From the IMG/VR virus record IMGVR_UViG_3300022555_000016: a stretch of DNA of 20,000 nucleotides. One strand, 5' to 3'. Below, piece by piece: positions 1 through 20,000 of this stretch. Positions within the stretch are counted from its first letter, which is position 1; every line of letters starts with the position of its first letter. This DNA comes from an uncultured virus (IMG/VR IMGVR_UViG_3300022555_000016). Lineage: Duplodnaviria; Heunggongvirae; Uroviricota; Caudoviricetes. The position numbers and the translations under genes were made by a program. The notes under the pieces were generated by a model. That model had not been told where the DNA came from. It worked only from the letters and a program-made list of their open reading frames with translations, and ran no database searches.

Positions 1-134
1 TGCTCTCTGACAAACTTTTTAGCACTGTCAGGATTGGAGTAGATTCCAACCAAAACTTCTGTATAGTTACGGTCACGGTCAGGGTAGCAATAGCTGTAGG
101 TTCTGCGAACTACGGTATAAACAAGACCAGCCAT
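1..134 (-). CDS. Hypothetical phage protein, 5' part (runs off the window edge)
   Basis: ATG at 134 preceded by AAGAGG; open frame MAGLVYTVVRRTYSYCYPDRDRNYTEVLVGIYSNPDSAKKFVRE to the edge; co-directional with neighbours. Confidence 0.6.
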   Translation of the reverse strand, partial: MAGLVYTVVRRTYSYCYPDRDRNYTEVLVGIYSNPDSAKKFVRE

Positions 135-147
135 GATTGGTTGCCTC

Positions 148-555
148 TTACTTCAACCATTCTTTGGGAAACCCCAAAATTCTTACGTCTAAGTTTATCA
201 CGTCGCAGAGTTTCTTAAGATCATGAACATCGCTGCGCTTGGAACGCTGCTCTGCTCTAACAACGAGTTCTACAGAGACTCCTGACTTAAACGCCAAGTC
301 TTCTACAGACAACCCGGCTGCCAATCTAGCGTCCTGGATATCTTGTTCGCTATTAGGTAGAATAGCAGTACCTTTGTCAAAAATCTCCAAGATCATTGCT
401 TTAAACGCTACTGGAGTCATAATAGTTTTAAGATAATCAGCAGTAATTCTAACTCCGGTAGCAGGCTGACTATCTATAGCAATGTGATCTTGACACCTAA
501 CAAAAACATCAGGTGTTGTATCAACACCTTTACTGTTTGTAATAACGTAGTCCAT
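148..555 (-). CDS. XRE/Cro-family HTH protein (C-terminal HTH, unknown N-terminal domain)
   Basis: IQDARLAAGLSVEDLAFKSGVSVELVVRAEQR...DLKKLCDVINLD is a typical XRE HTH. Start placed at ATG 555, behind an AGGAGG SD. Confidence 0.8.
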   Translation of the reverse strand: MDYVITNSKGVDTTPDVFVRCQDHIAIDSQPATGVRITADYLKTIMTPVAFKAMILEIFDKGTAILPNSEQDIQDARLAAGLSVEDLAFKSGVSVELVVRAEQRSKRSDVHDLKKLCDVINLDVRILGFPKEWLK

Positions 556-613
556 AACGAACCTCCTGCTCAACTGGACGACTCATCCTAACAGGACGAA
601 CTCCAAAAGTCAA

Positions 614-1102
614 CTACAATTTACACCAGTCGTCCCACAAGTTAATTACTTGTTTACCTTCCGACAAAGCGTAACGGACAGCGTTTGCTGCCCCACCTTC
701 AGTTTGACCGTTCCACAAAGCTAATACAACGTCACCGTGATCTACAACCCAGTGGTCGCGTTCTTTCCAACGGTCTTTAATATGCTGCCCTTGGTTCTTA
801 AACACACCGTCATGGATATGAACTGTAGCGTAGGTCAACAAATCATCTAATTGTTGCTTAGCTTCAATCGGCCAGTTGTGACCTTGTTTTGAATGAGATA
901 AAGCAGCGACTAGCGGAATTCCTAACTGCTTAGCTGCACGAGCTACAGCCCAATCCCAACCTGGAGCCAACCCAGAGATAACTTTGTTTACTGACTGTTG
1001 AGGTAGCAACCAAGTTAAGGGTAGGTTAAAGAGTTTGATATCTACCTCGGGAGTAAAACCACCGAGAAGTGGTGGTTGGTGTCCGGTTACTGAGAGGTTC
1101 AT
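614..1102 (-). CDS. SLOG-superfamily protein (YspA/DUF1273-like)
   Basis: Motifs VTGHQP, ISGLAPGWDWAVARAA, RDHWVVDHGDVVLALWNG and GGAANAVRYA match the YspA-like SLOG pattern (TGHRP, SGxAxGxD, RNxxMVD, GGTxxxxxYA). Confidence 0.85.
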   Translation of the reverse strand: MNLSVTGHQPPLLGGFTPEVDIKLFNLPLTWLLPQQSVNKVISGLAPGWDWAVARAAKQLGIPLVAALSHSKQGHNWPIEAKQQLDDLLTYATVHIHDGVFKNQGQHIKDRWKERDHWVVDHGDVVLALWNGQTEGGAANAVRYALSEGKQVINLWDDWCKL

Positions 1103-1194
1103 GATTCAAGCTGCCATTAAAGTCGCTATCCCAGAAATCCTGGCGGTTCTCTCAGGTAAACTAAGAACATGAGCCAACAACTCTTGCTCAGTAG

Positions 1195-2040
1195 TTATTG
1201 CTTTTGGTTCCATAGTTTGAGTGCCTCCTTGTTGGCCGCTTGGACCAGCAAATCCAAGTCAGCCGCGTACCAACCTGCACCATTAAACCCTTGAACCTCA
1301 AGAAGATAGAGGTAACCATTAGATTCACAAACATCCAAGGTAAACATTGAACAAGGGTTATGGTTTAAGATAACCTTCTCGCCAAAATCCAGCACATTAT
1401 CAGGGACAATAGCACTCTTGTACGGGTAACCACGCCTACGATACTGACTTCCAGTTACTACTTGCCCATCAGCAACAAATAACCGCCACTCATTGGTGAT
1501 TTTGAACGGAATACCCAGAACTACTTTAGTGTCACCGGTCAAACCAAATAGTTTTCCTTCCATTACGTCGTTGTAGAAACTTTTTAGTTTGTCGTAGGTG
1601 TAAACCTCCCCAACAATAGATTTGGAATCATTGAAAGGTCTGACAAACAACTCGGTTAGGTATTCTTGAATAGTTTTGCTAGAAGACATTACTTCAGGAA
1701 TATCTTTTATCGGCAAAACCCAAGTGGTTCTTGAAGAGTTTAGCAAAAACTCTTCCCAATGTTCTACCCACACAGCGTAGTTAAAAAAGTCAATAGTAGA
1801 AAATATTCCAGGATACCAATTAGGTCTATGTTTAACAGCATTGTCACAAAAAGATGTGCTACCTGACAATAGTACAGGACCATCATAATCAATAGTCGGC
1901 AGATACTCCGGCAAGTCAGAAGTAAAAGGTTTAATGACTACTTCTTCTGCAATAGCGTTGTTTCTACGAATAGCATCCAACAACTGCTGATTGTCAAAAG
2001 AGTTTCCCAAGCTGGTTTGAACTATCCACAGAGGTTTCAT
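1195..2040 (-). CDS. ATP-grasp domain protein (DUF4343/R2K-like)
   Basis: LFVRPFNDSKSIVG, EWRLFVADGQVVTGSQY and FTLDVCE...LLEVQGFNGAGWY are characteristic of phage R2K-type ATP-grasp proteins. Confidence 0.8.
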   Translation of the reverse strand: MKPLWIVQTSLGNSFDNQQLLDAIRRNNAIAEEVVIKPFTSDLPEYLPTIDYDGPVLLSGSTSFCDNAVKHRPNWYPGIFSTIDFFNYAVWVEHWEEFLLNSSRTTWVLPIKDIPEVMSSSKTIQEYLTELFVRPFNDSKSIVGEVYTYDKLKSFYNDVMEGKLFGLTGDTKVVLGIPFKITNEWRLFVADGQVVTGSQYRRRGYPYKSAIVPDNVLDFGEKVILNHNPCSMFTLDVCESNGYLYLLEVQGFNGAGWYAADLDLLVQAANKEALKLWNQKQ

Positions 2041-2043
2041 GAT

Positions 2044-2247
2044 TTACTCCAAGGTTAAAACTGTATTAAAGCGATTGCCCGTAGTTGTCAATTCGTAAGC
2101 AACCTGTACAACGTTGTAGGAAAAATAAGCTGTTTTTAATTGATCATCTTCTTGGACCCTTACGATCTCTCCTACTCTAGGAAGGAGATTAAACTTTGTT
2201 TGTTTTCTAGTGTTTGTCTTGCGGAAAAACAACTCTACGTCAATCAT
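2044..2247 (-). CDS. Hypothetical protein (67 aa)
   Basis: AGGAG SD, tight packing with the next gene, LLPRVGEIV motif common in small phage beta-rich proteins. Confidence 0.7.
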   Translation of the reverse strand: MIDVELFFRKTNTRKQTKFNLLPRVGEIVRVQEDDQLKTAYFSYNVVQVAYELTTTGNRFNTVLTLE

Positions 2248-2299
2248 AGCTACTCTCCTGGTTATCGTTTGTAGTGCCTAACATGGTAGAGGCTACCTG

Positions 2300-2336
2300 A
2301 ACAGAACAGGATGACTCTCACTCACCCTGTTTTGTT
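2300..2336. terminator. Intergenic stem-loop (possible terminator or processing site)
   Basis: Imperfect inverted repeat aacagaacaggatga ... tcaccctgttttgtt between two minus-strand genes. Confidence 0.4.
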
Positions 2337-2353
2337 TTGTCTAGGTGTGTTGA

Positions 2354-3343
2354 CTAAACTTCCCTAACAACTACTATTGTCTTAATTTCAGTAGTTACTT
2401 CAGCCACAACTTTAGCAATTTTACACCTTGAGAAAATAGTGTCTTTACGCCCAGCTAACTCCTTAGCTTTGCCTAAAGCGGAATCATAGTCAGGGTATTC
2501 ACCCTTAAGAGCTACCTCGTTTTCAATGACAAAGTAGCTTACTTTGACTTTGGCTTCAGGTTCGTAGTTTTCCAACTCAGAGATTACTTGATTATCCTTA
2601 CCCCTATTTTTACCGTTCAAAGAATAGCTATCTTGCGAACCATCAGTGAATTTTACTATGTTGTCATGAGCAAACTTAGCTGTGTTATGATAACTAACGA
2701 CTAACCCGTCGTGTTTCCGACGCAAAGGTTTGGTCCAATCAATGATACTGGTCGCCATAGCTTTAACTTCCTCTTGTTGGTAGTTGATTACGTCGTAGTC
2801 ACAAACTCTATCTGGAAACACCCTACCCGTAATAGAATCTACGTCATAGTCCGGCGTAGATACGTCTTTAACCTTGACACGAGTCTTTCCTGGGTAAAAC
2901 ATACTGGGAGGATAGGAGCCAGCTACTTCTACCTCGTACCTAGTTTTTAAAGGCTTAGAAAAATCAACGTTTGGTAGCTCAGCTAGATCAAAGTTTTCCA
3001 AGCATCCTCCAGGAGTTATGGAGTTTTCAGCAATTCCGTAGAAACTAACTACTTTGTCAGTAGTAGAGTTGAAATCTGGCCTGAAAGTAGAGACCAACGC
3101 ACCGTCCCGCTTACGGCGCAGTGGTTGATTCCACTGCAAAGGTTTAGTACAGTTTTCTATGTCATAGGTGTAGTGTTCAGAGTCTAACCGACAACCGTCA
3201 ACCGCGTAGACTGCACTGGTTCGGTCAGAAAAGTTAACCTTAAACTTATCACCAAGAATCGGCTCAACGGATATAGCCGGTGTGCCGTCAATTTTAAGTC
3301 GGATGGGTTTGTTCCAATCTATGTTAGCCACTGTAGTAGCCAT
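2354..3343 (-). CDS. Hypothetical protein with four tandem repeat modules
   Basis: Start at ATG 3343 behind AAGGAG. Repeats begin IDWNKPIRLKIDG, LQWNQPLRRKRDG, VDFSKPLKTR and IDWTKPLRRKHDG, and each ends in a (D/L)(I/L/V)(E/I)N-like motif. Confidence 0.8.
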   Translation of the reverse strand: MATTVANIDWNKPIRLKIDGTPAISVEPILGDKFKVNFSDRTSAVYAVDGCRLDSEHYTYDIENCTKPLQWNQPLRRKRDGALVSTFRPDFNSTTDKVVSFYGIAENSITPGGCLENFDLAELPNVDFSKPLKTRYEVEVAGSYPPSMFYPGKTRVKVKDVSTPDYDVDSITGRVFPDRVCDYDVINYQQEEVKAMATSIIDWTKPLRRKHDGLVVSYHNTAKFAHDNIVKFTDGSQDSYSLNGKNRGKDNQVISELENYEPEAKVKVSYFVIENEVALKGEYPDYDSALGKAKELAGRKDTIFSRCKIAKVVAEVTTEIKTIVVVREV

Positions 3344-3441
3344 ATTGGCAACTCCTTGGTTTGTTAATAAACAATAACCGCTACTTTTGCCGTTGCTGCC
3401 CAAGTAGCTAAAGTTTTTGAAAGACTGCCGTGCTTGTTGCT

Positions 3442-3684
3442 TCACAAAAAATTCCTAACTAAACTTCTAATTTTATCTTGATCATAATTTACCAACATAT
3501 CTTGAATAGTTTTAGGATAATTTTTATTAGCTGACTCTAACATAGAGTTAAGATAATCTTCTTGAATAATGATAAAATTATTATTGCTACGTACAACTCT
3601 AACGGCACCTTTCATGGCTAAATCTAAAACTTTACCGGAGGTTTTGTTTAGCTCAGTCGCAGATACTTGATGTTGAACGATCAT
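3442..3684 (-). CDS. Phd/YefM-family antitoxin-like protein (orphan)
   Basis: VSATELNKTSGKVLDLAMKGAVRVVRSNNNFIIIQEDY matches the Phd/YefM N-terminal DNA-binding pattern; GGAGG SD; locally AT-rich. Confidence 0.75.
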   Translation of the reverse strand: MIVQHQVSATELNKTSGKVLDLAMKGAVRVVRSNNNFIIIQEDYLNSMLESANKNYPKTIQDMLVNYDQDKIRSLVRNFL

Positions 3685-3711
3685 AAGTCCCTCCGTTGTT
3701 GAACATTTAAC

Positions 3712-3741
3712 ACTGTAGCACAGCAGTGGCTAGTCTGTCAA
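3712..3741 (-). promoter_or_regulatory. Sigma70-like promoter for the antitoxin-like gene
   Basis: TTGACA (3741-3736), 18 nt spacer, TACAGT (3717-3712) with extended -10 TG. Confidence 0.65.
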
Positions 3742-3765
3742 GAAGAACCAACTAACCACTGCTGT
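3720..3765. repeat. 15-bp inverted repeat overlapping the promoter
   Basis: acagcagtggctagt (3720-3734) / actaaccactgctgt (3751-3765), 14/15 match, enclosing the -35 box. Confidence 0.8.
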
Positions 3766-3793
3766 TTTGTGCAGTTAAGGTTAAACGGATAAT

Positions 3794-4798
3794 TTAAACA
3801 GCAGCTAGAGTTTGCTTCATTAGAACCCGAATATTTTTGGGTAGCGACTCTTTGTCCAGTAGGTATAAGGAAAAAGCTTCAGCAAACAAGGAGCGGGCTG
3901 ACTTCATGGCGCTATCAGAGATAATGACGGACTTAGCACCTATTTCCAGTGGGTTTTTGGGAGATATCTCGTCCAGGTTGGCTTCTTTATCTTCCAACAT
4001 GAAGTCAATATCAGCTTTTTCAAGAGCATGAACCCGTTTAAAGAAGCGGAATATCTCTTTGGCTAAGAGAAGGCGAGATTCATCCTCCTTTAATGAAGCT
4101 AGTAACTCCTTGCAGGAACCCGTTTGCTTCAAGTCTTGAATGATACTTTTTATATCAACATCTGTAGTCTGCGACAACACCGTCGATTTAATAAAAACTG
4201 CCACCCACTTACTTTTAAGTTCTGCTGTAACTAGATTGTACCAGAGTGAGTTTCCGGTCTCACGTCCTACGTAGGAATCTAGCGACTCCAAGTCTTCATC
4301 TTTTGGTCGCAGAATGAAAATGTCGTCTTTGTCATCCTTGCGATTATGCTTGTAAGAAGCCACCAACTTACCTGCTGGAGGGCGAAGTTCGACTCGAATT
4401 TGCTTAGAGGCGAACCAGCCGCGCTGTTTGGCTATACCACCGACTTTCTGTAACGATGTGGTTATAACTTCCAAGTCGGCATCAGACAACTCTGTAAATA
4501 CGTGTACTTCGCCCCAGGGCTGTATTTTTATACTCTTGGCATAGGTCTCAATTTTTACACCGAAAACAGACCCGAAGCAAAACGGAGATGAGCCCAAATT
4601 GGCTACAGCTTCCCTCTTAGCAAACTCCACTTCCGTCTTACACTCAGAGTTGTACATATCAGCGTTATTGATTACACCGCTATACGTGGTATCAGTACCA
4701 CTGTCTTTAGGCGCTTTCTTAACACTTTCAACTAATACCAAATGTTTCTTGTTTTTCTCATCAACAATGACAACGAAGTCTTTTTCTTTTATGATCAT
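3794..4798 (-). CDS. Hypothetical protein, possible degenerate zincin/metallopeptidase fold
   Basis: 334-aa ORF with AAGGAG SD. YVGRETGNSLW sits where HExGH would be expected, and the C-terminal SLFAEAFSLY resembles the zincin E-x-F-A-E-x-F motif. Confidence 0.6.
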   Translation of the reverse strand: MIIKEKDFVVIVDEKNKKHLVLVESVKKAPKDSGTDTTYSGVINNADMYNSECKTEVEFAKREAVANLGSSPFCFGSVFGVKIETYAKSIKIQPWGEVHVFTELSDADLEVITTSLQKVGGIAKQRGWFASKQIRVELRPPAGKLVASYKHNRKDDKDDIFILRPKDEDLESLDSYVGRETGNSLWYNLVTAELKSKWVAVFIKSTVLSQTTDVDIKSIIQDLKQTGSCKELLASLKEDESRLLLAKEIFRFFKRVHALEKADIDFMLEDKEANLDEISPKNPLEIGAKSVIISDSAMKSARSLFAEAFSLYLLDKESLPKNIRVLMKQTLAAV

Positions 4799-4848
4799 GC
4801 CACAAACTCCTTAAGTTATTAAAAGCCAACGCTAGTTACCCAAACAAG

Positions 4849-5325
4849 TCAAACTACTTTAACTTCCGGCCAGCCCAAGTGCTGTGCTACAACCTGTGCT
4901 TCTTGAAACATCTCCTCCCTGTATCGGAACAATGAATCACTATCTTTACTTACCCAGCCACGAGCAGCTATGTTTAAGGCTGAGTAGTTAGCCTCCAGGA
5001 GCTTAGAATCGTCTACCAACTTTGACCAATTAGACTCAAAGTTAAAATTACCACTACGACAATTCAAGACAGTCTTAGTCCCTACATCAAAAATAGCTTC
5101 AGCCCTAATTTTGATAGATAAAGACAAGGAAGGTTGGTCAGAGACAGGGCTGATTATCGGGTCTACTATGACACCGTTACCGTTTAGAGCAACGACAACC
5201 AAACGGTTACTGTCTAGTAATGACGGTTTACAGGTCAAAATTGTCGTTCCTATCACATTAGAAGTCAGCAAAGTTGCTGCGGAAGCAACTGTACCTATTA
5301 GTACTGAACTTCGAGTAAGATTCAT
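4849..5325 (-). CDS. Hypothetical protein with hydrophobic, signal-like N-terminus
   Basis: 158-aa ORF beginning MNLTRSSVLIGTVASAATLL. Confidence 0.65.
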   Translation of the reverse strand: MNLTRSSVLIGTVASAATLLTSNVIGTTILTCKPSLLDSNRLVVVALNGNGVIVDPIISPVSDQPSLSLSIKIRAEAIFDVGTKTVLNCRSGNFNFESNWSKLVDDSKLLEANYSALNIAARGWVSKDSDSLFRYREEMFQEAQVVAQHLGWPEVKVV

Positions 5326-5329
5326 TATA

Positions 5330-5498
5330 GCTATCTTTCTAGAGTTGATTGTAGCAAATAGTCGCAGGTCTTACGTAAGGTTGTTAAGCTATTATAAGTC
5401 CTGTCTTTAGGCCACAAATTACTGGAGACCTGGGATGTACTACTAGACACCCTTTACCTCGAGTGCATGCACCGGGCTATTAGTTAACCTTAAACAGT
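5330..5498 (-). ncRNA. Candidate omegaRNA/right-end RNA of the solo TnpB
   Basis: Non-coding ~170 nt directly 3' of tnpB; local hairpin GGGTGT-ctagtagt-ACATCC; exact 7-bp long-range inverted pair caggtct (5365-5371) / agacctg (5426-5432). Boundaries uncertain. Confidence 0.4.
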
Positions 5499-7232
5499 TC
5501 AACCGACGTAGTGATTGCCTCTAATTAACCGTGAGTCCTTCTGAATCTGAATCTTGAAAGGTGTTGTTAGTACCTTCTTGACCCAGTCTTGGTCAACCGT
5601 AGGCAATCCCATACGAGTCTTGAACTTTCTAAGGACGTTTACTGAGGATTGAACGTCAGAGTGAACATGAATCCCTTTAGCGGTGATATACAAGCCTCGT
5701 CGGACCCGTGTACCACTGTAATGAGGACTGGGAGCACCCTTAACATAGCATGGAGGGAGATAGTCACCGTCCATAGCAGACCCTTTACTAGTGTGTGATT
5801 CATTCTGTAAGTGGACTGTAATACCTACTGCTACGCACTTGTAGGTTAACATTTCCACGAACCGATTGAAGGGGAGCCTAGTAAAGTTCTTCATACCCTT
5901 AGCAAACTGTTTCCAGTCTAGATTCCTACCGATAACTAGGATTACGACACCCTTCTCCACGAGCAGCTTCACTAGCGTGCTGGAAACGTTGTGGAGGTAG
6001 TGGTCCAGTCTATTTCTAAGCTTATTGTAAGCGGCTTGAATCCTCTTTGAAGAGTTCTGTGGGACTTTAGAAGTTAGAATCTGACTCAACTCCTGATCGT
6101 ACTCAGGAGGCTCGGGGTACAATGAATCGTGAGTAGCAAAAGCTTGCTGAACCATCAAACCTAGCATAAGGTAGTTAAACGGGTTGGACTCAGGGTCTTT
6201 CAACTCCCTAAGACGTTTCCTCTTCAACTCTAGCTCTTCTTTAGCTTTAGTACGTTCGTCTATTAACTGACGTTCCCTAGCCGGTTTAGACCAGTAGAGG
6301 TCCCGTTTAAGCTCTTCTATCTGGTAGTAGGACCAAAGTAATAGAGACTTCAGAATCCAACCGTTAAAGGCTATAGGCTTTGGATTACCTTCGATTACCC
6401 CAGCGGCTGTAACGTTTAACCCTAGGTCAAAGCTTGCTATGGCTTGTAGTTCTTCCTGCTTAGCAGTCCAGTTACCTGTAATCTCTTCGTTGTAGACTAC
6501 TTCTACGTTGTAACCACCTACTATTGGTATGTAGCGTACTTCCGTGATTCCAACGTCTCTTAGGACAGGTTTACCCCTGGAATCCTTCTTTATAGCTTGT
6601 TTACCGTTAGCGTCGGTAACAACTTGAGGTTGCATGTGGAGGGTGAAGGGTATTTCCTGTTTAAACTCAGGATTCTTAGGGCAAAGGGTGATGATTCCCT
6701 TGGGAGCAATAGACTCTGATAACCTAGCGCCTTTGACCTGTTTCCTATCAGAATCAATGATCTGACCACCGGACATGGTCTGGTAGGTAAATTTAACAGG
6801 CTTACGACTGTCAGTCCTACGGATGTACTTATCACCCTTGAATCCAGGCGGTTGAGGGCAAGCCTTGTACTTCTTAGGAAACTGTTTCTGGAGTTCCTTG
6901 CTTTTAGTCCACTCCCAGAAGTCAAACCAAGCTGCTTCGAAGGACTTCCAGTCGTCATGGAGCATCTTAACGGTAGCTTGAGCTACTTTAGCAGGTAACC
7001 GTTGGTACTCTAGAGTCGGTTTTAACAGCTTAACTAGCTCTGGTAGACTAGGAATCCTACGCCGTTGGAAGCCTGGTTTCTTATAGTTGTCTTGGTTGTA
7101 ATTCCAGATTTCTAGTAGAAGGTGGAGACCTACATGATAGAGTTTGGAGGACAAAAAGCAAGTACGATCAATACTCCTATCCCAAGGGTGTTTTGGACCT
7201 ACAAACTGTTTTTGAGTCCTAGTTTCTAACAT
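5499..7232 (-). CDS. tnpB: TnpB-like RNA-guided endonuclease (IS200/IS605 OrfB), rearranged-RuvC type, enlarged
   Basis: RuvC-I IASFDLGLN; LDHYLHNVS bridge region; LVIGRNLDWKQ (canonical Glu replaced by Gly); LTYKC...GITVHLQNESHTSK (relocated Glu); RVRRGLY; RuvC-III HSDVQSSVNVLRK; no CxxC zinc finger. Confidence 0.88.
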   Translation of the reverse strand: MLETRTQKQFVGPKHPWDRSIDRTCFLSSKLYHVGLHLLLEIWNYNQDNYKKPGFQRRRIPSLPELVKLLKPTLEYQRLPAKVAQATVKMLHDDWKSFEAAWFDFWEWTKSKELQKQFPKKYKACPQPPGFKGDKYIRRTDSRKPVKFTYQTMSGGQIIDSDRKQVKGARLSESIAPKGIITLCPKNPEFKQEIPFTLHMQPQVVTDANGKQAIKKDSRGKPVLRDVGITEVRYIPIVGGYNVEVVYNEEITGNWTAKQEELQAIASFDLGLNVTAAGVIEGNPKPIAFNGWILKSLLLWSYYQIEELKRDLYWSKPARERQLIDERTKAKEELELKRKRLRELKDPESNPFNYLMLGLMVQQAFATHDSLYPEPPEYDQELSQILTSKVPQNSSKRIQAAYNKLRNRLDHYLHNVSSTLVKLLVEKGVVILVIGRNLDWKQFAKGMKNFTRLPFNRFVEMLTYKCVAVGITVHLQNESHTSKGSAMDGDYLPPCYVKGAPSPHYSGTRVRRGLYITAKGIHVHSDVQSSVNVLRKFKTRMGLPTVDQDWVKKVLTTPFKIQIQKDSRLIRGNHYVG

Positions 7233-7387
7233 CTCGTGAGTCCAATTTAAAAAGAGTCTAGGAGAAAATTTACAACCAAAATTAAGATTCTGACTCGAGG
7301 TGAATCAGAAAAAGATTCTAGAAAGATTCTTACAAAAAACTTAAGGTTCTTGTAGAAACTAAGTTAAGGTATTCAATACTAGACCCA

Positions 7388-7567
7388 TTAGGTTTTGTCC
7401 TTACCTCGATACTTATCCAACAACTTCTTCTCGTCTTCATCAAGGTGGTCATAAGGAAGACCGCCGGACATGTTGAGTAGAAGATTTTGTAGTTGAGCTT
7501 CTTCTGACTCAGGTTCGGACAATAGGGCACAGTTCTGATCAAGCTCAAGGCCAAAAGTTTCTGACAT
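7388..7567 (-). CDS. Small acidic hypothetical protein (59 aa, not in the ORF track)
   Basis: AAGGAG SD then MSETFGLELDQNCALLSEPESEEAQLQNLLLNMSGGLPYDHLDEDEKKLLDKYRGKDKT*; better supported than the track's 7330..7572 frame. Confidence 0.75.
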   Translation of the reverse strand: MSETFGLELDQNCALLSEPESEEAQLQNLLLNMSGGLPYDHLDEDEKKLLDKYRGKDKT

Positions 7568-7581
7568 GACAAACTCCTTTA

Positions 7582-8055
7582 TTACACCAAATATCTGTAA
7601 CCGCTACAATTAAATCCAAAATTAAGCCACTTTATTTGCTCCTTTGTTAAAGGAGAAAGTAATTCATTAGTCAATATAACTTTACATTTAATAATTAAAA
7701 CCATTAGGTTTACGTAACCTTTTCTCTTAACCTTTATGTCCGACAAGGACCACTCTTCTCCAGTTATCTGGTAATCAGAAACAGATTCAGGAACTATTAG
7801 TTGTTTTCTAGTTACGTAGACCGTAGGATTTTCTATTACTTGCCCCTGACCATACAATAGCTCGCGGATTATAGTTCCGTAGTTTGGTTTTACATGCCCT
7901 GTAATAGCGTACAAGCATTGCTTGACAGTAGGACAAAAGCAAACTCTTCTAGTAACCAAGTCCTCTGGTTTTACTGCGGACCCTGGAATTCGTGCTGACA
8001 GAATAGGATTCTCTCCTAAGTCTTTAGAGGATACATGGTATCTAGTCTTAGCCAT
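7582..8055 (-). CDS. Hypothetical phage protein, possible ADP-ribosyltransferase-like fold
   Basis: Start MAKTRYHVSS at 8055 behind AAGGAAGG. Motifs YHVS, RIP...ED...RVCFCPTVKQCLYAI and D...TGEEW. The fold call is tentative. Confidence 0.6.
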   Translation of the reverse strand: MAKTRYHVSSKDLGENPILSARIPGSAVKPEDLVTRRVCFCPTVKQCLYAITGHVKPNYGTIIRELLYGQGQVIENPTVYVTRKQLIVPESVSDYQITGEEWSLSDIKVKRKGYVNLMVLIIKCKVILTNELLSPLTKEQIKWLNFGFNCSGYRYLV

Positions 8056-8293
8056 AAAAGTTACCTTCCTTACGATTCTTGATAGCACACCACCAATCAG
8101 TTTTATGACGCAAAACACCCCAAGATAAAGCTACCAACTGACCGTCTACCCAATAAGACTTATAGTTACCAGTAGAAGCCTCTACTTTAACCGTGGGGTA
8201 GTGGTGTCTAACATAGTCTAACACCGAGTCAATGCTATTAAGGCGTTCCTTCTTTCCACCGTTTAACAGTCTCCATCCTACGTTTCCTACCAT
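8048..8293 (-). CDS. Hypothetical protein
   Basis: ATG 8293 coupled by a TAATG overlap to the upstream ORF; overlaps the downstream gene start. Confidence 0.6.
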   Translation of the reverse strand: MVGNVGWRLLNGGKKERLNSIDSVLDYVRHHYPTVKVEASTGNYKSYWVDGQLVALSWGVLRHKTDWWCAIKNRKEGNFYG

Positions 8294-8469
8294 TACAACC
8301 ACCTTTTTATAAGAAGTCTACAGGTCAGGCGACATCTTCTATATATCTTACCAGCCAACACAGTGTCTGCAACACGACGAGGCCATTCTGTATCACAGGT
8401 ATTGGTGTCGGCAATAGTTTCAAGAGCTTGGCGACAACGATCTCGTGCTGCACACAAACCTTCTATCAC
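8293..8469 (-). CDS. Small hypothetical protein (58 aa, not in the ORF track)
   Basis: GTG start, VIEGLCAARDRCRQALETIADTNTCDTEWPRRVADTVLAGKIYRRCRLTCRLLIKRWL*; fills the gap and its TAA overlaps the next ATG. Confidence 0.5.
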   Translation of the reverse strand: MIEGLCAARDRCRQALETIADTNTCDTEWPRRVADTVLAGKIYRRCRLTCRLLIKRWL

Positions 8470-8481
8470 TGCGTGAGAGGC

Positions 8482-8742
8482 TTACCTTTTGGGCCAAAAA
8501 TCTTTCCACACAACTTTAAAAGTTGAAACCTCAACAATCTGTGCAAAGGCACAATCTGGAAAATGTAGCTTCTTGCGATAGTCCTCAACAAACGTTAAAG
8601 CTGACTGAAAATCAGCAAACTTGCCACGAAAAGAGCCCCAACCCCACAAACTAGTGTCGGGGCTATCTTCATAACCACCAACAAACACTAAATATTGGTA
8701 TAGCATGTTACAAACTCCACACCTGAGATCAAGAGTAGACAC
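8482..8742 (-). CDS. Hypothetical protein (true start may be the internal MLYQYL)
   Basis: YLVFVGGYEDSP...GWGSFRGKF...AQIVEV, a typical small phage protein. Confidence 0.65.
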   Translation of the reverse strand: MSTLDLRCGVCNMLYQYLVFVGGYEDSPDTSLWGWGSFRGKFADFQSALTFVEDYRKKLHFPDCAFAQIVEVSTFKVVWKDFWPKR

Positions 8743-8782
8743 TGCTGATCTCTTGATCTCAGGTTTGTTAAACTAGGTTATG

Positions 8783-9205
8783 TCAAGTCAGGTCTTGGAT
8801 TTTCCAGCCTGTGGAAACCAAGGTGCGAATTAGAGATTCTTTATTGCTCACCAACTGAGCTTCAAGCAACTGAGGGCAGCTATCAAAGTCATCCTCGTCG
8901 TCGTCATATAGAGAAATGAGGTCATCCTGAGCGGCGATCATTTCAGAGTTTATAGAGGACGGACCTCTAAACAAAGTTTTGACTAGCAAGGTGTTTGTTG
9001 CCAAGTCAAACGTATCCGGGTAGATGGAGAACTTAAGATCGTTAATAATAACGTCGATTCCTAGTTGTTCTCCTGACATGAGCCAGCCAGGCAAGTCCAC
9101 TTCCTTAGACAGAAGTTCAAAGGAAGGGTTCCTATTTTTCTTGATGTCCTTCCTATTGGCAAAGAAGACCAAAGGTAGAGACAAGAGGCAGTGTACGTTA
9201 GACAT
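8783..9205 (-). CDS. Hypothetical protein with acidic patch
   Basis: AAGGA SD, own promoter upstream, YDDDEDDFDS stretch. Confidence 0.7.
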   Translation of the reverse strand: MSNVHCLLSLPLVFFANRKDIKKNRNPSFELLSKEVDLPGWLMSGEQLGIDVIINDLKFSIYPDTFDLATNTLLVKTLFRGPSSINSEMIAAQDDLISLYDDDEDDFDSCPQLLEAQLVSNKESLIRTLVSTGWKIQDLT

Positions 9206-9243
9206 AGGTTATATTTCCTTGCAGTGTTTTGTTGAAGGTCCTG

Positions 9244-9272
9244 ATCATGACAGAACAAAAACCGAATGTCAA
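9244..9272 (-). promoter_or_regulatory. Sigma70-like promoter
   Basis: TTGACA (9272-9267), 17 nt spacer, CATGAT (9249-9244) with extended -10 TG. Confidence 0.7.
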
Positions 9273-9280
9273 GGGGAAAA

Positions 9281-9523
9281 TTAACACTGACTGAGTTGTC
9301 TTTTTTCAAGAGGTAGAGAACGGACAAAACGCTTGATATCTGAGCGCCAGTTCTGGATTCCCAACCGATCTGACGGAGTTCCTGCTAGGGGAAACTTACG
9401 ACCGGCGACAATTAAGTGAGTATGCTTTCCTCCATCTTTTAGATCGTAAGGAATATTGTGCTGAGACAATATCTTCTCAGCTTCACGAACTCTTTCCCGT
9501 TCGTGCTTATTAAGAACAATCAT
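9281..9523 (-). CDS. HicA-like (dsRBD-fold) protein
   Basis: 80 aa, basic; DLKDGGKHTHLIV...FPLAGTPSD...NWRSDIKR matches the G(S/K)H and TPSD pattern of HicA-like phage proteins. Confidence 0.6.
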   Translation of the reverse strand: MIVLNKHERERVREAEKILSQHNIPYDLKDGGKHTHLIVAGRKFPLAGTPSDRLGIQNWRSDIKRFVRSLPLEKRQLSQC

Positions 9524-9571
9524 GATAAAACCTTAGTAAAGCAATTAAAGAAATAACTTATCTTGGTAGAC

Positions 9572-9600
9572 AGTTTACCAGACTTAAAAACGAAAGTCAA
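9572..9600 (-). promoter_or_regulatory. Sigma70-like promoter
   Basis: TTGACT (9600-9595), 17 nt spacer, TAAACT (9577-9572) with extended -10 TG; AT-rich upstream element. Confidence 0.7.
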
Positions 9601-9614
9601 GAGAAATTTTTCAC

Positions 9615-9659
9615 AAAAAATAAACCTAGTAGACTCTATTAACTAGAGTCTACTAGGTT
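9615..9659 (-). terminator. Rho-independent terminator after the BRO gene
   Basis: Perfect 16-bp stem (9623-9638 / 9644-9659), 5-nt loop, followed by TATTTTTT on the minus strand. Confidence 0.85.
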
Positions 9660-9673
9660 GTTAATGAGAAAAG

Positions 9674-10741
9674 TCATGGCTTACTTGGCTTACGCTTCGA
9701 GTTAATGTCAACTACGTTAGGAGAAGCAAACTTCTTAACTTTTGGTTTAGTAGTTAACTTCTTCAACTCAGTCTTAATTGTTGCCAACTCTGTACGGTAT
9801 CCCTGCATCAAAGCATCAACTTCTGTCTTAAAGGTCTCATGCTTCTCGGTCAAAACGTTGATTCTCAGTCGTAGATGAGAGTTGGCAGATTGTAACTTAC
9901 CAAAATCAACAGCTAACTTAAGACAAACATCTAGGTTTGAACGAGTCATAGTCACAGTCTGGTTTAGATCGTTTGCTAAATCAGCCACCTTAGCAGGAAT
10001 TGGAGCAGAGAGTTTCTTGACACGTAGCCCCAACTTTTTAGTTCTAGCGGCTGACTTAGCTACATCGTCCACACAGGTCTCTGTGTCAATTACTGCGTTC
10101 GCTACTTGCTCAGCCACAGAAGTCTTAATCTTTGAAGTTACTTCTGGAGTTAGTTTGTTGAGAAGCTTCATCAGCGTAGGCTCTTGTTCGGCAAGAACCG
10201 TCTTAATTACATCCTGAACATCTCCCATAGTCATGTAGCGAGGGTACGGCTCAACCTCCTTTGAGTTTGAGTAGGGAGGATGCCACATGTCCTGACGAGG
10301 TGGATTGTTAGCGGCGTCAAACTTACCAATTTTACGGATAGAAGGAAGGACGGTTCCTGTAACCCACTTACGAAACTTGTGCGGCGTCGTACCTGCCGTA
10401 GTAGCTAGACGACAACGGAGCGTTAAACTATAGAACCCTGATTCGTTAATCAAAGTAACCAGTTTAGCACCACTTACCAGACCCTCCGTTGAACCGAGGG
10501 TCGAGGCCAACCCATTGATTTTGCTCATTATATCCTGAAATCCAGGCTCACCGTACTTAACTAGTGAATGCTCATCCTCGTCTAGTTGGTTCTTAGCACT
10601 ACTGGGATTCTTGATGCCTAGGAACTTGCACACGTCAACCAACTTAAACCAAGGTTCATCATTCTTAATAAAGACGATTAGTGGGTTACCAGCAAAGTCA
10701 AACGTCTGCTTGTCGTACACGGTAGTAGCCTTACTAGTCAT
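9674..10741 (-). CDS. BRO-N domain protein (antirepressor-like) with C-terminal coiled coil
   Basis: EPWFKLVDVCKFLGIKNP, LINESGFYSLTLRCR and FRKWVTGTVLPSIRKIG are BRO-N signatures. Start at ATG 10741, downstream of the promoter. Confidence 0.9.
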   Translation of the reverse strand: MTSKATTVYDKQTFDFAGNPLIVFIKNDEPWFKLVDVCKFLGIKNPSSAKNQLDEDEHSLVKYGEPGFQDIMSKINGLASTLGSTEGLVSGAKLVTLINESGFYSLTLRCRLATTAGTTPHKFRKWVTGTVLPSIRKIGKFDAANNPPRQDMWHPPYSNSKEVEPYPRYMTMGDVQDVIKTVLAEQEPTLMKLLNKLTPEVTSKIKTSVAEQVANAVIDTETCVDDVAKSAARTKKLGLRVKKLSAPIPAKVADLANDLNQTVTMTRSNLDVCLKLAVDFGKLQSANSHLRLRINVLTEKHETFKTEVDALMQGYRTELATIKTELKKLTTKPKVKKFASPNVVDINSKRKPSKP

Positions 10742-10796
10742 AGTGAACAACCCTTTCTCAAGGGAGGTCAAGCTGATTCCTGACCTACCGACTATG

Positions 10797-10825
10797 ACCC
10801 TACACCCTTCCGAATCCTTTGTCAA
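10797..10825 (-). promoter_or_regulatory. Sigma70-like promoter of the BRO gene
   Basis: TTGACA (10825-10820), 17 nt spacer, TAGGGT (10802-10797); AT-rich upstream. Confidence 0.6.
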
Positions 10826-10906
10826 GAAAAATCTAAAATTTTTGTTAATAAGAAAATTTGTCAAGCAAAATCAAAGGTTTGTCTGTCTATGAGAGTTTGA
10901 TGAATC

Positions 10907-10944
10907 AAAAAACCCAGTAAACTCTAGTTAAAGAGTTTACTGGG
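10907..10944 (-). terminator. Rho-independent terminator after the glycosyltransferase-like gene
   Basis: 13-bp perfect stem (10913-10925 / 10932-10944) followed by TTTTTT on the minus strand. Confidence 0.85.
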
Positions 10945-10984
10945 CTTAAGAGCTACTAAACTACTTAGACAAGCAGACAGCGGT

Positions 10985-12031
10985 CTAGTCCTCTAAACTG
11001 TCTTCATTCCTACTACGGAAGTATTTACGTAGAAGGTCACGTAAGGTTATATTGTTTCCAGATAGTACGGGGAGACCTTGCCAATCGTCTACTAAGTCTA
11101 CATCAGGATCAAACTTTGAATCAACGATTACGCTTCTACGAGAAACATAGCCTCGATGCTTCTTAGAACCATGATGGTTGTGTGCTATAGTACCGGAAAT
11201 ATAGCCTATGTTCTTACGAACGTACTGGCTACATAGCTGTACAAACCTAGACAAGCGGCGACGATAACCTGGAGTAATAGTGTCTGGATCAATGAAGTCT
11301 ACTGAAGAATGATCTAAATTTAACAAACCTGCAAAGGAGAGTGCCATGACATAGTCTGCTGCTCCAGTAACACACCAGTCTAAAATGCCAATCTTGTCGT
11401 AAATCTCTTTACGAATTGCCCAGGCGTAGCCATAATGACTCTTAGGAGCTTTAAAGCTATGACCGTAGTCAGCGTTAGGTACTTCCCGAAAGTCCCCGTC
11501 TACCCACGCCGCACAGAATGACTTATCTACGGTAGAACCATGCTCATTTTGAATAATCTCTCCTTTTGCGGAAAGATCAACTGAATTGGACCAAGGTTGC
11601 ACGACTGCGTAGTGCTGTAAAGCAGCAATCGTTTTACTAGCCCACTGAGCGTCAAGAAATGTCAAGTCAGCATCAATCCAAGCAATGTACTTAGCATCAT
11701 GAGGGACAGCACGACTAATTCCTACTTTAATTAAAGCCTCTTTTAACCAAGTCTCATGGCGTTCATCACCACGCAGTTGGACATGGAAAGGATTAGCAGC
11801 GTCAGTTACTTCCCACGGACGATTACCGAAAGCGTGCTCTACACGAATAACTTGAACGTTAGGTGTAGACTCCAAACGCTCAACACATTGGAGAAATAGA
11901 GGAACACGACTTTTCCAACCAACGGGATTAGACAACACGGCGATACAGTAAAGTGTGTTTTCTGGGTCTAAACCGCTACGTGGGTCTTTAGGATGACTAT
12001 AGTGTAAACCAACATTAAGTTTGTTTGACAT
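10985..12031 (-). CDS. GT-A fold glycosyltransferase-like protein
   Basis: WLKEALIKVGI, YIAWIDADLTF (DxD), VVQPWS, GYAWAIR, GAADYVMA and late HNHHG. Start at ATG 12031 behind AGAAGG. Confidence 0.7.
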   Translation of the reverse strand: MSNKLNVGLHYSHPKDPRSGLDPENTLYCIAVLSNPVGWKSRVPLFLQCVERLESTPNVQVIRVEHAFGNRPWEVTDAANPFHVQLRGDERHETWLKEALIKVGISRAVPHDAKYIAWIDADLTFLDAQWASKTIAALQHYAVVQPWSNSVDLSAKGEIIQNEHGSTVDKSFCAAWVDGDFREVPNADYGHSFKAPKSHYGYAWAIRKEIYDKIGILDWCVTGAADYVMALSFAGLLNLDHSSVDFIDPDTITPGYRRRLSRFVQLCSQYVRKNIGYISGTIAHNHHGSKKHRGYVSRRSVIVDSKFDPDVDLVDDWQGLPVLSGNNITLRDLLRKYFRSRNEDSLED

Positions 12032-12170
12032 TTCTTGAAACCTTCTTAAAATTATTAACCTCAGCCCTACGATCAAAATTAAGAACCAATAGTAGTTTTT
12101 AAAGACGTTGTTACAAAACGACACAATTTTTCTTAGTTTTACCACAATTTTGTAACATTACTACCAGGCG

Positions 12171-12205
12171 TAAAAAGAGTCCAGTAGCACGAAAACTACT
12201 GGACT
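12171..12205 (-). terminator. Terminator hairpin after the second endonuclease VII gene
   Basis: agtccagtag (12178-12187) / ctactggact (12196-12205), followed by CTTTTT on the minus strand. Confidence 0.75.
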
Positions 12206-12245
12206 TCAAGGACACATTGACTGGAAGATAGCTAGTAACACTAAA

Positions 12246-13259
12246 CTAAGTTTGTTCTCTAAGTTTTGCAGCGTTTAAGTAGTCAATGGCACGTCTGATT
12301 AGTTTAGTCTTGTCTCTAAACTCACCTAACGCTACATTGCATGTGCGACAAGCGTAGCCTCTAATTAAACCTGTAGTGTGGCAATGTTCAATTTCAAGGT
12401 AAGGAACGTCATTACCACAGATAGCGCAAGTGCAGTAAGTAGATGATACTTTATCAAGTAACTTTCTTAAGTACCTACCATGAGCTGCGTTGTTTTTACC
12501 TTTAAAACCATTCAAAACCGTATGGATCATTAGCCTAACCCTAATGGAAAACTTAACGTTCTCTATTACAATTACAGCAATTTTAGACCTTGAAAAGTTA
12601 AGCAGCTTACTAATAGTTTTAGTTGACTTGCCAGATTCCCATAAACCTATTACTTTTTTAGCAAAGTCTATTTTAATAGCTCTACGTGTAGCACTTCCCT
12701 TATCAATACTCTCCTTAAGAGGAGATGCTCTTTTTAAGATATTATTAGGAATACTGTTTTTAGTAAGAGCCTTGCTAACAGTATTCACAGAAATATTAAA
12801 TTTTGCTCCAACTTCAGCCTTGGTAACATTAGGTTCAGAAAGATAAGCTTTACAGATTTGTTTTTCCAGCTTACCTGTCAACTTCCTAGAATTTGGCCTA
12901 CCTGCGGCGTTAACTAGTCTAATAACTATACCGTTTTCTTCTAAGACTTTCCTTATGGTATGCTTGCTTACCCCGTAGTCTTTAGCAAGTTTAACCAAGT
13001 TTTGTAATTTAATATAGTCTTTTGCTATGGCGGCTTCCTCCGCCTCAGAAAAAACATGCCTACCATTAACCATAGGACGTGTAAACTCTTTTTTACGATC
13101 TTTCCTAAACTGCCTACGCTTAACTACCCTTACGCCGTGCTTTGCCCGCACTTTGCGTACAATATAACCACTAACATTACAAATCTTACCTGCTTCTTTT
13201 AAGTTAAAGCAAGAATTATAGGCGTTTATTATAAGAAGCTCATCTTCTTTGGACAACAT
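12246..13259 (-). CDS. Endonuclease VII-domain (His-Me finger) protein with four N-terminal HTH-like repeats
   Basis: C-terminal CAICG...IEHCHTTGLIRGYACRTCNVALG...AIDYL; repeats such as LVKLAKDYGVSKHTIRKVL and AEVGAKFNISVNTVSKAL. Confidence 0.88.
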   Translation of the reverse strand: MLSKEDELLIINAYNSCFNLKEAGKICNVSGYIVRKVRAKHGVRVVKRRQFRKDRKKEFTRPMVNGRHVFSEAEEAAIAKDYIKLQNLVKLAKDYGVSKHTIRKVLEENGIVIRLVNAAGRPNSRKLTGKLEKQICKAYLSEPNVTKAEVGAKFNISVNTVSKALTKNSIPNNILKRASPLKESIDKGSATRRAIKIDFAKKVIGLWESGKSTKTISKLLNFSRSKIAVIVIENVKFSIRVRLMIHTVLNGFKGKNNAAHGRYLRKLLDKVSSTYCTCAICGNDVPYLEIEHCHTTGLIRGYACRTCNVALGEFRDKTKLIRRAIDYLNAAKLREQT

Positions 13260-13287
13260 GTGTAAATCCTTTATACTTAAGGTTAAA

Positions 13288-13989
13288 CTAAAGCGGATAC
13301 TTTAAGTAAAGTATCGCCGATTCCATATAGTCAGTATTGTCTTTAAGCAGCCCTAATCCCGAGTTGCAACAGTAACATAAGTAACCTCTAATAGCACCAC
13401 TTACGTGGCAATGATCTATAGTTAAAGATTCTACTTCTCCACAAATGTCACACGCTCTAGGTTTAATGTCTAGCATACGTCTTAAGTACTCCTTACTAGA
13501 TTCATAACTGGTACCTAATAAATTTGTTGTAACGTAAGTTATTAGGCTTTCAATCTTCTTAGAGAAGTGCCTATTTTCACAAATGTAGTCTGCTACGTTA
13601 TATATAGGCTTCCTAATGTTAGCAGAAATAGTGTCAATATTAACACCTTCATCCCACATAGTTAGTATACTATTAAACGTATCTTTATGCTTACGGACTC
13701 TTTCTTTTAAAGCTTCCTCAGAATTAGCGTGTTTTATAGATTCTTCATGTATAGCTTTACGTTTATTACGTTGAAATTCCGTATTAGTAGGTATTCCAAA
13801 GGAATTTAAAATTCTACTAACTGTAGTACAACCAACATTATATTTAATGGCTAAAGAACTAATGTTAGCGGAGGGAGTTTCATACTCACGACATAAGGCT
13901 ACTTTTTGCTCATAAGATAAAAAGGTTTTAGACTTACTTTTAATAATTGAAGTGTCTAAACAAAAATCTATATCATGTTTCTTAAGCAC
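13288..13989 (-). CDS. Endonuclease VII-domain protein with HTH repeats (main part; N-terminus lies in the upstream frame)
   Basis: CDICG...IDHCHVSGAIRGYLCYCCNSGLGLLKDN...AILYL; HTH ISSLAIKYNVGCTTVSRIL. Confidence 0.88.
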   Translation of the reverse strand: MLKKHDIDFCLDTSIIKSKSKTFLSYEQKVALCREYETPSANISSLAIKYNVGCTTVSRILNSFGIPTNTEFQRNKRKAIHEESIKHANSEEALKERVRKHKDTFNSILTMWDEGVNIDTISANIRKPIYNVADYICENRHFSKKIESLITYVTTNLLGTSYESSKEYLRRMLDIKPRACDICGEVESLTIDHCHVSGAIRGYLCYCCNSGLGLLKDNTDYMESAILYLKYPL

Positions 13990-14096
13990 TTTTTAATCTT
14001 ATAAACTGTAGTACTAAACCTAACAGCCGTGCCATTTAAGTTTGAACTTTTGGTATAGAAATCGACAATGGTTAATTCTTGCTCTTGAGTAAACAT
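13968..14096 (-). pseudogene. Frameshifted N-terminal HTH of the endonuclease VII gene
   Basis: GAAGGA SD, then MFTQEQELTIVDFYTKSSNLNGTAVRFSTTVYKIKK..., which aligns with the paralog's MLSKEDELLIINAY...IVRKV. One extra A in the run at 13990-13994 joins it to VLKKHDIDF. Confidence 0.75.
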
Positions 14097-14115
14097 AACT
14101 AAAATCCTTCTAGGT

Positions 14116-14529
14116 TTACAGTTTGCGTTGAAGTTCAATGAACGCTAGAATCTCTTTAACGGAGGAGGAACCTACTGTAGCAATGAAACAATTCTTGGTC
14201 CACATGCAAGGGATTCGACTCTTTAGGTCAGGAAACTTGGACCGTAGAATCCTAGCTGAACCATCTTTGATCTTATCAACTATAGACATAATAGTTACGG
14301 TTGGGGGTATGTCTACTACTACGTGAACATGGTCGTCTGTAATCTCCACTCCCAATAACACGTAACCAAACTCTACTTGTTTGTCTCTAATGAATCCCTT
14401 TAATACTGTAGAAATACCGTCAACCAAGACATGACGACGATACTTGGGGCAGAACACTATGTGGTACTGACAGGAGAAAACCTTGTTGTTTTCCTTACGG
14501 TAGGCTTTCTTGGGAGGCTTTACCAACAT
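14116..14529 (-). CDS. tnpA: IS200/IS605 Y1 (HUH) transposase TnpA homolog, catalytic Tyr replaced by Phe
   Basis: YHIVFCPKYRR, DHVH (HUH), IPP, KDGSARILR and MWTKNCFIATVG. C-terminal helix reads ILAFIELQ where the family has YIxxQ. Confidence 0.9.
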   Translation of the reverse strand: MLVKPPKKAYRKENNKVFSCQYHIVFCPKYRRHVLVDGISTVLKGFIRDKQVEFGYVLLGVEITDDHVHVVVDIPPTVTIMSIVDKIKDGSARILRSKFPDLKSRIPCMWTKNCFIATVGSSSVKEILAFIELQRKL

Positions 14530-14639
14530 TTTAGAATATTCCTTATAAGTAGACTCTTAGTTTAACATAGCTCCTATCTTAAAATTAGATTATTACCAAA
14601 TTTTAAAGGCTGATAGTAAAAGAAAATTTTACTCTCGTA

Positions 14640-14678
14640 AAAAGACAAAAGCCTTAGGAGATTATCTCCTAAGGCTTT
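14640..14678 (-). terminator. Palindromic hairpin/terminator after hfq
   Basis: aaagccttaggaga-tta-tctcctaaggcttt (14648-14678), followed by TGTCTTTTT on the minus strand. Confidence 0.8.
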
Positions 14679-14748
14679 AAGATCACATTGACTGAGTCAT
14701 AGTAGATAAACTGATGATAGTAAGTTACTAGAGAAGTTGAATAACGTC

Positions 14749-14949
14749 TCAGTTACTCGCGCTACACGGTAGTACTGTCGATACAGCTTGGATGAATACT
14801 ATTTGCTCAATACCTCTCCCAAATAGCTTGATAACTTTAGCATCAAATGCGGTGATCTGACCTTGAAGCTTAATTCCACTATTTAGGAAGATTGTGACTT
14901 CGGCTCTACGAGCTACCAAATCAGACAGAAAATCTTCTTGTACAGACAT
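14749..14949 (-). CDS. hfq: Hfq/Sm-like RNA chaperone homolog (66 aa)
   Basis: VQEDFL...VTIFLNSGIKLQGQITAFD...QIVFIQAVSTVLP aligns over the whole Sm1/Sm2 core of Hfq (LQDPFL...VSIYLVNGIKLQGQIESFD...QMVYKHAISTVVP). Start at ATG 14949 behind AAAGGGA. Confidence 0.92.
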   Translation of the reverse strand: MSVQEDFLSDLVARRAEVTIFLNSGIKLQGQITAFDAKVIKLFGRGIEQIVFIQAVSTVLPCSASN

Positions 14950-15174
14950 GTTAATAAGTCCCTTTATTATGAGGCACTTTTTCAAAAGTGACCTTCTTTG
15001 TTGAAAATAGATAAAATTTTAGTCATTATAGCAAACAACCAAACCCACACCCTTAAACTAAAATTAGGATTATTAAAAATATCTATTATAGTTAACTTAT
15101 AATTTAACGGTACGTATAGCTACTTAGTCATTAAAATCAAGGCATTATAGGCAGATAAACATAGTAGAATTTAG

Positions 15175-15217
15175 ACAAAAAGAAACCCTGTTGGACAATT
15201 AAGCCCAACAGGGTTTC
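15175..15217 (-). terminator. Rho-independent terminator after nrdJ
   Basis: 13-bp stem gaaaccctgttgg (15182-15194) / ccaacagggtttc (15205-15217), followed by a T run on the minus strand. Confidence 0.85.
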
Positions 15218-15240
15218 AGGTTTACAGAGTCAAAGTCAAG

Positions 15241-18200
15241 TTAACCACATTTAGAGTAACCGCAGTCTAAACAGGATTGGCACCCTTCTTTACGTATTAA
15301 ACTAGGCTGTTGGCACTTTGGGCAAATTTCACCCAGCACCTTAGGCTTAACACTAGAATCAACCTGTTCAATGTTAACTAAACGGTCCTTACTGGTGTCG
15401 TGATAGTTAATACTTTGTAAGTGCTGATGTATGATTATACCGATGTACGCAGTTAAGGATGGGATATATTTACCCTTAACCCATTGACCGCCTTGAGGAG
15501 AGTGCGTCTGCAAAAGCTCTTCAATTACGAAACTAGCATCTGTTCCGTCATCAGCGGAACGACGGAAGATTCCAGATATCATCCGGGTCAAGGCTACGAT
15601 TAACTCTAGGCTCTCTACGGCTTTAGTATTAACAAAAAGCTCAAAGGGAAGAACCTTACCGTCTTCCGAAATTATATTGTTAATAGTTATGTAGTAAGCG
15701 CGTGAAGAGTCTACACCCCACTTTATCTTATAAGACTTACCTTCCAGAACATCAGGCCGCTCAGGCTTACCGTTCTTGCTCATTTTCTTAGTAACCTTTT
15801 CTTCTTGAGGCAAAGCTTTTAGCTCGTCAGCAGTTACTGCTTCAGAAGTGACACTTAATATACTACCACGATTAGGATTGGGGCGATAGGTAGTAACTCC
15901 CTTACACCCCGTATCGTAAGCGGTCATGTATACAGACTTAAACTCATCAAAAGTTATAGACTCAGGACAGTTAACAGTTTTACTAACAGCAGCGTCAATA
16001 TACGTCTGACAAGCAGCTTGCATAGCTAAATGTTCATCAACAGTAAGTTCTAAGGCTGTAACCATACTATTAGGCAAACTGCTTAAAGAAGCAGTTACTG
16101 GGTCAAGCTTGTTTACTGAACAATATAGCTGCCATCCGCGATCACAAACAGCAAACTCCTTAAATGACTCGTCTAACTGGCGAACTTTCCTATAGTACCT
16201 GAAAGAAAAAGTTGGCTCCAACCCTGAAGATACATTACCGTAGTACAGACTAGTTGTACCATTAGGAGCACAGGTCTGTAGCACGGCATTACGGATACCA
16301 GTCTTCCTTATTAACTTTTGAGTATCCTTAGGTAAGTCTTTAAAGAAATGATTATCACACCACCCTTTACTGTACAAAGGAAAGGCTCCACGCTCTACAG
16401 CTAATTCAGCGGACGCGTGATAAACAGTATCACGCCAAGTTTTTAAAGTGGATTTAGTCCAATCTAAAGATTCCGAACTTCCGTAGCGTAAACCTAACGC
16501 TTGTAAAGCACTAGCTAAACCTAAAAACCCTGCGCCAATCCTACGCTTACTATCAGACTCTTCTTCTTGCATAAGTAGAGGCCAATTAGTTATGTCTAAT
16601 ACGTTATCTAGAAACCTCACTCCTAAAGATGCGACCTTCTTCATACGATCTAAATCGAAACTGGCATTTTTAGTAAAAGGTTCACGAACAAAAGACAGTA
16701 GATTTATAGCACCTAAGTCACACGTTCCGTAGGGAGGCAACGGTTCCTCGCCGCAATTTCCGGTTGTAATTCCTACAGCCAGTGCAACTTTGTGGTGTGG
16801 TTTTACTGTACAGCAGTAGACTTCCTTATCGATACCATCTGGTTCAATGGATACCACTTTACTGTACTTAGGCTTAGGAAGCCTATTGCTTACAGTTTTA
16901 TTTGAAAAGTTTTTAAGCCTACTAAACTCAACTTGCTTAGCCAAGTTAATTGAGTCAATTTGACTAAGACCTAACCGCCAAGACTCTTGACAATAATAAT
17001 TACCGCCTGGCATGTCCTTATAACAAGCTGCTTTCATAAGACCTAACTTAGAATTCACACCTAAAGACTTAAGAAGTGTTTGAATATCAATTAAAAAACC
17101 TTTTTCAACGGAGCTTAATTGATAACCAAACCCATTGGTTTTTGAATCTTTAACTGTACCATCTGCGTCAAAAAGACCTGCTAAAAATTCACACTTAGTA
17201 GCATAGTCCCAAGAGAAGCAATACCTAGGCAAACGACTCTTATACTTGGACGCCCAGTTATCTAAACGACCGTCATTATTCCGAACAGTTAGTCCAGACA
17301 TTTGCCATTTAGTAGGCATACTTGGCGATACCGAAAACCCTAATTCAACCTCTGCGTTAGTGTTAACTGCACCAACTTCAAGTTCCGAAGCAGACTCAAT
17401 TAACCTAGAAGCACAACAATGCTTAGGTTCATATAGGAACAGATTTAGGCGTGACTTGCCTGAGTCTCGCGTAGAAGTATGCCCATCGCCTACCAAGAAA
17501 CCCTTAAGATAAGCTGCTGGTTCCCAACGCGTACCATTATACTCTACAGTAGCCAACTCTAACCTATGACCGACTTTCAAATCTTTAGCTTTAAGCTTAG
17601 TACCGTTATCCAAATAAAACGAATGCTCTGTTGTAACTCTCAACGAAGAACCATCATAGAGAGTTACTTTCAACATAGGTTGATTGTTGCCAGTAACCCT
17701 AAAGTTGTCAACGTCAACCCAGGAAGTACCATCCCATATGGTTACTAACTTTCCTACCAACTTTTTAATAGGCTTAGCCCCGTTATTGGTGATAATTAAA
17801 GTATCCGCTGAAAAACAGGGATTAGTTGCAGAGATGACCTCACCACTATACTTTAAGTTGTTTCTGGAGTTTATCTCATCAATAAAAATTACCCCAGGCT
17901 CTGCCATAGAGTAAGTGCTAGTCATAATAGCATCCCAAAGTTCAACCGCAGGCAAAACTTTGTATACATACCAAGGCTTACCGTTTTTTTCTTTAACAGA
18001 AACTACGGTAGTCAGATCAACAGGAGGAATACCAAAACCTAATTCCCAAACACCGCCGGATTTTACAGAAGTCATCAATTTACTAGTGACTAAAACTGAC
18101 ATATTAAAATTTAGCAAAATTCCTGACTTCTGCTTGGCGGTTATAAATTCAAAAATGTCAGGGTGATCATCTGCCATAACTGCCATCATAGCACCTCTCC

Positions 18201-18678
18201 GACTCGACCCAGAGAGAATAGCTTGGCACATAGAATCAAACATTTTCATAAAAGAAATTGGACCACTAGAAGTGGAGCCTGTAGCTTTAACTATAGCACC
18301 TTTAGGACGTAAAGTAGAAAAATCAAAACCAATACCTCCACCTTGTTGCATAGTTAACGCCGCTTCTTTTAACTTTTCCATGATGTCTGCCATAGAATCA
18401 TCTATAGTACCAGACACAAAGCAGTTTAAAGAAGTAGTCTTGTGATCAGTACCAGCACTAGCATGAATCCTACCAGCAGGATTCCATTCGCGGTTAATCA
18501 TTGCTTCTAGCACGAGAGGCATAAACTCATCACGCCTAGTATCCTTTTCATAAACAGCGGAAACGACCCTTTTAAAAGAGTCTTCAATTGACTGTTCATT
18601 ACCTTCCGCCCACCGATACTTCTCGCGCCAAATATAGTCAACAATTGGATCGTAAGGGACAAAATTTGATACTGTCAT
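15241..18678 (-). CDS. nrdJ: Class II (adenosylcobalamin-dependent) ribonucleotide reductase with intein, C-terminal TSCPD-like domain and Zn ribbon
   Basis: PAGRI, NCFV, QQGGGIGFDFSTLRPKG, RRGAMM, NP|CGEEPL, CDLGAINL, APNGTTS, SSGLEP, KGVTTYR; terminal CPKC...EGCQSCLDCGYSKCG. Confidence 0.96.
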   Translation of the reverse strand: MTVSNFVPYDPIVDYIWREKYRWAEGNEQSIEDSFKRVVSAVYEKDTRRDEFMPLVLEAMINREWNPAGRIHASAGTDHKTTSLNCFVSGTIDDSMADIMEKLKEAALTMQQGGGIGFDFSTLRPKGAIVKATGSTSSGPISFMKMFDSMCQAILSGSSRRGAMMAVMADDHPDIFEFITAKQKSGILLNFNMSVLVTSKLMTSVKSGGVWELGFGIPPVDLTTVVSVKEKNGKPWYVYKVLPAVELWDAIMTSTYSMAEPGVIFIDEINSRNNLKYSGEVISATNPCFSADTLIITNNGAKPIKKLVGKLVTIWDGTSWVDVDNFRVTGNNQPMLKVTLYDGSSLRVTTEHSFYLDNGTKLKAKDLKVGHRLELATVEYNGTRWEPAAYLKGFLVGDGHTSTRDSGKSRLNLFLYEPKHCCASRLIESASELEVGAVNTNAEVELGFSVSPSMPTKWQMSGLTVRNNDGRLDNWASKYKSRLPRYCFSWDYATKCEFLAGLFDADGTVKDSKTNGFGYQLSSVEKGFLIDIQTLLKSLGVNSKLGLMKAACYKDMPGGNYYCQESWRLGLSQIDSINLAKQVEFSRLKNFSNKTVSNRLPKPKYSKVVSIEPDGIDKEVYCCTVKPHHKVALAVGITTGNCGEEPLPPYGTCDLGAINLLSFVREPFTKNASFDLDRMKKVASLGVRFLDNVLDITNWPLLMQEEESDSKRRIGAGFLGLASALQALGLRYGSSESLDWTKSTLKTWRDTVYHASAELAVERGAFPLYSKGWCDNHFFKDLPKDTQKLIRKTGIRNAVLQTCAPNGTTSLYYGNVSSGLEPTFSFRYYRKVRQLDESFKEFAVCDRGWQLYCSVNKLDPVTASLSSLPNSMVTALELTVDEHLAMQAACQTYIDAAVSKTVNCPESITFDEFKSVYMTAYDTGCKGVTTYRPNPNRGSILSVTSEAVTADELKALPQEEKVTKKMSKNGKPERPDVLEGKSYKIKWGVDSSRAYYITINNIISEDGKVLPFELFVNTKAVESLELIVALTRMISGIFRRSADDGTDASFVIEELLQTHSPQGGQWVKGKYIPSLTAYIGIIIHQHLQSINYHDTSKDRLVNIEQVDSSVKPKVLGEICPKCQQPSLIRKEGCQSCLDCGYSKCG
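16756..17817 (-). mobile_element. Intein (354 aa) with LAGLIDADG homing endonuclease in nrdJ
   Basis: Begins CFSADT after ATNP; block B VTTEHSF; LAGLIDADG motifs LKGFLVGDG and FLAGLFDADG; block F VYCCTV; ends ITTGN before +1 Cys (CGEEP). Confidence 0.95.
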
Positions 18679-18730
18679 AACGCCAAGCCCTCTTCTTTAA
18701 ACTGTTGAACCTGAAACTAAAAACACAAAA

Positions 18731-18859
18731 TCAAGGTAGCAAACACGACAAGGCTACCAAAACTACAAACAACCACCCTAGCCACAATGACCAATTACGC
18801 CTAACAAACGTCGGATTAACTGAGCTTAACAGGAAGTAACCTTTGTACGAACAGAACAT
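18731..18859 (-). CDS. Putative small membrane peptide (42 aa, not in the ORF track)
   Basis: AAGGTG SD, then MFCSYKGYFLLSSVNPTFVRRNWSLWLGWLFVVLVALSCLLP* with a C-terminal hydrophobic segment. Confidence 0.4.
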   Translation of the reverse strand: MFCSYKGYFLLSSVNPTFVRRNWSLWLGWLFVVLVALSCLLP

Positions 18860-18873
18860 TGCTCACCTTTTTC

Positions 18874-19098
18874 TTACGGGGCTAGGGTAGAACCGTCAAA
18901 CAGAACATCAACTTTCTCAACAAACTCAGACAACGGACGCGACCACTCACTACCGTTAGCACCAATATAATTAACGGTATAGGGGAAATCAATAGATTCA
19001 GGTACTGATGTGTTAGTTACCTTAAGAATGGTGTAGACCGTTCGTTTTCTAGAATGAACTACAACTGTTCCCGGCTTAACTTGTTCCTTGGTTAGCAC
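18874..19098 (-). CDS. Small phage protein, DUF1653-like
   Basis: GGAG SD with GTG start; VVVHSRKRTVYTI...VNY...WSRPLSEFVEK resembles the DUF1653 HxKGxxY...VVY...WxRPxxxF pattern. Confidence 0.65.
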   Translation of the reverse strand: MLTKEQVKPGTVVVHSRKRTVYTILKVTNTSVPESIDFPYTVNYIGANGSEWSRPLSEFVEKVDVLFDGSTLAP

Positions 19099-19127
19099 TA
19101 TCTATCTCCATCAGCATTATAAATAAT

Positions 19128-19166
19128 CACTGGAAACCTCCACCTTTTAAGGTGAGGAGGAAAGCG
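19128..19166 (-). mobile_element. Right-end hairpin of the IscB-bearing IS200/IS605 element
   Basis: Minus strand TTCCTCCTCACCTTAAAAGGTGGAGGTTTCC directly after the iscB stop, resembling the usual iscB 3' end pattern (TTCCTCCCC..CCTAAAGG..GGGGTTTCC). Confidence 0.75.
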
Positions 19167-19174
19167 ATTCCTTT

Positions 19175-19828
19175 CTATTTTAAGGGTTGAATCAAAGTGG
19201 TGCTTCTAGCTTGTAGTCTAACACACCCCTTCTTAACATTAACACTGTTAGACACTACAGTACCGTCCAGCTTAACTACAGAGAAACTTCCGGTAGACCG
19301 TTTACCTTTAATGAATCCGGTGCCTTTAGGAGTCTGAATCAGGTCAAACGTCCTAAAGCCGAACAGCTTACCTCTAGGGTAAATCTTCTCAGACCCTAGA
19401 CCCCAACGTTGTTGGTAGTCACCGTGAGCTACGTGTTTCTTGTAGTACACTGGAGTGTCGGCTAGCACTGAAGTAATCTTGATACCACAAGCTATAGCTA
19501 TAGCGTCGTTAGCGTGGGTCTTAGGTAGACCTAACTTCTCCCGTTTAAGTTTAGTCTGGTAACCAAAGGTCTCAACAAACTCCCAATCAGATTTCTTTAA
19601 TTGACTAGAAATGATTCCCATTTCCGTTGGATGTTTGGTAGCAGACCTTTTAGTCGGTAGAGTTATTTTACCGTCATGAATCTCTTTGTGGCGGTCCTTA
19701 CAGACTGCTATCAGGTTAGCAGGGTCGTTGGTACCACCTTCAGACCTAGGAATCTTGTGGTGAACATGAAGTACCTTAGAGTGCTTACCTGTCTTTACCT
19801 GACACTTGTAATCGTCCCTAGCTAGAAT
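19175..19828 (-). pseudogene. iscB: C-terminal half of IscB (HNH, RuvC-III, C-terminal domain), interrupted at the start of the HNH
   Basis: The frame extends upstream of the track's ATG: ILARDDYKCQ...LHVHHKIPRSEGGTNDPANLIAVCKDRHKEIH (HNH), ETFGYQTK, KTHANDAIAIA (RuvC-III), LFGFRTFDL...GFIKGKRSTGSF. Confidence 0.88.
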
Positions 19829-19965
19829 GTGAACAACTCCGGGCTTAAAGCCCTGGAGCTTCCCCCTCGCGGGTGGGAAGTTACTCTTTCGACGAGGACT
19901 GCTGACCCTATCGGGTAGTCTTACACCCTCTCCAGAGTCGTGAATTACCAGTATACCTCCGGTAT
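19829..19965 (-). ncRNA. Right end/omegaRNA scaffold of a TnpB-type IS200/IS605 element inserted in iscB
   Basis: Minus strand ACCGGAGG..CTGGTAATTCACGACTCTGGAGAGGGTGTAAGAC...GCAGTCCTCG..GAAAG, stems ACCC-GATA-GGGT and CCC-GCGA-GGG, terminal hairpin CTCCAGGGC-TTTAA-GCCCGGAG (19858-19837), end motif TTCAC (19833-19829). This follows the known TnpB right-end RNA layout. Confidence 0.8.
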
Positions 19966-20000
19966 TTCTCAGAGACTCAGATTCTTTTTGACATAGAACC

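Follow-up and report, generated by a model that had tools for sequence, protein, structure and literature searches.

In the portions of Altae-Tran et al. (2023, PNAS; PMC10691335) available to us, TnpB guides are described as encoded just beyond the transposon end, and multiple copies per genome as common. The same portions define an RIIr-5 type, in which the canonical RuvC-II Glu is changed to Gly and a substitute Glu is used, and report that the zinc finger was lost in some large TnpB branches, that rearranged TnpB branches are enriched in viruses, and that helical accretion took place en route from TnpB to Cas12b. The coiled-coil REC2 of Cas12m2 lengthens the recognised duplex from 12 to 17 bp according to the accessible parts of PMC10442227 and PMC10097598, and a tnpB of cyanophage A-1(L) is treated in a preprint available in part (bioRxiv 10.64898/2026.02.14.705889).

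We analysed a stretch of 20,000 nucleotides (hereafter the window), which belongs to a 129-kb phage-like metagenome contig, and found that an element with a 577-aa TnpB is present in several copies in a single large freshwater phage genome. It is most probably a transposase-less IS200/IS605-type OMEGA element of a large uncultivated freshwater phage, carrying an enlarged and catalytically intact nuclease. The enlarged element is a size variant of the known mobile TnpB–omegaRNA type; it is previously undescribed in that no description of the enlarged clade was found in the literature, and the supplementary tables of PMC10691335 might already include this clade. The element and its left end are as follows.

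5359 to 7381, minus strand: whole repeated element of ~2.02 kb, made up of the left end, tnpB and an omegaRNA-like right end (blastn, end alignments)
7233 to 7381, minus strand: left end of ~150 nt with the conserved start T(A/G)TTGAATAC (alignments)
7278 to 7335, minus strand: imperfect palindrome in the left end, carrying three AAGATTCT copies (AGAATCTT on the gene strand)

The contig carries three copies of the element in all, with sharp common ends and unrelated flanks; each boundary can be placed to within 1-3 nt (5358/5359 on the right, 7378-7381 on the left). In blastn of the window against L002, identity was 91.7% across 2025 nt for one copy and 89.7% across 2024 nt for the other (window 5358-7381/7380). 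The depth of the element was ~3-fold in two runs of lake-metagenome contigs, and other runs provided additional insertion flanks as well as loose contig ends at 5358/5359 and at 7380 (the latter in run X6). A second enlarged subfamily (L003 and L004; 42% amino-acid identity) shares the start of the left end, the AGAATCTTTCTAGA motif, the RNA core and the GCGACTA terminus. The earlier note had regarded the gene as a solo TnpB domesticated by the phage. It is solo inside the window only, and domestication is not supported in view of a multi-copy element with sharp ends, further contexts and a second subfamily with the same ends and scaffold. The large size and the lack of a neighbouring transposase tempted toward domestication, and the multi-copy element corrects that reading. 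The same tnpB insertions are present in the copies on the contig, so that what was found is essentially the multi-copy insertion sequence which the note itself had set against domestication, though the copies are 90-92% identical and thus not near-identical. Their divergence of 8-10% suggests that transposition may be ancient rather than ongoing.

No joint skipping the whole element was detected in four runs of metagenome contigs. A single joint from 5398 to 6895, whose shorter side was just 24 nt, is too weak to indicate an internally deleted copy. Megablast of 5000-7600 against a phage collection gave no match. In IMG/VR no relative of the TnpB protein was found, the copy-1 flank was unmatched, and the downstream gene had only a 32%-identical relative; a pattern search for the RNA core was negative in both IMG/VR and GTDB genomes. 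Because TnpB, the RNA core and the flank have no IMG/VR relative, no empty site can be found there. As no empty-site allele was found, the mobility of the element is deduced from copy number and flanks only.

The left end is 83.7% identical to that of copy 2. The three AAGATTCT copies and the hairpin that had been noticed upstream of the gene were confirmed: the motif lies on the plus strand at 7284, 7312 and 7323, and a hairpin GATTC-N11-GAATC occupies 7286-7306 of the palindrome (7288-7310 in a separate scan). The window contains 4 copies of AAGATTCT versus 1.13 expected, and at least 4 occurred in 8 of 200 shuffles. The palindrome arms of copy 2 make a perfect 17-bp DNA hairpin. Copy 3 lacks one 11-nt unit and has the 21-nt hairpin segment in the opposite orientation (reverse match of 100%), and the L003 left end has the AGAATCTTTCTAGA part with the palindrome not conserved. 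A YTAR tetramer (CTAG, TTAA or TTAG) was found 0-2 nt upstream of the left end in five of five contexts; with this number of contexts and a variable offset, YTAR is a candidate target/TAM of the element. LE/RE sequences were found neither around the tnpA gene nor elsewhere in the window, and a promoter/terminator scan gave nothing better than shuffles.

The nuclease gene has the following features.

5499 to 7232, minus strand: tnpB ORF of 577 aa (ORF call, family models, alignment, AlphaFold2 model)
6426 to 6428, minus strand: codon of RuvC-I D269 (FDLG), invariant in the alignment
5928 to 5930, minus strand: codon of G435 at the canonical RuvC-II site, an invariant Gly in the alignment
5799 to 5801, minus strand: codon of the relocated E478 (NESHTS), invariant in the alignment
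5655 to 5657, minus strand: codon of RuvC-III D526 (HSD), invariant in the alignment
6066 to 6284, minus strand: 73-aa clade-specific helical insertion, aa 317-389 (occupancy analysis, AlphaFold2)
6558 to 6915, minus strand: six smaller clade-specific insertions in the REC/WED half (occupancy analysis on the alignment)

The ORF matched Pfam OrfB_IS605 (PF01385; 36.8 bits, cut-off 30.5) and Cas12f1-like_TNB (PF07282; 29.4 bits, cut-off 26.3), and its NCBIfam guided_TnpB score (NF040570) was only marginally above the cut-off (100.7 vs 100 bits). Phmmer with the single protein gave no match among PDB sequences, and a profile of 95 sequences was needed. The AlphaFold2 model (pLDDT 90.3, pTM 0.86) had ISDra2 TnpB (8exa_A) as its top match in VIA-align (Z 16.5, rmsd 3.4, 325 aligned), followed by Cas12f chains (Z ~16) and ISFba1 TnpB (Z 15.8), and matched AsCas12f in Foldseek with an E value of 2.6e-12. 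The model and the structure search revealed the domain order WED-REC-RuvC-TNB, as in solved TnpB structures.

D269, E478 and D526 were unchanged across the 95-sequence alignment, and the canonical RuvC-II position (G435) was Gly in 95 of 95. In the AlphaFold2 model and the alignment, strand 429-435 ends at G435 and E478 comes after strand 472-476. The cysteines of the protein are at 25, 125, 184, 466 and 495 only; C495 is the sole one between E478 and D526, where no CxxC...CxxC zinc finger was present. The earlier note was thus accurate in describing a 577-aa TnpB with all three acidic RuvC residues, a relocated Glu and no zinc finger. The rearranged RuvC and the missing finger do not mark domestication, since the Gly, the relocated Glu and the absence of the zinc finger are common to 88 ordinary-size relatives; these traits match the RIIr-5 type and so are not special to this gene. 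Nor does the absent zinc finger disqualify the protein as a TnpB, given the losses described in the available portions of PMC10691335. With its catalytic residues intact, the 577-aa protein is a candidate RNA-guided nuclease.

The insert placed by the earlier note after RuvC-I, at ~80 aa, turned out to be 73 aa (317-389), helical in the AlphaFold2 model; the extra loops of the N-terminal half correspond to six smaller inserts within aa 106-225 (106-115, 135-139, 164-177, 188-192, 196-211 and 217-225), as judged by occupancy against the 88 ordinary-size relatives. Residues 317-389 were occupied in <20% of those relatives and in 6 of 6 enlarged ones. In the AlphaFold2 model the large insert consists of helices 318-342 and 351-370 and a loop; over aa 311-390 the pLDDT averaged 89-97 in blocks of 10 residues. 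The insert lies between helices 292-315 and 396-426, the first and second of the RuvC RNase-H fold, after strand beta3 and ahead of beta4, and probably adds contacts to the guide–target duplex or to the RNA. If it lengthens or stabilises guide–target pairing, REC2-like accretion would be possible within transposons, ahead of CRISPR capture, and enlarged TnpBs might serve as compact, more specific editors.

The enlarged proteins (574-610 aa; n = 7) group together with an SH-aLRT support of 100, which comes from a quick tree. The clade is rare, since 1.84 billion representatives included just four of its full-length clusters (50% identity), and was met only in phage-like contigs. It now has mapped element ends, an RNA scaffold, a candidate guide and a candidate TAM. 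The RNA features lie downstream of tnpB.

5359 to 5498, minus strand: omegaRNA-like scaffold in the right end, terminating in GCGACTA (conservation, covariation)
5486 to 5489 with 5360 to 5363, minus strand: closing stem of the scaffold
5456 to 5477 (P1), 5433 to 5452 (P2), 5409 to 5431 (P3) and 5364 to 5404 (P4), minus strand: scaffold hairpins
5338 to 5358, minus strand: candidate guide, the flank directly 3' of the right end (length assumed)

The ~141 nt past the tnpB stop codon were 97.1% identical in both other copies, compared with ~90% for the element overall, and the conserved region begins at about the stop codon with no visible extension into the ORF. Of the 173-nt gap 3' of tnpB, only 5359-5498 belongs to the element. 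Across homologs, covariance model R1 found the right ends of L003 (32.3 bits) and L004 (31 bits) and supports four hairpins; it gave no match in the 14 more distant loci searched (of 74 besides L001-L004). In the resulting structure 95% of the alignment cells were paired, and 14 pairs were changed on both sides. Shuffles had 6.5 ± 1.7 such pairs, with none of 500 reaching 14, and slid controls had no more than 5; the alignment, fitted to the covariance model, comprises four distinct sequences of two lineages. From a plain MAFFT alignment, which misaligned P1 and P4, RNAalifold recovered P2 and P3 alone. Thermodynamic folding of the 3' region did not reach significance (295 nt, z = -0.51, with 63 of 200 shuffles equally stable), so that the structure is supported by covariation and not by MFE stability. 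The structured 3' region of ~170 nt claimed earlier is accordingly retained for the covarying hairpins of 5359-5498 and dropped for the remainder of the gap, which is outside the element. Scans for Rfam families and tRNAs found none in the window. Taken from conservation and covariation, 5359-5498 is likely an omegaRNA-like scaffold located wholly in the 3' untranslated right end.

The sequences diverge directly past GCGACTA in the three copies on the contig as well as in L003, L004 and another copy obtained from the runs. The candidate guide 5338-5358 is unique to copy 1 and extends into the leader of the gene that follows (ATG 5325). By analogy with the workings of known TnpB elements in the available portions of PMC10691335, the copy-specific flank likely acts as the guide. 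As the sequence past the right end differs in every copy, it fits a flank-derived transposon guide and not a fixed, target-aimed one. The proposal that the nuclease is aimed at host or rival phage DNA survives in a weak sense only, namely that homing might cut co-infecting genomes without the insertion.

The overlap of the copy-1 guide with the leader of the downstream gene (5326-5358), together with the non-canonical active-site layout, could be taken to mean that the protein acts under RNA guidance as a DNA binder or regulator, in the manner of TldR or Cas12m, and not as a nuclease. This is very unlikely: the three acidic residues are kept here whereas they are lost in the nuclease-dead lineages described in the available portions of PMC10691335, and the element is multi-copy, with copy 2 oriented antisense to its neighbouring genes.

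Comparison of tnpB between copy 1 and copy 2 gave a dN/dS of 0.155 and a dS of 0.27, a ratio among paralogues that indicates purifying selection on the protein. The identity between the two copies is mosaic (83-100% per 102-nt window), as are the C-terminal variants among cluster members, which suggests gene conversion. The copies might then be decaying, inactive remnants whose TnpB no longer cuts and whose conservation is due to gene conversion. The tnpB of copy 3, broken into ORFs of 114 and 425 aa, and the absence of the canonical RuvC-II Glu and the zinc finger could be explained in this way. We consider this very unlikely, however, since the dN/dS reflects selection on the protein, the D/E/D residues are invariant even in the 42%-identical relatives, compensatory changes preserve the RNA helices across subfamilies, and the Gly with the substitute Glu is conserved in a large clade for which activity is predicted (PMC10691335, in the portions available).

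A single transposase gene was found in the window.

14116 to 14529, minus strand: Y1 (IS200-type) tnpA, the only one in the window (Pfam Y1_Tnp, 103 bits)

It is 6.9 kb away from tnpB, in agreement with the earlier statement that no tnpA is adjacent, and no tnpA lies inside or adjoining the element at any of the three copies. The TnpA protein, which is identical on 22 contigs, has the HUH motif and carries F130 opposite Y127 of IS608 TnpA, i.e. at the catalytic Tyr site; the Tyr is present in 10 of the 10 nearest homologues. The 20-kb window yielded no active transposase. Among the relatives scanned, a Y1 tnpA adjoins the tnpB match at 7 of 77 other loci, which ties the wider TnpB group to IS200/IS605.

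The lack of an active transposase nearby (TnpA F130) also bears on the possibility that TnpB and its RNA are a domesticated phage weapon, retained to cut a selected host or competitor target and no longer transposon-like. Purifying selection on the paralogues, the very high conservation of the RNA region, the observation of the family in phage-like contigs only and the divergence of the copies would fit such a weapon. It is nevertheless unlikely, because three copies of identical architecture with sharp ends lie in unrelated contexts, with more contexts in other runs, the guide-position sequence of each copy is its neighbouring DNA, copy 3 has decayed as selfish elements do, and neighbour annotation revealed no conserved partner gene beside the copies.

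For the preferred reading, a transposase-less OMEGA element, the following mechanism can be proposed by analogy. TnpB would bind the omegaRNA scaffold, recognise a short motif adjoining the left end (candidate YTAR), and cut DNA matching the flank-derived guide, that is, sites or co-infecting phage genomes without the element; recombinational repair would then copy the element back into the cut site. Movement to new sites would need a Y1 transposase in trans. Since the phage TnpA lacks the catalytic Tyr, homing and recombination may account for the spread of the element today. With several TnpB elements from two subfamilies alongside a conserved Tyr-less TnpA, this single jumbo-phage lineage of lytic type would offer a natural setting in which to study whether homing by TnpB is by itself enough to maintain them. 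A further reading, possible though doubtful, is that this still-mobile phage TnpB lineage independently gained a REC2-like two-helix module between RuvC helices 1 and 2 and, with its compact 3'-UTR-only omegaRNA, represents a living 'proto-Cas12' stage, whose several copies per jumbo-phage genome may persist and spread through TnpB-driven homing from one co-infecting genome to another, without an active transposase. If so, protein accretion would have preceded any CRISPR association.

Among described systems, the 577-aa TnpB matches the RIIr-5 type by the residue description in the available portions of PMC10691335, not by tree position. As described there, both have Gly at the canonical RuvC-II site (G435 here), a substitute Glu after beta5 (E478) and the canonical RuvC-I and RuvC-III Asp, and both belong to a transposon-borne element with a 3' RNA and a flank-derived guide. 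The ordinary-size relatives (377-524 aa in the alignment) share the RIIr-5 features and the absent zinc finger. The present protein differs in ~130 extra residues, including the 73-aa insert and the six REC/WED inserts, and in belonging to a small separate clade.

The best structural matches are the TnpBs of ISDra2 and ISFba1 (8exa, 8h1j and 8iaz; Z 16.5, 16.1 and 15.8), which are only 14-15% identical to the 577-aa protein. They share the WED-REC-RuvC-TNB order, the IS200/IS605 family and a long 3' RNA that ends at the right end and is followed by the guide. In contrast, their proteins are ~400 aa with a canonical Glu and a CCCC zinc finger, according to the accessible part of PMC10097598, and the conserved RNA here starts at about the stop codon with no visible overlap with the ORF. 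Nuclease-dead TnpB derivatives (TldR-like) differ in that the present copies keep the catalytic residues, are multi-copy and have differing neighbours.

Other phage tnpBs, such as those of cyanophage A-1(L), Lak megaphages, and Staphylococcus and Nodularia phages, resemble the present gene in being phage-borne. Tblastn found such genes in 28 phage records with 26-41% identity over residues ~380-560 only, and 0 of the 28 cover 80% of the query.

As the earlier note had stated, no CRISPR array is present: the 20-kb window contained no tandem repeats, and none of the neighbours had a cas-like Pfam or PHROG hit. REC2 of Cas12b is located between RuvC-I and RuvC-II. In Cas12 proteins with a REC2 (Cas12m2, Cas12b), as far as the available portions of their descriptions go, alpha-helical or coiled-coil insertions likewise add size to a TnpB-like core, and the insert of Cas12m2 belongs to REC1, whereas the present one is in RuvC. 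Unlike Cas12, the 577-aa TnpB still resides inside a repeated, transposon-like element.

The enlarged tnpB gene lies in a repeated, sharply bounded element, which occupies the following positions in the window (copy 1).

about 5359-7381, minus strand: element of about 2.02 kb, with a left end, tnpB and an omegaRNA-like right end
5499-7232, minus strand: tnpB ORF, 577 aa

A scan of metagenome contigs revealed that the window is 100% identical to a 129-kb contig over 17,232 nt (locus L001), and that two further copies of the element lie on this contig (locus L002), with identities of 91.7% across 2025 nt and 89.7% across 2024 nt; each corresponds in extent to window positions 5358-7381. Alignment of the copies showed that similarity is lost abruptly at either end: on the right every copy stops at ...GCGACTA with complete divergence beyond, and on the left the copies start with T(A/G)TTGAATAC. 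The 577-aa ORF is intact in copy 2, and tnpB of copy 3 (L002:19582-21315, plus strand) is broken into 114-aa and 425-aa ORFs. These pieces recur as separate proteins on many contigs: the P0020 cluster is on 25 contigs, and cluster 1 includes five proteins of 425 aa. At 90% identity, the TnpB cluster comprises 17 members with mosaic C-termini, and several large contigs (97-208 kb) are each recorded with two or three distinct members.

Contigs from four sequencing runs were then compared with the window. Depth was 13-36 in the element versus about 8 in the flanks in run X1, and 45-168 versus about 27 in run X2. Loose ends of run contigs fell exactly at 5358/5359 and 7380 and led to other flanks, namely those of copy 2 and at least two absent from the fetched loci; no contig joining an empty site was found in the four runs. 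A joint from 5398 to 6895, present on one contig each in X1 and X2 with a shorter side of only 24 nt, skips 1496 nt of tnpB and could represent an internally deleted copy. The earlier note had read the gene as a solo, phage-domesticated nuclease and had itself set near-identical multi-copy elements against this reading; two further copies, about 90-92% identical, were found. The gene is not solo, given the three copies on one contig and the raised depth and further flanks in the runs, and domestication is not supported, since the element is repeated with copy-specific flanks. The sequence features behind the reading are nevertheless real.

Those features include the RuvC motifs (FDLG, a relocated E, and HSD), all of which are present, with D269, E478, and D526 invariant in a 95-sequence alignment. 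The usual RuvC-II position is occupied by an invariant glycine, G435, in the strand LVIG(K/R)N..WKQ. The zinc finger is missing, as had been claimed, because C495 is the only one of five cysteines between E478 and D526. The protein passed both Pfam OrfB_IS605 and Cas12f1-like_TNB, and passed NCBIfam guided_TnpB only marginally (100.7 bits, cut-off 100). The catalytic triad is intact and under purifying selection (dS 0.27, dN 0.04, and dN/dS 0.155 between copies 1 and 2).

A second enlarged-TnpB subfamily sits on other phage-like contigs. Locus L003 (L003:9968-11861) encodes a 580-aa product 42% identical to the window protein, and the partial L004 (L004:1-975) matches L003 at 91.5% identity across 979 nt. 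This subfamily has in common with the element the left-end start, the AGAATCTTTCTAGA motif, and a conserved RNA core with the GCGACTA terminus followed by unrelated flanks. Its left-end variant was also seen in run contigs (loose end at 7320). Cluster records give the longest contig the same length (254,081) for the N-terminal fragment of copy 3 as for the L003-type protein, a hint rather than proof that both subfamilies occur in one genome.

The 3' region had been described as structured. Its folding stability was no greater than that of shuffled sequence (z = -0.51), and other evidence was therefore needed; conservation and covariation across the two subfamilies provided it. Past the stop codon, 138-141 nt show 97.1% identity with the two other copies, versus about 84-92% for the left end and about 90% for the whole element. 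Both subfamilies share an MFE layout of a closing stem and four hairpins (P1-P4), and P1 and P4 differ in sequence between them with the same shape. A covariance model trained on the three copies, a check that had been proposed, recovered L003 and L004 at their right ends, with scores of 32.3 and 31 bits (E about 1e-7), and found no match in 14 searched loci of more distant relatives. In the alignment fitted to this model (four distinct sequences, two lineages), pairing was present in 95% of cells and 14 of 40 pairs were changed on both sides, versus 6.5 +/- 1.7 in shuffles (0/500 as high) and at most 5 in a slid-partner control. The RNA-like scaffold is thus conserved and co-varying, with copy-specific flanks directly beyond GCGACTA. 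Conservation over the final ~100 nt of the ORF is unremarkable (89-93%), and the scaffold therefore seems to be confined to the 3' UTR.

The three AAGATTCT copies and the hairpin reported at the left end are all present. The 21-nt hairpin segment GATTC-N11-GAATC of copy 3 (L002:19509-19529) is exactly inverted relative to copy 1 (7286-7306; 100% reverse match), a flip around the inverted arms that bound it; one 11-nt AGAATCTT unit is also missing from copy 3, and in copy 2 the arms around the segment form a 17-bp perfect palindrome. In each of the five left-flank contexts, a YTAR tetramer was found 0-2 nt upstream of where the conserved left end starts.

Copy 1: CTAG
Copy 2: TTAA
Copy 3: TTAA
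One run-derived copy: CTAG
L003: TTAG

With five contexts and a varying offset, YTAR is a candidate target motif only.

tnpA is absent from all three copies. A Y1 tnpA adjoins the tnpB match in 7 of 77 other loci in the metagenome-contig scan, which makes the wider group IS200/IS605-type and, for the most part, without a transposase. The window encodes one TnpA elsewhere, among phage-type genes.

614-1102, minus strand: weak DprA-like protein (DNA_processg_A below cut-off)
1195-2040, minus strand: R2K-clade ATP-grasp protein (Pfam R2K_3 and R2K_2)
12246-13989, minus strand: two adjoining HTH and endonuclease-VII genes, next to tnpA
14116-14529, minus strand: IS200-type Y1 TnpA, intact HUH motif
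14749-14985, minus strand: phage-encoded Hfq-like protein (Pfam Hfq, 52.4 bits)
15241-18678, minus strand: ribonucleotide reductase large subunit of 1145 aa, split by an intein that has a LAGLIDADG homing-endonuclease domain
19175-19999, minus strand: HNH endonuclease gene, end of window

In this TnpA, Phe130 aligns with the catalytic Tyr127 of IS608 TnpA, and Tyr occupies the corresponding position in 10/10 nearest homologues. The Phe is not an assembly error, because the identical protein occurs on 22 contigs. Neither left-end nor right-end sequences flank this gene, and its product may be a transposase that is dead or has been repurposed.

Several features give the window the look of phage DNA, namely the intein-bearing reductase, an Ant/Bro protein, the HNH and endonuclease-VII genes, and other PHROG families. 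Relatives of two neighbouring genes, 24-32% identical, occur in 200-280-kb phages of Proteobacteria; the phage collection searched contained no close genome. Three studies contribute the eight lake or freshwater metagenome runs in which the stretch is present. The window contains no tandem repeat, Rfam family, or tRNA, nor, as had been stated, a CRISPR array. Homing-type nucleases are dense in this region (endonuclease-VII pair, HNH gene), the endonuclease-VII pair lies in a low-GC stretch (0.34-0.36 versus ~0.42), and a perfect hairpin terminator, read from the sequence, follows the Hfq-like gene around 14640-14672.

Relative to 88 ordinary-size relatives, the protein has a 73-aa insertion (aa 317-389) and six small insertions in its N-terminal half, which agrees with the ~80-aa insert after RuvC-I and the extra loops described previously. 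HMMER, run exhaustively against 1.84 billion representatives (E <= 0.001), gave 2182 hits, which included only four full-length enlarged clusters (its own, represented by P0002; P0018; P0019; and the P0026 cluster, with full-length member P0183) and one enlarged fragment cluster (P0020). The remaining top hits ranged from 196 to 804 aa in length, with most of them near 400-500 aa, and aligned best over residues ~380-560. A quick maximum-likelihood tree built from the 95 sequences united all seven proteins of at least 560 aa in one group (SH-aLRT 100) amid ordinary-size sequences. The insert varies in length, P0019 having about 40 extra residues at that site.

An AlphaFold2 model based on the 95-sequence alignment (pLDDT 90.3, pTM 0.86) placed beta1-3 at 264-290 with D269, a helix at 292-315, the insert as helices 318-342 and 351-370 plus a loop reaching 395, a helix at 396-426, beta4 at 429-435 ending in G435, a helix at 455-468, beta5 at 472-476 followed by E478, the TNB region, and a helix at 525-540 with D526. 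The top structural matches were ISDra2 TnpB (Z 16.5), several Cas12f chains (Z about 16), and ISFba1 TnpB (Z 15.8), with only 325-375 residues aligned in the best matches and the remainder as insertions. From its position beside RuvC helix 1, the helical insert may add contacts to the guide-target duplex; REC2 of Cas12b probably occupies the same topological site.

The element is a new, enlarged form of the known mobile TnpB-omegaRNA kind. It stands out because it is rare, encodes a protein with a helical insertion, occurs several times in a jumbo-type freshwater phage, and has a tyrosine-less TnpA nearby. By analogy with characterised TnpB systems (PMC10691335, PMC10055086, and PMC10690162), the flank beyond the right end would serve as guide, the nuclease would cut sites without the element, and repair would then restore it. 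According to PMC10442227, coiled-coil REC2 insertions of Cas12m2 contribute guide-target duplex contacts. The modelled secondary structure matches the RNase-H layout of ISDra2 TnpB as given in PMC10097598. The predicted G435/E478 layout corresponds to that of RIIr-5, the largest rearranged TnpB clade in section 8 of PMC10691335, in which Gly replaces Glu and a substitute Glu stands at beta5.

What the first reader, a model, noticed from the sequence alone, without database searches (positions are those of the whole stretch)
12171..14700. Candidate new cassette: catalytically dead TnpA co-transcribed with two HTH-repeat endonuclease VII nucleases
Seen: tnpA is full length with HUH intact but has F at the catalytic Tyr position (FIELQ). 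It is followed after 19 nt, not by tnpB/iscB, but by two paralogous multi-HTH + EndoVII genes. The three genes lie between two hairpins. Known: Y1 TnpA needs this Tyr for strand transfer but recognises ssDNA hairpins independently. Inference: a domesticated hairpin-binding TnpA could regulate or target the nucleases, or this is an IS200-like element whose passenger is a protein-guided EndoVII homing nuclease. I do not know of this gene combination being described.
Basis: partly seen in the sequence, partly recalled or inferred. Interest (0 to 1): 0.78.

Follow-up and report, generated by a model that had tools for sequence, protein, structure and literature searches.

The report
Dead transposase beside two homing nucleases
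A large freshwater phage carries an IS200-type transposase gene that has lost its cutting residue yet looks kept by selection, and two selfish homing-nuclease genes next to it that are probably unrelated neighbours rather than partners.

Summary
tnpA (14116-14529, minus strand) is full length with HUH and Gln intact. Phe130 aligns without gaps to the catalytic Tyr127 of the solved ISHp608 TnpA. Nineteen bases downstream begin two paralogous genes with an HTH array and a C-terminal EndoVII motif, of the F-CphI/DHHRN homing-endonuclease type. The first is split by a -1 frameshift. The flanking hairpins are ordinary terminator-like stems, but they share unique flanks (11-mer and 9-mer).

No relative links tnpA to EndoVII genes: 35 of 49 viral relatives sit beside tnpB, none beside EndoVII. 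The nuclease genes are much more AT-rich than tnpA, so the adjacency looks like a pile-up of selfish genes.

The Tyr loss is not a trivial recent hit. Two other divergent TnpA-like proteins (Tyr->Trp; HUH->SIH) share the same 208,448-base longest contig. All three have terminal branches about six times the canonical median. All 117 nearest canonical relatives keep Tyr. Of 133 assessable cluster representatives, 28 carry Phe or Trp there.

Best reading (about 0.5): an exapted, non-catalytic TnpA-like DNA binder with homing-endonuclease genes inserted behind it. I could not fetch the paralogues' neighbourhoods.

The parts
14749..14985 (-). hfq-like gene, the upstream neighbour
   Evidence: Pfam Hfq 4.1e-14
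14675..14694 (-). Boundary motif copy 1 (CAGTCAATGTG plus 9 more bases), immediately 5' of hairpin 1
   Evidence: 17 of 20 bases identical to copy 2, spacing 2471 nt (D7). The exact 11-mer occurs only at these two places in the window.
14648..14678 (-). Hairpin 1: perfect 14-15 bp stem with a T run, terminator-like, after hfq
   Evidence: I13; z -6.25
14636..14644 (-). CTTTTTACG copy 1, 3' of hairpin 1
   Evidence: The exact 9-mer occurs only twice in the window, each time just after a boundary hairpin.
14116..14529 (-). tnpA-like gene, 137 aa. HUH (H67, H69) and Q134 are intact. The catalytic Tyr is replaced by Phe130 (codon TTC, 14142-14140).
13968..14096 (-). 42-codon ORF: the detached first HTH repeat of nuclease 1
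13990..13994 (-). A5 run where the frame of nuclease 1 switches by -1
   Evidence: Identical in contigs of X1, X6 and X8. No downstream RNA structure (z +0.41).
13288..13989 (-). Nuclease 1 main frame (233 codons): HTH repeats plus a C-terminal EndoVII motif (CxxC, DHCH, R, CxxC-N)
12246..13259 (-). Nuclease 2 (337 aa): about four to five HTH repeats plus a C-terminal EndoVII motif (CxxC, EHCH, R, CxxC-N)
12204..12223 (-). Boundary motif copy 2
12178..12205 (-). Hairpin 2: 10-11 bp stem with a T run, terminator-like, after nuclease 2
   Evidence: z -4.01
12169..12177 (-). CTTTTTACG copy 2
10985..12145 (-).
   Evidence: No Pfam hit. 38% identical to a hypothetical protein of one jumbo phage record. 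I did not confirm the name.

Best explanation
The stretch holds two different things placed side by side between two terminators in a phage of about 208 kb from fresh water.

(1) A TnpA-like protein of the IS200/IS605 Y1 family that cannot carry out strand transfer, because its nucleophile Tyr is Phe. Its fold, HUH and Gln are kept. It is probably one of three divergent TnpA-like paralogues of this phage, each hit at a different catalytic residue. I therefore read it as an exapted, non-catalytic DNA-binding protein kept by selection, most likely a binder of single-stranded hairpins. I do not read it as a live transposase or as fresh debris.

(2) Two AT-rich, paralogous free-standing homing-endonuclease genes of the F-CphI/DHHRN kind, with an N-terminal HTH array for target recognition and a C-terminal EndoVII-type His-Me nuclease. 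They most likely inserted between tnpA and its terminator. The first is already frameshifted.

Shown: the residues, the domain content, the frameshift, the composition contrast, the lack of conserved linkage, and the fast evolution of the TnpA-like proteins.

Inferred: residence of the paralogues in the same genome (from equal longest-contig length), selection, DNA binding, and co-transcription (from the gene spacing and the absence of an internal terminator only).
For: - Tyr to Phe at the position that aligns with Y127 of the solved enzyme.
- Tyr is present in 17 of 17, 43 of 43 assessable of 49, 15 of 15 assessable of 16 and 117 of 117 relatives.
- P0027 (HUH reads SIH) and P0031 (Tyr to Trp) have a longest contig of 208,448, the same as the window's TnpA and both nucleases.
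- The three deviate at 13, 21 and 17 of 55 conserved columns. Canonical members deviate at a mean of 1.75 and at most 9. Positions R42, M64, G89 and V127 are lost in all three.
- Terminal branches are 1.43, 1.78 and 1.59 against a median of 0.24.
- Among 133 assessable cluster representatives, 28 have Phe or Trp at this column against 10 with any other non-Tyr residue. Of those 28, 22 also lack an intact HUH. This aromatic bias is what selection for the fold without chemistry would give.
- The ESM Atlas model of this protein is confident (pTM 0.80).
- Nucleases: the EndoVII motif residues named in PMC6083498 (section 7 read) are present and C-terminal.
- GC3 is 0.26 and 0.31 for the nuclease genes, against 0.46 for tnpA and a GC of 0.42 for the rest of the window.
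- 0 of 89 neighbouring ORFs of relatives carry Endonuclease_7.
- The same strand has no terminator-like site inside the cassette.
Against: - Residence of the three TnpA-like proteins in one genome rests only on identical longest-contig length, source sets and similar contig counts. I could not fetch that DNA.
- No DNA of close variants was available, so no dN/dS could be computed. The only variant, P0017, differs by 2 residues and also has Phe.
- Tyr to Phe is a single base change, and the window protein still has HUH, so a fairly recent loss in this copy cannot be excluded.
- The long branches could partly reflect unsampled canonical relatives.
- The unique 11-mer and 9-mer around both boundary hairpins are not explained by 'unrelated neighbours'. 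They could mean the three genes form or formed one unit.
- Many of the Phe/Trp representatives sit on short metagenome contigs and could include decaying copies.
Confidence: 0.5

Rival explanations
1. Plain decay. An IS200-type element landed in the phage, lost its nucleophile by one base change and is on its way out. The protein has no function, and the neighbours are further selfish genes in a permissive intergenic spot.
For: TAC to TTC is one change. HUH, Gln and 42 of 55 conserved columns remain. Nuclease 1 beside it is visibly decaying (frameshift). The region is rich in selfish genes: intein, HNH, TnpB-like. All canonical relatives keep Tyr.
Against: The ORF is intact despite a terminal branch about six times the median. 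Three such proteins on what appears to be one contig each carry a different catalytic lesion and none has a stop. The replacements are aromatic, and Trp needs two base changes. The sequence is identical in runs of two laid studies.
Confidence: 0.2
2. The dead TnpA binds the flanking hairpins or other single-stranded hairpins and regulates or aims the two nucleases, and the three genes work as one operon.
For: The spacing is tight (19 nt and 28 nt) with AAGGA-type ribosome sites and no internal terminator. The unique 11-mer plus 9-mer flank both boundary hairpins.
Against: Linkage is not conserved in any relative examined. Composition differs between tnpA and the nuclease genes. One nuclease is frameshifted. 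The HTH arrays already give the nucleases their own means of target recognition.
Confidence: 0.12
3. A composite IS200-like element, now immobile, whose ends are the two motif-plus-hairpin modules. Either a roughly 2.5-kb transposon carried protein-guided homing nucleases in the place of tnpB, or a roughly 0.7-kb IS200-type unit was later invaded by the nuclease genes.
For: The direct repeat (17 of 20 bases) plus the 9-mer brackets exactly the low-GC cassette. From my own recall, IS200's left end holds a terminator-like hairpin; I checked this in no call.
Against: Model R1 of the subfamily's left-end hairpin matches 8 of 8 training loci by construction. It gives weaker partial matches 1.4-1.9 kb downstream in 6 of them, but nothing at 14648-14678 or 12178-12205; the best window hit lies elsewhere, at 18.9 bits and E about 0.1. 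The two stems differ in sequence. The motif gave only 3 matches in IMG/VR, all without a hairpin or homology. The composition is not uniform.
Confidence: 0.12
4. Complementing half-sites. Y1 TnpA dimers build each active site from the HUH of one subunit and the Tyr of the other. A heterodimer of the window protein (or P0031), which has HUH but no Tyr, with P0027, which has Tyr but a broken HUH, would have exactly one working site. It would act as a site-specific single-strand nickase rather than a transposase.
For: The trans arrangement of HUH and Y127 is stated in the abstract of PMC3597680 (seen in the listings). The lesions are complementary: P0001 and P0031 keep HUH and lack Tyr, while P0027 keeps Tyr and Gln and lacks the first His.
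Against: The paralogues are only 33-39% identical, so heterodimerisation is unproven. P0027 also has Glu for Asp66 and 21 deviations at conserved columns. Among other representatives both motifs are usually lost together (22 of 28), which points to no chemistry at all.
Confidence: 0.06

Closest known systems
IS200/IS605-family Y1 transposase TnpA (solved examples: ISHp608 TnpA 2a6m and 2vjv; ISDra2 TnpA 2xm3)
   Same: Same fold family and length. HUH and the Gln of the Y---Q helix are present. E 3e-31 to the solved ISHp608 chain. Nested within a canonical 137-aa subfamily, with 43-50% identity.
   Different: The nucleophile Tyr is Phe. No subfamily-type end hairpins were found. There is no adjacent tnpB. 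The branch is about six times longer than those of canonical members.
F-CphI / DHHRN homing endonucleases (EndoVII catalytic motif at the C-terminus; PMC6083498: abstract and sections 7 and 9 read)
   Same: C-terminal CxxC, D/E-H-x-H, R and CxxC-N motif, with a separate N-terminal DNA-binding part. The genes stand free in a phage between unrelated genes.
   Different: The N-terminal part here is an array of HTH repeats with no full-length relative. There are two tandem paralogues. One has Glu for the first Asp, and the other is frameshifted. No intron is nearby (Rfam: 0 matches).
RAYT / TnpA_REP (domesticated Y1 transposases flanked by REP hairpins; abstracts of PMC8266576 and PMC3333891 seen in listings)
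   Same: A single-copy TnpA relative that no longer behaves as an IS and has hairpins on both sides.
   Different: RAYTs keep the catalytic Tyr and have Y---NP (passage of PMC6006769). The window protein has F---Q and gave no REP_Tyr_transpos match at E up to 0.001. The flanking hairpins are in direct orientation and look like terminators.
TldR and other nuclease-dead TnpB or Cas12f relatives exapted as regulators (abstracts seen in the listing)
   Same: A precedent from the same transposon family for a catalytic protein that lost its chemistry and was kept as a sequence-specific binder.
   Different: That precedent concerns TnpB, not TnpA, and it is RNA-guided. No function has been shown here.

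Membership tests
IS200/IS605 Y1 transposase (TnpA) | Y1_Tnp fold / family profile | tested here: met
   PF01797 at 1.2e-29. NF033573 at 108 bits against a cut-off of 55. E 3e-31 to 2a6m.
IS200/IS605 Y1 transposase (TnpA) | HUH metal-binding motif | tested here: met
   H67-V-H69 aligns with H64 and H66 of 2a6m.
IS200/IS605 Y1 transposase (TnpA) | Catalytic Tyr in the class-1 Y---Q helix | tested here: not met
   Phe130 aligns with Y127, while Q134 is kept. 117 of 117 nearest relatives have Tyr. The Y---Q rule is from a passage of PMC6006769.
IS200/IS605 Y1 transposase (TnpA) | Subterminal imperfect-palindrome ends (LE and RE) around the gene | tested here: not met
   Model R1, built from 10 relatives' left ends, finds no match at the cassette boundaries. 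The model covers only this subfamily's hairpin type, so other end types are not excluded.
IS200/IS605 Y1 transposase (TnpA) | Several identical copies in a genome (mobility) | not testable with these tools
   No genome is held for the window. There is only one copy in the 20-kb window. The paralogues are 33-39% identical and are not copies.
IS605 (tnpA plus tnpB) | tnpB or iscB adjacent to tnpA | tested here: not met
   The next genes are the EndoVII genes. The TnpB-family gene lies at 5499-7232, 6.9 kb away.
DHHRN / F-CphI homing endonuclease | CX2-4C, DHxH, R and CX2C-N motif | tested here: met
   Nuclease 1 has CDIC, DHCH, R and CYCC-N. Nuclease 2 has CAIC, EHCH (Glu for Asp), R and CRTC-N. 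PF02945 at 1e-16 and 2e-15.
DHHRN / F-CphI homing endonuclease | Motif at the C-terminus (endonuclease clade rather than resolvase clade) | tested here: met
   Motif at residues 158-230 of 233 and 276-329 of 337. I built no tree of the EndoVII domain.
DHHRN / F-CphI homing endonuclease | Site-specific cleavage of a nuclease-gene-less allele, and presence/absence among related genomes | not testable with these tools
   No related phage with or without the genes was found.
RAYT / TnpA_REP | Y---NP motif and REP_Tyr_transpos profile | tested here: not met
   The window protein has F---Q. It gave no NF047646 match at E up to 0.001. P0031 scores only 32 bits against a cut-off of 80.

The most novel reading that the evidence does not exclude
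Nucleophile-less TnpA-like proteins (Tyr replaced by Phe or Trp, often with HUH also lost, and Gln kept) may be a widespread, undescribed exapted branch of the Y1 transposases. This phage would keep three of them as sequence- or structure-specific single-strand DNA binders. The motif-hairpin-motif modules that bracket the cassette could be their binding sites. The complementary lesions (HUH kept with Tyr lost, against Tyr kept with HUH lost) could give a heterodimer with a single trans active site, that is, a programmed nickase.
Probability: 0.15. Interest if true: 0.8.

Novelty: new variant of a known kind. Interest (0 to 1): 0.55.

Why it matters
TnpB, the partner gene in IS200/IS605 elements, has repeatedly been turned into non-cutting regulators. 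An equivalent fate for TnpA turned up in none of my five full-text searches.

This locus gives a concrete case: a phage that appears to keep three TnpA-like proteins with three different catalytic lesions. It also points to a sizeable population of Phe/Trp variants in metagenomes. If these proteins are hairpin binders kept by selection, they would be a new class of small single-strand-DNA-recognising proteins. They would also be a new example of transposase exaptation in viruses.

The nuclease part is ordinary. It adds HTH-array members to the F-CphI/DHHRN homing-endonuclease family.

Tried and rejected
- **Empty site or related phage.** Megablast of 10900-15300 against phage records gave no match. 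The neighbour protein and nuclease 2 found nothing in IMG/VR. The one metagenome scan returned only an identical copy of the window, L050. No empty site could be examined.
- **Whole genome or record.** None is held, so the loci of P0027 and P0031 and a genome-wide motif count were out of reach.
- **Boundary motif as a repeated element.** The 20-base pattern gave 3 IMG/VR matches, all inside unrelated sequence without hairpins.
- **Context of other Phe variants.** P0023 was not found in IMG/VR. In GTDB genomes it found only relatives of 29-32% identity. P0027 and P0031 have no closer relative in phage records than canonical IS copies. The alignment-based IMG/VR scan returned only Tyr-bearing loci. 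Ten further dead variants lie on other, mostly short, contigs.
- **RNA evidence.** No RNA holder was listed, so co-transcription is untested.
- **Reads.** No contig skipping exactly the cassette was seen. One joint, 10825 to 14614, has a side of only 30 letters and looks like a shared intergenic repeat.
- **Complex prediction** of two TnpA copies with nuclease 2: no support (score 0.00). This is no evidence either way.
- **Programmed frameshifting in nuclease 1.** The site T_AAA_AAG is one base short of the classic heptamer (recalled), and the 86 nt that start at the site show no structure (z +0.41). I treat the frameshift as a mutation.
- **Other libraries.** The PADLOC scan gave only a type II restriction-enzyme match to the EndoVII motif. 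Rfam gave 0 matches in the window. Earlier findings of this scan gave nothing.
Full report
**Setting.** All genes in the region lie on the minus strand. Reading along that strand, the order is:
- hfq-like gene (14985-14749)
- a hairpin
- tnpA (14529-14116)
- a 42-codon ORF (14096-13968)
- a 233-codon ORF (13989-13288)
- a 337-codon ORF (13259-12246)
- a second hairpin
- a 386-codon ORF with no Pfam hit (12145-10985)

The window belongs to an uncultured phage of fresh water. No genome is held for it and no phage record is near it. The same proteins occur on contigs of up to 208,448 bases. Runs from three studies of lake or fresh water hold the stretch. Elsewhere the window carries a ribonucleotide reductase with a LAGLIDADG intein, an HNH gene, a Bro-N gene and a TnpB-family gene. 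The neighbourhood is therefore rich in selfish genes.

**Checking the observation: tnpA.** The tnpA product is a full-length Y1_Tnp protein (PF01797 1.2e-29; NF033573 108 bits against a cut-off of 55). Against solved structures it aligns without gaps to ISHp608 TnpA. H67 and H69 match H64 and H66, Q134 matches Q131, and Phe130 (codon TTC, 14142-14140) stands where the nucleophile Y127 stands. A passage of PMC6006769 gives Y---Q as the class-1 signature; here it reads F---Q.

**Checking the observation: the nuclease genes.** The 19-nt gap to the next ATG is correct. Both downstream genes carry Endonuclease_7 at their C-termini and HTH hits before it. They are paralogues, 32% identical over 204 residues. 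One correction is needed: the first nuclease gene is split.
- The ATG at 14096 opens only 42 codons, which match an HTH repeat of the second nuclease.
- The body of the gene is in the -1 frame, from an A5 run at 13994-13990.
- Contigs of X1, X6 and X8 (two studies) show the same letters with no gap there. X1 and X6 also cover the Phe codon unchanged.
- The 86 nt that start at the site show no structure (z +0.41), so I read the shift as a frameshift mutation, not a programmed one.

**The hairpins.** Both fold far better than shuffles (z -6.25 and -4.01). They are perfect G+C-rich stems followed by T runs, like three other strong terminator-like sites behind genes in this window.

They are unusual in one respect. 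Both are preceded by the same 11-mer (17 of 20 bases identical in all) and followed by the same 9-mer. Each exact word occurs only at these two places in the 20 kb. The other terminators lack both words. The stems themselves differ in sequence.

I built a covariance model from the left-end hairpins of ten canonical relatives.
- It matches all 8 training loci that I searched, by construction.
- It gives weaker partial matches 1.4-1.9 kb downstream in 6 of them, where right ends would lie.
- It gives nothing at either cassette hairpin. The best window match is elsewhere, at 18.9 bits and E about 0.1.

The 20-base motif has only three matches in IMG/VR, none with a hairpin or any homology. The shared flanks are real and remain unexplained.

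**Is the link to the nucleases conserved?** I found no sign of it.
- For 49 IMG/VR loci with a TnpA relative, I took the nearest ORFs on each side, 89 of the 248 ORFs of at least 110 codons within 2.5 kb. One short locus had none.
- 35 of the 49 loci have a TnpB-type neighbour. 0 of the 89 ORFs hit Endonuclease_7 at E up to 1e-5.
- Nuclease 2 has no full-length relative among 2032 candidates. In phage records only its last 60-100 residues match.
- Composition also separates the genes. tnpA has GC 0.418 and GC3 0.457, like the backbone (0.416). The nuclease genes have GC 0.33-0.37 and GC3 0.26-0.31.
- The nucleases carry the residues that define the F-CphI/DHHRN family (CX2-4C, DHxH, R, CX2C-N; section 7 of PMC6083498), and the motif is C-terminal as in that paper's endonuclease clade. 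Nuclease 2 has Glu for the first Asp.

I conclude that they are free-standing homing-endonuclease genes with HTH arrays as their own recognition domains. They most likely arrived separately from tnpA.

**Is the Tyr loss a recent accident?** Canonical relatives say the residue is essential. Tyr is present in:
- 17 of 17 aligned homologues
- 43 of 49 viral loci, the other 6 being truncated
- 15 of 16 further loci, 1 being truncated
- 117 of 117 nearest proteins from a profile search, which also keep Gln (117) and the two His (115 and 117)

Three results argue against a trivial, fresh mutation.

First, an exhaustive search of 1.84 billion cluster representatives found no relative above 45% identity. 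Among the 149 other best hits, 133 could be assessed:
- 75 have Tyr plus HUH.
- 28 have Phe or Trp at the Tyr column, and 22 of these also lack an intact HUH.
- 20 keep Tyr but lack HUH.
- 10 have some other residue, mostly with a disturbed C-terminus.

Aromatic replacements outnumber all other non-Tyr residues 28 to 10. Trp needs two base changes from a Tyr codon.

Second, two of these proteins, P0027 (HUH reads SIH, Tyr kept) and P0031 (HUH kept, Tyr to Trp), are recorded on 28 and 29 contigs with a longest contig of 208,448. They come from the same three sources as the window's TnpA and nucleases. Neither is encoded in the window. I infer that the same phage encodes all three, but I could not fetch the DNA to prove it.

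Third, the three differ from canonical members in a consistent way.
- They deviate at 13, 21 and 17 of 55 columns that are at least 90% conserved, against a canonical mean of 1.75 (sd 1.7, maximum 9). Positions R42, M64, G89 and V127 are changed in all three.
- Their terminal branches are 1.43, 1.78 and 1.59 changes per column, against a median of 0.24.
- Their place inside the canonical 137-aa subfamily is unresolved.
- An AU test does not reject their forming one clade (p 0.51). That result shows neither common nor separate origin.

All three remain open reading frames of 137-138 codons.

**Reading.** The protein cannot form the 5'-phosphotyrosine intermediate on which peel-and-paste transposition depends (established for IS608; the abstract of PMC3597680 was seen in a listing). 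It is therefore not an active transposase. Intact frames on very long branches, aromatic replacements, and three differently lesioned paralogues in what appears to be one genome fit a protein kept for a non-catalytic role. Given what the fold does, that role is most plausibly recognition of single-stranded hairpin DNA. The target, and the benefit to the phage, are unknown.

The nuclease genes are best seen as later inserts between tnpA and its terminator. Co-transcription is plausible from the spacing and the lack of an internal terminator on that strand, but it is untested.

I put this combined reading at about 0.5. The rivals are:
- plain decay (0.2)
- an immobilised IS200-like unit whose ends are the two motif-hairpin modules (0.12)
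- a heterodimer of complementary half-dead subunits with one trans active site (0.06)

**Known or new.** EndoVII-motif homing endonucleases are described (PMC6083498). Domesticated Y1 transposases that keep their Tyr (RAYTs) are described, and so are nuclease-dead TnpB regulators (listings). Five full-text searches and passages read in PMC6006769, PMC13565253 and PMC10691335 turned up no account of nucleophile-less TnpA proteins or of a tnpA-EndoVII cassette. Supplements were not consulted. I rate the finding a new variant of a known kind, of moderate interest.

Noticed in passing
window 5499-7232 (-): A 577-aa TnpB-family protein. Its C-terminal part (from about residue 380 to 537) matches OrfB_IS605, the Cas12f TNB domain and NF040570 (100.7 bits against a cut-off of 100). 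The first 380 or so residues match nothing in phage records. No tnpA lies beside it, and no left-end-like hairpin was found near it.
   Followed up: partly
window 15241-18678 (-): A ribonucleotide reductase large subunit interrupted by an intein with a LAGLIDADG domain (Pfam).
   Followed up: no
window 14749-14985 (-): A phage hfq gene stands directly upstream of the tnpA-like gene. The abstract of PMC4513863 (search listing) reports that Hfq represses IS200 tnpA expression. This may be coincidence.
   Followed up: no
window 19113-19171 (+): The best window match to the canonical left-end hairpin model R1 (18.9 bits, E about 0.1). It lies beside an HNH gene (19175-19999). It may be only another terminator read on the other strand.
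   Followed up: partly
window 10269-10825: Contigs of several runs diverge here: seven substitutions at 10661-10691, a 247-base stretch replaced by 256 other letters at 10381-10629, and many loose ends. This marks a variable spot in and upstream of the Bro-N gene.
   Followed up: no
window 14614-14643 and 10796-10825: One contig of run X1 joins these two 30-base intergenic stretches and then runs on into unrelated sequence. This suggests that the sequence just after the hfq terminator recurs elsewhere in the phage.
   Followed up: no
L043-L047 (for example L044:6001-7942): One 229-kb viral contig holds four copies, and a second contig one copy, of a Tyr-bearing tnpA (37% identical to the window's). 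Each is followed by a 480-codon ORF with no Pfam hit at E up to 1e-5. L044 also has a GIY-YIG gene just upstream.
   Followed up: no
L055, L056, L058, L059, L062, L063, L065, L066 (about 100-210 nt upstream of tnpA): Canonical relatives share a nested left-end hairpin: an outer stem, GAAAG, an inner stem around a CTTTAG loop, then GGATGAAT, with clear compensatory changes. It could be useful as a marker for this IS605 subfamily.
   Followed up: partly

What the first reader, a model, noticed from the sequence alone, without database searches (positions are those of the whole stretch)
19175..20000. Reading frame open through a TnpB omegaRNA into IscB HNH/RuvC-III: possible natural TnpB-IscB chimeric nuclease
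Seen: the minus frame starting at 19999 has no stop until 19175. It reads VLCQKESESLRNTGGILVIHDSGEGVRLPDRVSSPRRKSNFPPARGKLQGFKPGVVH|ILARDDYKCQ...HNH...THAND. Known: TnpB C-terminal tails commonly overlap the omegaRNA and read like 'NTAGxxGIxACGEGVR', which NTGGILVIHDSGEGVR resembles. Inference: this is the tnpB frame, so an upstream tnpB would be translated as a fusion with the IscB HNH and C-terminal domains, giving a Cas12-ancestor scaffold with a Cas9-ancestor HNH. The upstream gene is outside the window, and about 57 stop-free codons could be chance.
Basis: partly seen in the sequence, partly recalled or inferred. Interest (0 to 1): 0.85.

Follow-up and report, generated by a model that had tools for sequence, protein, structure and literature searches.

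The report
TnpB transposon end abutting IscB fragment
The open frame is real, but it is the tail of one mobile element (TnpB type) running by accident into the broken remains of another (IscB type), not an evolved hybrid nuclease.

Summary
The minus frame 19999..19175 is open for 274 codons and reads as quoted.

- 19828-20000(-) is the 3' end of a TnpB-type IS200/IS605 element, meaning the tnpB tail overlapping the omegaRNA scaffold. A covariance model built only from tnpB-linked 3' ends elsewhere hits 19854-19967 at 42.4 bits, E 2.9e-9; the next hit in the window scores 10.2 bits.
- 19827-19175 is the C-terminal part of an IscB: HNH, RuvC-III and the C-terminal domain (306 bits).

The join is a transposon end, not a domain linker:
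- A sister copy (L039) is 121/125 identical up to window base 19828 and unrelated after it.
- That stretch has about 5-fold the read depth of the phage around it.
- The sister copy and 7 relatives stop inside the element. The window copy reads through only because of a 1-base deletion.
- Three protein searches found no fused TnpB-HNH protein.

The window ends at the contig end, so the upstream tnpB cannot be seen.

Verdict: an accidental frame fusion at nested selfish elements in a freshwater phage contig. A functional chimera is about 4% likely.

The parts
19828..20000 (-). 3' end of a TnpB-type IS200/IS605 element: tnpB C-terminal tail coding overlapping the omegaRNA scaffold. The right end (RE) is at 19828; the element continues beyond the contig end.
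   Evidence: CM R1, built from 7 tnpB 3' ends without the window, hits 19854-19967(-) at 42.4 bits, E 2.9e-9; next best in the window is 10.2 bits. L039 is 121/125 identical to 19828-19951 and unrelated after 19828. nhmmer places it at tnpB 3' ends in L047/L048, L041/L025/L040 and L045. Logan contig depth is about 5-fold that of the unique flank. GC is 0.51-0.52 against about 0.40-0.46 nearby.
19947..19963 (-). omegaRNA hairpin 1 (ACCGG...CTGGT), upstream of the conserved core
   Evidence: It sits at the same place as the hairpin whose 5 pairs all show compensatory changes among 7 relatives. It is aligned as paired by the CM.
19929..19943 (-). Conserved single-stranded core TCACGACTCTGGAGA, which codes the tail motif H-D-S-G-E
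   Evidence: The same 15-mer pattern lies at the 3' end of tnpB in L041, L042-L045, L047-L049, L081 and L084. TGGAGA is invariant in A4.
19837..19858 (-). Terminal omegaRNA hairpin (CTCCAGGGC TTTAA GCCCGGAG). Its loop holds the TAA (19847-19845) that ends the tnpB frame in the sister copy L039.
   Evidence: A homologous terminal hairpin with covarying stem, followed by G-T-A/T-G/T-T-C/T-C-A-C, is present in 7 relatives. L039 translation stops at this TAA.
19862..19866 (-). G-run with a 1-base deletion relative to L039. It shifts the tnpB frame past the TAA and over the right end.
   Evidence: Pairwise alignment A5; translations.
19175..19827 (-). 5'-truncated iscB: about the last 217 codons (HNH, RuvC-III, C-terminal/TAM-interacting region) with its stop. 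The first 16-20 bases after 19828 would serve as the omegaRNA guide of this TnpB copy (inferred).
   Evidence: The family HMM of 110 IscB sequences matches HMM positions 175-402 of 411 at 306 bits. There are 174 homologs, the best 50-59% identical and 395-420 aa long; 117 of the 120 listed carry RRXRR (PF14239) plus HNH. The fragment deviates at 4 of 71 conserved columns.
19673..19789 (-). HNH nuclease domain (ORF residues 71-109)
   Evidence: Pfam PF01844, E 2.2e-8, 34.6 bits against a cut-off of 21.4. C103R is a change at a Cys that at least 90% of the family keep.
19502..19522 (-). RuvC-III motif K-T-H-A-N-D-A (ORF residues 160-166)
   Evidence: K160, H162, D165 and A166 are invariant in alignment A2 with 12 full-length IscB proteins.
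19116..19182 (-). 3' terminal hairpin region of the IscB (ISC) element, present in about 3 copies in the metagenomes
   Evidence: The Logan contig 19130-19182 has depth 71/188/43/11 against 27/48-52/13-16/3.5-4 for the unique flank. Another copy diverges below 19115. It is 65% identical over 69 nt to the iscB 3' end in L015, and by eye is homologous to the hairpin inside the iscB tail of L004.
14116..14529 (-). IS200-type Y1 transposase (TnpA), a possible mobiliser in trans of both elements
   Evidence: Pfam PF01797, E 1.2e-29. A link to these elements is inferred, not shown.

Best explanation
The finding is a junction between two selfish elements of the IS200/IS605 superfamily in a freshwater phage contig. 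Read on the minus strand, the window begins inside the last part of a TnpB-type element. The tnpB tail is encoded over the omegaRNA scaffold, and the element's right end lies at 19828. Directly after it comes a 5'-truncated iscB gene (19827-19175) followed by the IscB element's own terminal hairpin (19182-19116).

In relatives the tnpB frame stops 5-50 bases before the right end. In this copy a 1-base deletion in a G-run shifts the frame past the element's TAA. The frame then leaves the element and, by chance of phase, continues through 217 iscB codons to the iscB stop.

Shown: the identity of both parts, the position of the right end, the multicopy nature of the element, and the frameshift.

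Inferred:
- The TnpB element inserted into, or recombined next to, an iscB copy.
- The omegaRNA of this copy carries the first ~16 iscB bases as its guide, so it would direct TnpB to uninterrupted copies of that iscB site.
- Any fusion protein made is a by-product.

Whether tnpB upstream is intact is unknown, because the contig ends there.
For: 1. TnpB end. blastn and nhmmer place 19828-20000 only at the 3' ends of tnpB genes. L025:3673-4839 is a TnpB by Pfam: OrfB_IS605 3.7e-33, TNB 1.4e-20, HTH_OrfB 2.5e-20. Its tail GEIHAFGEDVRL is in the same frame as the window's LVIHDSGEGVRL.

2. Structured RNA. In the alignment of 7 tnpB 3' ends, 14 of 20 pairs show compensatory changes. The CM built from it hits the window once at 42.4 bits, E 2.9e-9. 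It also hits the tnpB 3' end in 14 of 17 further TnpB loci searched (24 of the 48 TnpB loci were given to that call).

3. Right end. L039 is identical at 121 of 125 positions up to ...GTTGTTCACA and unrelated beyond it. IscB similarity starts at that base: residues 58 onward align with family V-L-x-R-D. The 57 upstream residues alone score -2.8 bits against the IscB HMM.

4. Repeat. Contig depth for 19874-19962 is 131/287/109 against 27/52/16 for 19289-19903 in runs X1/X2/X4. L039-like variants branch at 19864/19865. Both this contig and L039's contig break inside the element.

5. Frameshift. L039 stops at the TAA in the terminal hairpin loop. The window lacks one base of the G-run. Seven distinct relatives stop 5-50 nt before the right end.

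6. No fused family. A search for longer proteins with the 274-aa query found 3 hits of 488-500 aa, all RRXRR+HNH. The 57-aa tail gave nothing among longer proteins. Against 1.84e9 representatives it gave one spurious repeat protein.

7. Context. Co-location of the two element types recurs. R1 gives plus-strand hits within 2.5 kb of iscB in 3 of 35 viral IscB loci. One of these, L004, has a full iscB directly followed by a tnpB 3' fragment. The window also holds an IS200 Y1 transposase.

8. Literature, passages read. The omegaRNA overlaps the tnpB 3' end and the right end, with a 16-nt guide at its 3' end (PMC10097598). ISC and TnpB elements share termini and Y1 transposases, and are found inserted in other repeats (PMC4810608).
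Against: - The upstream part of the element and the 5' half of iscB were never seen. Insertion into an intact iscB, as opposed to some other rearrangement, is therefore inferred.
- No empty site and no TAM were identified.
- The IscB fragment is not visibly decayed: 4 of 71 conserved columns deviate against a family median of 2, and 11 of 110 members are as deviant. It has no internal stops. This fits a recent event but does not exclude selection.
- The IscB HMM alignment formally begins at residue 45 and BLASTP at residue 31, upstream of the junction. With two distant phage IscBs, 'GEGVRLPD' lines up with 'QELVRFDM'. I take these as chance, because the same bases occur in L039 with no iscB behind them.
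- Rfam has no family matching the RNA.
- The fold z-score of 19820-20000 alone is only -1.8.
- A contig joining 19828 directly to 19182, at the phage's own depth, is unexplained.
Confidence: 0.85

Rival explanations
1. One reading: an evolved, functional TnpB-IscB chimeric nuclease, in which a TnpB body carries an IscB HNH, RuvC-III and C-terminal module.
For: The open frame is the tnpB frame and continues in phase through 217 iscB codons. The HNH H-N-H residues and the RuvC-III H/D are kept, and only 4 of 71 conserved columns deviate. The TnpB C-terminal domain is disordered and dispensable, so an extension might be tolerated (PMC10097598, passages read).
Against: The junction is the transposon's right end to the base. 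Read-through needs a copy-specific 1-base deletion, since the sister copy and 7 relatives stop inside the element. No fused relatives were found in three searches. The IscB part lacks RuvC-I, the bridge helix and RuvC-II, so RuvC-III is orphaned. C103R falls at a conserved HNH Cys. The coding sequence just after the junction would double as the guide. Two full-text searches listed no natural TnpB-HNH fusion among the 12 and 10 papers shown (listings and abstracts only).
Confidence: 0.04
2. The TnpB-type end is a non-autonomous remnant (omegaRNA and right end only, or a decayed tnpB), so no TnpB-containing fusion protein is made at all. The anatomy is otherwise the same as in the best explanation.
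For: No predicted protein over 100 aa in the large collection carries this tail. The 74-kb record holding L039 has no TNB domain. Depth falls from 131 (19874-19962) to 77 (19933 to 196 bases beyond 20000) in X1, so copies differ upstream. Truncated tnpB 3' fragments exist, as in L004.
Against: The frame stays open for the 11 codons upstream of the NTGG motif, and these resemble the tail of L046. The element continues at least 196 bases beyond the window in about 3 copies. Short, repeat-broken contigs would also explain the missing proteins.
Confidence: 0.4
3. An ordinary full-length iscB merely cut by the window edge, with the first 57 codons being a divergent RuvC-II region. This was my first hypothesis.
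For: Relatives are 395-460 aa RRXRR+HNH proteins whose match starts about 130-190 residues in. 'GEGVRLPD' lines up with 'QELVRFDM' of two phage IscBs.
Against: The 57 residues score -2.8 bits against the IscB HMM, although the family motif there is strongly conserved. The same DNA is a tnpB-type omegaRNA and occurs in L039 without any iscB behind it.
Confidence: 0.01
4. Assembly chimera: the last ~170 bases were joined wrongly at a contig end.
For: The junction lies 173 bases from a contig end and inside a repeat.
Against: Single Logan contigs of 615 bases span 19289-19903 with no differences in X1, X2 and X4, which come from two studies. One of these runs may be the source sample.
Confidence: 0.02

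Closest known systems
IS200/IS605-family TnpB elements with omegaRNA/reRNA (for example ISDra2)
   Same: A structured RNA overlaps the 3' end of tnpB and the right end, with the guide taken from the flank. The tail protein sequence is poorly conserved and set by the RNA (PMC10097598, passages read). The window matches a CM of such ends.
   Different: Only the last 173 bases are visible. This copy has lost the in-element stop through a 1-base deletion, so the frame leaves the element. It also has an extra hairpin (19859-19880) compared with relatives.
ISC elements encoding IscB with the HEARO omegaRNA (Rfam RF02033)
   Same: The HNH, RuvC-III and C-terminal region are 50-59% identical to full IscB proteins. 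Relatives carry HEARO directly upstream in 13 of 20 loci scanned. A terminal hairpin follows the gene.
   Different: The N-terminal ~186 codons (PLMP, RuvC-I, bridge helix, RuvC-II) and HEARO are absent from the window. It is a fragment, not a working IscB.
Nested or adjacent ISC and TnpB elements sharing termini and Y1 transposases (Kapitonov, Makarova and Koonin 2016, PMC4810608, passages read)
   Same: The two element types co-occur, and a Y1 TnpA is present in the same 20 kb. L004 and L025 show iscB next to a tnpB or a tnpB fragment.
   Different: Here both are in the same orientation and the two frames are fused. The paper describes shared termini with tnpB antisense to iscB.
Natural HNH fusions to RNA-guided effectors (Cas9, in which HNH is inserted in RuvC; Cas8-HNH, PMC11480323, abstract only)
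   Same: An HNH domain would be attached to an RNA-guided scaffold if the fusion were made.
   Different: Those are conserved families with dedicated linkers. This is a single copy whose junction is a transposon end.

Membership tests
TnpB element (IS200/IS605) | omegaRNA scaffold overlapping the 3' end of tnpB and ending at the right end | tested here: met
   CM R1 scores 42.4 bits, E 2.9e-9, at 19854-19967(-). The model's structure has 14 of 20 covarying pairs.
TnpB element (IS200/IS605) | Defined right end shared between copies, with unrelated flanks | tested here: met
   L039 is 121/125 identical up to 19828 and unrelated after it.
TnpB element (IS200/IS605) | Multicopy | tested here: met
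   Depth is about 5-fold that of the unique flank in 3 runs, with variant copies branching. These are metagenome depths, not copy numbers per genome.
TnpB element (IS200/IS605) | tnpB ORF with RuvC D-E-D and a TNB zinc finger | not testable with these tools
   It lies beyond the contig end. No protein with this tail was found.
TnpB element (IS200/IS605) | TAM next to the left end, and an empty site | not tested
   The left end is not available.
IscB (ISC element) | RRXRR region (RuvC-I, bridge helix, RuvC-II) | tested here: not met
   There is no PF14239 hit. The HMM match starts at position 175 of 411. tblastn with 6 N-terminal halves finds nothing in the window.
IscB (ISC element) | HNH domain inserted before RuvC-III | tested here: met
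   PF01844, E 2.2e-8. K-T-H-A-N-D-A aligns with invariant family columns.
IscB (ISC element) | HEARO-type omegaRNA upstream of the ORF | tested here: not met
   There is no HEARO in the window at the gathering or E<=10 thresholds. Relatives have it in 13 of 20 loci.
Evolved TnpB-HNH fusion family (hypothetical) | The same architecture recurs in other genomes | tested here: not met
   These searches are word-seeded or work on cluster representatives, so absence is weak evidence.
Evolved TnpB-HNH fusion family (hypothetical) | The junction is a protein linker, not a mobile-element boundary | tested here: not met
   The junction equals the right end. Read-through comes from a 1-base deletion.

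The most novel reading that the evidence does not exclude
An intact tnpB lies just beyond the contig end, and this copy is translated as a protein of roughly 600 aa: TnpB with an IscB HNH, RuvC-III and TAM-interacting module on its dispensable C-terminal tail. That protein keeps RNA-guided targeting and gains a second, HNH-type cut. It would be a snapshot of how a Cas12-lineage scaffold could acquire a Cas9-lineage nuclease domain through nested transposition plus a frameshift.
Probability: 0.04. Interest if true: 0.8.

Novelty: new member of a known kind. Interest (0 to 1): 0.25.

Why it matters
- It is a worked example of how an open frame across a transposon end can mimic a domain fusion. 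The tnpB tail is dictated by the omegaRNA, and one lost base lets it run into whatever lies beyond.
- One RNA-guided selfish element sits against the remains of another in a phage contig that also carries a Y1 transposase, a second TnpB-like gene, an intein and homing-endonuclease-like genes.
- If the inferred guide is used, this TnpB copy would be aimed at intact iscB copies. That would be a small, testable case of conflict between OMEGA elements.
- For nuclease discovery it is of low value unless the upstream gene proves intact.

Tried and rejected
- **Plain IscB cut by the window edge.** This was my first reading. I rejected it.
- **Introns.** An Rfam scan of 18600-20000 at E<=10 gave only four far-sub-threshold hits, none of them an intron or HEARO. 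The whole window at gathering threshold gave none.
- **Close DNA relatives.** megablast against phages found nothing. An exact 45-mer and a 24-mer in viral contigs found nothing. Two pattern scans of genome contigs found nothing. A single-protein search for related loci in viral contigs found nothing.
- **The 57-aa tail as protein.** tblastn against phages and plasmids gave only chance hits with E>=2. phmmer against 1.84e9 representatives gave one hit, a 1601-aa repeat protein that BLASTP shows to be spurious. The longer-protein search gave nothing. These short-query searches could not have detected a 16-residue motif.
- **Getting the upstream sequence.** No genome is held, the metagenome record is not searchable, and L039's record has no TNB domain. 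Logan contigs run 196 bases beyond 20000, but their letters are not shown.
- **The 19182-to-19828 joint.** It skips 645 bases, has depth 26/51/16, and only 28 letters on its shorter side. I could not tell whether it is a second TnpB copy next to another ISC end, a deletion derivative, or a repeat artefact. I first made something of 645 being divisible by 3, then dropped it because the L039-type copies stop inside the element.
- **An error corrected.** I first read L039 as also running through its right end. Translation showed that it stops.
- **Earlier findings.** Two look-ups returned nothing.
- **Not used.** Structure prediction and complex prediction were not run, because the TnpB part is missing.

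Full report
**Observation.** On the minus strand the frame that starts at 19999 is open to the TAG at 19177-19175. No ATG, GTG or TTG lies in frame before residue 127, so any product containing the HNH domain must start upstream of the window (read). For the first 57 codons alone, 938 of 20000 shuffles are stop-free, so openness by itself is weak evidence. Window base 20000 is the last base of a 129,496-base metagenome contig (L003). No genome is held and the record cannot be searched.

**The IscB part.** Pfam finds only HNH, at residues 71-109 (E 2.2e-8).
- The large protein search gave 174 relatives. The best are 50-59% identical and 395-420 aa long. Of the 120 listed, 117 carry RRXRR (PF14239) plus HNH, and some are named RNA-guided endonuclease IscB.
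- Annotated phage relatives (Ralstonia phage Heva, a Microcoleus phage) are 458 and 425 aa long with RRXRR+HNH.
- In 13 of 20 viral loci with relatives, Rfam HEARO, the IscB omegaRNA, sits directly upstream of the gene.
- A profile of 110 full-length relatives matches the window ORF at 306 bits, but only from profile position 175 of 411. The first 57 residues alone score -2.8 bits.
- The window holds no RRXRR region and no HEARO anywhere.

So 19827-19175 is the last ~217 codons of an iscB: HNH, the RuvC-III motif KTHANDA, and the C-terminal domain. It is not visibly decayed. It deviates at 4 of 71 columns that are at least 90% conserved, against a family median of 2, and 11 of 110 members are at least as deviant. 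One of the four changes is C103R, at a conserved HNH cysteine.

**The upstream 173 bases.** I first took these codons for a divergent RuvC-II region, because 'GEGVRLPD' lines up with 'QELVRFDM' of two phage IscBs. That reading failed.
- blastn of 19828-20000 against the fetched loci hit the 3' end of an ORF in L025. That ORF is a TnpB by Pfam: OrfB_IS605 3.7e-33, TNB 1.4e-20, HTH_OrfB 2.5e-20. Its tail ...GEIHAFGEDVRL... is in the same frame as the window's ...LVIHDSGEGVRL....
- From 48 viral TnpB loci, nhmmer again placed the window stretch at tnpB 3' ends.
- The DNA shows a common plan: a hairpin, AAAT, the core TCACGCCTNTGGAGA, a variable hairpin, TCGTTGAAAGAGGAAGC, a terminal hairpin, GTAGTTCAC, then flank.
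- In an alignment of seven such ends, made without the window and without L039, RNAalifold finds 20 pairs, 14 of them with compensatory changes.
- The covariance model built from that alignment hits the window once, at 19854-19967(-), with 42.4 bits and E 2.9e-9. The next hit in the 20 kb scores 10.2 bits.
- The model also finds the tnpB 3' end in 14 of 17 further TnpB loci (24 of the 48 loci were searched).

This agrees with the published picture that the omegaRNA overlaps the tnpB 3' end and the right end and carries a 16-nt guide from the flank (PMC10097598, passages read).

**The junction.** A pattern scan found a sister copy at the very start of another viral contig, L039.
- L039 is identical to the window at 121 of 125 positions up to ...GGAGTTGTTCACA, which is window base 19828. 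After that it has nothing in common.
- IscB similarity begins at that base: I58-L59-A60-R61-D62 against the family's V-L-x-R-D.
- Logan contigs from four runs in three studies give depth 27/52/16/3.5 for the unique stretch 19289-19903, but 131/287/109 for 19874-19962. L039-type variants branch at 19864/19865.
- Single 615-base contigs bridge the junction without a difference in X1, X2 and X4. The join is therefore not an artefact of this assembly, although one of those runs may be the source sample.

So 19828 is the right end of a multicopy element, and the iscB fragment is its flank.

**Why the frame is open.**
- In seven distinct relatives the tnpB frame stops 5-50 bases before the right end.
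- In L039 it stops at a TAA in the loop of the terminal hairpin (...NFPSVRREAPGL*).
- The window copy lacks one base of a G-run (19862-19866) relative to L039. This shifts the frame, reads that TAA as ...F-K-P..., and carries the frame over the right end.
- That the flank is in phase and in the same orientation is a matter of chance, roughly 1 in 6.
- I had first believed that L039 also read through. One search corrected this.

**Is it a fusion family?** The searches say no.
- The 274-aa query against longer proteins found three hits of 488-500 aa, all RRXRR+HNH.
- The 57-aa tail found nothing among longer proteins. Against 1.84 billion representatives it found only a spurious repeat protein.
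- These searches are weak for short or rare sequences.
- Two full-text searches listed no natural TnpB-HNH fusion among the 12 and 10 papers shown (listings and abstracts only).
- The IscB piece lacks RuvC-I, the bridge helix and RuvC-II, so its RuvC-III is orphaned.
- In favour of a possible activity: the TnpB C-terminal domain is disordered and dispensable (PMC10097598), so an extension might be tolerated, and the HNH catalytic residues are present.

**Context.** All large ORFs of the window lie on the minus strand. They include the following:
- a ribonucleotide reductase with a LAGLIDADG intein;
- two endonuclease VII-domain proteins;
- a BRO-N protein;
- an IS200-type Y1 transposase (14116-14529);
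- a 577-aa protein with OrfB_IS605 and TNB domains (5499-7232).

This looks like a phage region dense in selfish elements. The stretch after the iscB stop (19182-19116) is a hairpin region present about three times in the metagenomes. It is similar to the 3' end of iscB in relatives, so I take it as the terminal hairpin of the ISC element.

Co-location of the two element types recurs. The model gives plus-strand hits within 2.5 kb of iscB in 3 of 35 viral IscB loci. In L004 the order is capsid gene, HEARO, a full iscB, then a tnpB 3' fragment with its omegaRNA. Kapitonov et al. reported that ISC and TnpB elements share termini, target sites and Y1 transposases, and that they are found inserted in other repeats (PMC4810608, passages read).

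**Mechanism, with what is shown and what is inferred.**
- Shown: both identities, the right end, the repeat nature of the element, and the frameshift.
- Inferred: a TnpB element transposed into, or recombined next to, an iscB copy.
- Inferred: its omegaRNA now ends in about 16 bases of iscB and would guide TnpB to uninterrupted copies of that site, as in restorative or non-restorative homing (review PMC13565253, passages read).
- Inferred: if tnpB upstream is intact, ribosomes would make a TnpB with a 217-residue IscB appendage as a by-product.
- Unknown: whether tnpB is intact (I put this at about even odds), where the 5' half of iscB is, and what the TAM is.

**Unexplained.** A contig joins 19828 directly to 19182 at the phage's own depth in three runs, with only 28 letters on its shorter side. 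It may be a second element copy next to another ISC end, or a deletion derivative.

**Verdict.** It is most likely an accidental frame fusion at the boundary of nested IS200/IS605-family elements. The components and their behaviour are known; the particular arrangement is a curiosity. The functional-chimera reading stays at about 4%.

Noticed in passing
window 5499-7232 (-): A 577-aa ORF with OrfB_IS605 (residues 383-439) and a TNB zinc-finger domain (455-533), preceded by about 380 residues with no Pfam hit. It is an unusually long TnpB-like protein. The omegaRNA model R1 does not hit near it.
   Followed up: partly
window 14116-14529 (-): A stand-alone IS200-type Y1 transposase (PF01797, E 1.2e-29). 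It could mobilise the TnpB and IscB elements in trans.
   Followed up: no
window 15241-18678 (-): A ribonucleotide reductase of 1145 aa, interrupted by an intein with a LAGLIDADG domain (Ribonuc_red_lgC 2.5e-107, LAGLIDADG_3 4.6e-13, Intein_splicing 5.2e-6).
   Followed up: no
window 12246-13259 and 13288-13989 (-): Two adjacent ORFs with C-terminal endonuclease VII domains and N-terminal HTH-like regions, resembling free-standing homing endonucleases.
   Followed up: no
window 19182/19828, seen in Logan contigs: In runs X1, X2 and X4 a contig joins 19828 directly to 19182, skipping the 645-base iscB fragment. Its depth (26/51/16) is equal to the phage's own, and its shorter side is only 28 letters. 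Its origin is unresolved.
   Followed up: partly
L004 1702-3416: A T4-like capsid gene (Gp23, 4.2e-58) is followed by HEARO, a full 415-aa iscB, and then immediately a tnpB 3' fragment (TNB positions 38-60 of 60) with a TnpB-type omegaRNA end (R1 56.6 bits). This is the reverse order of the window's arrangement.
   Followed up: partly
L004 1702-1738, L005 1734-1819, L011 1696-1750, L015 1691-1780, L018 1736-1805 (all minus strand): The TnpB omegaRNA model gives weak antisense hits (E 0.0007-0.01). In L004, L005 and L011 they begin at the same coordinate where HEARO starts (HEARO coordinates). This fits the published sharing of termini between ISC and TnpB elements in opposite orientation (PMC4810608).
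   Followed up: no
window 19859-19880 (-): The window and L039 carry an extra hairpin (CTTCCC...GGGAAG) between the conserved TCGTCGAAAGAG segment and the terminal hairpin. The seven relatives lack it. The two copies differ there by paired-looking substitutions and by the 1-base indel.
   Followed up: partly

Follow-up and report, generated by a model that had tools for sequence, protein, structure and literature searches.

A TnpB element without tnpA, probably inserted into an iscB gene, at the end of a freshwater phage-like contig

Features of the locus

The window, a stretch of 20,000 nucleotides from an uncultured virus (IMG/VR record IMGVR_UViG_3300022555_000016), ends at base 20000 with the last base of its 129,496-bp contig; the fetched locus L009 belongs to this same contig, window positions 9884-20000 being equal to L009 1-10117 at 100% identity. 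At this end, all on the minus strand, the last codons of a tnpB gene and the right end of its element are followed directly by the C-terminal part of an iscB gene, with the following features:

19969 to 19998, minus strand: last nine tnpB codons (FYVKKNLSL) and the TGA stop, the remainder of the gene being beyond the contig end
19829 to 19968, minus strand: right end following the tnpB stop, presumed omega RNA/reRNA scaffold; positions 19829-19962 are common to all the other copies of the element
19837 to 19858, minus strand: subterminal imperfect palindrome CTCC-A-GGGC/GCCC-GGAG with one bulged A, with GAAG ahead of it at 19862..19859
19829 to 19833, minus strand: terminal TTCAC; the element stops after C19829, 8 nt 3' of the hairpin foot, and has the same end in all five aligned copies
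19809 to 19828, minus strand: right flank ATTCTAGCTAGGGACGATTA, the predicted guide part by analogy with ISDra2, made up of the first iscB codons (I L A R D D Y)
19175 to 19828, minus strand: C-terminal part of IscB (HNH, RuvC-III with THANDA, C-terminal domain), 217 codons without an internal stop, plus a stop codon at 19177..19175

The minus strand reads ...CTCCAGGGCTTTAAGCCCGGAGTTGTTCAC and then ATTCTAGCTAGGGACGATTACAAGTGTCAG... over the window end; at the junction itself, ...CCCGGAGTTGTTCAC, whose TTCAC lies at 19833..19829, is followed by ATTCTAGCTAGGGACGATTA.

The C-terminal part of iscB

A tblastn search with the protein P0013 as query showed that homology to iscB begins at 19828, and the frame that starts there contains a Pfam HNH domain (E 2.2e-8). 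When the iscB frame was used to search the protein collection, 173 of 578 candidates matched at E <= 1e-5. The best IscB matches were proteins of 395-422 aa carrying RRXRR and HNH, with 55-59% identity to the window part, and some of them bear the source name 'RNA-guided endonuclease IscB'. In an alignment with 11 IscBs, the ILARD of the window fell on the V-L-x-R-D column; the HNH region, the RuvC-III motif K-T-H-x-N-D-A and the C-terminal domain all aligned downstream of it, and about 185 N-terminal columns had no counterpart in the window. The earlier note on this DNA had proposed that iscB sequence resumes at the base next to the element, and both the tblastn start and the position of ILARD confirm this. 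In addition, residues 241-353 of solved IscB structures (e.g. 7UTN and 7XHT) matched the window part, and positions invariant in the 11 homologues were kept, for example H80, H81, N95, H104, H108, H162 and D165 (numbering of the 274-aa frame). Taken together, Pfam, the alignment and the structure matches give an HNH inserted in a split RuvC, followed by RuvC-III and the C-terminal domain, which is the arrangement by which an IscB is recognised. Judged by its sequence, the stretch from 19828 is the C-terminal 55% of an IscB with an abrupt start. It shares the HNH, RuvC-III and C-terminal domain with IscB, an OMEGA nuclease (OgeuIscB; 7UTN/7XHT), but comprises the C-terminal 217 residues only, whereas the PLMP/RRXRR, RuvC-I/II and bridge-helix parts and the upstream omega RNA would be outside the window.

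The residues preceding V/I-L-x-R-D in the homologues bear on what stood before the break. According to the earlier note, IscB usually has A-Y at this place; this held for six of the 11 homologues, the others having Q-Y (two) or A-F (three). The tyrosine itself is thus present in eight of the 11, and comparison with these proteins makes a Tyr TAC codon likely at the iscB break. Some alignments ran on into the right end of the element through an IscB-like translation, 'GKLQGF'. We regard this as chance, since the same DNA occurs in four contexts other than iscB.

We also observed that the 68 nt just 3' of the iscB stop (window 19115-19182) form a multi-copy repeat, 95.6% identical to the intergenic positions 13487-13554 of L008, with a summed depth about 7-10 times that of its neighbours in two sequencing runs (X1 and X2, described below). 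This repeat may be a terminator or a repeat of another kind.

Right end of the TnpB element and its copies

Exact-pattern scans with a 24-mer of the block upstream of the junction found one IMG/VR contig and five places in one metagenome, one of the five being L009, the window's own contig, and five copies could be aligned (those of the window, L003/L006, L005, L007 and L008). The other copies carry a conserved block of about 134-146 nt at 96-99% identity to the window (96-97% for the right end of L005, L008, L007 and L003/L006). We found that all five were common up to ...GTTGTTCAC and unlike from the very next base, the right flanks being ATTCTAGC in the window, TTAGCCAA in L005, AAGATGCT in L008, AAAATAAG in L007 and AAACAAGA in L003. 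Because all five copies end alike and their flanks are unrelated, the boundary between 19829 and 19828 is a true end of a mobile element. The proposal that a TnpB-type right end stops exactly at TTCAC, made from the window alone, is therefore borne out by the divergence of all five copies at the next base, as well as by the tnpB of L005 and the tnpB C-terminus of the window. The element is multi-copy, with at least five different right flanks in one metagenome.

Each of the copies in L005, L007 and L008 is followed, after 22-53 nt, by an ORF in the same orientation, and that in L003 overlaps the end of a convergent ORF. Only one of the five lies inside coding sequence, and the flanks of the other four are unrelated, so that there is no sign of a preference for iscB. 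The right-end 24-mer was absent from the species genomes, the 40-mer across the junction was absent from IMG/VR, and no DNA similarity of the right end to phage records was found.

One copy differs in make-up. In L008 (9945-10190, minus strand), the right-end block of about 134 nt has no tnpB and comes after a short ORF and a sigma-70-like promoter close to the consensus (TTGACA, 17 nt, TAGACT; 10 of 12 positions matching). This block may be a stand-alone guide RNA gene or a mere remnant.

The tnpB gene

A complete element, with left end, tnpB and right end, was present in L005, where a 436-aa ORF (8629-9939) lies directly upstream of the conserved block, which overlaps its stop codon. The ORF contains HTH_OrfB_IS605, OrfB_IS605 and Cas12f1-like_TNB domains (PF12323, PF01385 and PF07282). 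Upstream of the tnpB stop, the window DNA diverges from L005, the proteins ending in FYVKKNLSL and FHLKRNSSLL, respectively. The 90% cluster of the L005 TnpB has nine members, five of 435 aa ending in RFYVKKNLSL, encoded on public contigs of up to 124 kb, and four of 436 aa ending in KFHLKRNSSLL; the C-terminus in the window is that of the 435-aa members, indicating that the window carries the 3' end of the 435-aa TnpB variant. This variant aligns nearly full length (residues 6-398, E ~4e-56) with the structures of ISDra2 TnpB from Deinococcus radiodurans (8H1J/8BF8), and in the alignment to the top structure match the positions of GIDVG, LE and NRD, which we take to be the catalytic ones, are kept. 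When close relatives of the TnpB were sought for the purpose of defining the left end, IMG/VR gave only proteins with 32-53% identity, and in the protein collection the next match outside the element's own TnpB cluster was at most 41% identical.

No Y1 (HUH) TnpA was found between the ends of the L005 element. Members of the IS200/IS605 family without tnpA are common. Elsewhere in the window (14116-14529, minus strand), a gene for a 137-aa IS200-like TnpA with a Y1_Tnp domain (E 1.2e-29) adjoins an Hfq gene (14749-14985). No ends or hairpins like those of the TnpB element were found around this tnpA, whose product may be the transposase acting in trans.

Left end and putative target motif

The element has subterminal imperfect palindromes at both ends and lacks terminal inverted repeats, the left end having been seen in L005 and L006 only. 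In L005 the left-end hairpin, CTCC-A-GCC/GGC-GGAG at about 8504-8524, has the same foot and bulged A as the right end in the window, and AAAG stands directly 5' of it, with a candidate target 16 nt upstream. The second left end, found by blastn, is a remnant in L006. The two are alike from TACTGAAC, the preceding base being C in L005 and T in L006, so that CTAC and TTAC, respectively, precede the shared left end; these are two observations, one of them from a remnant, and the shared TAC could be the element's own. No target duplication was found at L005. In IMG/VR, a 22-mer of the left end matched only the contig of L006. The L006 remnant (9001-9115, plus strand) lacks tnpB and carries two palindromic inserts of 24 nt, of which one interrupts the hairpin and the other follows it closely.

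These features can be set beside those of IS608, an IS200/IS605 element of Helicobacter pylori. In the part of the IS608 account drawn on here (PMC3201880), a guide AAAG at the foot of the left hairpin recognises TTAC, which is situated 19 nt upstream of the left palindrome; TCAA lies 10 nt 3' of the right palindrome, and the target is identical to the left cleavage site. Both elements have subterminal imperfect palindromes and no inverted terminal repeats, and L005 shows no target duplication. As far as that account goes, they also share a (T/C)TAC upstream of an AAAG that adjoins the left hairpin on its 5' side, and a TCAx-type right cleavage site a few bases 3' of the right hairpin. By the same account, the present element differs in its spacings (left, 16 nt against 19 nt in IS608; right, 8 nt against 10 nt) and in ending in TCAC instead of TCAA; moreover, it has no tnpA inside (L005), and it is known from sequence alone. 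By analogy with IS608 and from the two observed left ends, a TTAC-like target, (T/C)TAC, is plausible. The earlier note had guessed at TTAC as target and TAM. The sequences before the two left ends and the AAAG at the hairpin foot agree with that guess; the window's own left junction would lie beyond the contig end.

Origin of the junction

The data are probably best explained by a nested insertion, in which an IS200/IS605-family element without tnpA entered the iscB gene of a freshwater phage-like genome. According to this explanation, an element of about 1.6 kb, consisting of left end, tnpB and right end, would have landed between two codons, immediately ahead of the I-L-A-R-D with which the HNH region begins. 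A Y1 transposase supplied in trans would have placed it 3' of (T/C)TAC, probably the TAC of the Tyr codon, and, as the left end starts with TGA, the N-terminal half of IscB would be stopped right after that tyrosine. Since iscB is a dispensable selfish gene, such an insertion would be tolerated. Copies being several per genome, recombination between them may have separated the two halves of iscB.

The 5' half of iscB was sought in several ways. A tblastn search of all the fetched loci with three full IscBs found only the C-terminal part in the window and no N-terminal half. A scan of IMG/VR for close relatives gave seven pattern matches, none of which was confirmed, and in the species genomes such a scan retrieved 13 relatives, none of them close, with 33-65% identity over short segments only. 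A search for short proteins with an IscB N-terminus gave 170 of 181 candidates at E <= 1e-10, and of the 120 listed none ended right after the A/Q-Y/F position; one protein, P0153, ends one residue past the Tyr/Phe position and comes from a partial Vibrio record. That no 5' half was found is accounted for by the end of the contig at window base 20000.

A second, rather unlikely explanation is that the C-terminal part of IscB is an orphan relic, its 5' half having been lost or moved after the insertion, or by an adjacent deletion or by recombination between TnpB copies, so that no recognisable gene would surround the element any more; the same guide would then be present in the RNA, but the genome would hold no cognate donor joint. 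The occurrence of at least five copies with different flanks, with a right-end-only remnant in L008 and a left-end-only remnant in L006, testifies to breakage and rearrangement, and a 5' half was found neither in the fetched loci nor among the listed short IscB N-terminal proteins. However, the contig end accounts for the missing half, the 217 codons are free of stops with the invariant positions of the 11 homologues kept, which speaks for a recent event, and the break falls exactly at the element end and at a codon boundary after the usual tyrosine, as a simple insertion predicts.

A self-splicing insertion of the IStron kind, combining a group I intron with an IS605 element, would restore the iscB mRNA and leave IscB functional. 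IStrons that have tnpB alone are known (PMC13565253, in the part drawn on here), a make-up shared with the present element, which would likewise lie inside a protein-coding gene, and the iscB frame remains open through the right end to the window end, over 57 codons. Such an open run is, however, expected by chance about once in 15 cases (our own estimate, (61/64)^57). According to the same part of that source, the 5' exon before a group A IStron terminates in T and the IStron itself in TCAG. In the present case C closes both the left flank and the element, so that the junction nucleotides do not fit. Moreover, the 5' non-coding part, about 140 nt from the left end to the start of tnpB in L005, is too short for a ribozyme, and no Rfam family, including group I introns, was detected in L005 8400-10150 (E <= 1) or at the window end (E <= 10). 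On the strength of the junction bases, the short 5' part and the lack of a detected intron family, we rejected the identification as an IStron, which we consider very improbable.

To assess the junction in independent assemblies, Logan contigs of four sequencing runs (X1, X2, X7 and X8) were compared with window positions 18800-20000. Two of these runs, X1 and X2, come from different studies; in both, independently assembled 615-nt contigs span 19289-19903 across the junction with no differing letters, so that an assembly chimera at the repeat, for which it might be said that three contigs of the metagenome break inside this same repeat, is hardly credible and was rejected. The contigs of X7 and X8 did not bridge the junction from the iscB side, and loose ends at 19828 proved to be the flanks of the L008 and L007 copies. 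The right-end block had a summed word depth of 123-246 in X1, compared with 27 beside it, or about 5-9 times that of the neighbouring sequence, which fits several copies per genome or several strains. Among 19 of 21 loose ends, no uninterrupted iscB allele was seen to run on from 19828, and such contigs drop rare variants. Other contigs in the runs matched only pieces of iscB, 19289-19376 with eight differing letters and 19731-19771 with four, with unlike sequence on both sides; this suggests that there are more iscB-like genes in the same communities.

Predicted guide RNA and its possible targets

In the part of the ISDra2 account drawn on here (PMC8612924), the reRNA is about 150 nt long, corresponds to the 3' end of tnpB and the right end, and has at its own 3' terminus about 16 nt taken from the flank; with the target motif serving as TAM, it directs cutting of the donor joint. 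The conserved block of the present element, which extends over about 134-146 nt between the 3' end of tnpB and the end of the element, corresponds in size to the ISDra2 scaffold as described there, whereas the target motif suggested here is (T/C)TAC and not TTGAT, and both RNA and cleavage are predicted only. By this analogy, an RNA from the window copy would end in ATTCTAGCTAGGGACG(ATTA). Of the eight sequencing runs listed as containing this DNA, none is recorded as RNA. A consensus fold of the right end from three copies contained 42 pairs, with a compensatory change in one, and no Rfam family matched the right end or window end. The flank at 19809..19828 occurs once in the window (allowing up to three mismatches) and in no other fetched locus.

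If the nested insertion took place as proposed, an RNA of about 150 nt would begin at the 3' end of tnpB, cross the right end and take in about 16-20 nt of iscB, and would guide TnpB to cut copies in which TAC directly precedes ATTCTAGCTAGGGACG..., that is, the donor joint left after excision of the element or, in a co-infecting relative, an iscB allele without the insertion. With an occupied copy as the repair template, the element would then be restored or spread. Because TnpB guides always derive from the flank of their own right end, a guide matching iscB is a passive result of the insertion site. For this reason, and in view of the unrelated flanks of the other four copies, the earlier description of the guide as one that targets iscB, in an OMEGA-versus-OMEGA conflict, went too far. 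A bolder version is that an active RNA-guided homing drive operates in large freshwater phages, in which TnpB with the iscB guide cuts and converts the intact iscB of co-infecting relatives, while promoter-equipped copies like that of L008 supply guides in trans. We hold this to be quite improbable; were it true, one OMEGA nuclease would spread by destroying a rival one.

The mechanism itself would not be new, as nested insertion sequences, flank-derived guides and restorative homing are already established. The locus offers a natural, well-delimited case of a compact TnpB element (435/436 aa) that has multiplied in phage-like genomes, and the five natural right flanks, which would serve as guides, together with the likely (T/C)TAC motif, should be useful for testing this orthologue. 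In addition, the case would illustrate that the gene of one RNA-guided selfish nuclease can be the landing site for another.

Genome context

The window looks phage-like in its gene content, with BRO/Ant-type and other PHROG families. The same element also occurs in a sister contig of 74 kb, an IMG/VR viral record with an estimated completeness of 33%. We found the window to be crowded with selfish elements. For example, a second, unrelated and unusually long TnpB-like ORF of 577 aa (5499-7232, minus strand; PHROG 'transposase') has OrfB_IS605 and Cas12f1-like TNB domains in its C-terminal third, and the gene for the large subunit of ribonucleotide reductase (15241-18678, minus strand) is interrupted by an intein with a LAGLIDADG domain. 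Two adjoining ORFs of 337 and 233 aa (12246-13989, minus strand), with helix-turn-helix regions and a C-terminal Endonuclease VII domain, look like free-standing genes of the homing-endonuclease type.
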